From Parcubacteria group bacterium Greene0416_36 (GTDB lineage Bacteria > Patescibacteriota > Patescibacteriia > VMEV01), in NCBI GenBank assembly GCA_007375725.1, contig VMEV01000005.1, positions 1 through 57,725 on the forward strand: a stretch of DNA of 57,725 nucleotides, read 5' to 3'. Each line of letters begins with the position of its first letter. Positions within the stretch are counted from its first letter, which is position 1. A model generated the notes under the pieces. The model was not told the DNA's origin. It ran no database searches and was given only the letters and a program-made list of their open reading frames with translations. Below are positions 1 through 57,725 of this stretch, one piece after another. Position numbers and translations under genes: made by a program.

Positions 1-71
1 TCTCATCCCGTTCGCTATCGTTGAGGTGAGCGTGTTTTTTTTATCATCATATTTTCCACCTTAATCTTCCT

Positions 72-99
72 ATCGGTGCTTTTCAAACCTAACTTTCGG
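72..99 (+). promoter_or_regulatory. 28-nt leader motif (copy A)
   Basis: ATCGGTGCTTTTCAAACCTAACTTTCGG lies 63 nt upstream of the ATG at 163. Confidence 0.6.
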
Positions 100-162
100 G
101 AACATTAAAAAAACGTATTTTGATCCTGACTGCTGGAAGGTGGTTGGGAAGGAGAATGAAAA

Positions 163-336
163 ATGAGTATGGAAATAAAGTTCGAAAACGGATTTATTAT
201 TGAAAGAAAAATTGATCAAAAGGATTTTTTGGAAAAAGAGGGGTTGATGAACCCATATTTCAACCAACCACTTCCCTTTTGTGGTGTTGTTAAGCAGGAA
301 TGCTGGCTACAGGGGAGGGCATATGAGATCACCTAA
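163..336 (+). CDS. small hypothetical protein (57 aa)
   Basis: ATG at 163 is preceded by AAGGAG at 149-154. The ORF is below the 60-aa ORF-track cutoff. The listed opposite-strand ORF 70..267 looks like a shadow. No family recognised. Confidence 0.35.
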   Translation: MSMEIKFENGFIIERKIDQKDFLEKEGLMNPYFNQPLPFCGVVKQECWLQGRAYEIT

Positions 337-444
337 ATTTGTAGGCATCTTAAAAATTTTTTGCTGCTTTTTTTAAAAAAAGCAGATTCTTTGAATCAAT
401 CATGCTGTATGGTTGATTCAAAGTTCTATAAAAAGGAGAAAAAA

Positions 445-588
445 ATGAAGAAAAAAGAACCTCCAATGGAGGGATCGATTTTTGGGTTTTGGGGAAGTGT
501 GTTTCTGGTTTTTTGTGTAGGAGGACAATTTTTAGGACTGCTGATTGCAGTGGTTCTAAAAATTTTAGGCCTCCTTCCCCAAGGGTAA
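445..588 (+). CDS. small hydrophobic peptide (47 aa), hypothetical
   Basis: Internal ATG of ORF 361..588 is preceded by AAAAGGAG. The C-terminal half is one hydrophobic helix (FWGSVFLVFCVGGQFLGLLIAVVLKILGLL). Confidence 0.35.
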   Translation: MKKKEPPMEGSIFGFWGSVFLVFCVGGQFLGLLIAVVLKILGLLPQG

Positions 589-794
589 TGAACCCTGTTT
601 GTGTCCTGACATTTAAGACTAATTCACGTCAGGGCAAACTTTGAGGGCAATAGTGGAAATTATTGCATTCAAAGTTTGTGGAAGAGAAGTGATAGAACCA
701 AAAAGTGATCCTGGGTGTGGAATATATCGGGTCTTATGGGAGATTCGACATTGGGGATTACGGTTTGGGTTGAAAAATTGATTTAGAAAGTTTT

Positions 795-812
795 TTGTGA
801 TTTTTATCACAA
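795..812. promoter_or_regulatory. perfect palindrome overlapping a ribosome-binding site
   Basis: TTGTGAT-TTTT-ATCACAA directly abuts AAGGAG of the 825..1028 gene. Confidence 0.4.
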
Positions 813-824
813 GGAGAATTAAAA

Positions 825-1028
825 ATGAAGAAAATCTTGACGGTAAGGCTTCCCATGTCACTTTCACAGGATGAGCAAATGAAGATAGTTAGTCGGGACA
901 TAAAAAACCGACTGGATACTATTGCTAAAGAAATCGGAAGCGGAGAAGTAACCGTAAAAATTTTAAGCTCAGAACTTTCACGAGACAGAGAATTTCGTTT
1001 TGTGAAAGTAAAATTTTCTGTCGATTAA
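825..1028 (+). CDS. hypothetical protein
   Basis: ORF with AAGGAG 8 nt upstream and a hairpin terminator downstream. No family recognised. Confidence 0.5.
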   Translation: MKKILTVRLPMSLSQDEQMKIVSRDIKNRLDTIAKEIGSGEVTVKILSSELSRDREFRFVKVKFSVD

Positions 1029-1080
1029 AAAAAAGAGAATCTTGGATATCTAAAAATATATTCAAGATTCTTTTCGTTTT
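1028..1080. terminator. bidirectional terminator between convergent genes
   Basis: A-run, stem GAGAATCTTG / CAAGATTC, then a T-run. It lies between 825..1028 (+) and the HicB-like gene (-). Confidence 0.6.
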
Positions 1081-1097
1081 GGAGAATAAACCTCACA

Positions 1098-1304
1098 TTA
1101 TGCCAAGGCCATAGAATCCTCAAGTCTGATTGTCTCCAAATACAACTCCGCGGCTTCTTGGATATTTCGGAAAGCCTCTTCGAAGGTATCCCCCTCGGAT
1201 AGACAGCCTGGAAGACCCGGAATGGTGACGGTATACCCGCCCTCGCGGATTTGTTGGGGGAGATGGGCGTAGGGGTTGCGCATATAAAGTGAGGATTCTA
1301 TCAA
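1098..1304 (-). CDS. HicB-family antitoxin-like protein
   Basis: Motif YTVTIPGLPGCLSEGDTFEEAFRNIQEAAELYLE is typical of HicB/UPF0150. The start overlaps the stop of the upstream RelE-like gene. Confidence 0.6.
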   Translation of the reverse strand: MIESSLYMRNPYAHLPQQIREGGYTVTIPGLPGCLSEGDTFEEAFRNIQEAAELYLETIRLEDSMALA

Positions 1305-1570
1305 TAAGCCTTTGAACGATGTCTTACGTGTAGTAATTTGATCGTATGTGTTTCTTGGTCACGTATAAAAAGTATTCGATAATCTCCGACACGCAGACGA
1401 AAATCGGCTATATCATGATTGGTGAGTTTTTTGACTTGTATTCCATCGGGCCAAGGTTCGATTTTGAGGCCTCTGATTTTTGATGCAATTTTTTTCTTTT
1501 CTTTTTCTGGGATAGTGGAGAGATCCTTTTCCCATTTGTGGAGATTGAAGATTTGCAATTTATAGCTCAT
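1301..1570 (-). CDS. RelE/ParE-family toxin
   Basis: The C-terminal signature FRLRVGDYRILF...HTIKLLHVRHRSKAY matches this family. The ORF extends to 1591, but the ATG at 1570 overlaps the antitoxin stop in the usual coupled way. Confidence 0.7.
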   Translation of the reverse strand: MSYKLQIFNLHKWEKDLSTIPEKEKKKIASKIRGLKIEPWPDGIQVKKLTNHDIADFRLRVGDYRILFIRDQETHTIKLLHVRHRSKAY

Positions 1571-1841
1571 ATTTTTGAGCCCATTTTTCAAAATCTACAG
1601 GGTTGCCTTTCCCGAGGCGTGCCTCTCTGATAGTTTCTACTGTTTCAGGATCATTGAGTTCCCATAATTCTTCGCGGATTTGGGTGAGCAGGTCAGATTC
1701 TAAAAACATTTCTGTCATTTTTTTTGAGAAAATCATGCCTTCGATTTTATTGTTGGATAATAAAATTTGCATTGGTTTTTGGCCCATTGTTTTTTTTAGT
1801 TTTTTTTGAAGCTGGGTCGATGTGACAAAATTGAGAGTCAT
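1560..1841 (-). CDS. putative antitoxin of the RelE/ParE module
   Basis: A small acidic ORF lies directly upstream of the toxin and overlaps it. An operator-like palindrome lies in its promoter. Confidence 0.5.
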   Translation of the reverse strand: MTLNFVTSTQLQKKLKKTMGQKPMQILLSNNKIEGMIFSKKMTEMFLESDLLTQIREELWELNDPETVETIREARLGKGNPVDFEKWAQKYEL

Positions 1842-1864
1842 ATTTTTGTAGGATTATTACAGGA

Positions 1865-1893
1865 ATACTATCCGATTTTTATCGGATAGTCAA
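1865..1893 (-). promoter_or_regulatory. sigma70-like promoter with embedded operator palindrome of the toxin-antitoxin operon
   Basis: On the minus strand TTGACT (1888-1893), a 17-nt spacer and TAGTAT (1865-1870) are present. The perfect palindrome ACTATCCGAT-TTTT-ATCGGATAGT (1867-1890) fills the spacer. Confidence 0.5.
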
Positions 1894-1900
1894 ATAATCC

Positions 1901-1938
1901 AAAATAAAACCCTCCATAAATTGGGAGGGTTTTATTTG
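1901..1938 (-). terminator. rho-independent terminator after tRNA-Trp plus trailer
   Basis: Stem AAACCCTCC / GGAGGGTTT is followed by a T-run on the minus strand. Confidence 0.65.
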
Positions 1939-1940
1939 TT

Positions 1941-2029
1941 GCGGGCTTTGCCACGCCGTAGCCTTGACGAAAGGAGGTGGGCGAAGCCCGCCTACGTCCG
2001 CTAAAAGGCGGACTTCGGCGAGGCGAAGG
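1941..2029 (-). repeat. conserved structured tRNA 3' trailer element (copy 1)
   Basis: About 80 percent identical by eye to 3731..3815. It lies immediately 3' of tRNA-Trp. Confidence 0.8.
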
Positions 2030-2100
2030 CGGGCGCGGTAGGAATTGAACCCACAGTCGCGGTTTTGGAGACCGCTGGTTTACCGTTAACCGACGCGCCC
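2030..2100 (-). tRNA. trnW: tRNA-Trp (CCA anticodon)
   Basis: Manual cloverleaf: acceptor GGGCGCG/CGCGCCC, anticodon stem GCGGT/ACCGC, loop CTCCAAA, T-arm GTGGG-TTCAATT-CCTAC. No encoded CCA. Confidence 0.85.
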
Positions 2101-2293
2101 AAACAAAAATGACCGTTTTTATTGTAATTGAGATCAGTCTAAAAATCAAACCTTTAAATGTGTTGTTTTTGCCAAACAAAAAACATCGGTTGAACCTGAT
2201 GTTTTTTGTTTGGCTGTTCATTCTTCTGCCGTCGTCTTAAAACAGGCTATGGCGTGATAAATAATTCTTCATTCTTAATTTTTCATTCTTCAT

Positions 2294-3337
2294 TTATTTC
2301 AGCACATCCTTATACTCCACCTCATAAATCGAAATGAAAGTCAGGAACACTGCGAGGATGAGGGGGCCGAAGAGGAATCCCAATGGGCCGAAGTAGGCGA
2401 TGCCGCCGAGGATGCTCATGAAGATCAGAAGCGGGTGGATCTTGGTTTTGCCTTCGATGATGAAGGGGCGGATGATATTGTCGACGAGCGAGATGCAGAA
2501 CATGCCATAGAGGAGGATGAAAATACCGTGCCAGAATTTTCCCATGGCCAGGAGGATAATGCCCGTGGGGAGCCAGACCAAGGTCGCTCCGAGCATGGGG
2601 ATGAGGCCCGCGAAGGCGGTGAGGAAGGCGAGGAAAAAGGCCGGCACTCCCGCGATCCAGAATCCAATGAAGCTCACGATTCCCTGCGCCGCAGCGACCG
2701 CGAGAGTGGAGAGAAGGGTGGAGAGGCTCATTTGGCGGAACTTGTCGAAAAGCAGGTGATCATAGCGGTCTGGTAAAGGCGAGAGGTATTTGAGTTTTTC
2801 GAGGATCTTCTTGCCGTCTTTGAAGAGATAGTAGAGGGTGATGAGGAAGAAGATCACACTGAAAGCTACGGTCGCTCCGGCGCTGAGGAGCTCTCGGGTC
2901 GCGCTCACGATATGGGTATTGACGGTGGCGGCCGCGGTGATCAGTAATTCTCGCATTTTGGCGGGATTGAGGTATTGGGCTATCGGATTGTCGGCAGATA
3001 AAAATTTCTCGGCCCATGCGCTGGTTTGCCAGCTTGTGGGGAAGGAATATCGGAGCTGTTGGTAAGCGTCGATGGACTTATCCGTGAGCATGTAGGCGAA
3101 CTGAAAAGAGGGGAGAATCACGACAAGCAGAAGGAGTCCGCACATAGCCAGAGACGCCCATGTTTTTCGTCCACCAAGCCTTTCCAAAATCATGTCATAG
3201 AGAGGATAGGTGATGGCGGCGATGGCCGAGGCCAGAAAAAGTATGCCGACGAAGGGCCGGAATAATTGAAATATAAGATAGGCGATTCCCAAAAGACACG
3301 CGATTAGGAAATAGCCGGAGAGATTGTTGATTTTCAT
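2294..3337 (-). CDS. AI-2E family transporter (PerM-like membrane protein)
   Basis: A 347-aa multi-TM protein whose layout and C-terminal conserved region resemble UPF0118/AI-2E. Confidence 0.65.
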   Translation of the reverse strand: MKINNLSGYFLIACLLGIAYLIFQLFRPFVGILFLASAIAAITYPLYDMILERLGGRKTWASLAMCGLLLLVVILPSFQFAYMLTDKSIDAYQQLRYSFPTSWQTSAWAEKFLSADNPIAQYLNPAKMRELLITAAATVNTHIVSATRELLSAGATVAFSVIFFLITLYYLFKDGKKILEKLKYLSPLPDRYDHLLFDKFRQMSLSTLLSTLAVAAAQGIVSFIGFWIAGVPAFFLAFLTAFAGLIPMLGATLVWLPTGIILLAMGKFWHGIFILLYGMFCISLVDNIIRPFIIEGKTKIHPLLIFMSILGGIAYFGPLGFLFGPLILAVFLTFISIYEVEYKDVLK

Positions 3338-3406
3338 ATAATTTATGAGTATATTTTATGGTGCGACTATACCATATATATGTAGTTTTTGCACGGATTT
3401 ATGATC

Positions 3407-3446
3407 AAAAAGGCAGAGATGTAGCATGCTACATCTCTGCCTTTTT
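3407..3446 (-). terminator. rho-independent terminator downstream of rpmG (bidirectional shape)
   Basis: A 14-bp perfect stem GGCAGAGATGTAGC / GCTACATCTCTGCC is flanked by A- and T-runs. Confidence 0.8.
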
Positions 3447-3465
3447 GATTATTGCTGAGAAGACG

Positions 3466-3621
3466 TTACTTGATTTCTTTGTGGGCTTGGTGGCCAGCGC
3501 AAAATTTGCAGAACTTGGACATTTCAAGTTTATTCTTGAGTTTGCGACGATTTTTTCGAGTATAGTGAGTCACCTGTTTGCATTCAGTACACTCCAGTTT
3601 TGTAAGGTTATCTTGAGACAT
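3466..3621 (-). CDS. rpmG: 50S ribosomal protein L33
   Basis: The 51-aa translation is [51 protein letters not shown]. It has the CxxC...CxxC pattern and the HKE-K end typical of L33. It is absent from the ORF track because it is shorter than 60 aa. Confidence 0.85.
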
Positions 3622-3688
3622 AAGAATCAATTACGAATTACAAATGACGAATTACGAATATTTAAAGATTCGATTATTCGCGATTACT
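3622..3688. repeat. heptamer-arm hairpin (GAATTAC-type arms), degenerate
   Basis: Left arm AATTACGAATTACAAATGACGAATTACGAATA, right arm ATTCGATTATTCGCGATTAC. It lies in the rpmG leader. Confidence 0.6.
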
Positions 3689-3730
3689 AGAAATTTATAG
3701 CAAAAAAAAGATATTTAATCAAGTATTGTT

Positions 3731-3815
3731 GCGGACTGTGTCACGCCGTAGCTACGACGAAGATAGGAGGGCGAAGCCCGCCTACGCGCTAAGGCGCGCT
3801 TCGGCGTGGCGAAGG
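3731..3815 (-). repeat. conserved structured tRNA 3' trailer element (copy 2)
   Basis: Aligns with 1941..2029. The internal hairpin shows compensatory changes. Confidence 0.8.
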
Positions 3816-3889
3816 CGGACCGAACGGGGCTCGAACCCGCAACCCCCGCCGTGACAGGGCGGTGCTCTAACCAGTTGAGCTACCGGTCC
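3816..3889 (-). tRNA. trnD: tRNA-Asp (GTC)
   Basis: Manual cloverleaf: acceptor GGACCGG, anticodon stem CCGCC/GGCGG, loop CTGTCAC, T-loop TTCGAGC. No encoded CCA. Confidence 0.85.
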
Positions 3890-3993
3890 AAAAACAGGAA
3901 AAGATTAACATGAAGTTTTATTTTTTGCAAAATCGGTTTCGGCAGATGTTTTTTGACTTCAAATGTTTGTTTGTGATATTTTACAGACATTCC

Positions 3994-4065
3994 GCCAACA
4001 TAGCTCAGCGGTAGAGCAGTAGTTTTGTAAACTATTGGTCGTGGGTTCAAATCCTACTGTTGGCT
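3994..4065 (+). tRNA. trnT: tRNA-Thr (TGT)
   Basis: Manual cloverleaf: acceptor GCCAACA/TGTTGGC, anticodon loop TTTGTAA, T-arm GTGGG-TTCAAAT-CCTAC. Confidence 0.85.
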
Positions 4066-4147
4066 CCCCGCTTCGCTGCCATCGCTTACGCTCATAGGCG
4101 AGCTTCGCGGGGCAGGCCTCACATCTCGTAGAAAATTGTTTTTTACA

Positions 4148-4156
4148 TGTGGATAA
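4148..4156. promoter_or_regulatory. perfect DnaA-box 9-mer (TGTGGATAA)
   Basis: Exact match to the reverse complement of TTATCCACA. It is isolated, so its function is uncertain. Confidence 0.2.
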
Positions 4157-4408
4157 ATACAACATTCAGCAGCAAAATCAATGCATTGTGTTTTGTAAAA
4201 GTCATCTGATATAATGCTGGGCAAAGAACTGGCTTGGGAGGGGGTTCTTTTTTATCCTGCGAAGCTCGCCTTAGAGCGAAGCAGGATGAAAGCAAGGGGA
4301 GTGCCTTTATTACTTAGAGGGCTCCTTTTATTTTTGGCTGAAATGACGTACTCTGGGGACAACTTTCAAGAGTTTTGATAATCTATCAGATTAGCTGGTG
4401 GTGGGATG

Positions 4409-4479
4409 TTGTCATCCTGAGCCTGTCGAAGGATCTCTCGGCAAGGCATGAGATGGTTCGACAGGCTCACCATGACAGC
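4409..4479. repeat. TGTCAT...ATGACA compound palindrome, CCTGAGCCTGTCGAAGG type (copy 1)
   Basis: GTCATCCTGAGCCTGTCGAAGG ... GGTTCGACAGGCTCACCATGAC. It ends 16 nt before the metG ATG. Confidence 0.8.
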
Positions 4480-4494
4480 ACTACTTCCTAACCT

Positions 4495-6000
4495 ATGAAA
4501 TTCTACATCACCACTCCCATCTACTACGTCAATGACAAACCCCATATCGGCCACGCGTACACCACGGTGACTGCGGATGTGATCGCGCGTTATCATCGGA
4601 CCCTCGGAGACGAGGTTAAATTGCTCACGGGAACGGATGAGCATGGAGCCAAGATAATGGAGGCCGCGACGAAGAACGGCAAGAGTCCCAAGGAATTTTG
4701 CGATGAGCAGACTGTGAAATTTCAGAAAGCTTGGGAGGCTCTGGGGATTCAATATGACCACTGGATGAGAACGACTTATGACTATCACGAACGCCGTGCC
4801 GGGATTTTTCTTCAGAAATTATTTGATAAGGGGCTTATTTATAAAGGAATTTATAAGGGGCTTTATTGCGTGGGATGCGAGTCTTACAAAACGGAGACAG
4901 ATTTGGTTGGCGGTTTGTGTCTGGATCACAAAAAAGCGCCGGTGATTCTGGAAGAAGAAAATTATTTTTTTAAATTGTCGGCATTCAATGGTCAACTGCA
5001 AGAGCTGATTGAAAAAGGAGAACTCATTATCGCTCCGGAGAGCCGCCGGCTGGAAATGTTGGGGCTTCTCAAGCAGGGGCTCAATGATATCGCGATTTCT
5101 CGAAAAAATGTGTCCTGGGGCATTCCTCTCCCTTGGGACCCCGAGCAAACGGCGTATGTCTGGATCGAAGCGCTCATGAATTACGCTACGGCCGTGGGGC
5201 TCTTTGAAGACCCGTCCAGTTTTGCGAAATGGTGGCCTGCTGACGTGCATTTGATGGCCAAGGATATCGTGAAATTCCACGCCCTGATTTGGCCCGCCAT
5301 GCTTTTGGGGGCCGGATTGCCTCTGCCTCGGATGGTTTACGCGCATGGATTTTTTACGGTGGACGGATCGAAAATGAGCAAGACCCTTGGCAATACGATA
5401 GATCCTTTGGAATTGGCGGCGGAATATGGAGCGGATTCCATGCGCTATCTGCTTCTGTCTGATTTTGCCTTTGGCGAAGACGGCGATATTTCGCATTCGC
5501 GATTTGCCACGCGTTACAAGGCGGATCTCGCCGACGGCATCGGCAATCTGGCCTCGCGTGTGGCGGCGCTCTCTGGGAAACTGGGGGAGTGGGAGATTCA
5601 TTATCCGTCTTATTCCGATTTTCCCATCCGTGTGTCCGGACTCTGGTCGCTCTATCATCAGAAGATGAAGAAATTTGCCTTTCATGAAGTACTCTCGGAT
5701 ATTCGAGCCTTTGTTACCCAATGCGATCAGTATGTAGAAGAGACCAAGCCTTGGGAATTAGCCAAGACGAATCCGGATCAATTGAAAGAGGTTTTGTCGA
5801 ATCTTCTTGAATCTTTGCGGCACATCTCTTTGGCCTTGGCGCCATTCATGCCCGTGATATCGGAAAAATTATTAGTTCAGTTGGGAGGAAAGGACCTCTC
5901 CCGATCCGAGAAGTGGGGAAGTCTCTCAGGAAAGATTCAAATGGCCAAACTGGAGCCTTTATTTCCACGAAAAGAGCTGTCCCTTCCCAAGACAAATTAA
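4495..6000 (+). CDS. metG: methionine--tRNA ligase
   Basis: HIGH motif (KPHIGHAYT), KMSKT motif and class I synthetase layout. Confidence 0.9.
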   Translation: MKFYITTPIYYVNDKPHIGHAYTTVTADVIARYHRTLGDEVKLLTGTDEHGAKIMEAATKNGKSPKEFCDEQTVKFQKAWEALGIQYDHWMRTTYDYHERRAGIFLQKLFDKGLIYKGIYKGLYCVGCESYKTETDLVGGLCLDHKKAPVILEEENYFFKLSAFNGQLQELIEKGELIIAPESRRLEMLGLLKQGLNDIAISRKNVSWGIPLPWDPEQTAYVWIEALMNYATAVGLFEDPSSFAKWWPADVHLMAKDIVKFHALIWPAMLLGAGLPLPRMVYAHGFFTVDGSKMSKTLGNTIDPLELAAEYGADSMRYLLLSDFAFGEDGDISHSRFATRYKADLADGIGNLASRVAALSGKLGEWEIHYPSYSDFPIRVSGLWSLYHQKMKKFAFHEVLSDIRAFVTQCDQYVEETKPWELAKTNPDQLKEVLSNLLESLRHISLALAPFMPVISEKLLVQLGGKDLSRSEKWGSLSGKIQMAKLEPLFPRKELSLPKTN

Positions 6001-6034
6001 AAATCCTCATCTGTTACATTAGTGATGAGGATTT
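6001..6034 (+). terminator. hairpin downstream of metG
   Basis: Stem AAATCCTCATC / GATGAGGATTT. The T-run is weak. Confidence 0.4.
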
Positions 6035-6102
6035 AGAGACGGGACGGGAGGGACCCCATCCCTTTAATATGGACACCTTTTGTCTATCAAAAGCAGATAA
6101 TA

Positions 6103-6318
6103 ATGTCAATTATGGAAGAAATCAAAAAAAGTAATAAATCCAAGAAACCGAAGTTGTATATCTGCCCGCCTTGCGGTTTTATTTATGATTCGCGATTGGG
6201 CGATCCCGATGGCGGGATTCTTCCCGGCACGCCTTTTCATATGATTCCGGACGACTGGGTCTGTCCGGTCTGTGGAGCGGCTAAGAGCCTGTTTGTGCCA
6301 TATGAAGGGGAGAGTTAG
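6103..6318 (+). CDS. rubredoxin
   Basis: CPPCGFIYD ... [12 protein letters not shown], the double CxxC rubredoxin signature. Confidence 0.85.
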
Positions 6319-6323
6319 GTTTT

Positions 6324-6538
6324 TAGGTAGTAGCTTCATTAGCTTCGTCAGGTAACAAAATAAGATATGGAGAAAAAAATTATTGTATCGTATAAGGATT
6401 TGGTTGTTTGGCAAAAGGGCATGGATGTAGATGCTTTATTGCTTGAAGTGATGAAAATGTTAAATAAGATGTTATCTTCTTTGTCTGAGCATGCTAACTA
6501 ATGAAGCTAATGTAGCTAACGAAGCTAATGACCTAACC
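6324..6538. repeat. heptamer-arm hairpin (TAGCTTC-type arms) enclosing a gene remnant
   Basis: Left arm 6324-6356 and right arm 6493-6538 are inverted runs of TAGCTTC-like units. Confidence 0.75.
6367..6501 (+). pseudogene. internally deleted four-helix-bundle (23S rRNA IVS protein family) gene remnant
   Basis: The 44-aa ORF is MEKKIIVSYKDLVVWQKGMDV...EVMKMLNKMLSSL. It keeps only the N-terminal YKDLxVWQK and C-terminal KMLxxLxxSL ends that I associate with this ~120-aa family. Confidence 0.55.
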
Positions 6539-7249
6539 ATGGATTACGTTTCATCTCTCATTTCCCGCCGCGAGATTGCGGCTAATACTTACGAAATTCG
6601 GTTCACGAAACCTGATGGGTTTTCGTATCGGGCGGGGCAGTTTGTGAATTTTGGCATTGAGAAGGCTCCGTATTCGGATCCCAAAGGAATGCGGCGGTCA
6701 ATGTCGCTTTGTTCAGCTCCCAGTGAAGAAGACTTGAGAATTGCGTGGAGGGGGAGTCCTAGTGCCTTCAAGCGATCGCTCTTGGAGATTTCTATCGGTA
6801 ATACCTTCAGTATTCGCGGGCCTTTTGGGCATGTTGGACTGCCGGGAGAAGGTTCCGCGATTCCGCTGGTATTTTTGTCAGGCGGGATTGGCATTGCCAC
6901 GTTCCGGTCACTTTTGCGGGACAACCAATCCAAGGGCTTCCCTCATGGAATCACTCTCTTTGATGCCAACCGCACTGAATCGGAGATTGCGTGGAAAGAC
7001 GAGCTGCCCGGGTGGGTGGGGGAGAAGGGTCGTGTCATTTTCACCTTGACGCGCGAAGACTCGCCCTCTTGGACTGGAGAGCGCGGCAGAATCGACGAGT
7101 CTATGATCCAGCGATATGTTCCGGATTTAGGCACTCCTCGTTTTTATATTATCGGCGTGACGAATATGGTAAAATCATTGGAAGCTCTACTCTTGTCGAT
7201 GGGCGTTTCGCCGGAGAAAATTGTGGTGGAGAAATTTGGAGATTCTTAG
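6539..7249 (+). CDS. FNR-like FAD/NAD(P)-binding oxidoreductase
   Basis: RAGQFVNF, IRGPFG and FLSGGIGIATF motifs match the ferredoxin-reductase-type fold. The ORF extends to 6491, but that part is repeat-derived. Confidence 0.6.
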   Translation: MDYVSSLISRREIAANTYEIRFTKPDGFSYRAGQFVNFGIEKAPYSDPKGMRRSMSLCSAPSEEDLRIAWRGSPSAFKRSLLEISIGNTFSIRGPFGHVGLPGEGSAIPLVFLSGGIGIATFRSLLRDNQSKGFPHGITLFDANRTESEIAWKDELPGWVGEKGRVIFTLTREDSPSWTGERGRIDESMIQRYVPDLGTPRFYIIGVTNMVKSLEALLLSMGVSPEKIVVEKFGDS

Positions 7250-7254
7250 CCCTT

Positions 7255-7360
7255 TCATTGCGAGGACCGCGTCTTAGCGGGACGTGGCAATCTCATGGCA
7301 GAAACCTTTTCGACACGAGATTGCTTCGCCCCTGCTAAAGCGCAGGTTCTCGCAATGACA
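7255..7360. repeat. TGTCAT...ATGACA compound palindrome, CATTGCGAG type (copy 1)
   Basis: Two inverted ~40-nt units, CATTGCGAGGACCGCGTCTTAGCGGGACGTGGCAATCTC and its partner. It ends 14 nt before the SOD ATG. Confidence 0.8.
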
Positions 7361-7374
7361 TTTAATTTACACAT

Positions 7375-7956
7375 ATGAAATACACCCTACCCCCGCTTCC
7401 TTATTCCTACGACGCGCTCGAGCCGCATATCGATGCGCGCACCATGGAAATTCACTATACCAAGCATCATCAGACGTATGTGGATAAGCTCAATGCGGTC
7501 CTTGAAAAACATCCGGCACTCGCTGAAGAGAAACTCGAAGATTTGATGAAGAAATGGAATGAACTCACGATTCCAGAGGCCGATAAAATGGCTATCCGCA
7601 ATCATGGCGGAGGCCACTTGAATCATTCATTTTTTTGGAATCTGATGGACCCGAAAAAGGAGATTGATTTAAAATTATCTAAAGAAATCCAGGCTTCGTT
7701 CAGCTCGGTCGATGAGTTTAAAAAACTCTTCAGCGATAAGGCCGCCGCGTTATTCGGTTCCGGTTGGTGTCATTTGGTGCGCGATGCATCTGGCAAATTG
7801 ATGATTTATTCCTTGCCCAATCAAGATTCCCCCCTCATGTCCGGCCATACTCCAGTGATCAGTCTGGATGTCTGGGAACATGCCTATTATCTCAAATATC
7901 AAAACAAGCGTGCGGACTATATTGAGGCTTGGTGGAAGGTGGTGAAGATTATTTAA
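7375..7956 (+). CDS. Fe/Mn-family superoxide dismutase
   Basis: N-terminal YTLPPLPYSYDALEPHID, HHQTYV, and DVWEHAYYLKYQN near the C-terminus. Confidence 0.9.
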   Translation: MKYTLPPLPYSYDALEPHIDARTMEIHYTKHHQTYVDKLNAVLEKHPALAEEKLEDLMKKWNELTIPEADKMAIRNHGGGHLNHSFFWNLMDPKKEIDLKLSKEIQASFSSVDEFKKLFSDKAAALFGSGWCHLVRDASGKLMIYSLPNQDSPLMSGHTPVISLDVWEHAYYLKYQNKRADYIEAWWKVVKII

Positions 7957-8046
7957 TAAATCCCTCTCCAACCCTCCCTTTGACAAGGGAGGGGGTTTGC
8001 AGCCCCTTCCCCCTTGTCAAAGGGGGACCGAGGGGGATTTGTTGTT
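7955..8046. repeat. nested palindromic element (NPE) copy a, F orientation
   Basis: AATAAATCCCTCTCC...CCCTCCCTTTGACAAGGGAGGG...CCCCCTTGTCAAAGGGGG...GGGATTTGTTG. It overlaps the SOD stop codon. Confidence 0.9.
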
Positions 8047-8071
8047 TTGATTTCGAAAATACTTACAAAGT

Positions 8072-8635
8072 ATGTTTTTACAGATCCAATCCCTCGACTA
8101 TCGCATCGTCGAATACTTCGCCCTCCATCGAAGTGATTTTTTGACTTCGTTTTTCATGTTTTTGGCCGTCTGGGGAGGAGAAATCGTCAGCACCTTCTTA
8201 ACCATTTTGATTCTCGGGTTTCTCTGGAAACGGAGGGAGATCAAGACGGCGATTGTGGTTTTTGGGACCTTGGCCAGCGGCGCGACGAGTGTGTGGGTTA
8301 TTAAATTTCTGGTGGGGAGAAGTCGTCCAGATGAGTCATTCCGATACTATGTCGAAACTGGTTTTTCGTTTCCCTCCGGGCATGCCACTTTCGCGGTGTG
8401 TTTGTATCTCTCGTGCATTTATATTCTGGACCGATATTCCGTTTCTTGGAAATGGCGGCTCCTCTTCGATATCGTGATGATCTCCGTGGTCCTGGCCATG
8501 GGGCTTTCGCGCGTGTATTTGGGCGTTCATTATCCCACGGATGTGCTAGGCGGTTTTGCCTTGGGATTTTTGTCTTTTCTCTTTTTCTGGGCATTGGGAC
8601 GCACCTCGCTTTTGGATCGTTGGGACAAGAAATAA
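8072..8635 (+). CDS. PAP2-family phosphatase
   Basis: The tripartite motif is present: KFLVGRSRP, PSGH, SRVYLGVHYPTD. Confidence 0.8.
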   Translation: MFLQIQSLDYRIVEYFALHRSDFLTSFFMFLAVWGGEIVSTFLTILILGFLWKRREIKTAIVVFGTLASGATSVWVIKFLVGRSRPDESFRYYVETGFSFPSGHATFAVCLYLSCIYILDRYSVSWKWRLLFDIVMISVVLAMGLSRVYLGVHYPTDVLGGFALGFLSFLFFWALGRTSLLDRWDKK

Positions 8636-8644
8636 TCTTCTTTT

Positions 8645-9727
8645 ATGCCACGCATTCTCTTTGTCTCTAGGCCCGACTGTTTTTCGTTTCCGGCTGGGGA
8701 TACGGTCCAGATGAAGCATACGGCAAAATATTTGGAGCCTTTAGGATGGAAGGTGGATTTTTGGAATGGGAATATTGCGATGCTTAAAAATTATGAGATA
8801 ATACATGTTTTCAACTCTCGTCCTATCCATTTTTTTGTTTATTTGACCGAGCTTTTGGCGCGACTGCGGAAAAAACTGGTGATTTCTCCGATTATTATTG
8901 ATCTTGATGAATACAATCGGCGGGGGCGATACGGACTGGATTGTTTTCTCTTTCGTTTGCCTTTCTGGAATCATTGGGGCGAATGGGCGAAGTCTGCGTA
9001 TTTGTCCGCGCGCGGAGGGTATTCTTTGCCGGGTTTTGGTCGAGGGGATTACCGTTCGGGGGTGCGGACTCTTTTGGATGGTGCGGATGCGATCGTGTGT
9101 TTATCGGAGCTGGAGCGAGAATGGATTGCAAAAAACGTGCGGGATTATGCAAATGCGGCGATTATTCCTAATGGCGTGGAGCCTTTTTTTTATTCGGAAA
9201 ATAAAATCGCTCGGGATTGCTTTTTGTGTGTGGGAAAAATCGAACCGCTCAAAAATCAGCTCCGATTGCTCGAGGCTTATCGTCTCTTGGAAACCGATAT
9301 TCCGCTTTATTTCATTGGATCATCATCGCCCAAACACCCTGCCTTTGTCCGCGAATTTTTTCGCCAATTAAATCGAACCTCGGGTGCCATTTACATTCCC
9401 TCGATGCCTCATGCTGAATTAGCCTCTTTTTATCATCGCGCGAAAGTCCACATTCAGCCCAGCTGGTTTGAAAACGCGCCTTTGGTTCATATGGAAGCCT
9501 TGTCAGCCGGGGCCGCATCCGTGCTCACTGATCGGGGATTTGGAAAGAGTTTATTTCCCGAGTATACGGTTCTTTGTTCTCCTCGTTCGCCGGTCTCTAT
9601 TGCCGAAGCCATTGTTTCGGCTGAGACAAAAGAGATCCCCCATGGATTTTCCAAGAAAATGGTAGACGAGTATTCATGGGGTGCAACGGCGCGTAAATTG
9701 GCTTCTGTGTATGAGTCACTCAGTTAA
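8645..9727 (+). CDS. glycosyltransferase, GT4/GT1-like
   Basis: The C-terminal domain has the ENAPLVHMEALSAGA E-x7-E type motif. Confidence 0.7.
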   Translation: MPRILFVSRPDCFSFPAGDTVQMKHTAKYLEPLGWKVDFWNGNIAMLKNYEIIHVFNSRPIHFFVYLTELLARLRKKLVISPIIIDLDEYNRRGRYGLDCFLFRLPFWNHWGEWAKSAYLSARGGYSLPGFGRGDYRSGVRTLLDGADAIVCLSELEREWIAKNVRDYANAAIIPNGVEPFFYSENKIARDCFLCVGKIEPLKNQLRLLEAYRLLETDIPLYFIGSSSPKHPAFVREFFRQLNRTSGAIYIPSMPHAELASFYHRAKVHIQPSWFENAPLVHMEALSAGAASVLTDRGFGKSLFPEYTVLCSPRSPVSIAEAIVSAETKEIPHGFSKKMVDEYSWGATARKLASVYESLS

Positions 9728-10505
9728 ATTATCGATTATTATTTGCGCCTTGGATTCGAGAGATCATCTGGTTCGCTGTTTTGAATCTCTGTCCCTCCAA
9801 TACCTTCCGCGGTCGTGGGAACTGATTCTCGTGGAGAATGGCTCGTCCGACGGGACGGCGGGCTGGGTGGCCGCGGAGTATCCGCAGTTCCGTGTGATTG
9901 CTAATACTGCGAATAAAGGGGTCTCGATTGCCCGCAATCAGGCATTGGCCGAGGCGAGGGGAGAGTTTGTTTTATTCCTGGACGCGGATACTTATTTTAC
10001 GGAATCCCACACCATCAAGCATTTGATCTCGGTCTTGGATTCTGATCCCACCATTGCTCTCTTGGCCCCGAAACTTTTGTATCCCGATGGCCGGTATCAG
10101 TGTAATGTCCGCCGATTTCCAACCTTGTCGACCATGGCGGTGCGGGCCTTGGGCTTGGATTTGTGGGCGAAGAAAAGGCGTTTTTTTAGGGATTTTTTGT
10201 ATGAAGATATTATGATTGAAAATAAGGAGCTTCTGGATGTCGATTGGGCCTTGGCCGCTTGCCAATTGATTCGTTCCTCAGTTTTCAATCAAATCGGGCT
10301 TCTCGATCCGAAATATTTTTATGGTTATGAAGATATTGATTTTTGTTATCGATTGAAGCGTGGGGGAGCGCGAGTGGTTTTTGACCCCCGCGTGTCTTTG
10401 GTGCATATTTATCAGCGGCGAAGTACCCAATCATGTTTTTTTGCCTACCATCATGGTCGCAGTATTTTGCGATTTTTGGTTAAAAGATATCTATGCCTTA
10501 TTTGA
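9711..10505 (+). CDS. glycosyltransferase family 2
   Basis: LSIIICALD...NGSSDGT...LFLDAD motifs. The ATG at 9711 overlaps the upstream gene end. Confidence 0.75.
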   Translation: MSHSVKLSIIICALDSRDHLVRCFESLSLQYLPRSWELILVENGSSDGTAGWVAAEYPQFRVIANTANKGVSIARNQALAEARGEFVLFLDADTYFTESHTIKHLISVLDSDPTIALLAPKLLYPDGRYQCNVRRFPTLSTMAVRALGLDLWAKKRRFFRDFLYEDIMIENKELLDVDWALAACQLIRSSVFNQIGLLDPKYFYGYEDIDFCYRLKRGGARVVFDPRVSLVHIYQRRSTQSCFFAYHHGRSILRFLVKRYLCLI

Positions 10506-12361
10506 TCGCCTCTATTTTTTTTATTTTATTGCTCGTGCCATCGGAATGGGGGCATTTTATTTTGGGGGCGAGCGCGGCTTTGGTTTATTTATTTCTATTC
10601 TCGAAAGGGAAGATTCAAATGATCCGGAGTGATTGGATTTTATGGGTACTCTGGGGATATTTTTTGTCCGGAGTTTTTTTTCTTGTCCCATCTTTCGAAC
10701 GGGGAATAGCGGCCCTAGTGGATTTTACGTCCTGCCTGTTTTTGTTTTTTTCGGTTCGGAGCATGGATTTGTCTCTTGAAAAGTGGGCAAAGCCTCTGTT
10801 CGTCGTGTCGGGGATTAGTGCGCTCTGGGGACTCGTGGGACTTGGGCTCAGCGATCACTGGGGCTACCTCCGGACCTTTTCTTTCTGGGGCTCCCATGCC
10901 CACTGGGCGTCTTTTTTGATTTTTATTATTCCGATCGCGATGTTTTGGGTGATGAGGGGAGGGCGTCGGTGGGGGATTTTATTTCTGGCGATTTTATTCG
11001 CCAATTATTATTTCACCTTTTCCAGAAGTTCTTTCTTGGCTTTGGGTTTATGTATGGGGGTTTTGCTACTGATGAGAAAGGGCGATAAGCAACAAATCCC
11101 CCTTAATCCCCCCTTGACAGGGGGGAGATTGCTCCCTCCCCTGTCAAGGGGAGGGTTGGGGAGGGGTTGGTTGTTGGCTGTTTTTCTAATCCTCTCCCTC
11201 AGCCTTTACAAAATACACGATGCCCAAAAATCAGGTGTGCGCTTGTCTTTTTTATCACTCCAGCCCATTGTTGTCTCCATAGATAAATCAATTCCTGAAC
11301 TTGCTTCTGGGATCGACTTTTTTTTCGAACCAATACCTCCTCGAAATGCTGTGTCTTTTCGTCTTTCATACTGGAAACACGCGAGCGAAATTTTTCGGGA
11401 TCATTGGTTTTGGGGCATCGGAATCGGGGCCTTCGCAGATCAGTATCGCCTGTATTATCAGGATTTGCGCGATTTTTCGGGCGACCCGCATTCGTGGCCG
11501 CTGTCCTTGGCTTTGGCGGGCGGGGTGGCGGGGGGCGTGATTTTATTCATCTGGATTATTTCGGTGGTTCGGACAAGATTTTGGGAGGGGTGGGGCGACT
11601 CTCAGAAAATATTGGCTCTGTCTTTGGGTTTATTACTCGTTTCCAATCTCTGGGACCGAGGATTGATTTTTCTGCCGCATTTATTGATGATTTTCGTGTC
11701 TTTGGGGATGCTTTTGGGGGATGCGGGTCGTCCTGGTAGGGACACGTTCGGGCGTAGGGGCACGTTGCAACGTGCCCCTACGGGGCCGGTGGTAGGGATA
11801 TCCATAATTTTATTATTCGTTTCGTCTAGCTTTTTCCTCTCCTCTCTCTTTTCCAATCCCCGTCTTGCTTATTATTTCTATCGCCCTCGATCGGAATATG
11901 CTTATGCGGAGGCCCAGAAGCATGTGGATGGGGAAGTCCGTGCGGATTATTTTGTCTGGATGTCCCGCGCTTTATTTTGGGATGCCCCCAACTATATTTA
12001 TCGGACTCAATTAGCCGTCAATTTGTGGAATACCGGCCGTCACTCCGAGGCTCTCTCCGAAATCGAGCGCACGATTGCTTCCTCCCCCCGTGGCATTCCC
12101 AATTTGTACTTGTATTATTTTCAATTATTGAAGAATCGCGGGGAGTATGAAAAAATAGTGCGAGTCGGAGAAACTGTGATTCTGGATTATCCCAGAGATA
12201 TTCTGGTCTCCGAGGATTATTTTCTCTTCGACGGCGGCATTGAAAAACGGAAATCCGTGGCCGATATTTACGGGTGGATGGCCCGAGCGGCAGAGACTCT
12301 GGGAGACTTCGGAAAAGCGCAATTTTTCGAGGAGAGAAGCCGATTTATTTTGGGATTATGA
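10493..12361 (+). CDS. O-antigen ligase (Wzy_C)-like membrane protein with TPR-like C-terminus, carrying two in-frame repeat insertions
   Basis: Multi-TM protein with a FSRSSFLALGL-type motif. It contains NPE copy b and a GTAG palindrome in frame. Confidence 0.6.
   Translation: MPYLIASIFFILLLVPSEWGHFILGASAALVYLFLFSKGKIQMIRSDWILWVLWGYFLSGVFFLVPSFERGIAALVDFTSCLFLFFSVRSMDLSLEKWAKPLFVVSGISALWGLVGLGLSDHWGYLRTFSFWGSHAHWASFLIFIIPIAMFWVMRGGRRWGILFLAILFANYYFTFSRSSFLALGLCMGVLLLMRKGDKQQIPLNPPLTGGRLLPPLSRGGLGRGWLLAVFLILSLSLYKIHDAQKSGVRLSFLSLQPIVVSIDKSIPELASGIDFFFEPIPPRNAVSFRLSYWKHASEIFRDHWFWGIGIGAFADQYRLYYQDLRDFSGDPHSWPLSLALAGGVAGGVILFIWIISVVRTRFWEGWGDSQKILALSLGLLLVSNLWDRGLIFLPHLLMIFVSLGMLLGDAGRPGRDTFGRRGTLQRAPTGPVVGISIILLFVSSSFFLSSLFSNPRLAYYFYRPRSEYAYAEAQKHVDGEVRADYFVWMSRALFWDAPNYIYRTQLAVNLWNTGRHSEALSEIERTIASSPRGIPNLYLYYFQLLKNRGEYEKIVRVGETVILDYPRDILVSEDYFLFDGGIEKRKSVADIYGWMARAAETLGDFGKAQFFEERSRFILGL
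11089..11176. repeat. NPE copy b, R orientation, inside a CDS
   Basis: GCAACAAATCCCCCTTAATCCCCCCTTGACAGGGGGG...CCCTCCCCTGTCAAGGGGAGGG...GTTGGTTGTTG. It is read as QQIPLNPPLTGGRLLPPLSRGGLGRGWLL. Confidence 0.85.
11736..11781. repeat. GTAG-headed palindrome (REP-like) plus partial copy, inside a CDS
   Basis: GTAGGGACACGTTCGGGC is followed by the perfect 28-nt palindrome GTAGGGGCACGTTGCAACGTGCCCCTAC (11754-11781). Confidence 0.85.
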
Positions 12362-12367
12362 TGGAAT

Positions 12368-12958
12368 ATGTCTTTTTTGTGCCCCAAAATGAGTGCCTAT
12401 GATGGAGGCAAAAGACTATTCGATTTTTTGGGGGCGATGGTGGCTCTTGTATTGTTATTCCCTTTTTTTGTTCTTCTCGTGGCCCTTATCCGTTTGGATT
12501 CTTCAGGGCCTTCGATTATCCGACAGAAAAGAGCGGGTAAGGAGGGGAAGATTTTTACATTGTATAAATTCCGAACCATGCATGAATCCGCCACTCTTTA
12601 TGCAAGATCGCCAGCGAGTCTGGAAGATAGTCGCATCACGTGCATCGGAAAATATCTGCGCCGCTGGAATCTCGACGAGCTTCCCCAGCTGTGGAATATT
12701 CTTCGAGGCGAGATGTCGCTGGTGGGCCCCCGGCCGGAGATGCCGTTTGTGGTTGAGGAGTATCTGCCATGGCAGAGGAATCGTCTCTTGGTAAAACCCG
12801 GCCTTACTGGACTCTGGCAGATTTCCACATCCCGACAGTATCCGATTCTCGACGATATTGGCTATGATTTGTTTTATGTCCAGAATCGGTCATTTCTTTT
12901 GGATATGTGGATTTTGTGGAAGACAATCGGCGTTCTTTGGCGCGGCAGTTTCAAATAA
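12368..12958 (+). CDS. polyprenyl-phosphate sugar-phosphate transferase (bacterial sugar transferase family)
   Basis: KIFTLYKFRTM and DELPQLWNILRGEMSLVGPRP motifs. Confidence 0.8.
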   Translation: MSFLCPKMSAYDGGKRLFDFLGAMVALVLLFPFFVLLVALIRLDSSGPSIIRQKRAGKEGKIFTLYKFRTMHESATLYARSPASLEDSRITCIGKYLRRWNLDELPQLWNILRGEMSLVGPRPEMPFVVEEYLPWQRNRLLVKPGLTGLWQISTSRQYPILDDIGYDLFYVQNRSFLLDMWILWKTIGVLWRGSFK

Positions 12959-13064
12959 GTTATAATAGAATCTAATCCGCCTTCTCCCGAAAAGGGCTTC
13001 CACCTTCGCTAAAAAGCTAGGGTGGACAAGACGGCGAGATACATAATTCTTAAGGAGGGAATTT

Positions 13065-13253
13065 ATGGATTTTATTAAATGCGAGCGTTGCGGGATTCCG
13101 CTTAACCGTGAGACGGTGTCGGTGAAGAATCCCAAGATTTGTTGGGAATGTGCGGAAGAGAAACGGCGTTTCACGCCCGAACCCTCGAGTATTTCTGCTT
13201 TCGGGGGACCCATGGAGATGCCCATTCCATCGGCCAAATCAATGGGAAAATAG
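13065..13253 (+). CDS. small C4 zinc-ribbon protein (TraR/DksA-like)
   Basis: CERCG-x16-CWEC with AAGGAGG upstream. The family call is tentative. Confidence 0.4.
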   Translation: MDFIKCERCGIPLNRETVSVKNPKICWECAEEKRRFTPEPSSISAFGGPMEMPIPSAKSMGK

Positions 13254-13352
13254 CCGCCGGGCTATTGCCGCCCTTGATTTTTCCGCGCAAATAGATTTTA
13301 GTGGGGTATACGAAATAAAAAGGAGGTTTCGATATTTTTGTTTTTGCATTTT

Positions 13353-14039
13353 ATGGAAGTGAAAAAATTGAATCATTTGGCCATTATTATGGATGGCAAT
13401 CGCCGATGGGCGAAGGTAAATGGCCGGTCTGTCCCCGAAGGCCATCGGGCCGGGGCCGAGAAAATCAAAGAATTATGCCAGTGGGCATTGGACGCCCAAG
13501 TAAAAATTTTAACCCTCTTCGCTTTTTCTACCGAAAATTGGAAGCGCTCGCCGGAAGAGGTGGCATTTTTGATGTCTCTGATTGAGAAATTCTTGGCTGA
13601 AAATGGAGAGGAACTCATTCAAAAAGGAGGCCGACTTTCAGTGATCGGCCGCCGCGACCGCCTGGCGAAATCGATGGTGGAAAAAATCGAGGATATTGAG
13701 TCACGGAGCCGCGGCAACGAGAAAGGCTGGCTCCGAATAGCCATTGATTACGGAGGAAGAAATGAAATCACCGACGCGGTCCGAAAATTGATTCGAGAGA
13801 AAATCGAGGAGTCTGCTGTGACGGAAGAATTCCTGTCTTCTATGATGTATGATCCTTGTCCGGATCCGGATTTGATTGTCCGGACTTCGGGCGAATTGCG
13901 TCTGTCTGGATTTTTGCTCTGGCAGTCCGCGTACGCCGAATTTTTATTTTTAAATAAACACTGGCCTGCTTTGGGCAAAGGGGATTTTGATTCGATTTTG
14001 GAAGAATTTGCCAAAAGAGAGCGCCGTTATGGGAAATAA
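13353..14039 (+). CDS. uppS: isoprenyl transferase (undecaprenyl-diphosphate synthase)
   Basis: HLAIIMDGNRRWA, FAFSTENW and IRTSGELRLSGFLLWQ motifs. Confidence 0.9.
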   Translation: MEVKKLNHLAIIMDGNRRWAKVNGRSVPEGHRAGAEKIKELCQWALDAQVKILTLFAFSTENWKRSPEEVAFLMSLIEKFLAENGEELIQKGGRLSVIGRRDRLAKSMVEKIEDIESRSRGNEKGWLRIAIDYGGRNEITDAVRKLIREKIEESAVTEEFLSSMMYDPCPDPDLIVRTSGELRLSGFLLWQSAYAEFLFLNKHWPALGKGDFDSILEEFAKRERRYGK

Positions 14040-14355
14040 AAAAATACTCAAGCCCGATTTGGAATTCCAGTCTCTTTTTCGAGAGAGACTGGCTAGTTCC
14101 GGTGATTTATATCTGGAAATTCGCGCCTCTCCTTCTTCTTCCAAAACCGAACTCAGGGAGGTTTTATCTAGTGGAACCTGGAAAATCGCTCTGGTCGCTC
14201 GGCCGGAGCGTGGAAAGGCCAATGTCGAATTGGTTCTTTTTTTATCCCGATTTTTTGACGTACCGAAATCAAATGTGGTTCTGGTTCGAGGAGTGGCCTC
14301 TCGCCAGAAGTGTGTGCATGTGTGGAAAAAAATCCCTCCCCAGCCCTCCCTCTGA
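14029..14355 (+). CDS. DUF167 (YggU-like) protein
   Basis: The ARPERGKANVELVLFLSRFFDVPKSNVVLVRGVASRQK pattern matches this family. The last residues and the stop lie inside NPE copy c. Confidence 0.6.
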   Translation: MGNKKILKPDLEFQSLFRERLASSGDLYLEIRASPSSSKTELREVLSSGTWKIALVARPERGKANVELVLFLSRFFDVPKSNVVLVRGVASRQKCVHVWKKIPPQPSL

Positions 14356-14412
14356 GAGGGGAGGGGGCACTAACTTCCCCCTTGTCAAAGGGGGACCGAG
14401 GGGGATTTGTTG
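14326..14412. repeat. NPE copy c, F orientation
   Basis: The variant left hairpin is CCCTCCCTCTGAGAGGGGAGGG. It contains the DUF167 stop codon. Confidence 0.9.
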
Positions 14413-14470
14413 TTTGTTGTTGAGTTGTTTTTCTTTATGCTAAAATAATTACGAAATCAGTTTTGTTATT

Positions 14471-16723
14471 TTGTACAAATCCATGCTTGTCGATAAAAAA
14501 GAACGGCCAGAAGGCCCGACTCTTAAGGTCGGTTTTTTGGCTACAAAAAAAGAGTATTGTTTGAGTGTTTTTCAGAAAATTTATTGCGAGGCTCGGCGTT
14601 TTTTTCGGAGTAAGAAAAATGAGGAGGGCGACACCATTGAATCCATGATGCGGGGACTTCACCGAGAGGATCAAGAGATCGTCCGCTATGGCAATAAATT
14701 TTTTCTCAACCCTTTCTTGGGCGCTTTTCGTCAGGCGAGGAGTTTTTTTGTTTTATGTGTTTGGGCGGTGGTGCCTATTTTACTCGTATCCTTGGGCGCG
14801 TTGGGCGTCCAGTATTGGTCGGATCTGCGAGGCTCGACGGTACAGGCGGCCCGGTCTTTCAAAGAAGGCGTGAGCAATCTGTCCATGCTCCAAAGAGCTC
14901 AGGCCTCTTCTTTTTTTCAAGATTCCGGCGAGAGTTTCTCTCGTTCCCGTGATTTGTTGGAAGAGGTCAAAATGTGGGCAAGGGGCGCTTCTTTATTGGG
15001 CCTAGAAAGCGGCAATCAATATTCATTGGGAGATAAAGCCGTCCGGATGGGAGAATCCGCTTCCTTAGCTGCTGTGTATTTTTCCAGTGCGTTTGGCAAG
15101 CTGGAGGGCGCAGAAATGAACAATTTACTTCCCTCACTCGAAGAATCTTCTCGGGATTATTTCCGCGGGCTCGAACATGTCCGATTGCTTCAGAATATCA
15201 TGGATTCCATTGATGCTTCTCGGCTTCCCGGGGCCTTGGCCTCGGATTGGGATCGTTTTTCCGCTCTGGGGAGGGAGGGCCTTTTGGACTTGGAAAAGCT
15301 GGGCGATGTGATTTCGATTGTCCCCGAGATTTTGGGCAAGGCCGACAAAAAAAGATATCTGATCATTTTTCATAATAATTCCGAAATGCGCCCGACCGGC
15401 GGATTCATGGGGAGTTTCGCCTTGGTGGATATTGTGGACGGAAAGATTTCCGAGATCGAAGTTCCCGGCGGAGGCCCCTATGATTTGCGTGCGGGTTTCA
15501 ATGAGACAATTCTGCCTCCCGAGCCTTTGTCTATGGTATCTTCCCGATGGGAGTTTCAGGATGCTAACTGGTTTGGCGATTGGCCCACTTCGGCCGAGAA
15601 AATTAAATGGTTTTACGAGAAGAGCGGCGGGCCTACGGTGGACGGAGTGATAGGCGTGAATACGTTTTTATTCAGAGATATTTTGGAAATTGTCGGATCC
15701 ATTCCTATGCCGGAATATGGCAAGGTTATTTCCGCGGATAATTTTTTGGAGGAAATTCAGACCCAGGTGGAGCTCGAGTATGACCGTCTAGAAAATAAGC
15801 CCAAACAGCTCATTGCCGATTTGACCCCGGTTGTGACCGAACGGATTATGGGATTGTCCCAAGGCGATCAGCTGCGTCTTTTATCCGTTTTGAATCGCGC
15901 ATGGGTAGAGAAAAATCTATTTGTTTATTTTGTAAATCCGGTGCTCGAGAGGCATATGGTCGAGCTGGGACTGGCCGGGGAGATGAAGTCCTCCAATAGG
16001 GACTATCTCATGATTGTGCGGACCAATTTAGCATCGTCCAAAACCGACCGCGTGATCGATGAAAATATTGAGCTCACGAGCAAGATCTCGGCCCAAGGCC
16101 ATATTGTCAATGAGATTAATTTGTATCGGACGCATCAGGGGACTCCGGGAGATATTTTTACGGGCATGAAGAATATCAGCTATTTCCGTTTTTACGTTCC
16201 CGAGGGCGCCACCTTGATATCGGCCGAAGGCTTCAGTAAGCCGGAAGATTTCTATTTTTTTGCCTCTCCGGAGAATGCCAAAGCCGATCTCGATTTGGCC
16301 CTTATTGAAAAGAATGAACGTTTTGACAGCGAGAGCGGGACTCGTTTAACTGAGGAGCTGGGAAAGACCGTCTTTGGCAACTGGATCCAGACGGGAATGG
16401 GGGAGACAAGCCATATTCGACTCGTGTATGAATTGCCTATCAAACTGGATGTGTTTTCGGATACCTCCTCCGGCGGAGGGATCGAGTCTTGGAAACGTTG
16501 GATCCACGCTTCGGATGCCGATTCTATGGACCATTATTCACTGTATTATCAAAAACAGCTGGGGGCCTGGGACAGTACGTTTTCTTATGATTTAATAGTG
16601 GATCCGATTTGGAATGTGGCGTCTTTTTATCCTTCTAGCTGGAATCGAAAAGGGAACAATTTCGAGTGGTCTGGGCTTTTCGATCGGGATACTATTTGGA
16701 GCCTGCTGGTCCAAAAAAATTAG
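14471..16723 (+). CDS. DUF4012-domain protein
   Basis: N-terminal TM segment and the IIFHNNSEMRPTGGFMGSFALVD motif that I associate with DUF4012. The exact start is uncertain. Confidence 0.6.
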   Translation: MYKSMLVDKKERPEGPTLKVGFLATKKEYCLSVFQKIYCEARRFFRSKKNEEGDTIESMMRGLHREDQEIVRYGNKFFLNPFLGAFRQARSFFVLCVWAVVPILLVSLGALGVQYWSDLRGSTVQAARSFKEGVSNLSMLQRAQASSFFQDSGESFSRSRDLLEEVKMWARGASLLGLESGNQYSLGDKAVRMGESASLAAVYFSSAFGKLEGAEMNNLLPSLEESSRDYFRGLEHVRLLQNIMDSIDASRLPGALASDWDRFSALGREGLLDLEKLGDVISIVPEILGKADKKRYLIIFHNNSEMRPTGGFMGSFALVDIVDGKISEIEVPGGGPYDLRAGFNETILPPEPLSMVSSRWEFQDANWFGDWPTSAEKIKWFYEKSGGPTVDGVIGVNTFLFRDILEIVGSIPMPEYGKVISADNFLEEIQTQVELEYDRLENKPKQLIADLTPVVTERIMGLSQGDQLRLLSVLNRAWVEKNLFVYFVNPVLERHMVELGLAGEMKSSNRDYLMIVRTNLASSKTDRVIDENIELTSKISAQGHIVNEINLYRTHQGTPGDIFTGMKNISYFRFYVPEGATLISAEGFSKPEDFYFFASPENAKADLDLALIEKNERFDSESGTRLTEELGKTVFGNWIQTGMGETSHIRLVYELPIKLDVFSDTSSGGGIESWKRWIHASDADSMDHYSLYYQKQLGAWDSTFSYDLIVDPIWNVASFYPSSWNRKGNNFEWSGLFDRDTIWSLLVQKN

Positions 16724-16729
16724 TTTTTT

Positions 16730-18673
16730 ATGAATAAACCAACCGATAATGACGGCGGCGGGGCGCCTGTCCCTGGAGTCAAAAAATATTCCCGATTTTT
16801 GGAGTTTTATAAAAAAGAGGGAGGCGAAAAGGACATGTCGAGCATAGAGCATTCCAATGGGAGATGGCTGTTTGTGACCATTCTCGTGTTTTTTTCCATT
16901 GCTTTGTCAGGCGTCTTGTCGCTCCTTTTGGGATATTGGTATTTCAATCGCCAATTAGGGCAGGACCGGAAATATGAGGTCAAGGTGGCGGTATCCGGAG
17001 ACCCGAAAATCATCTCGGGAGATGAGCTGGTGTACCTTGTGGATTATGCCAATCTCTCTGGCGTGGAACTCCGTGATGCCCGGATCCATATCCGCTATCC
17101 CGCGGGATTTTCTCTTCTTTCCGTATTGCCAGAGCCGACCGGAGACAGTTCTATCTGGGATCTGGGAGTGCTTTCTTCCGGAGCCACGGGCCAGATCAAG
17201 ATAATTGGGCGCATTTTGGGAGAAAAAGACAGTTCCAAAACACTTTCGTCCGTCCTTTATTTTGTTCCCCATAATTTTAATTCCGAATTTCAGGAAATAG
17301 GTTCAACTACCGGCAAGATTGTTGGCTCGGATTTGTCTTTGGCTCTTGAAATTCCCGATGAAATGTATGTGGGAGAAAAGGTCCGAGGCCTGATTGTCTA
17401 TAAAAGCCTTCGCAATGAACCTTTGGGAAATATCAAAATCGATTTTGAGAATCCTTCCTCTTTTGAGATTTTGTCTTCATCGGTTCTTCTAGATCCGGTG
17501 GAAAATGTTTTTATCATCAAAAACGCCGTGGCAGAGGGTGAAATCGCGATCGAAGGGATTTGGGGCGCGCATCCGGGAGAGGATAAACAGTCGATCAAAT
17601 TGTTGGGAGAATTGGGAGATGAGTCCAATTTTTATCGGCAATCCGAGATTGAAAAAACAATGAACGTGCTTCGAAGTGATATCGAATCCTCCTTGGTCGC
17701 GAATGGCAGTGCCGAAAAATCCGCAATCTATCCTGGGGATCTGCTGCAATATTCTTTGTCCATTGGCAATAAAAGCGATGCCTTACTCGAAAAAATAGAA
17801 GTTGTTTTTGTGGTGGAGGGGAAATCGGATTTTAATAATTCTCATCTTAGAAAAGATTTTCGTCTGTTGGACTGGGATGTGGCTAAATTTAATGCGCCTC
17901 CTCTTGTCAAATTATTGGATATCCCCAAAGATCAGTCCTTTATTTTCGAGAGAAGGCAGATGACCTGGGGAGAGGGGGAGTACAAAGAACTCGCGAAATT
18001 GTCTCCGGAGGGCGAGATCGAATTATCTTTATCTTTGCCCGTGACCTCTTCGGCGGCCATAAAAAATCTCTTGGGGGTCGATGATTTCGGCCGGATTGAG
18101 ATGGAGAGTCATTTTGAGGTGCGGGTGGGAAAAACCGGCGGGAAATCTCTTGGGCAGGTGATCCGCAGTAATTCGATTCGAAGCATCCTTCATAGCGACT
18201 TGGCTCTCGATAGTGCGATTCGTTATTTTGATGAAAATAGCGTGCCGATCGGCTCTGGCCCCTTGCCTCCGGAGGTGGGAAAAGAGACAAAATACCGCGT
18301 GTTTTGGAAACTCTCCCAGTCTTTTCATGAAAGTGGCACGGTCTCGGTCCGCGCGGTACTCCCCGACGGCGTGTCGTGGGCCGGTAATATAAGGGTGGGA
18401 GCCGGCGAAATGGAGTATGATTTCAAAAATAAAGTCATTTCCTGGAAAATCAATCAGCTTCCTTCATTCACGCGAGAGATCAGCGCGGTATTTGATATCG
18501 CTCTTGTCCCTGAAGCCAAACACTCCGGACAAATTCTCGTTCTCGTTCCTAAACCTTCAATCGAAGCCGTGGATCTCTATCTCAAGAGTCCTATTGAGCG
18601 ATATGGCAAAACATTGACAACCAATCTGGAAGGTGATTCCATTGGGCAAGGAAAAGGGATAGTGGGGGAGTAA
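16730..18673 (+). CDS. membrane-anchored hypothetical protein with repeated beta-sandwich-like segments
   Basis: One TM segment near residue 50 is followed by about 590 aa of extracytoplasmic sequence. The gene starts 7 nt after the DUF4012 gene. Confidence 0.5.
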   Translation: MNKPTDNDGGGAPVPGVKKYSRFLEFYKKEGGEKDMSSIEHSNGRWLFVTILVFFSIALSGVLSLLLGYWYFNRQLGQDRKYEVKVAVSGDPKIISGDELVYLVDYANLSGVELRDARIHIRYPAGFSLLSVLPEPTGDSSIWDLGVLSSGATGQIKIIGRILGEKDSSKTLSSVLYFVPHNFNSEFQEIGSTTGKIVGSDLSLALEIPDEMYVGEKVRGLIVYKSLRNEPLGNIKIDFENPSSFEILSSSVLLDPVENVFIIKNAVAEGEIAIEGIWGAHPGEDKQSIKLLGELGDESNFYRQSEIEKTMNVLRSDIESSLVANGSAEKSAIYPGDLLQYSLSIGNKSDALLEKIEVVFVVEGKSDFNNSHLRKDFRLLDWDVAKFNAPPLVKLLDIPKDQSFIFERRQMTWGEGEYKELAKLSPEGEIELSLSLPVTSSAAIKNLLGVDDFGRIEMESHFEVRVGKTGGKSLGQVIRSNSIRSILHSDLALDSAIRYFDENSVPIGSGPLPPEVGKETKYRVFWKLSQSFHESGTVSVRAVLPDGVSWAGNIRVGAGEMEYDFKNKVISWKINQLPSFTREISAVFDIALVPEAKHSGQILVLVPKPSIEAVDLYLKSPIERYGKTLTTNLEGDSIGQGKGIVGE

Positions 18674-18679
18674 ACAAAT

Positions 18680-19975
<1,296 letters not shown>

Positions 19976-20111
19976 GCAACAAATCCCTCCCCAACCCTCC
20001 CTTTGACAAGGGAGGGAGCAACAACACCCTCCTTCCCTCAGTCTTCGCACCTCTAAGGGGTGGGCGTAGTAGCTTCCCCCTTGTCAAAGGGGGATTGAGG
20101 GGGATTTGTTG
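19976..20111. repeat. NPE copy d, F orientation, with ~45-nt extra central insert
   Basis: Starts directly after the tgt stop codon. The centre contains CAACAACACCCTCCTTCCCTCAGTCTTCGCACCTCTAAGGGGTGGGCGTAGTAGC. Confidence 0.9.
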
Positions 20112-20120
20112 TTTCCTGTT

Positions 20121-20146
20121 TCATTCGTCATTTGTAATTCGTAATT
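20121..20146. repeat. single heptamer arm (TCATTCGTCATTTGTAATTCGTAATT)
   Basis: A right-arm type sequence lies directly after NPE copy d. No left arm is present. Confidence 0.6.
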
Positions 20147-20152
20147 TTTTAT

Positions 20153-21466
20153 ATGTACTCCACCGTCCCCGTCGTTTCCGTCACTCAATTCAACGAATAT
20201 ACCAATGAAGTATTGGCGAATCTTAAGTTTGGCGTGCGGGGGGAGATTATTGGGTATAAAGTGTCGCAGGGGAAGTGGGTGACCTTTGATTTGAAAGACG
20301 CCACAAGTAAAATCAGCTGTTTTTCGACCGTGTATAAACAAAATGTGGCGCTTGAAGATGGGATGGAGGTGATTTGTTATGGGTATCCGAAGATTTATGT
20401 GCCGTACGGGAGATTTTCATTTACGGTCGAGGCCGTGGAACCGGTGGGCGAGGGTGCGCTCAAAAAAGCATTTGAGCTGACTAAGTCCCGCTTGGAATCG
20501 GAAGGACTCTTTGATCCCAAGTACAAAAAGCCGCTTCCTCGTTTTCCGGATCGGATCGGTATTGTCTCGTCTCCCGAAGCGGCGGCGTATACGGATATTC
20601 TGCGGATTCTCAATAATCGCTGGGGAGGACTCGAGATATTTCTCCGTCCCGTGCTGGTTCAGGGGGTGAATGCTCCGGGGGAGATTGTCGAGGCGATCCA
20701 ATATTTCAATGCTCATTTTCCGGTGGACGTGATTTTGGTGGCGCGTGGGGGCGGATCGCTCGAGGATCTGCAGGCCTTCAATGACGAGCGGGTGTGCCGC
20801 GCGATATTCGCCTCGAAGATCCCGATCATCACGGGAGTGGGGCATGAACGGGACACCACCCTCGTCGATTATGTCGCCGACCGCCGAGCCTCCACCCCGT
20901 CGAATGCCGCGGAGATCGCGGTGCCGGACCGCCGTGATATACTGGATCAATTGCTTTGGTCTCGGCGGACGATGGACTCATCCATGGAAGAGAGGATTCG
21001 AACCCTTGGGACCCAATTATTGCATAGTAAAACGCATTTGGACCGATTTGTGGAGAATATTCAGGTGGGATTTTCGAATCTCCAGGCGAAATTTGTGACA
21101 GCGAGCAATCGTCTTGGGTCGATGATGCAAACCGGCCAAAGTAATATCGCCTTGGCGGAGAAAAATATCCGTGATATTCTTCTTCGCAGAATCGCGTTGT
21201 CTCGTTCTCGACTCGGAGAGCGTCAGGTATTTCTCCAGTCCACTCATCCTTATCGGCTTTTGGAAAAAGGCTATTCGATTTCGTATCAGCGAGACGCCAA
21301 GACGATTATTCGTTCGGCCAAGTCCATTAAATGGGGGGATAAGATTGTGTCGAGGTGGAGAGATGGGGAGGCGGTGTCGATTGTGGAGAAGACAACAAAT
21401 CCCTCCCCAGCCCTCCCTTTGACAAGGGAGGGTGTAGCAGCTTCCCCCTTGTCAAAGGGGGATTGA
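20153..21466 (+). CDS. xseA: exodeoxyribonuclease VII large subunit
   Basis: OB-fold N-terminus (GEIIGYKVSQGKWVTFDLKD), VARGGGSLEDL and GHERD motifs. The C-terminal tail and stop lie inside NPE copy e. Confidence 0.9.
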   Translation: MYSTVPVVSVTQFNEYTNEVLANLKFGVRGEIIGYKVSQGKWVTFDLKDATSKISCFSTVYKQNVALEDGMEVICYGYPKIYVPYGRFSFTVEAVEPVGEGALKKAFELTKSRLESEGLFDPKYKKPLPRFPDRIGIVSSPEAAAYTDILRILNNRWGGLEIFLRPVLVQGVNAPGEIVEAIQYFNAHFPVDVILVARGGGSLEDLQAFNDERVCRAIFASKIPIITGVGHERDTTLVDYVADRRASTPSNAAEIAVPDRRDILDQLLWSRRTMDSSMEERIRTLGTQLLHSKTHLDRFVENIQVGFSNLQAKFVTASNRLGSMMQTGQSNIALAEKNIRDILLRRIALSRSRLGERQVFLQSTHPYRLLEKGYSISYQRDAKTIIRSAKSIKWGDKIVSRWRDGEAVSIVEKTTNPSPALPLTREGVAASPLSKGD

Positions 21467-21480
21467 GGGGGATTTGTTGC
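21392..21480. repeat. NPE copy e, F orientation
   Basis: Full element. It supplies the last ~25 codons and the TGA stop of xseA. Confidence 0.9.
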
Positions 21481-21524
21481 TATCTTTGTTACACCATTCA
21501 TGGAAACTTAAAACTTGCTTTTCT

Positions 21525-21764
21525 ATGGCCAAAAAACAAATCAATTTTCAAGCCGCGTATGGAGAACTCGAGCAATTGGTGGGGACGCTCGAGACTATGG
21601 AAGACCTCGATGCCTCGATTGAGCTTTATGAAAAAGGCCTCGAGCTCATTGCCGTCTGTCAGAAAAGGCTTTCGGAGATTGAGAATAAGGTGACTGAGAT
21701 AAGGGAGAAGTACCCGGCGGGGGAGAAGGCCTTGTCTGTAGAAAAAAGTGGAGATCTTGTCTAG
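21525..21764 (+). CDS. xseB: exodeoxyribonuclease VII small subunit
   Basis: FQAAYGELEQLVGTLE...LDASIELYEKGLEL pattern, and the gene sits directly after xseA. Confidence 0.8.
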   Translation: MAKKQINFQAAYGELEQLVGTLETMEDLDASIELYEKGLELIAVCQKRLSEIENKVTEIREKYPAGEKALSVEKSGDLV

Positions 21765-21798
21765 TGTCATCGCCTTCGAAGGGACCACTGGGTCAACT

Positions 21799-21905
21799 GT
21801 CATTGCGAAGCTCCCCGTTTTAGGGGAGATGAAGCAATCTCGTGTCGCAGGGTGTTATCATGAGATTGCCACGCCCCCGCTAAGACGCGGGTTCTCGCAA
21901 TGACA
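21799..21905. repeat. TGTCAT...ATGACA compound palindrome, CATTGCGAG type (copy 2)
   Basis: GTCATTGCGAAGCTCCCCGTTTTAGGGGAG...GAGATTGCCACGCCCCCGCTAAGACGCGGGTTCTCGCAATGACA. It ends 14 nt before the next start codon. Confidence 0.8.
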
Positions 21906-21919
21906 GTCTGTTTGGAGTA

Positions 21920-23029
21920 GTGGGCCTCCTATTGACGCTTATTTTTATGCTCTACCTCCTCGCCATTCTCTTTTCCGCCGTCATTTCGGTGGGCCTCACC
22001 CTCGGCGTCCGCAGACTTGCCCTCGCTTTTAATATTGTCGATTCGCCGTCTACGGACCCTTCCCGAAAAATTCATCGCCGGCCGATTCCGCTTTTGGGGG
22101 GAGTGGGGGTGATTGGGACATTTCTATTGGGGATATTAGGTGTCTTGGTATTTTTTCCAGATCTTTTGTCTGGAAGTATTTCAGGTTCTCTTCTTATCGG
22201 CATTTCGATTGGCTCCTTGTTTATTTTAATCGGCGGAGCGCTGGATGATCGCTATAATTTACCGCCTCTACTCCAGCTCGTGTTTCCTTTTTTGGCCTCA
22301 CTCTCGGTGATTGTGTCCGGCTTGGATCTCTCGTTCATCACCAATCCTTTTGGCGGGATTTTCTCTCTTTCGGGCTGGGAATTTTCTGTGTGGGGACAGG
22401 CGTATAGCGGGGTGTCCATACTCTTTTTATTGGCGTGGATCTTCTCGGTTTCTTACACGACGAAAATTCTCGACGGCCTCGACGGCTTGGTCTCCGGCAT
22501 TGCTGTGATTTCTGGAATTATTCTTATGTTCTTGTCTTTGGCCATTGGACTCTCGGATGTGGCACTACTTTCCGCGATTTTTTCCGGTGCTTATTTGGGA
22601 TTTCTAGTCTTCAATTTTCACCCCGCCTCTATTTTCCTCGGTGAATCGGGTGCCCTTTTTGCCGGATTTCTCCTCTCGATCCTCGCCGTCATGGGCTCCG
22701 GAAAAGTCGCCACTGCCTTTCTCGTTCTGGGAATCCCCATCCTCGACATGGTCTGGACCCTCTTCCGCCGCATGGTCATCGAGCGTAAATCGCCCTTCAA
22801 AGGGGATCGGAAACACCTTCATTTTTTACTACTGGATAGGGGATTGAGTCAGAGGCAGGCTGTATTGACTTTGTATTTGTTTTCTGGTATATTCGGTCTC
22901 GTCGCCCTATTTCTCCAGAGTATGGGGAAATTAGTGGCAATAATTGTTCTTATCATTTTGATGATTCTGCTATTGGAATTATTGTATTTTAGGAAAGGGA
23001 ATGTCGATGGAAATGGAATTAAGTCGTGA
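21920..23029 (+). CDS. MraY/WecA-family polyprenyl-phosphate N-acetylhexosamine-1-phosphate transferase
   Basis: About 10 TM helices. GGALDDRYNLPP and KILDGLDGLVSG motifs. GTG start. Confidence 0.75.
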   Translation: MGLLLTLIFMLYLLAILFSAVISVGLTLGVRRLALAFNIVDSPSTDPSRKIHRRPIPLLGGVGVIGTFLLGILGVLVFFPDLLSGSISGSLLIGISIGSLFILIGGALDDRYNLPPLLQLVFPFLASLSVIVSGLDLSFITNPFGGIFSLSGWEFSVWGQAYSGVSILFLLAWIFSVSYTTKILDGLDGLVSGIAVISGIILMFLSLAIGLSDVALLSAIFSGAYLGFLVFNFHPASIFLGESGALFAGFLLSILAVMGSGKVATAFLVLGIPILDMVWTLFRRMVIERKSPFKGDRKHLHFLLLDRGLSQRQAVLTLYLFSGIFGLVALFLQSMGKLVAIIVLIILMILLLELLYFRKGNVDGNGIKS

Positions 23030-23489
23030 AGAACTTTTAGGCTATTGTTTGCAAAAAGAGTTTAAGCCTAGATTTGAGTTGGAGGTATTAAAAAAAGAAC
23101 GTTTCTCGGTCTGTAGCCCTTCTTTTTTTGAAAATTTAATTAGACTTGTTGTTAATTATGGGAGAAAGCATTCAATTGGAAATGCTTTTCATATTTCTTT
23201 AGTCGGACTATTTTCAATCGTCTTAGGATACGACATAAAAAGTGGTGTTATTTGTGTAAGTATGGTACTTGCTCCCAACAGTGATCCGCTTTTAATTTAC
23301 AGTACCGATTATGCAGTCTATATTCTCTTACAAGATAGAATAGGTATTCAGATCGATAGCCGTGTAGATATCGCATACATCGTTGGGTGTATTGGGATTT
23401 GTTTAGAGGCATGTGATCAAGAGCTGGCTAATGGATATGCATTTGGAGATGGATTCACTCGGCTTTTAATGCATGAGAAAGTAGGCTAG
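23001..23489 (+). CDS. hypothetical protein (orphan, AT-rich)
   Basis: The ORF overlaps the preceding gene by 29 nt. No family recognised. Confidence 0.4.
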   Translation: MSMEMELSREELLGYCLQKEFKPRFELEVLKKERFSVCSPSFFENLIRLVVNYGRKHSIGNAFHISLVGLFSIVLGYDIKSGVICVSMVLAPNSDPLLIYSTDYAVYILLQDRIGIQIDSRVDIAYIVGCIGICLEACDQELANGYAFGDGFTRLLMHEKVG

Positions 23490-23643
23490 TATAAATCTGT
23501 TTTTTCTAGCTCTTGGAATTTTTTAAGCAAAAGGGTCTAGTCTAATCGCACTAGCCTTTTTTATTTGACTTTTTTATAAAAATCTATAGATTGGAGGGGT
23601 GAGTTAACAATACTCTTTTTTATATACTTTTTGCCTATTTTTT

Positions 23644-23961
23644 ATGATCGCCGTTATCAAAACCGGTGGGAAACAATATCCCGTCCAAGAAAAACAAAGG
23701 ATTGAAGTGGAAAAGCTCGAGGGGGAAATCGGTGCTTGTCTTGAATTTCCTGAAGTATTGCTGGTGGCCCAAGAAGACGGCTCGTCTGTGCAAATTGGCA
23801 AGCCTTATGTGGCCGGAGCCATGGTTTGCGCCACGATTCTCGAGCAGGGAAAGGGCGATAAGATTCACGTCATCAAGTTTCATAACAAAACTCGCTATCG
23901 ACGCAAAATTGGTCATCGTCAGCTTTTCACCAAGCTGGAGATCACGAAGATTATGGCGTAG
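23644..23961 (+). CDS. rplU: 50S ribosomal protein L21
   Basis: MIAVIKTGGKQYPVQE...HRQLFTKLEI pattern. Confidence 0.9.
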   Translation: MIAVIKTGGKQYPVQEKQRIEVEKLEGEIGACLEFPEVLLVAQEDGSSVQIGKPYVAGAMVCATILEQGKGDKIHVIKFHNKTRYRRKIGHRQLFTKLEITKIMA

Positions 23962-23979
23962 ATTTCTCCATGGGTAAAA

Positions 23980-24041
23980 AATGTAGGGGCCTGAAATGTA
24001 GGGGCACAGCGCGCTGTGCCCCTACATTTTGCCCTTACATT
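23980..24041. repeat. nested GTAG palindromes (REP-like doublet)
   Basis: The perfect palindrome GTAGGGGCACAGCGCGCTGTGCCCCTAC (23998-24025) lies inside outer arms AATGTAGGGGC / GCCCTTACATT, between convergent rplU and recR. Confidence 0.9.
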
Positions 24042-24048
24042 TTTTGTG

Positions 24049-24645
24049 TCACATTTTCACTCTCCCTCTCAGCGCATGCGCCATAGTAATCTCATCCGCA
24101 TATTCGAGTTCAGATCCCATGGAGAGGCCTTTGGCAAGTCGAGAGACCGGGATATTTTTCCCTCCGAGGAGTTCCTGAAGATAGAGGCCGGTGGATTCGC
24201 CTTCGATATCGGCATTGAAGGCGAGGATGACTTCGGAGGGCTTTTGGTATTCGAGGCGGGAGAGAAGCTGGGGCACCTGCAGGTCTTCTGGGGTGATGCC
24301 TTCGAGGGGATTGATGTGCCCCCAGAGGACATAATAGAGGCCTCGGTAGAGTCCCGTATTTTCCACGGAGATGAGATCCTGGGGTTTGGAGATAATGCAA
24401 AGCGTCTGCCGGTCGCGGTGAGTGTCCGCGCAAATGGCACAGGGGTCGCGGAGATCGATATTGCGGCATACGGAACAGTATTGGTTTTGTTCGATGAGTC
24501 TTGCCAAGGACTGTGAGAGTTCCAGCACTTCGGCCGGGCTTTTTTTGAGCAGGGCAAACACAATACGCTCGGCGCTTTTGGGGCCGATTCCTGGGAGGCG
24601 GTTGAAAAGCCGGATGAGGTTTTGGATGTGGGAAGGGAATTTCAC
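24049..24645 (-). CDS. recR: recombination protein RecR
   Basis: LPGIGPKSAERI helix-hairpin-helix, CSVC...CAIC zinc finger and Toprim region. Confidence 0.9.
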   Translation of the reverse strand: MKFPSHIQNLIRLFNRLPGIGPKSAERIVFALLKKSPAEVLELSQSLARLIEQNQYCSVCRNIDLRDPCAICADTHRDRQTLCIISKPQDLISVENTGLYRGLYYVLWGHINPLEGITPEDLQVPQLLSRLEYQKPSEVILAFNADIEGESTGLYLQELLGGKNIPVSRLAKGLSMGSELEYADEITMAHALRGRVKM

Positions 24646-24649
24646 ACGA

Positions 24650-24958
24650 CTACTGTCCCAGCATCTTCATCATTTCAGGGTTGGCCGTCATTTTGGACAT
24701 CATGATCTTCTGCATTTTTTTGTTTCCGTCTTCGAAAGCGTCTTTGACGGCCGACTCGAGCTTGGACTTCTGATCGGGAGTCAGGAATGACGGATCAATG
24801 TCGATCGATAGAATCTGCTGTGCGCCATTGAGTTTGATTTTCACCTTACCCGATCCGCCTGCGCCTTCGACATGTTCTTTTTCCAATTCCGCCTTGAGGT
24901 CCTTGAACTGTTTGGCTTTATCGACCATGTCTTTGATTTGTTTGAGTTTGTTGAACAT
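24650..24958 (-). CDS. YbaB/EbfC-family nucleoid-associated protein
   Basis: GGSGKVKIKLNGAQQILSIDIDPS pattern and position upstream of recR. Confidence 0.85.
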   Translation of the reverse strand: MFNKLKQIKDMVDKAKQFKDLKAELEKEHVEGAGGSGKVKIKLNGAQQILSIDIDPSFLTPDQKSKLESAVKDAFEDGNKKMQKIMMSKMTANPEMMKMLGQ

Positions 24959-24965
24959 ATTTTTT

Positions 24966-25059
24966 TAGTGAATAGTGAGTAGTTGGTAGTGGGTAGAAGC
25001 TAGTTAGTTGAGAGTATTCCTACTCACCACTCACTACAAACTACTCACTAACCCACTAC
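24966..25059. repeat. heptamer-arm hairpin (TAGTGAG/TAGTGGG-type arms)
   Basis: Arms TAGTGAATAGTGAGTAGTTGGTAGTGGGTAG and CCTACTCACCACTCACTACAAACTACTCACTAACCCACTAC. The right arm overlaps the dnaB 3' end. Confidence 0.8.
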
Positions 25060-26403
25060 ATCTTGCCTTGTTTTATCAATATTTTCAAATGAAGCACGGT
25101 TTTCGCGGAAAAAGAGGTCGGCTTTGCCAACGGGACCGTTTCGATGTTTGGCCACGTGGATTTCCGCGATATTATTTTTTTCTGTGGCGCTTTTGAATTT
25201 GTCTTCGCGGTGGATGAACATCACGACATCCGCGTCCTGTTCGATGGAGCCGGATTCGCGGAGATCGGACAGCTTGGGGATACCCTTTTCGCGGCTTTCC
25301 ACTGCACGTGAGAGCTGGGAGAGGGTGATCACGGGGATATTGAGCTCCTTGGCCAACCCCTTGAGAGAGCGGGAAATTTCGGCGACTTCTTGGACCCGGC
25401 TTTCGGCACGCCGCCCTTCGATTAACTGGAGATAGTCGATGATGATGACGCCCAGTCCCTGCTCCATCTGGAGCCTTCGCGCCTTGGTGCGGATTTCCAT
25501 GATATTGGTGGAGGACGAATCGTCGATGAAGATGGGCGCTTCAGACAGGACTCCCATGGCGTTTCCGATTTTGGGGAAGTCGTCGTCTTCGGGCCGGTCG
25601 GACAGTTTGCCGGTGCGCATTTTCCAGAGATCCACGCCCGCTTGGGCGCAGAGCAGGCGGTCCACGAGCTGTTCCTTGGACATTTCCAAGCTGAAGAGCC
25701 CCACGGGGATTTTGTGGAGGGTCGCGATATTGCGGGCGAAATCCAAGGCTAGGGATGTTTTTCCGAAGGAGGGGCGGGCGGCGAGAATGATCAGATCGGA
25801 ATTCTGGAATCCTCCCAAGAGATTATCCAAGGATTTGAAGCCCGAAGGTACTCCCCGAAGTTTTCCTTTTTCGCGGTGGATTTCGTCAATGCGGTCAAAG
25901 GCTTCAATCAAGATATCCTTGATCGGGATGAATGCTTTCTTGATTTTTTTTTGCGAGACGGAAAATAATTTCTGTTCGGCGAGATCCAGCATTTTTTCCG
26001 TGTCTTCTTCCTGATCATGGGTGATCTCTCCGATCTCTCCGGCCGCGCGGATGAGTTTGCGGAGGATGGATTTTTTTTCGATGATTGAGGCGTAGTGTTT
26101 GATGTGGCTGGCCGTGGGGACGACATTGGCGAGACTCGCGAGATACGACCGCCCGCCGACTTTCTCGAGCTGTTTTTTTTCCTCCATCAAGTTGGAAAGC
26201 GTCAGAATATCGACAGGTTCCCGCCGCGCGAAAAGTTCGCTCATGGCTTCAAAAATATCGCCGTGAGATTGCTGATAAAAATCCTCCGAGACAATTTGGT
26301 CCCCGATTTTGAGAAACGCGTCCCGATCAATCAAAATGCACCCGAGCAATGATTGCTCGGCTTCGAGATTTTGCGGCGGAATGAAGGCAGGTTGGTTGTT
26401 CAT
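25048..26403 (-). CDS. dnaB: replicative DNA helicase
   Basis: PPQNLEAEQSLLGC N-terminus, Walker A ARPSFGKTS, and IIIDYLQLI. Confidence 0.92.
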   Translation of the reverse strand: MNNQPAFIPPQNLEAEQSLLGCILIDRDAFLKIGDQIVSEDFYQQSHGDIFEAMSELFARREPVDILTLSNLMEEKKQLEKVGGRSYLASLANVVPTASHIKHYASIIEKKSILRKLIRAAGEIGEITHDQEEDTEKMLDLAEQKLFSVSQKKIKKAFIPIKDILIEAFDRIDEIHREKGKLRGVPSGFKSLDNLLGGFQNSDLIILAARPSFGKTSLALDFARNIATLHKIPVGLFSLEMSKEQLVDRLLCAQAGVDLWKMRTGKLSDRPEDDDFPKIGNAMGVLSEAPIFIDDSSSTNIMEIRTKARRLQMEQGLGVIIIDYLQLIEGRRAESRVQEVAEISRSLKGLAKELNIPVITLSQLSRAVESREKGIPKLSDLRESGSIEQDADVVMFIHREDKFKSATEKNNIAEIHVAKHRNGPVGKADLFFRENRASFENIDKTRQDVVG

Positions 26404-26552
26404 AATTTTTTACTCTTCCAGTATGCGCGCTCATTTTTTTTTGATCAATGTGGAGAGTGAGGGTGAATTGTGAAAGGAGTGTGAACAAGTTATTTTGGAT
26501 GAAGAATTTTGGGGTCTTGTCTTTTGATTTGTTATAATTAAATAACATCAGA

Positions 26553-26643
26553 GCAACAAATCCCACCCCAACCCTCCCTTTGACAAGGGAGGGGGTGTAG
26601 CTACCTCCCCCTTGTCAAAGGGGGATTGAGGGGGATTTGTTGC
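26553..26643. repeat. NPE copy f, F orientation
   Basis: Full element in the divergent dnaB / 26677 intergenic region. Confidence 0.9.
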
Positions 26644-26676
26644 TTGAAACACGGATGCCAACAATCATAAATTTTT

Positions 26677-27753
26677 ATGTCCAAACTTTCTTATTTTTTT
26701 ATCGCCATTTTCATTTTTTCCCCATACTCCATTTCCGCTCATGACATTACTTTTGTTCACGACACTCCTGAAGAACCTTTTCGGTATTGGGAAGACAATT
26801 GTCCGACACTTGAATCGGGCTGGGTGGCCGGGCAGAAAAACGTTCTGCCGCCCCAGCGGCTTGTTTGTGATTACAGCCGTAGTGAGTCTGGATCCACGGC
26901 CGTTAGAAAGGTGCTCATCAAATATGAGAAAAAAGATTCTTTGCAATTGGACATTCGTACGTTCGACCGCGCGTCGTCTATGGAGGATGAGTGGGGCATG
27001 ATCAAGTCTGACTTCCGAGGCGGGGGGACGTATATCAAGGATCAAGATAGTCATAATTTTTTAGTCCGCTCTGCATTTTGGGACGAAGAGACTTCGACCA
27101 TGAAAAAAACTCTTGTTATGGTTCGCCGAACCGGTCAGTCCATAGTGCTCTCGACCGAGACGCAGGAATTTTATCCGTCCCGTTTTTATCAGCTGGACAG
27201 TTCGGTAACGAGTGACCGGATGAACGCGATTGTGGAAGCTTGGAAACAAAATTTTCCTTATCCTCCCCAAGAAAAATCGGCGGCAATTGTGGAAATCATG
27301 ACGGCGATTGCCGCGGAGAAAGAACTGGAATTGTCCCGTCGGACCGAACTCGAGGCCAATTATGCCGCGTGGAGAGAAGAATCGGTTGCTCGGCAAGAAT
27401 TATGGGACAGCCAAGCGGGCGTCATCGGATATGTGGGGTGTCTCCTCTGGAATGGCCTGCGTTTGGATTTGGATACATTGCGCAAATTCAATATCGAAAA
27501 TCCTAGGGTGGTGTGCGGCTGGGAATTGTATTCCAAAAAAGCTAAGGCCTCGGCCCCGGATTTTGACACGCACAATCGCATGTCTTTTATCGAGAATGAT
27601 TCGCAGTTGATTTCATCTTGCTTGACCAATCGAGTGGCGGTCTTTTATCGCACCCATTTTTCCGCTTGGCTCGAACGGAATCCCTCATTGGAACTCGACC
27701 TCGTCGAGATTTGCAAAAACGGGTGTGATGAGGGAGAATGCCGAATTAAATAG
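26677..27753 (+). CDS. secreted hypothetical protein
   Basis: Signal-peptide-like N-terminus (FFIAIFIFSPYSISAHD). No family recognised. It is bracketed by NPE copies f and g. Confidence 0.5.
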   Translation: MSKLSYFFIAIFIFSPYSISAHDITFVHDTPEEPFRYWEDNCPTLESGWVAGQKNVLPPQRLVCDYSRSESGSTAVRKVLIKYEKKDSLQLDIRTFDRASSMEDEWGMIKSDFRGGGTYIKDQDSHNFLVRSAFWDEETSTMKKTLVMVRRTGQSIVLSTETQEFYPSRFYQLDSSVTSDRMNAIVEAWKQNFPYPPQEKSAAIVEIMTAIAAEKELELSRRTELEANYAAWREESVARQELWDSQAGVIGYVGCLLWNGLRLDLDTLRKFNIENPRVVCGWELYSKKAKASAPDFDTHNRMSFIENDSQLISSCLTNRVAVFYRTHFSAWLERNPSLELDLVEICKNGCDEGECRIK

Positions 27754-27757
27754 GAAT

Positions 27758-27844
27758 AACAACAAATCCCTCCCCAACCCTCCTTTTGACAAGGGAGGGC
27801 GCTGTTTCCCCCTTGTTAAAGGGGGATTAAGGGGGATTTGTTGC
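27758..27844. repeat. NPE copy g, F orientation
   Basis: Full element starting 4 nt after the preceding stop codon. Confidence 0.9.
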
Positions 27845-27852
27845 TAAAACAT

Positions 27853-29400
27853 ATGTCTCTAATTATCCGCGAAAATATCCCCCTTGCTCCCCTGACGACT
27901 TTCCGAGTCGGCGGGCCGGCGCGTTATTTTGCGGAGGTGGGAAGCAGAGAGGATTTGAAAGAAGCTTCGGCATGGGCAATCGAAAAACAATGCCCGGTTT
28001 TTATTTTTGGGGGGGGGAGCAATGTGCTGGTCAGTGACGAGGGATTTCTTGGCTTAGTGATTCGTCCGAATTTTTTGGGGAAGGAAATTGTCAGAGAGGA
28101 CGGCGAATCCGTGCGGATTCGTTTGGGCTCCGGAGAAGTCTGGGACGAGATGGTCGCGTGGACAGTGGAGAATAATTGGTGGGGAATTGAAAACCTCTCT
28201 CATATTCCCGGACGTGTTGGGGGCCTCGCGGTCCAGAATGTGGGGGCGTATGGGCAAGAGGCTTCTCAGGTGGTCGATTCCGTCGAAGCCTGGGATATTC
28301 AGGATCAAAAAGTAAGAATATTTCAAAAAGAAGAATGCCTATTTCGTTATCGGCAGAGTATTTTTAATGTCGAAGAGAAGGGAACATATGTGATTATTTC
28401 GATTGTTTTAAAATTGAGCAAAATTGCCAGTCCTAAGCTCGATTATCCGGATCTTAAAAAATGCCTGGAGTCCAATGTGAGTCCTTCGATTGGGGATATT
28501 CGCCGCTGTATTATTTCCATTCGCGACGCCAAATTTCCGTTTCCCCGAGAGGCGCAAAACGGTAATGCTGGGTCTTTTTTCAAGAATTTGGTTCTCACCC
28601 AAGATCTATATTCGATTCTTGAATCTTCTGTCGCGAAAAATATTCCGTTAGCATTACCCAAACTTCAAGAAATCAAAAAAAAATTTCCCGACCAAACCGG
28701 AATCAAAATCCCGACCGCCTTCCTCATCGATATTTGCGGCCTCAAGGGCGCATCAGTCGGCGGAGCGAAAATCAACGAAAAACAGCCTCTCGTGATTCTC
28801 AATTATACCGGTAAAGCCATGGCGAAGGATATTTTGGCGCTGGCAGATCAGGTGATAGCCACGTTGCATGAGAAGACGGGGATGAGAGTGGAGAGGGAGG
28901 TGGAGTGGGTGGGGGCAACAAGCAACCGGGCAACCAATCCCCCTCGGTCCCCCTTTGACAAGGGGGAAGAGGATGTTGTTACCCCCTCCCTTGTCAAAGG
29001 GAGGATTGGGGTGGGATTTGTTGCTAGAGGTTTGAATCTCCCCTATAATCAAAAACTAAAAATCTTGGCAAGAGAGAACCGAAAAAATTCGACACCCTCT
29101 GAATCAAAAATGTGGAATGATGTATTGCGTCGCCGTCAATGTAAGGGGCATACGTTTTTGAGACAAAAACCCATGGGTCGCTTCATTTTAGATTTTTATT
29201 GTTCAGAATTATTGTTGGGAATTGAAATCGATGGGAATTATCATACTGATCAGGAAATAAAAGAAAATGACGAAGAAAGATCCGAGTTATTAAAAGAATT
29301 TGGGATTCAGGTAATTCGATATACGAATGAAGAGGTGTTGGAAAATATTGAAGGGGTGAGGGAGGATTTGGGCAAGAGGGTGGGGGAGAGGGAACAATAA
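27853..29400 (+). CDS. murB: UDP-N-acetylenolpyruvoylglucosamine reductase (MurB) fused in frame, through a repeat copy, to a DUF559 endonuclease-like domain
   Basis: The MurB part has LAPLTTFRVGGPARYF and FIFGGGSNVLV. The MurB part ends near 28914, NPE copy h is read through, and the DUF559-like part follows. Confidence 0.75.
   Translation: MSLIIRENIPLAPLTTFRVGGPARYFAEVGSREDLKEASAWAIEKQCPVFIFGGGSNVLVSDEGFLGLVIRPNFLGKEIVREDGESVRIRLGSGEVWDEMVAWTVENNWWGIENLSHIPGRVGGLAVQNVGAYGQEASQVVDSVEAWDIQDQKVRIFQKEECLFRYRQSIFNVEEKGTYVIISIVLKLSKIASPKLDYPDLKKCLESNVSPSIGDIRRCIISIRDAKFPFPREAQNGNAGSFFKNLVLTQDLYSILESSVAKNIPLALPKLQEIKKKFPDQTGIKIPTAFLIDICGLKGASVGGAKINEKQPLVILNYTGKAMAKDILALADQVIATLHEKTGMRVEREVEWVGATSNRATNPPRSPFDKGEEDVVTPSLVKGRIGVGFVARGLNLPYNQKLKILARENRKNSTPSESKMWNDVLRRRQCKGHTFLRQKPMGRFILDFYCSELLLGIEIDGNYHTDQEIKENDEERSELLKEFGIQVIRYTNEEVLENIEGVREDLGKRVGEREQ
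28915..29024. repeat. NPE copy h, R orientation, inside a CDS
   Basis: Read as ATSNRATNPPRSPFDKGEEDVVTPSLVKGRIGVGFVA with no stop in this frame. Confidence 0.85.
29032..29400 (+). other. DUF559 (Vsr-like endonuclease) domain segment of the murB ORF
   Basis: LPYNQKLKILARENRKNSTPSESKMWNDVLRRRQCKGHTFLRQKPMGRFILDFYC...IEIDG...IRYTNEEV matches the stand-alone DUF559 layout. A TTG at 29032 could be an independent start. Confidence 0.6.
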
Positions 29401-29490
29401 AACAACAAATCCCCCTCAATCCCCCTTTGACAAGGGGGAGGAAGCTGCGCCCTCCCTTGTCAAAGGGAGGGTTGAGGTGGGATTTGTTGT
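29401..29490. repeat. NPE copy i, R orientation
   Basis: Starts directly after the stop codon at 29398-29400. Confidence 0.9.
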
Positions 29491-29516
29491 TTTGCTGCTC
29501 TTCAGTTCTTCCCCTC

Positions 29517-29554
29517 AAAAAAAATCAAACAACACCTTGGTTAGGGGTGTTGTT
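29517..29554 (-). terminator. rho-independent terminator of the 181-aa orphan gene
   Basis: Stem AACAACACC / GGTGTTGTT is followed by a T8 run on the minus strand. Confidence 0.65.
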
Positions 29555-29579
29555 ATTTTCGCTTGTATGAAATTTTTTT

Positions 29580-30125
29580 TTACGATGTGGCTTTGAAGTG
29601 CACACATTTGCAATGATAACATTGGCTTTTTCTATCAGCTGCTTCTGCTGCTTCTTTGTAGTGAGCGAATATGTTTGGCAATTCTTCGATTTGCCCACTC
29701 CAGATTTTCTCGGATTCAATTCTAGCGATATACATCTCCTTTCGGATTGTATATTTGTTTATCGTAAGGATACCTGACTTTTTTCCTGCTGTAATAGTAA
29801 CCACTGCGTTTGGGACTGAGAAGTGTGCATGTGTTCCACATGCACGGTGTCCACCACGAGGCATATAATAGGGTTTCAGTGCTTTTCCTGATAACCCACA
29901 AACTATAGTGCCACTGCCAGTATTTGTCATTCCTCCACCTGATTCTTCAACATCGATAGAGAGGGTGGCGTTGGCACATTCGGTTGGAATCCCATATCCA
30001 CCTAGTTCATTTTTTGCTAAATCTACGATGATCGCTCCTTTTACAAGTTTTGCCGTAATCTGACGAGCGGTCAAAGTCGCAACTGTGTTCTGGTTTTCAC
30101 CTTGGATGCGTGCTACAAGTTTCAT
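29580..30125 (-). CDS. hypothetical protein (181 aa, orphan)
   Basis: It has its own promoter, a long leader and a terminator. The C-terminal CYHCKC cluster is notable. No family recognised. Confidence 0.55.
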   Translation of the reverse strand: MKLVARIQGENQNTVATLTARQITAKLVKGAIIVDLAKNELGGYGIPTECANATLSIDVEESGGGMTNTGSGTIVCGLSGKALKPYYMPRGGHRACGTHAHFSVPNAVVTITAGKKSGILTINKYTIRKEMYIARIESEKIWSGQIEELPNIFAHYKEAAEAADRKSQCYHCKCVHFKATS

Positions 30126-30190
30126 GGTTTTTTCCTTGAAAAAATTTTGTGTCCGTGGAAATTGCTTCCGTGGACGTAAAAAATAGATAA

Positions 30191-30218
30191 CCGAAAGTTA
30201 GGTTTGAAAAGCACCGAT
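30191..30218 (-). promoter_or_regulatory. 28-nt leader motif (copy B)
   Basis: It is the exact reverse complement of 72..99 (ATCGGTGCTTTTCAAACCTAACTTTCGG in gene orientation). Confidence 0.6.
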
Positions 30219-30261
30219 GAGGTGTTTTTGGGGCCTAACTCTCAGCAAATGTACTGTGTAT

Positions 30262-30290
30262 ATAATACCATTATTATTATTATTTGTCAA
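30262..30290 (-). promoter_or_regulatory. near-consensus sigma70 promoter
   Basis: On the minus strand TTGACA (30285-30290), a 17-nt spacer and TATTAT (30262-30267) are present. Confidence 0.6.
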
Positions 30291-30317
30291 AATAGGCGAA
30301 TGTTAGGTAAATAATTA

Positions 30318-30411
30318 GCAACAAACCCCTCCCCAACCCTCCCTTTGACAAGGGAGGGGGCAACAACACCCCTTCCCCCTTGTCAAAGGGGGACCGAGGG
30401 GGATTTGTTGC
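30318..30411. repeat. NPE copy j, F orientation
   Basis: Full element. It contains the stop codon and last codons of the MurD-like gene on the minus strand. Confidence 0.9.
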
Positions 30412-31774
30412 TGGTTGTCTGCTGTTTGAATTGTTCCCCCCTCTCCTCGAAATTCTTAAACCTCCCATAACTCGGTGCTGCGGGTGAGAGGAGAATAACC
30501 CCGCCTTTTGGCGTGAGTCTTTGCGCTCGTTTGACTGCATCGGTCAAGTCTGTAGATTCCTCCACTATCGGGGATGTCTTTTTTTGTCTCCCGAGTTCCG
30601 CGCGGATCGCCGCGGCAATTTTGGGGCCGCTGTCCGGCATGGTGACGACCGCGTGAATGGCATGATCCACGAGATATTGGGCGAGTTCTTCCCACTGGAG
30701 ACCGCGGTTAAATCCGCCGAGAAGAATAGTGACCGATTTATCAGGAAATGCTTCGATGGCGGCGATGGCCGACTGTGGCGTGGTGGAGATACTGTCATCC
30801 ACATACAGAATGCCATTTTTCTCGCCGAGCCGGGTCAGGCGGTGAGGCAGGGGCTGGAATGAGCCGATGGTCGAGAGTGCTTTCGTGATATCGAGACCCA
30901 GAGCTGAGACCACGGTTAGGGCGGCGGCGAGATTGGAGAGGTTGTGCGCCCCCAACAGCGGGATTTGATCGGCGCCAATGACGCGGTGCCCGCCTTCGTA
31001 AACGGCATGATTTCGGACATTGAATCCTTCGGGGTCATTGAAATAAATCGTATTGGGCAAATAAGGGAGCAGTCGGACGGTATTTTTATCGGTTTGGTTG
31101 AGAATGGCGATATTGCCGCCGAGTCGGTGGAGTAAATTGAGTTTGTCTTGGTAATACGTTTTTTCGTTCCCGTGCCAGTCCAGATGTTCGGGGAAGAGAT
31201 TCACGAGCACCGCCATTCCCGGCCTGCCGTCGAAATCCGCGGCTTGGTAACTGGACATTTCGATCACCCATATCTCGTCTTTTTGCGGCGCATTCATGGA
31301 AAATAAAGGCACTCCGATATTGCCGGCGAGCACGACTTTTTTTCCCGCGGCCGAGAGCAAGTGTGCAACCAGCGAGCTGGTGGTGCTTTTGCCCTTGGTG
31401 CCGGTCACGCAAATAGAAGCGGTCCCTGGATATTCTCCAAACCAAAGATTGGTGGGGGTGGTGAAAATCACGCCTTTGTTTTTTGCTTCGAGTATTGCTT
31501 GTTTGTATCTCGAAATGCCTGGAGTTTTGATGATGATGTCAAAAGCCGTCAAAATTTCGGTAGTCACGGTTCCGATTCTGATATGATTTCTAGGGTTTTT
31601 CGCCAATTCTTGTTCGTCTTGAGGATCAATCGGCGTGTCATTGAGCAGGCAGAAATCTTGTTCGGGTAATTGTTTCCTGATCGCTTCTAGAGTGGCTTTG
31701 ATTTCTCGTCCGATTCCCCAGAGGGCGACTTTTTTATTGGCGAGATTGGAGAGTGTCATAGAGAATTTTTTCAA
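30383..31774 (-). CDS. murD: Mur ligase, MurD2-type (UDP-MurNAc-L-Ala--glutamate ligase)
   Basis: VALWGIGREIKA N-terminus, GTKGKSTT P-loop, and NLFPEHLDWHG in place of the usual MurD DHLDRH. Confidence 0.7.
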   Translation of the reverse strand: MKKFSMTLSNLANKKVALWGIGREIKATLEAIRKQLPEQDFCLLNDTPIDPQDEQELAKNPRNHIRIGTVTTEILTAFDIIIKTPGISRYKQAILEAKNKGVIFTTPTNLWFGEYPGTASICVTGTKGKSTTSSLVAHLLSAAGKKVVLAGNIGVPLFSMNAPQKDEIWVIEMSSYQAADFDGRPGMAVLVNLFPEHLDWHGNEKTYYQDKLNLLHRLGGNIAILNQTDKNTVRLLPYLPNTIYFNDPEGFNVRNHAVYEGGHRVIGADQIPLLGAHNLSNLAAALTVVSALGLDITKALSTIGSFQPLPHRLTRLGEKNGILYVDDSISTTPQSAIAAIEAFPDKSVTILLGGFNRGLQWEELAQYLVDHAIHAVVTMPDSGPKIAAAIRAELGRQKKTSPIVEESTDLTDAVKRAQRLTPKGGVILLSPAAPSYGRFKNFEERGEQFKQQTTSNKSPSVPL

Positions 31775-33095
31775 AATGAGGCGATAAATTATGCGGAAGG
31801 GAAGGTGTGAGCACTTCTGTGATTATTTCTTCGGGATTCTGAATTTGAGGCAATATATTTTTCGTAAAATTTTTCACAATCAGATCCTCGGCCCAATCTT
31901 TTTTTTCTGAGAGTAAAATAAAGGCGGCCATGGATTCGATGGTTTCCCCCACGCATTCAAAAGGCTTATGATCATTGATTCCCAAGAGCGCGTCAAATCC
32001 GGCAATTTGGTTTTCATCGGCGAGTAAATTAGCTCCGAAAATCGAGAGGATTTTTTGTTTCTCAATAAAAGGAGCGAGAGCCAAGAAGACAAACCGGCAT
32101 TTGGGACAGTCCAGGCACCATCGGCTGGTCCTTCTGGTTTTGTCGATGCGAAAAGCGGCATTACAGCTCGTGAATACGGAGTGATAGGGTTCCATTTTGG
32201 CGAAAAGTTTTGCGATATGGAGTTCGGACAGAGGGCGAAGAAACGAAAAATAGTTGAAGTTTTCCAGGATGTGCGTCCGAAAAAAAGCGTTCGCGTCTTT
32301 TTCGAATTCTAGACTTTTGGTGTATTGATGATTGATGTTCATTCCTAGGTATTCCAGATTTCCAACATTCGCGGATCTTTCATTTGAGAGAGCGGAGGCA
32401 TCAAAATCATATAGAACCGAAGAGGCAGCGAGAGCAAAAGCAATAATGGAAGAAATAGGAATATGCCCATTATAAGCACCTAGCGTATTGAGTTCAAATA
32501 ATTGGGGAGATAGTCTTCTGGTAATCGTGATTTTAGAAATTCCTGAAATTTTGGCGGTATTTTCTGTGGCCGGATTATTTCCGATGGAAAATAAGATCAT
32601 GGGTTCGCCAGCCTTTTTCAATATTTCAATAGTCACCGCTGAGTCTTTGCCGCCTCCAACAGGCACAGCGGTTTTTTTGTGGAGAATTAAATCACTGGCT
32701 TGGGCCTTTATTTTTTCATCAAATGGAAAATGAATGCGGTCTTGCAGATCGAGTTTGTTTTTATAAGCGAATTCGCCGAGTCCCAATAAATAAAGTTTGT
32801 TGAAGAAATCAGCCGCACTTTTGGGAATGGCTCCGGTTTCAATCTCGATTTTAGGTGGGCAGGCGGTTTTGTAATAACTCGTTCCCGCAGTCAGATGCAG
32901 GTATTTAAAGGCGGTGTCTAGAGCCGTTTTTTTCTCGGGCGTGAGCCCGGTCATTCCTTCTTTGGGAAATTCCCAAACTTCTTCAAAATAAATAGAATCG
33001 TCTAGGGCATAGACGAGTGTGAGGGCGGCTGAGGATTCATCGAATGTGTATGAGACGAATCGGAAGGTTTGGATGGAGGCGGGGGAGAAGGGCAT
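31734..33095 (-). CDS. murL: putative MurL-type UDP-MurNAc-L-Ala-L-Glu epimerase (PP-loop-like ATP-binding protein)
   Basis: It overlaps the MurD2-like gene. VPVGGGKDSAVT is a PP-loop-like motif. A CLDCPKC cysteine pair is present. The family call rests on context plus motifs. Confidence 0.5.
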   Translation of the reverse strand: MPFSPASIQTFRFVSYTFDESSAALTLVYALDDSIYFEEVWEFPKEGMTGLTPEKKTALDTAFKYLHLTAGTSYYKTACPPKIEIETGAIPKSAADFFNKLYLLGLGEFAYKNKLDLQDRIHFPFDEKIKAQASDLILHKKTAVPVGGGKDSAVTIEILKKAGEPMILFSIGNNPATENTAKISGISKITITRRLSPQLFELNTLGAYNGHIPISSIIAFALAASSVLYDFDASALSNERSANVGNLEYLGMNINHQYTKSLEFEKDANAFFRTHILENFNYFSFLRPLSELHIAKLFAKMEPYHSVFTSCNAAFRIDKTRRTSRWCLDCPKCRFVFLALAPFIEKQKILSIFGANLLADENQIAGFDALLGINDHKPFECVGETIESMAAFILLSEKKDWAEDLIVKNFTKNILPQIQNPEEIITEVLTPSLPHNLSPHFEKILYDTLQSRQ

Positions 33096-33183
33096 GGGTG
33101 ATTATAAATAGATTGAGTGCTTGGCGTGTGGCCCCACTACGCCTGCGGCTACGCGGGACACTTCGCTCCGCGATTTTATGGAA

Positions 33184-33258
33184 TGGTGGGGCGTGAAGGT
33201 ATCGAACCTTCGACCGTTTGCTTAAAAGGCAACTGCTCTACCCCTGAGCTAACGCCCC
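33184..33258 (-). tRNA. trnK: tRNA-Lys (TTT), CCA encoded
   Basis: Acceptor GGGGCGT/ACGCCCC, anticodon loop CTTTTAA, T-arm GAAGG-TTCGATA-CCTTC, 3' ACCA. Confidence 0.85.
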
Positions 33259-33265
33259 AAATATA

Positions 33266-33351
33266 ATTAAAAATTCAAAATGCAAAATTCAAAAATAAAA
33301 GCCAAAATATTGGGTATTTCATTTTTAATTTTTAATTTTGCATTTTGAATT
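33266..33351. repeat. heptamer-arm hairpin (AAAATTC-type arms)
   Basis: Arms AATTAAAAATTCAAAATGCAAAATTCAAAAAT and ATTTTTAATTTTTAATTTTGCATTTTGAATT. Confidence 0.75.
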
Positions 33352-33474
33352 GACGCCAAGTCCATCTGCAATAGGGAGACTAACATATCAAATAAAAATT
33401 CGCAAACAAAAAAACCACTTACCGCCCCACAAAATCCAGTTGCCAAAAAAACCTCTTTTTTGCTACTATCGGTT

Positions 33475-33528
33475 CAGCTTCTTAGCTTGTAGCTTCATTA
33501 GCTTCATTAGCTTCTTTAGCTTCTTTAG
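33475..33528. repeat. tandem AGCTTC-containing 7-9 nt units (single arm)
   Basis: CAGCTTCTTAGCTTGTAGCTTCATTAGCTTCATTAGCTTCTTTAGCTTCTTTAG. The unit type is the same as the arms at 6324-6538. Confidence 0.75.
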
Positions 33529-33589
33529 AAACACAACATCCATCATCCTAACGAAGCGAGTGGAGCTATTACCTAAATATCTAATTCCC

Positions 33590-33665
33590 GGGCTTGTAGC
33601 TCAGCTGGTAGAGCGTTGCATTCGCATTGCAGAGGCCGTCGGTTCGATTCCGATCAAGTCCACCA
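33590..33665 (+). tRNA. trnA: tRNA-Ala (CGC), CCA encoded
   Basis: Acceptor GGGCTTG/CAAGTCC with a G3-U70 pair, anticodon loop TTCGCAT, 3' ACCA. Confidence 0.88.
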
Positions 33666-33704
33666 CAAAGAAACAATTCCCATATTTCGGTGATTTTTTT
33701 ATTT

Positions 33705-34844
33705 ATGAATATTGGTATTGACATTCGTTCGGTGGTTTCCGGACCTGTCGCTGGAGTAGGGGAATATACTTTTCGAATTATTCAAGCCATGTCGGCAAAA
33801 GATCAGGACAATGAATATTTTTTGTTTTATAATTCTTGGGCCAGCGTTTCCGTCCCATTTGTAGCAGGTCGGAATGTGCATGTCATCGGTACTCATTATC
33901 CAAATAAAATTCTCAACCAGTCATTTCGATTTTTATCTCGGCCTAAGATGGAGTCATTAGTGGGGACGAAACTTGATTTTTTTTGGCTTCCTAATTGGAA
34001 TTTTTATCCGCGAGATCCGAGTCTGCCCTATATTTTGACTGTCCATGACCTGTCTCCCTTTATTGAGCCGTCTTTTTTTTCGTGGAAAAGAAGATTATGG
34101 CACCGCTGGATCGGGGCCTTGGATTTAATCGAAAACGCTTCACATATTGTGGCTGTGTCGGAAAATACCAAAAGAGATATCATGCAAATTTGTGATATTT
34201 CGGCAGAAAAAATTTCGGTCGTGTATTCGGGGGTGGACTGTGAATTCGAAGAAACGCCAAACGAGGAAGATCTGCGGCGAGTTATTTTAAAATATAATCT
34301 CCCCGCTAAATTTATTTTATTTTTAGGCACGATCGAGCCGCGGAAAAATGTGGAGGGACTCATCGAGGCTTTTTCCAGAATGGCGGTTGGGGAAAATCGA
34401 GATTTGCATCTGGTGATCGCCGGCGGCTGGGGATGGAATTATGGGGGTGTCTTGGCGGCTCATCTGCATTCTCCGGCACGGGACCGCATTCATTTTTTGG
34501 GTTATATTAAAAGGGAAGAGAAGCTGTCCCTCTATCATCTCTCTCGCTCTTTTGCTTTTCCGTCTTTCTACGAGGGCTTTGGTTTCCCTCCTCTGGAAGC
34601 TGCTATGGCGGGAAAGGCGATTGTCTCGTCTTACTCCTCTTCGCTCGGCAAAATTCTTCCCCGATCGGCTATTCTGGTCGATCCGTACGATATTTCCGAA
34701 TTGTCTCGGGCGCTCATTGCATCCTTGGGACGCGAGACATCCGTATATGAGAGAGTTGAGATTACTAAGAGATTCTCGTGGGAGAGGGCGGGGAGGGAGA
34801 TGGAAGAAATAATTAAGAATGATGAATTACGAATGACGAATTAA
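33705..34844 (+). CDS. glycosyltransferase, GT4/GT1 family
   Basis: FLGTIEPRKN and FPSFYEGFGFPPLEAAMAG motifs. The ATG at 33705 was chosen because the longer ORF overlaps tRNA-Ala. Confidence 0.75.
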   Translation: MNIGIDIRSVVSGPVAGVGEYTFRIIQAMSAKDQDNEYFLFYNSWASVSVPFVAGRNVHVIGTHYPNKILNQSFRFLSRPKMESLVGTKLDFFWLPNWNFYPRDPSLPYILTVHDLSPFIEPSFFSWKRRLWHRWIGALDLIENASHIVAVSENTKRDIMQICDISAEKISVVYSGVDCEFEETPNEEDLRRVILKYNLPAKFILFLGTIEPRKNVEGLIEAFSRMAVGENRDLHLVIAGGWGWNYGGVLAAHLHSPARDRIHFLGYIKREEKLSLYHLSRSFAFPSFYEGFGFPPLEAAMAGKAIVSSYSSSLGKILPRSAILVDPYDISELSRALIASLGRETSVYERVEITKRFSWERAGREMEEIIKNDELRMTN

Positions 34845-34918
34845 ACAGCCGCAACAAATCCCTCCCCAACCCTCCCTTTGACAAGGGAGGGGGTAGCAGC
34901 CTCCCCTTATTCGTAATT
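34812..34918. repeat. heptamer-arm hairpin interrupted by NPE copy k
   Basis: Left arm AATTAAGAATGATGAATTACGAATGACGAATTA, then AACAGCC, then the truncated NPE, then the short right arm TTATTCGTAATTTT. Confidence 0.7.
34851..34908. repeat. NPE copy k, F orientation, truncated (left half only)
   Basis: The left TIR, first hairpin and GGTAGCAGCC linker are present. The second hairpin and right TIR are absent. Confidence 0.85.
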
Positions 34919-34920
34919 TT

Positions 34921-36090
34921 ATGACCATCGGCATTGACGCCCGTTTTTACGGCACGCTCGGCAAAGGCCTGGGCCGCTATACTCAGCGACTGATTGAGTA
35001 TATCGAGCCGCTCGACCGTGAAAATCAGTATGTGATTTTTCTGCGGCGGGAGAATTGGGAGGAATACACTCCTCGGTTTTCGAATTTTCGAAAAGTGTTG
35101 GCGCCTTACTCTTGGTATGGTTTTAGCGAACAGATTTTTTTCCCGTTTTTGATTTGGAAAGAGGGGATAGATCTGATGCATTTCCCCCATTTCAATGTGC
35201 CGATTTTATGTCCAGCGCCTCTGGTTGTGACCATACATGATTTGATTCTTCTGGATTTTCCGACGCCCCGCGCCACTGCGCTCGGTCCGGTTATTTATAA
35301 AATCAAAGAGGCCGTCTATCATATCGTGATCCGAATGGCCATCTGGAGGGCAAAAAGGGTTATTACCATTTCTGAATACACCAAAAAACGCCTCATGGCT
35401 TATTTTCGTCGGTCAGAGAATAAAATCGCCGTAATTTATCAGTCCGGCAGGGTGAATATTTGCCAAGAAGGACCAGGCCGTGCCAGCGGAAAAAATGACT
35501 CTAGCCGTGATATTATTCGTCCTTATTTTTTGTATGTAGGCAATGCTTATCCCCACAAAAATTTGGAGGGACTGCTTCGGGCTTATAAAGTGTTTGTGCA
35601 TAAAAATGGATTCACTCATCAGCTCGTTTTGGTAGGCAAAATGGATTATTTTTACGAAGGCGTGAAAAAGCTGGCGGGGGAATTGGGCCTGCTCGAATCT
35701 CCAGACGGGGTGAGTCCGGTGATTTTTCGAGGACAGGTGTCGGATTGTGAACTCTGTTTTATTTATCGAAGTGCTTTTTGTTATGTCTTTCCTTCTTTTG
35801 TGGAAGGTTTTGGCCTCCCGCCTCTGGAAGCCATGAACTATGGCATTCCCGTTTTATCTTCCAACCGATCGTGTCTTCCTGAAATTCTGGGAGATGGGGC
35901 TCTTTTTTTCGATCCCGGGAATGAAGCGGAATTTGTAGAGTCCCTGATTCGCATTTCCCAAGATGATCTCTTGCGAACGGATTTAGTCGAGAAGGGTTAC
36001 CGTACGACCCAAAAATACTCCTGGGAGAAGTTTGCGAGGGAGACGCTGGGGGTTTATCAGAAAGAAATCCCACCCCAACCCTCCCTTTGA
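34921..36090 (+). CDS. glycosyltransferase, GT4/GT1 family
   Basis: FLYVGNAYPHKN and FPSFVEGFGLPPLEAMNYG motifs. The stop codon lies inside NPE copy l. Confidence 0.75.
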   Translation: MTIGIDARFYGTLGKGLGRYTQRLIEYIEPLDRENQYVIFLRRENWEEYTPRFSNFRKVLAPYSWYGFSEQIFFPFLIWKEGIDLMHFPHFNVPILCPAPLVVTIHDLILLDFPTPRATALGPVIYKIKEAVYHIVIRMAIWRAKRVITISEYTKKRLMAYFRRSENKIAVIYQSGRVNICQEGPGRASGKNDSSRDIIRPYFLYVGNAYPHKNLEGLLRAYKVFVHKNGFTHQLVLVGKMDYFYEGVKKLAGELGLLESPDGVSPVIFRGQVSDCELCFIYRSAFCYVFPSFVEGFGLPPLEAMNYGIPVLSSNRSCLPEILGDGALFFDPGNEAEFVESLIRISQDDLLRTDLVEKGYRTTQKYSWEKFARETLGVYQKEIPPQPSL

Positions 36091-36153
36091 CAAGGGAGGG
36101 CGCAATAGCACCCCTTCCCCCTTGTCAAAGGGGGACCGAGGGGGATTTGTTGC
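36061..36153. repeat. NPE copy l, F orientation
   Basis: Full element. The TGA of its TTTGACAAG supplies the stop of the preceding gene. Confidence 0.9.
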
Positions 36154-36155
36154 CG

Positions 36156-36214
36156 CTACCTCCTACCTCCTACTTCCTACCTCCTACTTCCTACAACCTA
36201 CTTCCTACCTCCTA
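36156..36214 (+). repeat. tandem heptamer array CTACCTC/CTACTTC x8
   Basis: Strict 7-nt period. It ends 5 nt before the ATG at 36220. Confidence 0.9.
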
Positions 36215-36219
36215 ATGCT

Positions 36220-36888
36220 ATGTTTCTCTCCCTCCTCTATTTCCTCCTCCTCGAATGGCTATTGGCCTCTCCCGTTTCTTTATTGGCGTGGCTGGTGTGT
36301 CTCGTCGTTTTTTTGTTTTTTTCTTTTGGCCGGTCGTTTCATATTCGATTTTGGTTCTTTTTGATCGTATCGCTTTCTTTTTTGTGGAAAGGCGAGGATG
36401 ATGCCTTATTTTTTCATATCGTGGCATTTTTTGCGGCTATGCTATTTGGACTGGGTCTTTATCACTGGGATCGGTATCGGAAGAACCGGCTGGTTCAGAC
36501 CCTCGTGATGATCGGGAGTGTTTTTGGGGGGATGCTCTTTTTTTTCTATTGGAAAGCCGCGGAGGATCCCTTATTTTTATTCTTTATTGGGGCTATTTTC
36601 ATTTGTTTATTCTGGATCACTTATTTTGGCTTGGCCGAATTCCAGAGGGGGGCCTCTTGGCGGGCGATTTATTTATCTTTAGTAGGAAGTTTGTTGGCGA
36701 TGGAACTCTCCTGGGTGATTGCTTTTTTCCCTTTTAATTACTATACTCAAGCGTCGATAGTGGCTTTGTGGTATAGTATTTTTTGGATTGCCCTGGATCC
36801 TCTTTCTAATCGCAATTCTCTATTTAAAAATGCTATTATTAGCTTTTTTTTGATTCTGCTCTTGCTCTGGAGCGCTCGGTGGATATAG
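36220..36888 (+). CDS. integral membrane hypothetical protein
   Basis: A 222-aa protein with about 6 hydrophobic helices. No family recognised. Confidence 0.55.
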   Translation: MFLSLLYFLLLEWLLASPVSLLAWLVCLVVFLFFSFGRSFHIRFWFFLIVSLSFLWKGEDDALFFHIVAFFAAMLFGLGLYHWDRYRKNRLVQTLVMIGSVFGGMLFFFYWKAAEDPLFLFFIGAIFICLFWITYFGLAEFQRGASWRAIYLSLVGSLLAMELSWVIAFFPFNYYTQASIVALWYSIFWIALDPLSNRNSLFKNAIISFFLILLLLWSARWI

Positions 36889-36901
36889 AAAGTGTAACAT
36901 T

Positions 36902-37483
36902 TTGCCGTTGTCGTCCGTCTTATTAGATATAAAACATGTGAACTGGCAAGAACAATTCGATTTATATAGGGTGATCACGCATAAAGATTCGGAGGCCTTT
37001 GGCCGTCTTTATGATCGCTATATTGACCGCATTTATCGGTTTATATTGGGCAAGGTGGCGGCTGAGGATGATGCGCGCGATATTGCCAATGATATTTTCG
37101 TTAAATGCTGGCAGTACCTGACCGATTCCGAAAATGTGCCGGTCGTAAACTTAAATGCTTTTTTATATAAAATGGCGAGGAATCGCATCATCGATTTCTA
37201 CCGCCGCAAGAAAGATCTGCGCCTAGATGATTGGGAAGAGTTGCCACAGATTCCTGACTCAGCTTTTGATAAAATGATTGAAAATTTGGGAGATAGGGAA
37301 TCGATTCGAAAGGCGCTTTCTGGATTGAGGCCTGAGTATAGAGATATTATTATCATGCGTTATTTGGATGATTTGAGTTTTTCGGACATTGCCTCTGCCA
37401 GTGGAAAAAGTTTGGTTAATGTGAGGGTTTTGGCGCATCGAGCGATGGGGGCGCTGCGAAAAATATTCCATGGGAGAATTTAA
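36902..37483 (+). CDS. ECF-type sigma-70 family RNA polymerase sigma factor
   Basis: Region 2 (RIYRFILGKV...DIANDIFVKCW) and region 4 (YRDIIIMRYLDDLSFSDIASASGKSLVNVRVLAHRAMGALRK). Non-ATG start. Confidence 0.8.
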   Translation: MPLSSVLLDIKHVNWQEQFDLYRVITHKDSEAFGRLYDRYIDRIYRFILGKVAAEDDARDIANDIFVKCWQYLTDSENVPVVNLNAFLYKMARNRIIDFYRRKKDLRLDDWEELPQIPDSAFDKMIENLGDRESIRKALSGLRPEYRDIIIMRYLDDLSFSDIASASGKSLVNVRVLAHRAMGALRKIFHGRI

Positions 37484-38198
37484 AAAATTTATGAAAGAAT
37501 TATTCACACAGTTGAAATCGCTTAAATCCAAGACCGCCCCGAGGGAGGAGTGGAAGAAGGAGACAAGGAAAAGTCTCTTGTCTTTGCGTCCTACGAGCGA
37601 GGCTTCCGGAAGCCGATGGGCGGTATTGGGATCTGCCAGAGTACTTTTGGGGGATGGCGTTTTGGTTTTGAACTTGGGCAAATCGGCGCTCATGGTCGCT
37701 TTAGTGTGTGTGGCTTTTTGGGAGAGCGGTTCTGCGACGGTGAACGTGGCTAAGAATAGTCTTCCCGGCGATAATCTCTACAGTCTCAAACGCGCTCTGG
37801 AAGACACCAAACTCCGTCTGGCCAGTCAAGATGATCTGCTCCGCCTGAAAGTTTCTTTGGTTGAGGAACGTCTCCGAGAAGCCTCTACCATCGAAGATCA
37901 TTCCAAGATCCGGCCTGTTCTGGAGGAAATTAAAAAAGGAGTGGACTCCATCGGCATTCAAATCGCTGGAATTAAAAAAGGAGATACGGAAACCGTGGCT
38001 CTGGTCAATCAGAAAGCGGAAGAATTGGGAAAGGGGCTAAATGAGATCAAGGGAAAACTCGGAGAAGATTTTGTGGTCCAAGCGGCTATTACATCCGTAG
38101 AACAAGTCAGCATTCAATTATCTCAGTTAAAAGAGAAAAATGATCAAGAAGAGGAGCAATCAAAGAAAGAGGAAGCTGTTGTAGAAGAGGTGAAGTAA
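37470..38198 (+). CDS. anti-sigma-like membrane protein (DUF5667-like)
   Basis: It overlaps the sigma gene by 14 nt. It has a single TM helix, an LPGDNLYSLKRALEDTKLRL motif and a coiled-coil C-terminus. Confidence 0.5.
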   Translation: MGEFKKFMKELFTQLKSLKSKTAPREEWKKETRKSLLSLRPTSEASGSRWAVLGSARVLLGDGVLVLNLGKSALMVALVCVAFWESGSATVNVAKNSLPGDNLYSLKRALEDTKLRLASQDDLLRLKVSLVEERLREASTIEDHSKIRPVLEEIKKGVDSIGIQIAGIKKGDTETVALVNQKAEELGKGLNEIKGKLGEDFVVQAAITSVEQVSIQLSQLKEKNDQEEEQSKKEEAVVEEVK

Positions 38199-38203
38199 TC
38201 CTC

Positions 38204-38326
38204 CGACCCTTCGACTCGTGGCCCTTTGGGCCGACTTCGCTCAGGGTCTGCGACTCGATCGTAATAGTGATGGTCGCAGACCCTGAGCGAGGTGGCCGAT
38301 TTATCGGCCCCGAGTCGAAGGGTCGG
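38204..38326. repeat. 123-nt compound palindrome
   Basis: CCGACCCTTCGACTCG pairs with CGAGTCGAAGGGTCGG, and GCTCAGGGTCTGCGAC pairs with GTCGCAGACCCTGAGC. Smaller hairpins lie in both arms. Confidence 0.8.
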
Positions 38327-38702
38327 GAAAAGGAGAGGGGGGAAATTTTTTCCCAGATTCCAAATAAGATACCGCTTTTCGTGACGAACACTTCATTCGC
38401 GAGTGACGAGCTTCAGGGTGGACCTACTAGGGAGTCTGGATTCTATTTGTAAATAAGCTGGTTTCTAGCCATGACAGGCCGGTTTTCTCCGTATAAAGGG
38501 GGAAAAAAAGGTGCGGCTGGATCCCTTATTTAGCCTATTTCGTAGCACTTTATACTTGCCGCTTTAGGGGTGTTGTGCATTATTCCCTTGCAAAAGGTCG
38601 GTCCCGCCTAAGAAACGGGAGGAATGATGGATAAGACCAAAAAAACCTATTCCGGAAAAGGTAAATTTTAAGCCGCGATTTAGTTATATTAATAAACAAA
38701 AT

Positions 38703-41700
38703 ATGTCAAATCAAAGTTTCGCAAAGAAACTCTTGTCTGTCGGATTGACAGTAAGCACCACATTTTGGAGCTTAGGTTTGGCCTTGTTGCCTGTGGGAGC
38801 CTCAGCGGCTACCCTCGTTTCAGGTGACTTGATCAAAGCCTCTGGCGCCTCAGTATATGCTTATGGTCCTGATGCCAAGAGATATGTGTTCCCTAACGAA
38901 AAAACCTTTAAGACTTGGTTTAAAGATTTTGGCACCGTGAAAACAATCACGGATGCTGAGCTTGCCAATATTCCTATTGGTGGAAACGTCGTTTACCGCG
39001 GTGGTACTCGACTCGTAAAAATTACTACCGACCCTAAGGTTTATGCTATAGGTTTGGGCGGTAAATTGTATCATGTTGCTACAGAAGGTGTAGCCATGGA
39101 ACTCTACGGTGCTGCTTGGGCCCAGAGAGTGGATGATGTACCGGATGCTTTCTTCACCAACTATATTGTTGGAGAAGCAATGACCACTGCCGTTCCTCCA
39201 AAGGGATCCGTAGTGTCCGATGGAACTGATATGTATTTCATCAATGGTACTGGCGAAAAGCAAAAGCTTGAAACCGGAGCATTAGATGCAAACTGGTTCC
39301 GTGCCGAATACACCCTTAACCTCAATGCTGCAAAATTGGCTGCTCTCCCAACTGGAACTCCCATTTTGGGCAAGGTTGCCAATATCGTAGATCCTGCTCA
39401 GAAAGAATTGGGTGCTGGAGCCGGTACAACCGTCACTGGTAGCGTAACCGTTTCCATGTCCAATTTGACTCCTGTTGCCGGTTCCGCTATCCCCGGAGGT
39501 GCTTTCTATGCGAAAGTTCTCTGTCTGGATGCAAACAATGGAACCAACCAGGAAGTTCGAGTCACCGGTATTACAGTGAACCGAATCGGTATTTTGGCCG
39601 ATGCTAACGTCGCTGGAGTGCTTGTAACTGATAAAGATGGTGTTCTTCATGGCAATAACGTGACTTTCGGTCAATCGACTGCCAGTTCGGCTTTTGCTTC
39701 TGAACCCATTATTTTGGCTCTTGGTGCCAAGACCACCTTCTGTGTCAATGTCAATATTGGCGCTGCAGTCCAAACCGGTACTGTCGGTGTTCAATTGCAG
39801 ACAGCCAATGCCCTCGTAGTACAAAATGCTGCGGGTCAGGTGATTGTTCCTGTGGGTGCTTTCCCATTCGTTTCTCCTCTCCAGAGTATCGTCAACGGAG
39901 CCGGAGCGATTGGTCAGCTTCAACTTTCTGCCGGCGCGGTTGCCAGTGGAAACAATGTCAACCCCACGGAAGTAGATCAGGGAGTGAAAGATCTTGATAT
40001 CGCTAAATTCCGTTTCCAGGAAATTACTGGTAACGAATCTGTCGAACTCATGACTCTCAATCTCCATAACAACGGAAGTGCTTCTGATCGAGATGTAGAT
40101 ACGGTTCGCCTCATTGACCAGAACAATAATATTGTGGCTACTGGAGAGATGAGAAATAATGAAATTTCCTTTGTGGTGAAGAACTTGGCTGCCTCCGCAG
40201 TTCCTGCCACTTTGATTGGTCCTAACGGTGGTTATTTGATCACGGAAGGCCAGCTTCGAGATTTCACCGTGCGTCTGAACACTACTTCTACTTCCAATTC
40301 CGCCAACCGAACACTCAACTTCGCTATTCAGGAAGCTAATGACGTGTTTGCTCGCGGTATTGAGACTCAAGTAGGTGTCACCCCCATTCAATTGGGTGGC
40401 GTGAACCTCTTCAACGCTTTCCCGATCGGCGACCTCTTCAATGTGGTTCGTTTCCGACAGGGTAATGTAAACTTGTCTCGCGCGACCTCTTCCTTAGCTG
40501 GAAAGATTGCTCGTGGTATGACCAATGTTGCTTTGGCTAGCTTCGATGTCAATGTCTTTGGTGAAGATCTGGAATTCCAGACCTTTGACTATGCCATTCG
40601 CCGCGACAACAACAATGGTCTTTTGACCAATGCTTTGGCTTTGACTGGAACTATCAAGATCCAGAATAAGCTTGGTAATAACATCTTTAGTATCACTGCT
40701 AATGATCCGACCAATTATGGTACGGCCTGTATTAACGGTGTGCCTGCTGCTGCCATTACAGTCGTGAATAACGTTCTGCAGTGTGGTGCGGGTTCCAATG
40801 CTAATGGTGTGGGTGTGGCTCATAACCTCAACAGCTTTTACACGGTAAAAGCAGGTGAAGTTGGAAAGATTACCTTTGTCGGTGATATTTCCCAGAACGC
40901 CAATGCCAATATTGCGGATTCTTACGCAGTTGTACTCACGGGTCTCCGTGCACGACGCGTTTCTTCCAACAACTTCTTGAATCAAGTTGCTTTGGCTATT
41001 GCAGGCAACACCCTCACGGTCGATGCTTCAACCTTGACTGTGAGTGCCAATAGCTCCTTTGCTCCTCAGAACTTAGTTTTGGGCGGTGGATTGCAGCAAA
41101 TTGCTTCTTTCAACCTCCAGGCCGGATCTGCTGAAGATCAGAGAGTCAATGCGATTCAGATTCGCATTTGTCGACGTCCTGCTGGTCAGGGTGTAGGCCT
41201 GACAACTGCCAATAACTGTGCTGTAGATACTGTGCTTGCCAACTTGCAGGCCGTGTCCAACATCACTTTGATGGTGGGGGGTCAGCCTATTGCTCCTTCC
41301 TTCAATATTGCAACGGTTGCTGGATTTACAGCTTCCACCAATTTGACGGTTCCGGCTAATACTCCTCGCATCGTCGATGTGTTCGCAGTTGTTTCAACTG
41401 CTTTCCCAGTCAATGATCGAGTCGGTGTTGGTTTGGCTGTCACGTCGGCCGTAGGATCTGGCTCTCAGACCACGGTTGCCATTGCTGAACAATTCAACAA
41501 TGCGGTCTTGGCTCAGAATGCTGGTGTTCTCAATGTCAATCCTCAAAACGATGGCGTTGTGAACTTGGCTGAACTTCTCCACAGCGGTCTGACCGGGGCA
41601 CCTTTGCTCCTCTTCCAGATTGCTGAGAACAACAATTCTGAAGCTATCAATATCCGCAACTTGTACTTCCAGGTGCGAAACGGTGGAAACTTGAATAACT

Positions 41701-43481
41701 ACAAGCTCTTCCGCGGTACGACTCCTGTTGGTTCCACTTCTCAGATCACCAATGTGGTCGGAACAAACCATGGTGAAGTGCGATTTACGGGTCTTAATTC
41801 ACAGGTTGCCAAGGGTACTGTAGGTCAGTTCCAAGTAGCAGCTGATGTGAACTTTGCCGGTAATATCCTCTTGGGTATTGGCCAGAACATTGTCACAGTC
41901 ATTCCGACTTACCTCGAATATGACGGTGCGGTCTCTGGTGCTAATACTCGAGATTCCGGAGGCATAGCGGTTGCTTCTTTCCCTGTTGCTGCTGCTCCTG
42001 CGGGTGCTGATACGATTGAAGTCAACGATGGCGAGAACTTCGAGAACGGAGATCTCGTCCGAATCGACTTCAACAACGATGGCGACTTTACTGATAATCA
42101 TGTGGTTGCAGGTGTGAACGAAAATCTTCAGTTTACGGTTTGTACTAAGGCATTGATCGCTGCTGGTCGAACGACCATTCAACTTGATCCTGATGCTTGT
42201 GGCGCCGGCGCTGCTATCGTAGATATCTTGGCTGCTGGCGAATTTGTGGTGGGTGGTGCAATCACTCGATTCGTTACGGTTATCTCCAATGTCAAGACCA
42301 CAGAAGAAGCTCGCTTGGTTGGCTCAGCTCATGCCTCCTTCCAAGACTTGTCTCAGACTGTGACTTCTCAGGTGGGTACCTTTGTCTTGGCTTCCCAGGG
42401 CAATCGGCCGATCATCATCGACAAGCTGAAGTTTGAAGTTTCCGGTTCCTTTGACGTAGTCAACGGTTTCGGTGCTCATAACTATCAGCTCTGGAGAGCT
42501 TCCAACACCGATGGTGCTAAGACTGTTCAGATCCCAACCGGACCTGGCGGAATTTTCACCCAGGCTGCTCAATTGGTATACGTTCCCTCTGGAACGAATA
42601 TTGCCAACGGTGCCGCTCCTTTGGTGAATAACGGTGGGGGTATTGCGGTCGGCGCGACTTTGATCGCTTTCGATGCGGGTACTGCTAATCGATCTTTCTC
42701 TGTCGGTGACCGTATCACTTTCCGAGCTGCAGCTGCTAACTGTGGCGCTCCGAACCAGGCTGGTATCAGCCCGAACGGAACGATCGGTTATCGTGTGACT
42801 CAAGTCACAACTGCTGATCTCGGTATTACGGGTTCTATCGTGATCACTCCAGGTGTCCGCGGAACAGCTTTGGCTGATAACGTGGTTATCTGCGCCTTCA
42901 CCAATGATGCGGCTGATGCCTTAGTCAACGTTGCTAACGGTGCTACAGGTGTTGGGTCCGTCATCATTGGAACGAATGCTGCACCTACGGTTGTTGTGGG
43001 AGATATTGTCTCCTTCGTACAATTGGCAGGTCCTCTACTTGTTCGCAATGTTGGACAGGGTCATCGTGTCCTTGCAGTAGGTAACGTCGCTCCTTGTGCC
43101 GCTGCCAACTGTTTCGTGATCGTGCCTCCTCTTCCAGCTGCCTTGGCCAACAACGATTTGATCCGACGATCCAGCAATGTACTCCAGGATACTGATCTTC
43201 CTGAGTCCGGAGCTGTCGTCGCCTTCAAGCTGCCTGCTGGCGAACAGATTGGTGCTAACTCTAGCTCGACCTATGCTGTTGTAGCTGACACTTCAACTAT
43301 GAAGGCTACAAACAACAATGGAACAGCCACTTTGACTCTCAGAGTGCCTGGAAACCGAGGTATTGCTGACAATACCAACGGTTTCAACTGGACTTATACT
43401 CCAGCCAACGGTGGACTTAACCGCCCAATCATCGATATCTCCAACTCTTATCCCACCAACTCTCGAACCGCTATCTACTAA
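38703..43481 (+). CDS. giant secreted surface protein (S-layer-like candidate), 1592 aa
   Basis: Signal peptide, then a globular N-terminal domain (GDLIKASGASVYAYGPDAKRYVFPNEKTF...), then about 1400 aa rich in A/G/T/V/N. NNT/NNC codon bias is strong and a strong terminator follows. Confidence 0.7.
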   Translation: MSNQSFAKKLLSVGLTVSTTFWSLGLALLPVGASAATLVSGDLIKASGASVYAYGPDAKRYVFPNEKTFKTWFKDFGTVKTITDAELANIPIGGNVVYRGGTRLVKITTDPKVYAIGLGGKLYHVATEGVAMELYGAAWAQRVDDVPDAFFTNYIVGEAMTTAVPPKGSVVSDGTDMYFINGTGEKQKLETGALDANWFRAEYTLNLNAAKLAALPTGTPILGKVANIVDPAQKELGAGAGTTVTGSVTVSMSNLTPVAGSAIPGGAFYAKVLCLDANNGTNQEVRVTGITVNRIGILADANVAGVLVTDKDGVLHGNNVTFGQSTASSAFASEPIILALGAKTTFCVNVNIGAAVQTGTVGVQLQTANALVVQNAAGQVIVPVGAFPFVSPLQSIVNGAGAIGQLQLSAGAVASGNNVNPTEVDQGVKDLDIAKFRFQEITGNESVELMTLNLHNNGSASDRDVDTVRLIDQNNNIVATGEMRNNEISFVVKNLAASAVPATLIGPNGGYLITEGQLRDFTVRLNTTSTSNSANRTLNFAIQEANDVFARGIETQVGVTPIQLGGVNLFNAFPIGDLFNVVRFRQGNVNLSRATSSLAGKIARGMTNVALASFDVNVFGEDLEFQTFDYAIRRDNNNGLLTNALALTGTIKIQNKLGNNIFSITANDPTNYGTACINGVPAAAITVVNNVLQCGAGSNANGVGVAHNLNSFYTVKAGEVGKITFVGDISQNANANIADSYAVVLTGLRARRVSSNNFLNQVALAIAGNTLTVDASTLTVSANSSFAPQNLVLGGGLQQIASFNLQAGSAEDQRVNAIQIRICRRPAGQGVGLTTANNCAVDTVLANLQAVSNITLMVGGQPIAPSFNIATVAGFTASTNLTVPANTPRIVDVFAVVSTAFPVNDRVGVGLAVTSAVGSGSQTTVAIAEQFNNAVLAQNAGVLNVNPQNDGVVNLAELLHSGLTGAPLLLFQIAENNNSEAINIRNLYFQVRNGGNLNNYKLFRGTTPVGSTSQITNVVGTNHGEVRFTGLNSQVAKGTVGQFQVAADVNFAGNILLGIGQNIVTVIPTYLEYDGAVSGANTRDSGGIAVASFPVAAAPAGADTIEVNDGENFENGDLVRIDFNNDGDFTDNHVVAGVNENLQFTVCTKALIAAGRTTIQLDPDACGAGAAIVDILAAGEFVVGGAITRFVTVISNVKTTEEARLVGSAHASFQDLSQTVTSQVGTFVLASQGNRPIIIDKLKFEVSGSFDVVNGFGAHNYQLWRASNTDGAKTVQIPTGPGGIFTQAAQLVYVPSGTNIANGAAPLVNNGGGIAVGATLIAFDAGTANRSFSVGDRITFRAAAANCGAPNQAGISPNGTIGYRVTQVTTADLGITGSIVITPGVRGTALADNVVICAFTNDAADALVNVANGATGVGSVIIGTNAAPTVVVGDIVSFVQLAGPLLVRNVGQGHRVLAVGNVAPCAAANCFVIVPPLPAALANNDLIRRSSNVLQDTDLPESGAVVAFKLPAGEQIGANSSSTYAVVADTSTMKATNNNGTATLTLRVPGNRGIADNTNGFNWTYTPANGGLNRPIIDISNSYPTNSRTAIY

Positions 43482-43533
43482 ACTAGATCTGCGATAGAGA
43501 TGACGTGAGAAAAAGCGTTGTCGATACTCGACG

Positions 43534-43568
43534 AAAAACCACTCCGACGAAAGTCGGAGTGGTTTTGT
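43534..43568 (+). terminator. rho-independent terminator of the giant gene
   Basis: A 14-bp stem AAAACCACTCCGAC-GAAA-GTCGGAGTGGTTTT is followed by a T-rich tail. Confidence 0.8.
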
Positions 43569-43606
43569 TATTAGAAATATTTTTTGTATAATGGGGGAAT
43601 AACAAA

Positions 43607-43693
43607 ACAACAAATCCCTCCCCAACCCTCCCTTTGACAAGGGAGGGCGTAGGCCTCCCCCTTGTCAAAGGGGGACTGAGGGGGATTTGTTGC
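43607..43693. repeat. NPE copy m, F orientation
   Basis: Full element about 40 nt after the terminator. Confidence 0.9.
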
Positions 43694-43755
43694 TGGCCGT
43701 TTTGCTTGCCCCGAGTAGTCCATCTTAGGGCGAAGTTGGGTTGCTATTTTTCCCT

Positions 43756-44160
43756 ATGCGTTCATCCACCCCCCGGAAAGCCTTTTCTTTTCCATGGAAA
43801 ATCCTCATGATTCCCACGGTTTTTCTGATTGTATTTGTGTCTCTGGCTATCGTCCGTCAGACCGCGAAAGGGTATACTGTCAAGCGGGAAATTGCTTCTT
43901 TTGAGGGGGAGATCAAAAAACTCGAAAGGCAAAATGCGCTTTTAGAAGACAAACTCAGCTATTATAAAACCGTCAGTTTCCTCGAGAGGGAAGCGCGTCT
44001 CAATTTGGGACTCAAGAAGGACGATGAAGAAGTAGTGGTCGTTCTAGGCCAAAAATTGGGCGTGGGGGTCCTTGCTGCTGGCACCGTAGACCCAAAGGAG
44101 GCTTATGCCAATTGGGAGAAGTGGTTTTATTATTTTTTTAGGAAAGACCTAATCAATTAA
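43756..44160 (+). CDS. septum formation initiator (FtsB/DivIC-like) protein
   Basis: One TM helix, a coiled coil (EIKKLERQNALLEDKLSYYK) and the FLEREARLNLGLKK motif. Confidence 0.7.
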   Translation: MRSSTPRKAFSFPWKILMIPTVFLIVFVSLAIVRQTAKGYTVKREIASFEGEIKKLERQNALLEDKLSYYKTVSFLEREARLNLGLKKDDEEVVVVLGQKLGVGVLAAGTVDPKEAYANWEKWFYYFFRKDLIN

Positions 44161-44305
44161 GAATTACGAATGACGAATTACGAATTACGAATGAACAACA
44201 AAATTAAAATATTGAATTTTTTGGGGAATATTGTTAATAATGAGAGGCGTAATAGGCCTTTTTTATTTTGATAGGCTGTTCATTCGTAATTTGAAATTCG
44301 TAATT
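44161..44305. repeat. heptamer-arm hairpin (GAATTAC-type arms) with ~80-nt loop
   Basis: Left arm 44161-44194, GGCTGTT at 44274-44280, right arm 44281-44305. Confidence 0.75.
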
Positions 44306-44311
44306 GGTTTT

Positions 44312-44384
44312 GCCGGAGTAGCTCAGTTGGTAGAGCAGTGCTTTCGTAAAGCAAAGGTCGTCAGTTCAATTCTGACCTCCGGCT
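44312..44384 (+). tRNA. trnT: tRNA-Thr (CGT)
   Basis: Acceptor GCCGGAG/CTCCGGC, anticodon loop TTCGTAA, T-arm GTCAG-TTCAATT-CTGAC. Confidence 0.85.
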
Positions 44385-44435
44385 CCCAAAAAAACGTAGG
44401 GACGTTGCATTGCAACGTCCCTACGTTTTTTTGGG
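44385..44435. terminator. bidirectional terminator formed by a GTAG palindrome
   Basis: CCCAAAAAAA-CGTAGGGACGTTGCATTGCAACGTCCCTACG-TTTTTTTGGG lies between convergent tRNA genes. Confidence 0.75.
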
Positions 44436-44438
44436 AGG

Positions 44439-44509
44439 AGCGGGTAGTGGGAATCGAACCCACAACTCAACCTTGGGAAGGTCGCGTTTTACCACTAAAC
44501 TATACCCGC
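44439..44509 (-). tRNA. trnG: tRNA-Gly (CCC)
   Basis: Acceptor GCGGGTA/TACCCGC, anticodon loop TTCCCAA, T-arm GTGGG-TTCGATT-CCCAC. Confidence 0.85.
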
Positions 44510-44571
44510 ATGACTCGCCCTCTCATTTATTTCATGCTAAAATCCACCTGAAAGATAGCAGATAATTTTTT

Positions 44572-45252
44572 ATGATTCAACTGGTGGGAGTATCGAAAAA
44601 ATACGGGCCGGATCAATATGCTCTCCGGGACATCAATTTCCACATTCATCCTGGAGAGTTTGTCTCTTTGGTCGGGCCGAGCGGGACCGGGAAGACGACC
44701 CTAGCTAAGCTTTTGATTTCCGAAATTAAGCCAACCGAGGGGACGGTCACTATCGGCGGATGGGATATCACCCATATTTCGTCGTATGAAGTACCCATGC
44801 TCCGCCGCCAGATCGGAGTGGTGTTTCAGGATTTTAATCTGCTCCCCAAAAAGACCGTATTTGAAAATGTGGCCTTTTCACTCGAGGTATTGGGCGAGAG
44901 CTATCGGCAGATACGAGATATCGTGCCGGAAGTCCTCGATATCGTAGGGCTGGGAGACAATCTCGACCGCTATCCCATGCATCTCTCAGGCGGCGAAAAA
45001 CAGCGGGTTGCCGTGGCTCGGTCTCTTGTTCACCGTCCCAAAATTCTCATTGCTGATGAGCCTACAGGCAATCTCGATGACAATAATACCAGGGAAGTAA
45101 TCGATCTCCTCCGCAAAGTAAATGAACTCGGCACAACGGTGGTTCTCATCACCCACAACCGTGCGGTCGTCGATTCCCTTGGCCACCGCGTGATTACGCT
45201 CCGAGATGGGACGCTTTACTCGGATGAGGAGAAGGGGAAATATCATGTATAG
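44572..45252 (+). CDS. ftsE: cell division ATP-binding protein FtsE
   Basis: Walker A GPSGTGKTT, signature LSGGEKQRV, Walker B ILIADEPTGNLD, and the gene is followed by ftsX. Confidence 0.88.
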   Translation: MIQLVGVSKKYGPDQYALRDINFHIHPGEFVSLVGPSGTGKTTLAKLLISEIKPTEGTVTIGGWDITHISSYEVPMLRRQIGVVFQDFNLLPKKTVFENVAFSLEVLGESYRQIRDIVPEVLDIVGLGDNLDRYPMHLSGGEKQRVAVARSLVHRPKILIADEPTGNLDDNNTREVIDLLRKVNELGTTVVLITHNRAVVDSLGHRVITLRDGTLYSDEEKGKYHV

Positions 45253-45341
45253 AAAATTACGAAAGACGAATTACGAATTACGAATGAACAACAAAACAGC
45301 CGGCTGTTGCATTCGTAATTCGTAATTTGTAATTCGTCTTT
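45253..45341. repeat. heptamer-arm hairpin (GAATTAC-type arms), complete, with AACAGCCGGCTGTT centre
   Basis: It fills the whole ftsE-ftsX intergenic space. Confidence 0.85.
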
Positions 45342-45346
45342 ATTTT

Positions 45347-46261
45347 ATGTTGCTCTCTCTCTACCGCACAACTAAATACGCATTCGTGGATTTTTGGAGA
45401 AATATTTGGCTGTCCCTCATCACGGTGACCATGATGGTTTTTGCGCTCATTTCAGTCAATGTGCTCATCTTTTTTTCCGTGGTATCGAATGCGGCGATCA
45501 CGACGCTGGAAGATAAGGTGGACGTGAGTATTTTTTTCAAGAGAGAGGTCAATGATAACCAGATTTACGAGTTGGAGACCAAGATGGTCTCTATGGACGA
45601 GGTCAAAGAAGCTAAAATTATTTCCAAAGAAGAGTCCCTGGCATTATTTAAAGAAAATCACAAAAATGATGCCACTATCATCGCGTCTCTCGAAGAAATC
45701 GGCTACAACCCGCTGGGCGCGACCTTGGTGGTCAAAGCCAAGTCTCCCGAGTTCTTCCCCCTTATTTTGGCCGTGCTAGAAGACCCGAAATTCGCGCTTC
45801 TCATCGCTGAGAAGAATTTCACGCGTCATCAACTAGTCATCGACAAAATCACCGAGATTTCCGCCCATATTAAGCGCATGGTGGTGGGCATGAGCATTAT
45901 CTTCATCTGTATCGCCATCATCATTATTTTCAATACCATCCGTATGGCGATCTACACCCACCGAGACGAAATCCGCATCATGAAGCTGGTGGGCGCGTCT
46001 AATTGGTTTGTCGAGTTTCCGTTTTTGATCCAGGCCCTCTTCTTCAGCATCCTCTCCGTGGCCGCATCTTTGGCTCTTGTTTATTGGGGTATTTTCGTCC
46101 TCAATCCGTATATCGTGGAATTCTTCGGCTCCATCAATCTAGATCTCCTTCGTTACTTCTCAGAAAATTTCTGGCTCTTGGCTGGTTCCCAAGGCCTCGT
46201 CGCCGCCCTTCTCTCCGTATTTTCCAGCTCCTACGCCGTGAGCAAGTACGTGCGGGCCTAG
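45347..46261 (+). CDS. ftsX: cell division permease-like protein FtsX
   Basis: Four TM helices and a large first extracytoplasmic loop. It lies downstream of ftsE. Confidence 0.85.
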   Translation: MLLSLYRTTKYAFVDFWRNIWLSLITVTMMVFALISVNVLIFFSVVSNAAITTLEDKVDVSIFFKREVNDNQIYELETKMVSMDEVKEAKIISKEESLALFKENHKNDATIIASLEEIGYNPLGATLVVKAKSPEFFPLILAVLEDPKFALLIAEKNFTRHQLVIDKITEISAHIKRMVVGMSIIFICIAIIIIFNTIRMAIYTHRDEIRIMKLVGASNWFVEFPFLIQALFFSILSVAASLALVYWGIFVLNPYIVEFFGSINLDLLRYFSENFWLLAGSQGLVAALLSVFSSSYAVSKYVRA

Positions 46262-46366
46262 CCATCATCCCCGAGAGCCCTGTAGGGCGATAATTCCAAC
46301 TTGTTCCGCGCGCCATAAATCGCTATTATGGAGTCACGATAATTATATTTTTTGAAACTAATTTTT

Positions 46367-47008
46367 ATGACGGATCAACAACTCAATCGCATTACAGTTT
46401 TGGGTGTTATTTTGGTGATTATTGCTGGAATAGTTGGTCTTTATTGGTCTTCTCGGCCGGGGGTATCTATTCCCGAGGTGGCCGCGATCTCAGATCATGA
46501 TTGGGTCAAAGGAAATAAAGACAGTGGAAATTTACTCGTAGAATACAGCGACTTCCAGTGTCCGGCCTGCAGTTTTTACAGCTCGATTGTGGAAGAATTA
46601 GCCAAGGAAATGGGGGACAAGCTCGCTTTTGTTTATCGGCATCATCCTCTTTCCATTCATCCGTATGCCGAGTCCGCGGCGGCCGCGGCTGAGGCCGCCG
46701 GAACTCAGGGCAAGTTCTGGGAAATGCACGATCTGCTTTTCAAAAATCAGTCCGTGTGGTCTGCGTCCGCGGATCCTGAGGCCGCTTTTGTCTCTTATGC
46801 AGAGTCTTTGTCTTTGAATGTCGAGAAATTCAAGACCGACATGGATTCCAGGGCGGCTCGTGGCAATGTCCGGGCGGATTATCTCTCGAGCCTCTCCTTG
46901 GGAATCGACTCCACACCCACCTTTGTCTGGAATGGCCAAAAACTCGCCGATGTTCCCGGAAATTACCTCGAATTCAAGAAAATGATCGAGGTGAAATTGA
47001 CGGAGTAG
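46367..47008 (+). CDS. membrane-anchored DsbA/thioredoxin-family protein
   Basis: An N-terminal TM anchor and the CPAC active site within EYSDFQCPACSFY. Confidence 0.75.
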   Translation: MTDQQLNRITVLGVILVIIAGIVGLYWSSRPGVSIPEVAAISDHDWVKGNKDSGNLLVEYSDFQCPACSFYSSIVEELAKEMGDKLAFVYRHHPLSIHPYAESAAAAAEAAGTQGKFWEMHDLLFKNQSVWSASADPEAAFVSYAESLSLNVEKFKTDMDSRAARGNVRADYLSSLSLGIDSTPTFVWNGQKLADVPGNYLEFKKMIEVKLTE

Positions 47009-47134
47009 TTAAAATAGTGTATGGTAAACCATCTTTAATGCTGTATTAAAGATGGTTTTTTATATTGCTCGGCATTTTTTTGACCAAAACCCTATATTTG
47101 TGATAAATTCCCCTCGTGGACAGTTTGTCCCCAT

Positions 47135-47206
47135 GGCGACTATAGTTTAGTGGTAAAACACTGGTTTGTGGAGCCAGTTTCACGGGTTCAATTCCCGTTA
47201 GTCGCC
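47135..47206 (+). tRNA. trnH: tRNA-His (GTG) with encoded G-1
   Basis: An extra G lies before acceptor GCGACTA. Anticodon loop TTGTGGA, discriminator C. Confidence 0.85.
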
Positions 47207-47218
47207 CCGACGTCAAAC

Positions 47219-47247
47219 AGAGTGTGAAAACACTCTTTTTCTCTTTT
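47219..47247 (+). terminator. rho-independent terminator after tRNA-His
   Basis: AGAGTG-TGAAAA-CACTCT followed by a T-run. Confidence 0.6.
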
Positions 47248-47380
47248 ATTTATAGGGGTTTCCATTAGTTCTGACCCACTCTATTTTCTTGATTTTACTA
47301 TATTTGGAATGCCTGATTTTATTGGTCATCCAAAATGACCCTAACAGGAATTGAACTTTTATGTACACTTATGGGGAAGC

Positions 47381-48295
47381 TTATTTATTTCCGCGATATA
47401 ATAGAATCCCCCTAACATTAAATCCCTCCGCAATTTTCCACACTCCTTTTTCCCGAAAAGCGGGTATATGTTGACGGCGAGCGGCGTTTGTTATGGAAGG
47501 AGCAGACTTACCCTGTTTTTTGATAAATTCAGAAAGAGTAATGATCTTTTCTCCCTTGAGATAAGTAATTCGTTTATGGAGCGACTCCATGAGGGCCAAT
47601 GACAGGACTTTTTCCATTGCTTTGGTATTTTTATTCATTTCGTATTCCGCAAACGATTTATAATATTTTGATTTTTCTTTATCGCGAATAATAATCATGG
47701 GAAGTCCCAGTCTTTGAAGCTGGAAATTCATGAGAACTCTGCCAATACGTCCATTTCCGTAACAAAAGGGATGGATATTCTCGAAATCCAAATGAAATTT
47801 CGCAATTTTATCAATAAAATAGCCTGAGAGATTGAGGCTGTACTCATTGATAAGAGAGGTAATCAAACTTTGCACATGCTCTGGGGCAGGGGCGATATGG
47901 GAGCCAACTCTTACATATTCGCCTTTTATTCGGAAGCGTCCAGCAATATCGTCATTGATTCCGCCGATGAGCATTTGGTGCAGCAATAAAATGATTTCTT
48001 CATTGACTTGGATTTCCTTTGATTTGTTGCGAATATAGCCAATGACTCGTGCCAGATTTTTCGCTTCAAATACTTCGCGCACGGGTACATCTCTGGAAAC
48101 TTCCATATCCAAAAGAATCTTCTCGGTTTCTTTGAGGGTAAGAGTCGAGTTTTCAATTGCATTGGAGTTATAGACACTTTCTGGAATTTCGACTTCATCA
48201 ATCATGACCAGAAGCGATTCTTTTCCTTTTCGCAGGGTGTCGAATTCGTTTTTGAGGGATTGAATTTTGTTTTTTGTGAGGTTAGAAATAGCCAT
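47381..48295 (-). CDS. Fic-family protein with N-terminal inhibitory motif
   Basis: The Fic motif is HPFCYGNGRIGR, and SNAIEN matches (S/T)xxxE(G/N). The ORF extends to 48334, but that part overlaps operator-like repeats. Confidence 0.8.
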   Translation of the reverse strand: MAISNLTKNKIQSLKNEFDTLRKGKESLLVMIDEVEIPESVYNSNAIENSTLTLKETEKILLDMEVSRDVPVREVFEAKNLARVIGYIRNKSKEIQVNEEIILLLHQMLIGGINDDIAGRFRIKGEYVRVGSHIAPAPEHVQSLITSLINEYSLNLSGYFIDKIAKFHLDFENIHPFCYGNGRIGRVLMNFQLQRLGLPMIIIRDKEKSKYYKSFAEYEMNKNTKAMEKVLSLALMESLHKRITYLKGEKIITLSEFIKKQGKSAPSITNAARRQHIPAFREKGVWKIAEGFNVRGILLYRGNK

Positions 48296-48301
48296 ATTTT
48301 T

Positions 48302-48335
48302 AGTGAATTTATGCTTAAATAATAGCATATTCACT
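48302..48335. promoter_or_regulatory. operator-like imperfect palindrome R1 upstream of fic
   Basis: AGTGAATTTATGCTTAAATAATAGCATATTCACT. Confidence 0.5.
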
Positions 48336-48352
48336 CAAAATAAGCAATTTTG

Positions 48353-48386
48353 GATGAATTTAGGCTTAATGTAATGCAAATTCACT
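48353..48386. promoter_or_regulatory. operator-like imperfect palindrome R2 upstream of fic
   Basis: GATGAATTTAGGCTTAATGTAATGCAAATTCACT is a direct repeat of R1, about 80 percent identical by eye. Confidence 0.5.
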
Positions 48387-48469
48387 CATTTTTTATGGGG
48401 CAATGATTGTGAAATCGCAAATTTTAGCCTCAAAAGTGCTAATTTTCGTAAAGGTCGATGAGCCTCTCG

Positions 48470-48518
48470 CTCAATAAAACTAGGTCTCGACATGTTGTCG
48501 AGACCTAGTTTTATTGAG
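48470..48518. terminator. very long perfect hairpin (23-bp stem), bidirectional terminator shape
   Basis: CTCAATAAAACTAGGTCTCGACA-TGT-TGTCGAGACCTAGTTTTATTGAG lies just downstream of the 48520..48864 gene. Confidence 0.65.
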
Positions 48519-48519
48519 T

Positions 48520-48864
48520 CTATGCTTTTTTCTGCGCCAACATTTGTTTTTCCAAGAAGGCCACCCTTTGTCTGAGGCTGAGCACCTCTTGGGAGAGCAT
48601 ATCCGTATCTTCTTTTGATTGTTTTCTGACATTCTCGAGTTTTTTCTCTACTCGGTCCAAATCTTCTCGAATATCATGCAGTTGTGTGTGTATCGAAGAG
48701 AGAGATTGTTCGGTTTTAGTTCTGAAACTAAACATTTCGGTTTTGAAATCATCATGTTGTTTCTGCAGGAATTCAAATCCTTTCCGCGTGATTTGGGTGA
48801 GCTCAGCAATTTGATTGGCCAGCCCCTTTAATGTGGTTTCTTGTCCGGCAGTTTTGGATGCCAT
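48520..48864 (-). CDS. coiled-coil hypothetical protein
   Basis: A 114-aa protein with heptad-like charged/hydrophobic pattern throughout. No family recognised. Confidence 0.5.
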   Translation of the reverse strand: MASKTAGQETTLKGLANQIAELTQITRKGFEFLQKQHDDFKTEMFSFRTKTEQSLSSIHTQLHDIREDLDRVEKKLENVRKQSKEDTDMLSQEVLSLRQRVAFLEKQMLAQKKA

Positions 48865-49004
48865 AGATTTTGAGAACTCTATTTTTGCGAAGAAATGATA
48901 GGGTTCTGTGAAGTTAATTTTTAAGGGGCCGGTGTTTTATTTCTCTATCACTTTAAATGGAATTTCTAGCCGAGTCAATCCATCGGTTCTTTCCTTATTC
49001 TGGG

Positions 49005-49754
49005 CTATGGCAGAGTTTTCCAGATTTGTTCAAAAATAATCATCTGGGTTTGAAAAATAGCGCGGTCTTCCACGAGCACGGCGATGAGTTCTCCCGCGGC
49101 ATTGACCGAAAAAAAAGCGACCTTGTCTGCATAAATGAGCACGAAATTGGGGTCTTTGCTTTGTTTGTCGGTTGGTAGGTATTTGCGGCTGGCTAGTTTC
49201 GCACTTGTGCCGCCTTGCCATAGTGATATAACCCGGACAGATATATTATTTTGGATCCGTTTTTCCGTGAAATTTGGGAATTTTTCGTAGAGTGTTTGGG
49301 CTACCGGTTCGGAAGAGTAGGCTGCATAAGAGAGGTTTCCTTGTTTTTGGCAGGATTCCAGAAGATCCTCCAAAATTATTTTTCCCCCGTGCGCTCCTTC
49401 ATAAAATTTGACCACGGGTTTTTTGCCGGACTCATTAGCCAGGCTCTCGAGTTCCGGAATGAGATCATTCATCTGATTGCCTAATAGGTCCAGTTTTTTG
49501 CGTTTTTCTTCTAGAACTAAACTTAAGTTTTTTGGGTTTTCGGCCGTGAAGTATTGGTGTTTTTCTTTGTGATAGTACGTTATCAGCCTTTGTTCAATGA
49601 GTGATTTGAGAATATCGTAAGTCGTGCCACGATTGACTTTTGACTCTTCCGCGATTTTTCGGACAGGTGAAGGCCCGAGTCGCAAAAGAGCTAAGTAAAC
49701 ATTGATTTCATTGTCAGAGAAATCAAATTTTTTGAGGGTGGGGAAGAGATCCAT
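49005..49754 (-). CDS. TrmB-family transcriptional regulator
   Basis: The N-terminal winged helix reads FSDNEINVYLALLRLGPSPVRKIAEESKVNRGTTYDILKSLIEQRLI. Confidence 0.75.
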   Translation of the reverse strand: MDLFPTLKKFDFSDNEINVYLALLRLGPSPVRKIAEESKVNRGTTYDILKSLIEQRLITYYHKEKHQYFTAENPKNLSLVLEEKRKKLDLLGNQMNDLIPELESLANESGKKPVVKFYEGAHGGKIILEDLLESCQKQGNLSYAAYSSEPVAQTLYEKFPNFTEKRIQNNISVRVISLWQGGTSAKLASRKYLPTDKQSKDPNFVLIYADKVAFFSVNAAGELIAVLVEDRAIFQTQMIIFEQIWKTLP

Positions 49755-49757
49755 AGT

Positions 49758-49799
49758 AAAATTACGAATTAAGAATTAAGAATTACGAATAGAACAGCC
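49758..49799. repeat. half heptamer-arm element (left arm plus GAACAGCC)
   Basis: AAAATTACGAATTAAGAATTAAGAATTACGAATAGAACAGCC. No right arm is present. Confidence 0.7.
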
Positions 49800-49819
49800 T
49801 TGAGTGGACAAGCTATAGG

Positions 49820-51685
49820 TTATTGGACGGTGACGGATTTGGCAAGATTGCGGGGGAGATCGGGATTATAACCCTTTAGAACCGCCATGTAATAGGCGAA
49901 TAATTGCAGGGGGATGCTATAGAGAATTGGGCTGAGCGGTTCGTAAATGGGTGGAAGATACAGTACTTGGTCTGCGATTGTGTCTACTTGCGTATCGCCA
50001 ACGGTGGCAATAGCGACCACTGGCCCTGATCTAGCTTTGATTTCCTGCATATTCGATATGTTCTTGGCATATACTGAATCATTGGGACAGAGGAAAAATG
50101 TAGGGAACTGGTCCGTGATCATTGCCAGAGGTCCATGTTTCATTTCTCCGCTTTCATAAGCTTCGGCATGAATATAACTGATTTCTTTGAGTTTGAGCGC
50201 TCCTTCCATGGCTGTTGGATAATTATACTTTCTGCCTAAGAATAGAAAGTTTGTGAATTTTGAATAATCCTCGGCAAGTTTTTTTATCTGCGGATCTAAA
50301 ATGTTGATTGTTTTTTCAATGATATCTGGCAATGAATTCAGGGTATTGATAAATAGAGTACGGTCTGATAAAGACATGTTTTTTGATTGACCAAAGAAAA
50401 GGGTTAGCAAGGCGAGATTAGCTATTTGTGCGGTGAATGCTTTTGTGGAGGCTACTCCAATTTCGGGTCCGATTCGTTGATAAATGCCCACTCCGCATTC
50501 TCTGGCAATAGTACTTCCTACGCGATTGATAAGGCCGAGGCATAGAATATTTTTATTTTTAAGTTCGGTCACGCATCCCAAAGTATCCGCGGTTTCTCCG
50601 GATTGAGAAATGAATAATGCCAAGTCTCGTTTTGGATGAAGGGGGAGTTTGCGATACCGGAATAAGGAAGCTATTTCCGCGTGAGCTTCCATATCTGCAA
50701 ATTCTTCAAATAAAAATTTGCCTACCAGACTCGCGTGAAAAGACGTGCCGCAGCCAATCAAGAATATTTTCTCTTTTGAAAGTATGGATTCTTTTTGTTG
50801 TTCCAGTCCTCCCAGTTTGACTCCCGCAATATCGGAAATCATGCGGCCGCTAAGGGTGTCGCGAAGTGCTTTGGGTTGTTCAAAGATTTCTTTGGCCATA
50901 AAGTGGGGAAAGCCTTGTTTTTGAGCGAATTCTTCCGTTTCATTCATGGGAACAGATATAGGGCTTTGCGGTTTTGATTCGAAATCCGTGATTTCTATTT
51001 TTCCGCCTCCTAAGGCTACAAGGGTTTCCGGCGGCATGGCCACTACTTTTTGTGCGATATCGGGATAGAGATAGAATGTCCCGGGATCCGAAGAAATAAG
51101 AAATTCGTTTTGTTCGTTATTGTATGAAAATAAAAGCGGGCTTTCTTTTCGCGCTAAAAATAAAGAGTCGGGTCCGTCCGCGTCCATGACCACTATGGCA
51201 AAGGCGCCTTCCATTTTAGACAGAATCCTTCGCAAGCATTCCCGCGTATTCATCGTCGGGTTTTGTTTCTTTTCTTCTTCTAAAAGGTGAGGAATGATTT
51301 CCGTATCGGTCTGGCCGAAAAATCGGTGTCCTTCGGCTATCAATTGTTTTTTTAGTTCCGCGTGATTCTCGATGACTCCATTGTGGACCACATGGATTTT
51401 TCCGTGGCAATCCCGGTGGGGGTGAGCGTTTTCTTCGGAGGGGATTCCGTGTGTTGCCCAGCGCGTATGGGCAATGCCGACGGTTCCGCCGATCGAGAGG
51501 GGATCCAGTTTCTTTTTCAAATTTTCGAGCTTTCCGGGAGATCGATAATAGTGGGTGGTTTTATTTTTTTCATCCCGGATCGATAGCCCCGCGGAGTCAT
51601 ATCCTCTATACAGCACGCTTTCGAGTCCTCGAAGGAGAATGGGTTTTGCTTCCCTGTTTCCGATATAACCAATGATTCCGCACAT
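49820..51685 (-). CDS. glmS: glutamine--fructose-6-phosphate aminotransferase
   Basis: MCGIIGY N-terminus, two SIS domains, and the C-terminal LAKSVTVQ end. Confidence 0.92.
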   Translation of the reverse strand: MCGIIGYIGNREAKPILLRGLESVLYRGYDSAGLSIRDEKNKTTHYYRSPGKLENLKKKLDPLSIGGTVGIAHTRWATHGIPSEENAHPHRDCHGKIHVVHNGVIENHAELKKQLIAEGHRFFGQTDTEIIPHLLEEEKKQNPTMNTRECLRRILSKMEGAFAIVVMDADGPDSLFLARKESPLLFSYNNEQNEFLISSDPGTFYLYPDIAQKVVAMPPETLVALGGGKIEITDFESKPQSPISVPMNETEEFAQKQGFPHFMAKEIFEQPKALRDTLSGRMISDIAGVKLGGLEQQKESILSKEKIFLIGCGTSFHASLVGKFLFEEFADMEAHAEIASLFRYRKLPLHPKRDLALFISQSGETADTLGCVTELKNKNILCLGLINRVGSTIARECGVGIYQRIGPEIGVASTKAFTAQIANLALLTLFFGQSKNMSLSDRTLFINTLNSLPDIIEKTINILDPQIKKLAEDYSKFTNFLFLGRKYNYPTAMEGALKLKEISYIHAEAYESGEMKHGPLAMITDQFPTFFLCPNDSVYAKNISNMQEIKARSGPVVAIATVGDTQVDTIADQVLYLPPIYEPLSPILYSIPLQLFAYYMAVLKGYNPDLPRNLAKSVTVQ

Positions 51686-51742
51686 ATGATTTGTTTTTTA
51701 ATGTTTTTTGCGATTTTATTCGCCTTGTCTTATTAATGATTG

Positions 51743-51771
51743 AAGGGCTCAAATAAATTGAGCCCTTTTTT
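51743..51771 (+). terminator. orphan plus-strand terminator-shaped hairpin in the glmS leader region
   Basis: GGGCTCAA-ATAAA-TTGAGCCC is followed by TTTTTT on the plus strand only. Confidence 0.4.
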
Positions 51772-52064
51772 GTCCTATTTATTTCTACAATTTTATTTTA
51801 TTTTGTTTTTATTCGGGAGGGGACCGGCTGTTATTGTCCGCTTTTTTGGTTTTGGAATACAGGTATGGTTCTTTTAATTTATTTGATAAATAATTATTTT
51901 TTATTTTCATATTTTTGTTTTTAATATTTCTATAACCATTGTAATTTTATATTTTTATACTGTCAATTTTATTCCTACAAAGATATTTAAATTGGTGTTT
52001 TGTACAATGTTTATGCGGGAAATTTTTTCGGAAAATGTCTGGAAAAAAATGTTTTTTGTCGGGG

Positions 52065-52073
52065 TTATCCACA
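52065..52073. promoter_or_regulatory. perfect DnaA-box 9-mer (TTATCCACA)
   Basis: An exact consensus inside a ~490-bp AT-rich stretch with no supported gene. Confidence 0.2.
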
Positions 52074-52177
52074 GCTTTTTGGTGGCATTATTGTTCTCTT
52101 CTATTCTGAAGAAGAAGCATATTGTGTTTTATGCGTTTTTAGTGCAAAATCCTTTTGAGATAGTTTTTTGAAAAGAG

Positions 52178-52274
52178 TTGTCATGCTGAGCCTGCCGTGC
52201 CAACCCGAAGCTGTTTTAGCCTAGGGTGGTCGAAGCATTTCTAAGGAAAGCCTTCGACAGGCTCAGGCTGACAA
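52178..52274. repeat. TGTCAT...ATGACA compound palindrome, CCTGAGCCTGTCGAAGG type (copy 2)
   Basis: TTGTCATGCTGAGCCTGCCG...GCCTTCGACAGGCTCAGGCTGACAA. It ends 17 nt before the lepA ATG. Confidence 0.8.
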
Positions 52275-52291
52275 GGCCCCTCTAAAATTAT

Positions 52292-54085
52292 ATGAAAAGC
52301 ATCCGTAATTTCTGCATTATCGCTCATATTGATCATGGAAAGTCCACCTTGGCGGACCGGTTTTTGGAATTGACAAAAACCGTGGAGAGGCGAGACATGC
52401 AGGCGCAATTGCTTGATTCCATGGACATCGAGCGCGAGCGGGGGATCACGATCAAGTTGACGCCAGTGCGCATGAATTACACCGCCAAAGACGGGCAGGA
52501 ATATATTTTGAATCTGATCGATACTCCGGGCCACGTTGATTTTTCGTATGAAGTGTCACGGTCATTGGCTGCGGTCGAGGGCGCGATTTTGCTTGTGGAT
52601 GCCACTCAGGGCATTCAGGCTCAGACCTTGGCCAACTTGTATCTGGCACTGGATCAGAATCTGGAAGTGATTGCTGTGGCCAATAAAATCGATTTGCCGG
52701 CGGCCGAGGTCGAGAAGGTGACGGATGAAATCGTGAATCTGATTGGATGCCCCAGAGAGGATGTGCTTCGAGTGTCCGGCAAAACCGGCTTCAATGTGGA
52801 CTCGATTCTGGAGCGAATCGTGTCGAAAATCAAACCGCCTAGAATAGAGACGTCATTGCCTCTGCGAGCCCTCATTTTTGATTCTGTATATGATGAATAT
52901 AAAGGGGTAATTGCCTATATTCGCGTGATGGAGGGCCGCATCAAAAAAGGGGACAAAATCAGATTTGTCTCCATGGGCCAGGACGCCGAAGTCTTGGAAG
53001 TCGGCGTATTTCGCCCAAAATATGTGGAATGCGAAGAACTCTCCGCTGGAGAAATCGGCTATGTTTCTTTCGGGGTGAAGGACTTGGGTCAGTGCCGCGT
53101 GGGTGACACGATCGGCGATCGGTCGGTGACGGTTGCTTTGCCCGGATACAAGGAGGTGAAGCCCTTTGTTTTTGCTGGTATTTTTTGCAAAGAGGGCAAT
53201 GAATTTTCAAAATTAAGAGAAGCGGTTGAGAAACTCAAGCTCAATGACGCGTCTTTGGTCTACGAGGTGGAAAATAACAATGCCTTGGGATTTGGGATTC
53301 GCGCGGGGTTTCTCGGCATGCTTCACCTGGACATTGTTCAGGAGCGACTTCGCCGTGAATACGACCTCGATCTTATCATCACCGTGCCTTCGGTGGCTTA
53401 TCGCCTTTACAGACTTGGCGATGGAGAAGATTTTTCAATCGTGAAATCTCCTTCCGATTTGCCGGATCCGTCCAAAATCGCCAAACTGGAAGAGCCCATG
53501 ATGAAGGTCTCGATTGTCTGTCCCAAGGATTACATGGGGCCGGTGATGCAATTGGTCAGCGAAAAAAGGGGCACTTATATTTCGACGGAGTATTTGGATC
53601 TTGGGACTGCGGTTCTTCATTACCGCATGCATTTGTCCTCCATCATCGTGGATTTTTATGATAAGCTCAAAAGTGTCAGCACCGGGTATGCGTCTCTCAA
53701 TTATGAATTTGATGGCTACGAAGAAGTGGAAGTGGTTGTCCTGGATATTTTGGTGGCGGATAAAAAAATGGAGCCATTGGCTACTATCGTCTATGAAGAG
53801 GATGCCTATTATGCGGGGCGCAAAATTGTGGAGACTCTCAAAGATATTTTGCCGCGCCAGCAATTTGAGGTGAAGATCCAGGCGGCTATTGGCGCAAAAA
53901 TTATTGCTAGCGCAAAAATTCCGGCCATGAGAAAGGATGTGACGGATTATCTGTCTGGCGGCGACGTGAGTCGTAAGATGAAATTACTCAGCAAGCAAAA
54001 AGAAGGCAAGAAAAAAATGAAGGAAATGGGCATCGGCAAAGTTGATATCCCGCCGGATGCCTTTATTGCGGTACTTAAAAGGTAA
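52292..54085 (+). CDS. lepA: elongation factor 4
   Basis: IRNFCIIAHIDHGKSTLADR, DTPGHVDF, NKIDL and the LepA C-terminal domain. Confidence 0.93.
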   Translation: MKSIRNFCIIAHIDHGKSTLADRFLELTKTVERRDMQAQLLDSMDIERERGITIKLTPVRMNYTAKDGQEYILNLIDTPGHVDFSYEVSRSLAAVEGAILLVDATQGIQAQTLANLYLALDQNLEVIAVANKIDLPAAEVEKVTDEIVNLIGCPREDVLRVSGKTGFNVDSILERIVSKIKPPRIETSLPLRALIFDSVYDEYKGVIAYIRVMEGRIKKGDKIRFVSMGQDAEVLEVGVFRPKYVECEELSAGEIGYVSFGVKDLGQCRVGDTIGDRSVTVALPGYKEVKPFVFAGIFCKEGNEFSKLREAVEKLKLNDASLVYEVENNNALGFGIRAGFLGMLHLDIVQERLRREYDLDLIITVPSVAYRLYRLGDGEDFSIVKSPSDLPDPSKIAKLEEPMMKVSIVCPKDYMGPVMQLVSEKRGTYISTEYLDLGTAVLHYRMHLSSIIVDFYDKLKSVSTGYASLNYEFDGYEEVEVVVLDILVADKKMEPLATIVYEEDAYYAGRKIVETLKDILPRQQFEVKIQAAIGAKIIASAKIPAMRKDVTDYLSGGDVSRKMKLLSKQKEGKKKMKEMGIGKVDIPPDAFIAVLKR

Positions 54086-54088
54086 ATT

Positions 54089-54178
54089 AACAACAAATCC
54101 CCCTCAATCCCCCTTTGACAAGGGGGAGGCTGTTACCCCCTCCCTTGTCAAAGGGAGGGTTGGGGAGGGATTTGTTGT
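54089..54178. repeat. NPE copy n, R orientation
   Basis: Full element starting 3 nt after the lepA stop codon. Confidence 0.9.
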
Positions 54179-54349
54179 TTAGATATGCATCGTCATCAAA
54201 TCACAAAAATCCTCTGGAAGGTCATTTGTATTGTCATGATTTTTTCCATGATTCTATTCACTATATTGCCTTTATTGGGCAATTGAACCTGAAATCAGAT
54301 TTTTTTGAAGAAATCTGATTTTTTGGCTGGCTGATTTTGTTAAATTTAT

Positions 54350-56092
54350 ATGAAGAAAATAGCGCAGTGGGAGATCAAGACGCCCGTGGAGGTCGCCAAT
54401 CGGGATCAGTTTCCGGAGGTGCATCCGATCGTTTTGCAGTTGCTGTGGGATCGGGGATTGCGGACCGAGGCGCAAATCGAAGAGTTTTTGACTCCGGATT
54501 ATTTGGAAGACGTCCATGATCCTTTTTTATTTTCGAGAATGGTTGAAGCGGTAGATTTACTCTCGGGAAAAATTAAAGCGAAAGAATTAGTCGCGATTCA
54601 CGGGGACTATGATGCGGATGGCGTCACGGCCAGCGTGATTTTGGCTTCCACGATTCGACTTCTCGGCGGAGAGGCTCTGGTTTATTTGCCTCATCGGGAA
54701 ACCGAAGGCTATGGTCTGTCTAAAAAGGCTATTGATTATCTGGCTCGAAAAGGCGCCTTCTTACTCATCACGGCTGACTGCGGGATCAGCAATCGGGAAG
54801 AAGTCGAGTATGCTAAATCATCGGGGTTTACCGTGATTGTCACCGATCATCATGAGGTCCCAGCCGTACCTCCGGAGTGCATTTTGATTCATCCCCGCGC
54901 TCCTGGAGAAGAATATCCTTTTAAATATCTGACAGGCGGAGGAGTGGCATTCAAATTCATGCAGGCCATTCTTCGTACGAAGAGCGAGGAATTTGGAGTC
55001 AAAAAAGAAGAAGCTTTTGCTTTTGAAAAATGGCTTCTGGATTTGGTGGCCATCTCGACGGTCGCGGACATGATGCCCCTCCTCGGTGAGAATCGGACCT
55101 TGGTCAAATATGGCCTGGTGGTACTGGCCAAATCCCGTCGCGTGGGCATGAAGAGTCTGCTCGAACGTGCGGGACTGCTTGGGGGAGAGAAGCCCGCTAA
55201 ACTGGATGCCGATACCATTGGCTTTCAAATTGCGCCTCGCATCAATGCCGCCGGGCGCATGGATCATGCCAATATCGCGTTCGAGCTGCTCATGGAAGAG
55301 TCGCCGGTGCGGGCGGGTGAACTCGCCGAAGCTATCAACAAGAATAACGCCGATCGTAAAGACGTGGTGACCCGCATGATGGAGTCTGCGTATCGTCAGC
55401 TGGGAGAGGTTCCGCTGGACGCGCGCCGAGTGCTTTCGGTTTATGACAGCTCGTGGTCCTTGGGAGTCGCGGGGCTTGTGGCCGGGAAACTTTGCCAGGA
55501 ATTTTACCTGCCCTCGGTCGTGGCCGCGGATCTGGACGGGAAAATCGCGGGTTCGGTGCGTTCGATTCCTGGATTCAATTTTGTCGATATGCTTTGGGAG
55601 ATGAAGGGTCTGTTTGAGAAATTTGGAGGTCATGCCGCGGCTTGCGGATTCACGCTGAAGAACCGAGCGGATTGGCCGATATTCCAGAAAAAAGCGAGTG
55701 AATTTTTCTTTCTCAAATCGCGCGACTCGGATGTGATCCCGAAGCTCATGATCGACCAGGAAATTCCGCTCCGAGAAATCAATTGGGATCTCATGGGTCA
55801 GCTCGAGCAGTGTGAGCCTTTTGGAAAAGATAATCCTCGTCCGGTTTTTATCTCGCGAGGGGTGACGGTCAAATCGCTCGACCCTATTGGTAATCTAGGG
55901 AAACATTTGCGTCTCTCCGTATTTGACGGCCAAAAAACAACCCGTAAATGCATCGGGTTCTGTTTTGGCCACTGGTGCCAAACCCTCAAATCCGGGGATA
56001 AAATTGATATGGTCTATGAGGTGGGCGTCAATGAATGGAATGGGAATAGGGAATTGCAATTGAGGATTGTGGATCTTAAATTAGGCAGTTAG
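54350..56092 (+). CDS. recJ: single-stranded-DNA-specific exonuclease RecJ
   Basis: DHH-family motifs: HGDYDADGV, ITADCG, VTDHH. Confidence 0.9.
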   Translation: MKKIAQWEIKTPVEVANRDQFPEVHPIVLQLLWDRGLRTEAQIEEFLTPDYLEDVHDPFLFSRMVEAVDLLSGKIKAKELVAIHGDYDADGVTASVILASTIRLLGGEALVYLPHRETEGYGLSKKAIDYLARKGAFLLITADCGISNREEVEYAKSSGFTVIVTDHHEVPAVPPECILIHPRAPGEEYPFKYLTGGGVAFKFMQAILRTKSEEFGVKKEEAFAFEKWLLDLVAISTVADMMPLLGENRTLVKYGLVVLAKSRRVGMKSLLERAGLLGGEKPAKLDADTIGFQIAPRINAAGRMDHANIAFELLMEESPVRAGELAEAINKNNADRKDVVTRMMESAYRQLGEVPLDARRVLSVYDSSWSLGVAGLVAGKLCQEFYLPSVVAADLDGKIAGSVRSIPGFNFVDMLWEMKGLFEKFGGHAAACGFTLKNRADWPIFQKKASEFFFLKSRDSDVIPKLMIDQEIPLREINWDLMGQLEQCEPFGKDNPRPVFISRGVTVKSLDPIGNLGKHLRLSVFDGQKTTRKCIGFCFGHWCQTLKSGDKIDMVYEVGVNEWNGNRELQLRIVDLKLGS

Positions 56093-56166
56093 GCTTTAGG
56101 CATTAGCTTTTTAGGGAACAGCCAAAATACTGTTTTATTTCTAATAAGCTAAAACCTAATGCCTAA
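56081..56166. repeat. heptamer-arm hairpin (TTAGGCA/TTAGCTT-type arms)
   Basis: The left arm overlaps the recJ stop. GAACAGCC lies in the loop. The right arm is CTAATAAGCTAAAACCTAATGCCTAA. Confidence 0.75.
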
Positions 56167-56181
56167 TTCCTTGTTGCTTAT

Positions 56182-56592
56182 ATGCATATCATCATCTATT
56201 CCGACGGCGGATCGCGCGGAAACCCGGGGCCGGCTGGCATTGGCGCAGTTTTGTGGAATGCCGATAAAACCAAGAAATTGGCCCAGATTTCCAAATATAT
56301 TGGCGAGACCACCAATAATCAGGCTGAGTATCGCGCCTTGGATGCAGCCCTCGACCGCGCCAAAGAACTGGGTGCCAAAACCATCGAATGCTATCTCGAC
56401 AGCCAGCTGGTCGTCCGGCAACTAGAGGGCAAGTACAAGGTCAAAGAACCCGGCATCGCCGCGATTTTCCCCGCGATCAAATTCAAACTCCATTCTTTTG
56501 GTACTCATTCCTGCCATGATATCCGCCGGGAACTGAACAAAGACGCGGACGCTCTGGTGAATGAGGCGCTCGATAAAAAATTAAAAAATTAG
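56182..56592 (+). CDS. rnhA: ribonuclease HI-family protein
   Basis: IYSDGGSRGNPGPAGIG, NNQAEYRAL, and DSQLV...NKDADALVN carrying the DEDD residues. Confidence 0.85.
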   Translation: MHIIIYSDGGSRGNPGPAGIGAVLWNADKTKKLAQISKYIGETTNNQAEYRALDAALDRAKELGAKTIECYLDSQLVVRQLEGKYKVKEPGIAAIFPAIKFKLHSFGTHSCHDIRRELNKDADALVNEALDKKLKN

Positions 56593-56680
56593 CAACCAAT
56601 CCCTCCCCAGCCCTCCCTTTGACAAGGGAGGGGGTAGCAGCCTCCCCCTTGTCAAAGGGGGACCGAGGGGGATTTGTTGT
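56592..56680. repeat. NPE copy o, F orientation
   Basis: It starts at the last base of the rnhA stop codon and is followed by a heptamer arm TCATTCGTCATTCTTCATT. Confidence 0.9.
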
Positions 56681-56703
56681 TTCATTCGTCATTCTTCATT
56701 TTT

Positions 56704-57384
56704 ATGCACCCTTCCCTCGTGATTTCCCTCGGCGGATCCATAGTGGTTCCGGACAAAGTCGATGTTAAATTCATTGAACATTTTCGAGATTTAATTTTAG
56801 GCATTAAAAAGAATTACAATAAGATTTTTATTATTGTCGGAGGGGGAGCAACTGCTCGCGTGTATCAAAACGCGCTTCGCGAATTGGGCACGGAAAAGAA
56901 CTCGGATTTGGATTGGATGGGGATCTCGGTTTCGCGACTCAATGGCCAGTTATTACGGACCGTTTTTTCTAAATTTGCTTATCCAGAACTCGTGACTGAT
57001 CCTTCAAAAAAAATTTCTTTTGGGGAAAAGATGATGATTGGCGCGGGCTGGAAACCAGGCTGGAGCACGGATTATGTCTCGGTCCAATTCGCCAAGACCT
57101 ACGGCGTCCGAGAAATGCTCAATCTGTCCAATGTGGAATGTGTCTACGACAAAGATCCCAAAACTCATCCTGACGCCAAACCTATCTCGTCGCTATCTTG
57201 GCGGAAAATGAAGTCTCTCATGCCCTCGAAATGGACCCCCGGCATGAATGCCCCTTTCGATCCTCAAGCCGTGAAATTGGCCTCCGGATTGGGTTTAAAA
57301 GTCGTATTCCTGAAAGGCACGGATCTGGGAAACCTCGAGCATTATTTGGAAGGGAAAAAGTGGAAGGGGAGTGTGGTGGAGTAA
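56704..57384 (+). CDS. pyrH: UMP kinase, archaeal-type
   Basis: ISLGGSIVVP, FIIVGGGATAR and GWKPGWSTD motifs, about 226 aa. It resembles the short archaeal PyrH layout. Confidence 0.75.
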   Translation: MHPSLVISLGGSIVVPDKVDVKFIEHFRDLILGIKKNYNKIFIIVGGGATARVYQNALRELGTEKNSDLDWMGISVSRLNGQLLRTVFSKFAYPELVTDPSKKISFGEKMMIGAGWKPGWSTDYVSVQFAKTYGVREMLNLSNVECVYDKDPKTHPDAKPISSLSWRKMKSLMPSKWTPGMNAPFDPQAVKLASGLGLKVVFLKGTDLGNLEHYLEGKKWKGSVVE

Positions 57385-57395
57385 TTTGGTTTTGT

Positions 57396-57638
57396 ATGAA
57401 TAATCTTGTTGATGAGAATGGTAAATTTCTAGAGAAATATAGGATTGAATCGTCGAGATGTAAACCGTGGGATTATTCGTCACAGGGTTATTATTTTGTT
57501 ACGATTTGTACTCGAGATCGAGAGCCTTTTTTTGGAAAAATTGCAGAGGGAAAAATGGAATTATCTGATGTCGGGGTGATTGCTGAAACTTTTTTAAAAG
57601 ATATTGAACATCATTTTTCACATATAAAGGTACTGTAA
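57396..57638 (+). CDS. IS200/IS605-like (RAYT-type) Y1 transposase, N-terminal fragment only
   Basis: KYRIESSRCKPWDYSSQGYYFVTICTRDREPFFGKIAEGKMELSDVGVIAE matches the N-terminal pattern of this family. The ORF stops before the expected HUH motif. Confidence 0.55.
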   Translation: MNNLVDENGKFLEKYRIESSRCKPWDYSSQGYYFVTICTRDREPFFGKIAEGKMELSDVGVIAETFLKDIEHHFSHIKVL

Positions 57639-57725
57639 ACTAAAAGTGTGTAAATAAAAAAGAAGGGATGAGATAATGGAAATGTTTAGTAACCATTAAA
57701 ATCATCCTTCCTATGAAAAAGAATA

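Follow-up and report, generated by a model that had tools for sequence, protein, structure and literature searches.

At the end of the window, by which we mean the whole 57,725-nt stretch of DNA analysed here, an 80-aa open reading frame (MNNLVDENGKFLEKYRIESSRCKPWDYSSQGYYFVTICTRDREPFFGKIAEGKMELSDVGVIAETFLKDIEHHFSHIKVL) runs from an ATG at 57396 to a TAA stop at 57636–57638. The stop codon of its upstream neighbour, a gene of the amino-acid-kinase family (56674–57384), lies 11 nt 5' of the ORF start. Two pieces of DNA of different origin meet within the ORF. Positions 57396–57628 (plus strand) are the native part of a RAYT-like gene (TnpA-REP subclass 2.4), as delimited by phmmer matches and by an alignment with full-length homologues (alignment A3), and positions 57629–57725 (plus strand) are the left end of a 1302-bp insertion sequence (IS) of the IS256 family that runs off the window. 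The latter segment holds a terminal inverted repeat, a leader hairpin and the start of a transposase gene. Elsewhere in the window there are four double-foot GTAG palindromes of the kind associated with RAYT genes.

Family membership of the truncated ORF

An exhaustive phmmer search with the 80-aa ORF against 1.84 billion representative proteins returned 8519 matches at E ≤ 1e-3 and 946 at E ≤ 1e-10, with a best E of 2.7e-19. The exhaustive search was needed since a word-indexed protein search with the fragment returned only the query itself. The matched proteins are 50–60% identical to the ORF, which always corresponds to the first ~75 residues of longer proteins (150–270 aa). Among the best 150 of the 8519 homologues, 117 carry an HUH-like motif (MPNH[VIM]H) directly past the point at which the ORF stops, and 39 have both the HUH motif and a C-terminal Y[ILVM]x(1-3)NP, mostly in the form YIxNNP. 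To compare the ORF with complete proteins, we aligned it with 19 full-length homologues (alignment A3) and built a profile from the result. The window ORF ends in ..HHFSHIKVL* where the homologues go on with ..NHISKIKLGEFIIMPDHMHGI, and MPNHxH follows 8 residues further. The fragment, which has no frameshift, retains every one of the eight residues that are invariant in A3, and the WQ and YIxNNP motifs, near-invariant among the full-length homologues, are both missing from it. The native part thus delimited comprises 77 codons plus 2 nt of the N-terminal region and ends 8 residues short of HUH, in agreement with the first-pass annotation, which had placed the stop at 57638 just before this motif. 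No HUH motif was found in any of the three forward frames downstream of the ORF, to 57725.

Curated models recognize the family through its complete members. The full-length homologues pass Pfam Y1_Tnp and score 50–66 bits against NCBIfam REP_Tyr_transpos, under the equivalog cut-off of 80 bits. With the 80-aa fragment alone, a Pfam profile search gave no match, and an NCBIfam search gave REP_Tyr_transpos only at a non-significant E of 0.14 (12 bits); the Y1_Tnp check proposed at first pass therefore succeeds for the homologues and fails for the fragment itself. The A3 profile has a single significant match in the PDB, E. coli TnpA-REP (4ER8, E = 5e-7), in an alignment that spans the HUH strand and the WQxRF...YIxxNP region; the N-terminal 70 residues of the family gave no alignment with 4ER8. 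Since the fragment lacks a curated-model match and the N-terminus lacks a 4ER8 alignment, the family assignment rests on the contiguous full-length homologues. Sequence comparison supports, by transitive homology, the RAYT-like identity of the ORF at 57396 that had been proposed from its N-terminal pattern: the pattern fits, and the full-length homologues have the Y1_Tnp domain, HUH and YIxNNP. TnpA-REP subclass 2.4 is marked by a low copy number per genome; within the 57.7-kb window, a tblastn search found one RAYT copy.

Among characterized Y1 systems, subclass 2.4 of TnpA-Y1 is defined by NH[IFV]H, WQ and YIxNNP (Quentin, Siguier, Chandler & Fichant 2018, PMC6006769, Table 1), has a median size of ~190 aa (PMC6006769) and equals RAYT group 4 of Bertels et al. 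2017 (PMC5581495). It is known for long double-foot GT[AG]G...C[TC]AC REPs, often in frame inside its own gene (PMC6006769). The full-length homologues of the fragment carry the same three motifs at ~190 aa, and the palindromes of the window are of the same 28-nt double-foot type. The window copy differs from the subclass in being reduced to the first 77 codons, with the catalytic half missing, and in having no REP on its 5' flank. It also comes from a Patescibacteria (CPR) host, while the taxa stressed in the publication are Cyanobacteria, Bacteroidetes, Chlorobia and 'various phyla' (PMC6006769). The E. coli enzyme (PDB 4ER8), which belongs to subclass 2.2 or RAYT group 2, aligns with the family in the HUH strand and the WQxRF...YIxxNP helix region, but shows no detectable similarity in the first 70 residues, the only part of the protein for which the window has coding sequence. 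E. coli REPs are also unlike those found here, having a single GTAG foot, bulged stems and a REPIN/BIME arrangement.

It is very improbable that the ORF derives from the transposase of an autonomous IS200/IS605-type insertion sequence and not from a domesticated RAYT. The two kinds of enzyme do share the Y1/HUH fold superfamily and single-stranded DNA hairpin substrates, and the Pfam domain itself bears the name 'Transposase IS200 like'. However, the homologues have YIxNNP and not the Y---Q of IS200/IS605 TnpA (subclass 1.1), and their REP_Tyr_transpos scores are three times their IS200 scores, which reach 18–23 bits against an NCBIfam cut-off of 55. The N-terminal YRIESxR..WDY extension of the window ORF family is absent from IS200/IS605 TnpA. 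Moreover, the gene is present as a single window copy, 11 nt behind a housekeeping gene, with neither tnpB nor upstream subterminal hairpins; the many identical copies and the frequent tnpB partner of subclass 1.1 are not seen here.

The interrupting element and the fate of the gene

The DNA past the ORF was identified through an exact 26-mer from just beyond the stop codon, which had one match in the genome collection, the 1302-nt contig L003 (VBWA01000100.1). The window is carried by contig k139_360328 (ENA ERZ27284378, 57,805 nt), which ends 40 nt past the window, and the last 137 nt of this contig (L001 10234–10370) are identical at 137 of 137 positions to the start of L003. Identity begins at 57629, so that the IS starts with the third base of codon 78 and the last 10 nt of the ORF (that base, codons 79–80 and the TAA) are IS-derived. 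Read on its minus strand, L003 begins with GGTACTGTAAACTAAAAGTGTGTAAA, ends with TTTACACAGGATTAGTTGACACTACC and is bounded by 26-nt imperfect terminal inverted repeats. When the left repeat (IRL, 57629–57654, plus strand) is compared with the reverse-complemented opposite terminus of L003, GGTAGTGTCAACTAATCCTGTGTAAA, 21 of 26 positions agree. L003 codes for one protein of 396 aa, which scores 207 bits against NCBIfam NF033543 'IS256 family transposase' (cut-off 150) and 165 bits against Pfam Transposase_mut (PF00872). The start of this gene (MKKN...) occupies 57713–57725 (plus strand) of the window.

The element resembles the IS256 family in its Mutator-type DDE transposase, its length of 1302 bp and its 26-nt imperfect terminal inverted repeats, the last two falling within the ranges of 1.2–1.5 kb and about 20–30 bp that mark the family. 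It is unlike the IS256-family elements annotated on plasmids, to whose transposases its own is at most 30% identical. The nearest relatives of the transposase are metagenome proteins (55–59% identity), and those that carry an organism label are from CPR MAGs at 44–54% (Candidatus Magasanikbacteria and Uhrbacteria, both 53–54%, and Paceibacterota). Judged by sequence, the interrupting element is a previously unnamed member of the IS256 family.

Other kinds of interrupting DNA were also considered. The terminal inverted repeats of L003 together with its Mutator/IS256 transposase ruled out the left end of an IS200/IS605 element, a group I or II intron and a homing-endonuclease gene.

The first-pass annotation had pointed to an AT-rich tail with a short inverted repeat after the ORF. 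Both are present, and both belong to the IS. The repeat forms a leader hairpin (57662–57710, plus strand) with arms at 57662–57671 (GAAGGGATGA) and 57702–57710 (TCATCCTTC). An inner stem, ATGG..CCAT, is also present, 2 nt lie between the 3' arm and the transposase start codon, and the same hairpin sequence is found in L003 and in L004, a second contig with the IS. The predicted RNA fold has an energy of −16.1 kcal/mol (z = −2.08). Within the window this inverted repeat occurs once. No second copy of the post-ORF tail was detected in the rest of the window, including its opposite end, and exact-match scans with the tail gave nothing in JGI metagenomes or viral contigs. With the 10 nt directly before the transposase ATG paired, the hairpin may damp the translation of read-through transcripts, which would enter the IS from the RAYT promoter. 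Damping of this kind is known for IS200 and IS10; a role of the present hairpin in occluding the translation-initiation region is speculative. The hairpin loop also contains, after the purine-rich arm GAAGGGATGA, a mini-ORF of 7 codons (ATG GAA ATG TTT AGT AAC CAT TAA, 57676–57699).

A protein identical to the L003 transposase (P0152) is encoded in L004, L005 and L006, and the IS is therefore a repeat. L004 (ERZ27284378 k139_613280) is a 119-kb contig of the same sample with a second IS copy at 9917–11218, downstream of rpoBC; L005, from a sister sample, is a contig whose end coincides with the right end of the IS, and L006 is a stand-alone 1302-nt Logan contig. The repetitive nature of the IS explains why contigs break at this point. 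The two RAYT-bearing assemblies that we examined break 137 nt (MEGAHIT, k=139) and 28 nt (Logan, k=31) into the IS, and we infer from this distance of about one k-mer that the de Bruijn graph had entered the repeat. A junction that involves a repeat and lies at a contig end could be an assembly chimera, but the same RAYT–IS junction is seen in contigs of two different samples, one assembled by MEGAHIT (k=139) and one by Logan (k=31), which makes a chimera scarcely credible. In addition, seven contigs from several samples encode the same 80-aa product with its IS-derived tail unchanged, and the insertion is thus not an artefact of one assembly. L003 itself was deposited in a MaxBin MAG labelled 'Rhodocyclaceae bacterium'. 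Rhodocyclaceae are expected to be high-GC. Since the IS has 38% GC, its relatives and contexts are CPR-like and the contigs studied here have 46% GC, L003 is most likely a mis-binned collapsed repeat.

We are confident that 57396–57628 is the 5' part of a TnpA-REP subclass 2.4 gene that was cut by the 1302-bp IS256-family element and is now a pseudogene. The IS would have inserted in the same orientation as the gene after the second base of codon 78, 8 codons 5' of HUH, and the ORF stops because its reading frame enters the IS terminal repeat and comes to an end there after 10 nt. The earlier suggestion of a gene interrupted by an insertion is thereby confirmed, with an IS256-family element from 57629 onward, whereas the suggestion that the gene simply continues beyond the window was mistaken, since the stop codon lies in the IS terminal repeat. 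Without either catalytic motif, HUH or the Tyr of YIxNNP, the 80-aa product could not cleave or join DNA, and on its sequence the remnant should be inactive.

Could the 80-aa ORF be a genuine short gene, whose product is an N-terminal domain that functions independently? It is intact, and its recurrence in identical form on the seven contigs would be in keeping with this. Nevertheless, its last two codons and its stop are IS terminal-repeat sequence, and its short relatives P0023, P0046 and P0064 break off within or just before HUH, as would be expected of truncation by a contig end or by disruption. We therefore regard a genuine short gene as most unlikely, and retain the reading of an IS-disrupted RAYT pseudogene.

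The whereabouts of the 3' half bear on how the disruption came about. A simple insertion with an 8-bp duplication would give the right terminal repeat (IRR), then CATATAAA, then ...(L/V)xEFxxMPNHxH. The first-pass annotation had proposed looking for the HUH and Tyr segments beyond 57725, where the next 40 nt are IS; tblastn did not find the RAYT 3' half in the window, nor in 21 kb of L004 and 11 kb of L005 sequence. It is possible, though doubtful, that recombination between IS copies deleted or relocated this half, in which case no HUH or Tyr segment would lie behind the IS. Besides the failure to find the 3' half in any sequence examined, the second IS copy in L004 speaks for such an event. 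Its flanks (..TCAATCGG on one side, ACTAGAGG.. on the other) do not match and show no target-site duplication, and it separates a piece coding for an N-terminal TM helix (MNKKQIGILIIITIPL) from a longer minus-strand ORF, the two being mutually out of frame. The missing duplication and the out-of-frame gene pieces suggest either that IS copies have taken part in a rearrangement or that the assembly joined flanks belonging to different copies. On the other hand, the sample sequence inspected amounts to only ~80 kb, and the retention of all eight invariant residues with no frameshift fits a recent, simple event. IS256-family elements, moreover, normally insert with target duplications of 8–9 bp.

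GTAG palindromes and their association with RAYT genes

Four double-foot palindromes of the form GTAG-N10/N10-CTAC, 28–29 nt long and perfect or near-perfect, are present in the window, and three of the four have the foot GTAGGGGCAC in common. The first, GTAGGGGCACGTTGCAACGTGCCCCTAC (11754–11781), lies in frame in a 622-aa Wzy_C/O-antigen-ligase-like ORF (10493–12361). The second, GTAGGGGCACAGTGCGCTGTGCCCCTAC (19331–19358), is in frame in tgt (18767–19975), where it codes for VGAQCAVPL in a surface loop. This insert is missing from 7 of 9 Tgt homologues at 58–63% identity. In the other two (P0214 and P0216) the same loop is occupied by repeat-like inserts that differ from it, so that the site looks like a hot spot at which insertions are tolerated. 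The third, GTAGGGGCACAGCGCGCTGTGCCCCTAC (23998–24025), is intergenic, downstream of recR, and is placed between the half-copies TGTAGGGGC (23982) and GCCCTTACA (24032), so that 23982–24040 looks as if a newer palindrome had been inserted into the centre of an older, decayed copy. The fourth, GTAGGGACGTTGCATTGCAACGTCCCTAC (44396–44424), is flanked by A7 and T7 between the convergent genes for tRNA-Thr(CGT) and tRNA-Gly(CCC), and shares its sequence type with the palindromes inside homologous RAYT genes (P0021 residues 97–106, by tblastn). A fifth GTAG hairpin, at 3404–3449, has the GTAG at its centre.

Perfect hairpins with stems of 10 nt or longer number 15 in the window, whereas 30 dinucleotide-preserving shuffles gave 0.73 on average. 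GTAG-bearing hairpins number 5, and the shuffles contained none. The first-pass description of the genome as 'saturated' with GTAG palindromes is thus right in that they are far above chance, but overstated for what are only four plus one. No palindrome is found on the 5' side of the RAYT fragment, where the upstream gene leaves only 11 nt, and the usual position of an embedded palindrome, after HUH, falls beyond the IS at this locus.

Two of these sites have further features of context. The palindrome in the Wzy_C-like ORF is 3' of the Pfam domain, in the context ..GRRGTLQRAPTG.., and the one between the tRNA genes forms the core of a perfect hairpin with 27-nt arms (A7-C-GTAGGGACGTTGCA..CTAC-G-T7) that fills the tRNA-Thr/tRNA-Gly gap (44383–44437). 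This hairpin looks like a bidirectional terminator built around a REP.

We then considered the palindromes at the level of the family, using 80 related loci fetched with the family profile and measuring palindrome density by position. The density of GTAG..CTAC palindromes is 0.56 per kb in the RAYT-like ORFs themselves (27 copies) and falls to 0.24 per kb at distances of up to 300 nt (10 copies) and to 0.027 per kb elsewhere in the 80 loci (7 copies in 257 kb), an enrichment of about 20-fold inside the RAYT genes and 9-fold beside them. The embedded copies account for peptides that recur in the linker after HUH, namely VETLQCNVST, VGTLHATSLQ, RDAINRVST and VETRLIASLQ. These data support a family-level link of RAYTs to GTAG palindromes, and the pattern matches the description of subclass 2.4 exactly (PMC6006769). 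As for the first-pass proposal of a candidate mobiliser, the copy in the window is broken and cannot be an active one now.

How an intact enzyme would act can be sketched by analogy with the biochemistry of E. coli TnpA-REP and IS200/IS605 (PMC3479197, PMC8266576). It would bind the 28-nt GTAG...CTAC double-foot REPs as folded single strands, the GTAG foot would act as both guide and cleavage site for cutting and rejoining, and catalysis would proceed through an HUH-bound metal and the Tyr of YIxNNP.

Host context and other repeats

The best matches of the Tgt protein of the window, at 56–59% identity, come from Patescibacteria/CPR MAGs (Pacebacteria, Parcubacteria, Moranbacteria and 'Patescibacteria group'). 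A brief literature search for RAYTs in Patescibacteria gave no description, only irrelevant word matches. The locus extends the association of REPs with RAYT subclass 2.4 to a CPR/Patescibacteria genome, and shows that tgt and a Wzy-like gene tolerate double-foot REPs in frame. In annotation terms, the ORF of 80 aa becomes a RAYT (TnpA-REP subclass 2.4) pseudogene fragment, and 57629 onward a new IS256-family element. The gene is of a known kind in a known association, present as an inactivated copy, and the locus adds a new member to both the RAYT and IS256 families. We tentatively raise the further idea, which we consider rather unlikely, that this was the sole RAYT of a small Patescibacteria genome, recently knocked out by the IS, and that its loss orphaned double-foot REPs, some of them in essential genes (tgt). 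If so, the genome would represent a natural 'after loss of the transposase' state of the REP–RAYT system; if it holds no second RAYT copy, its REPs would be a population that has lost its mobilising enzyme. Such a possible 'RAYT-loss' state is of mild interest.

Repeats of other kinds were also observed. A second palindrome family, unrelated to GTAG, is present as CCCTCCCTTTGACAAGGGAGGG and CCTCCCCCTTGTCAAAGGGGGA in tandem at 56600–56672, 720–800 nt upstream of the RAYT fragment, and elsewhere as CCCCTTGACAGGGGG. Other sites of this family are at 11110–11151 in the window and at 9100–9120 in the 119-kb contig L004. Long imperfect inverted repeats at 4407–4480, 7279–7332 and 21796–21907 are of the GTCATCCTGAGCCTGTCGAAGGATCTC type and the ..CGAGATTGC.. 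/ ACTGTCATTGCGAAGC.. type. Finally, intergenic AT-rich stretches at 18677–18763, 24962–25043, 33265–33351, 45255–45341 and 56082–56180 are made of the units AAGAATGAAGAATT, TAGTGAATAGTGAG, AATTCAAAATGCAAAATT, ACGAATTACGAATT and TAGGCAGTTAGGCTTTAGGC, each followed by its own reverse complement to give long hairpins.
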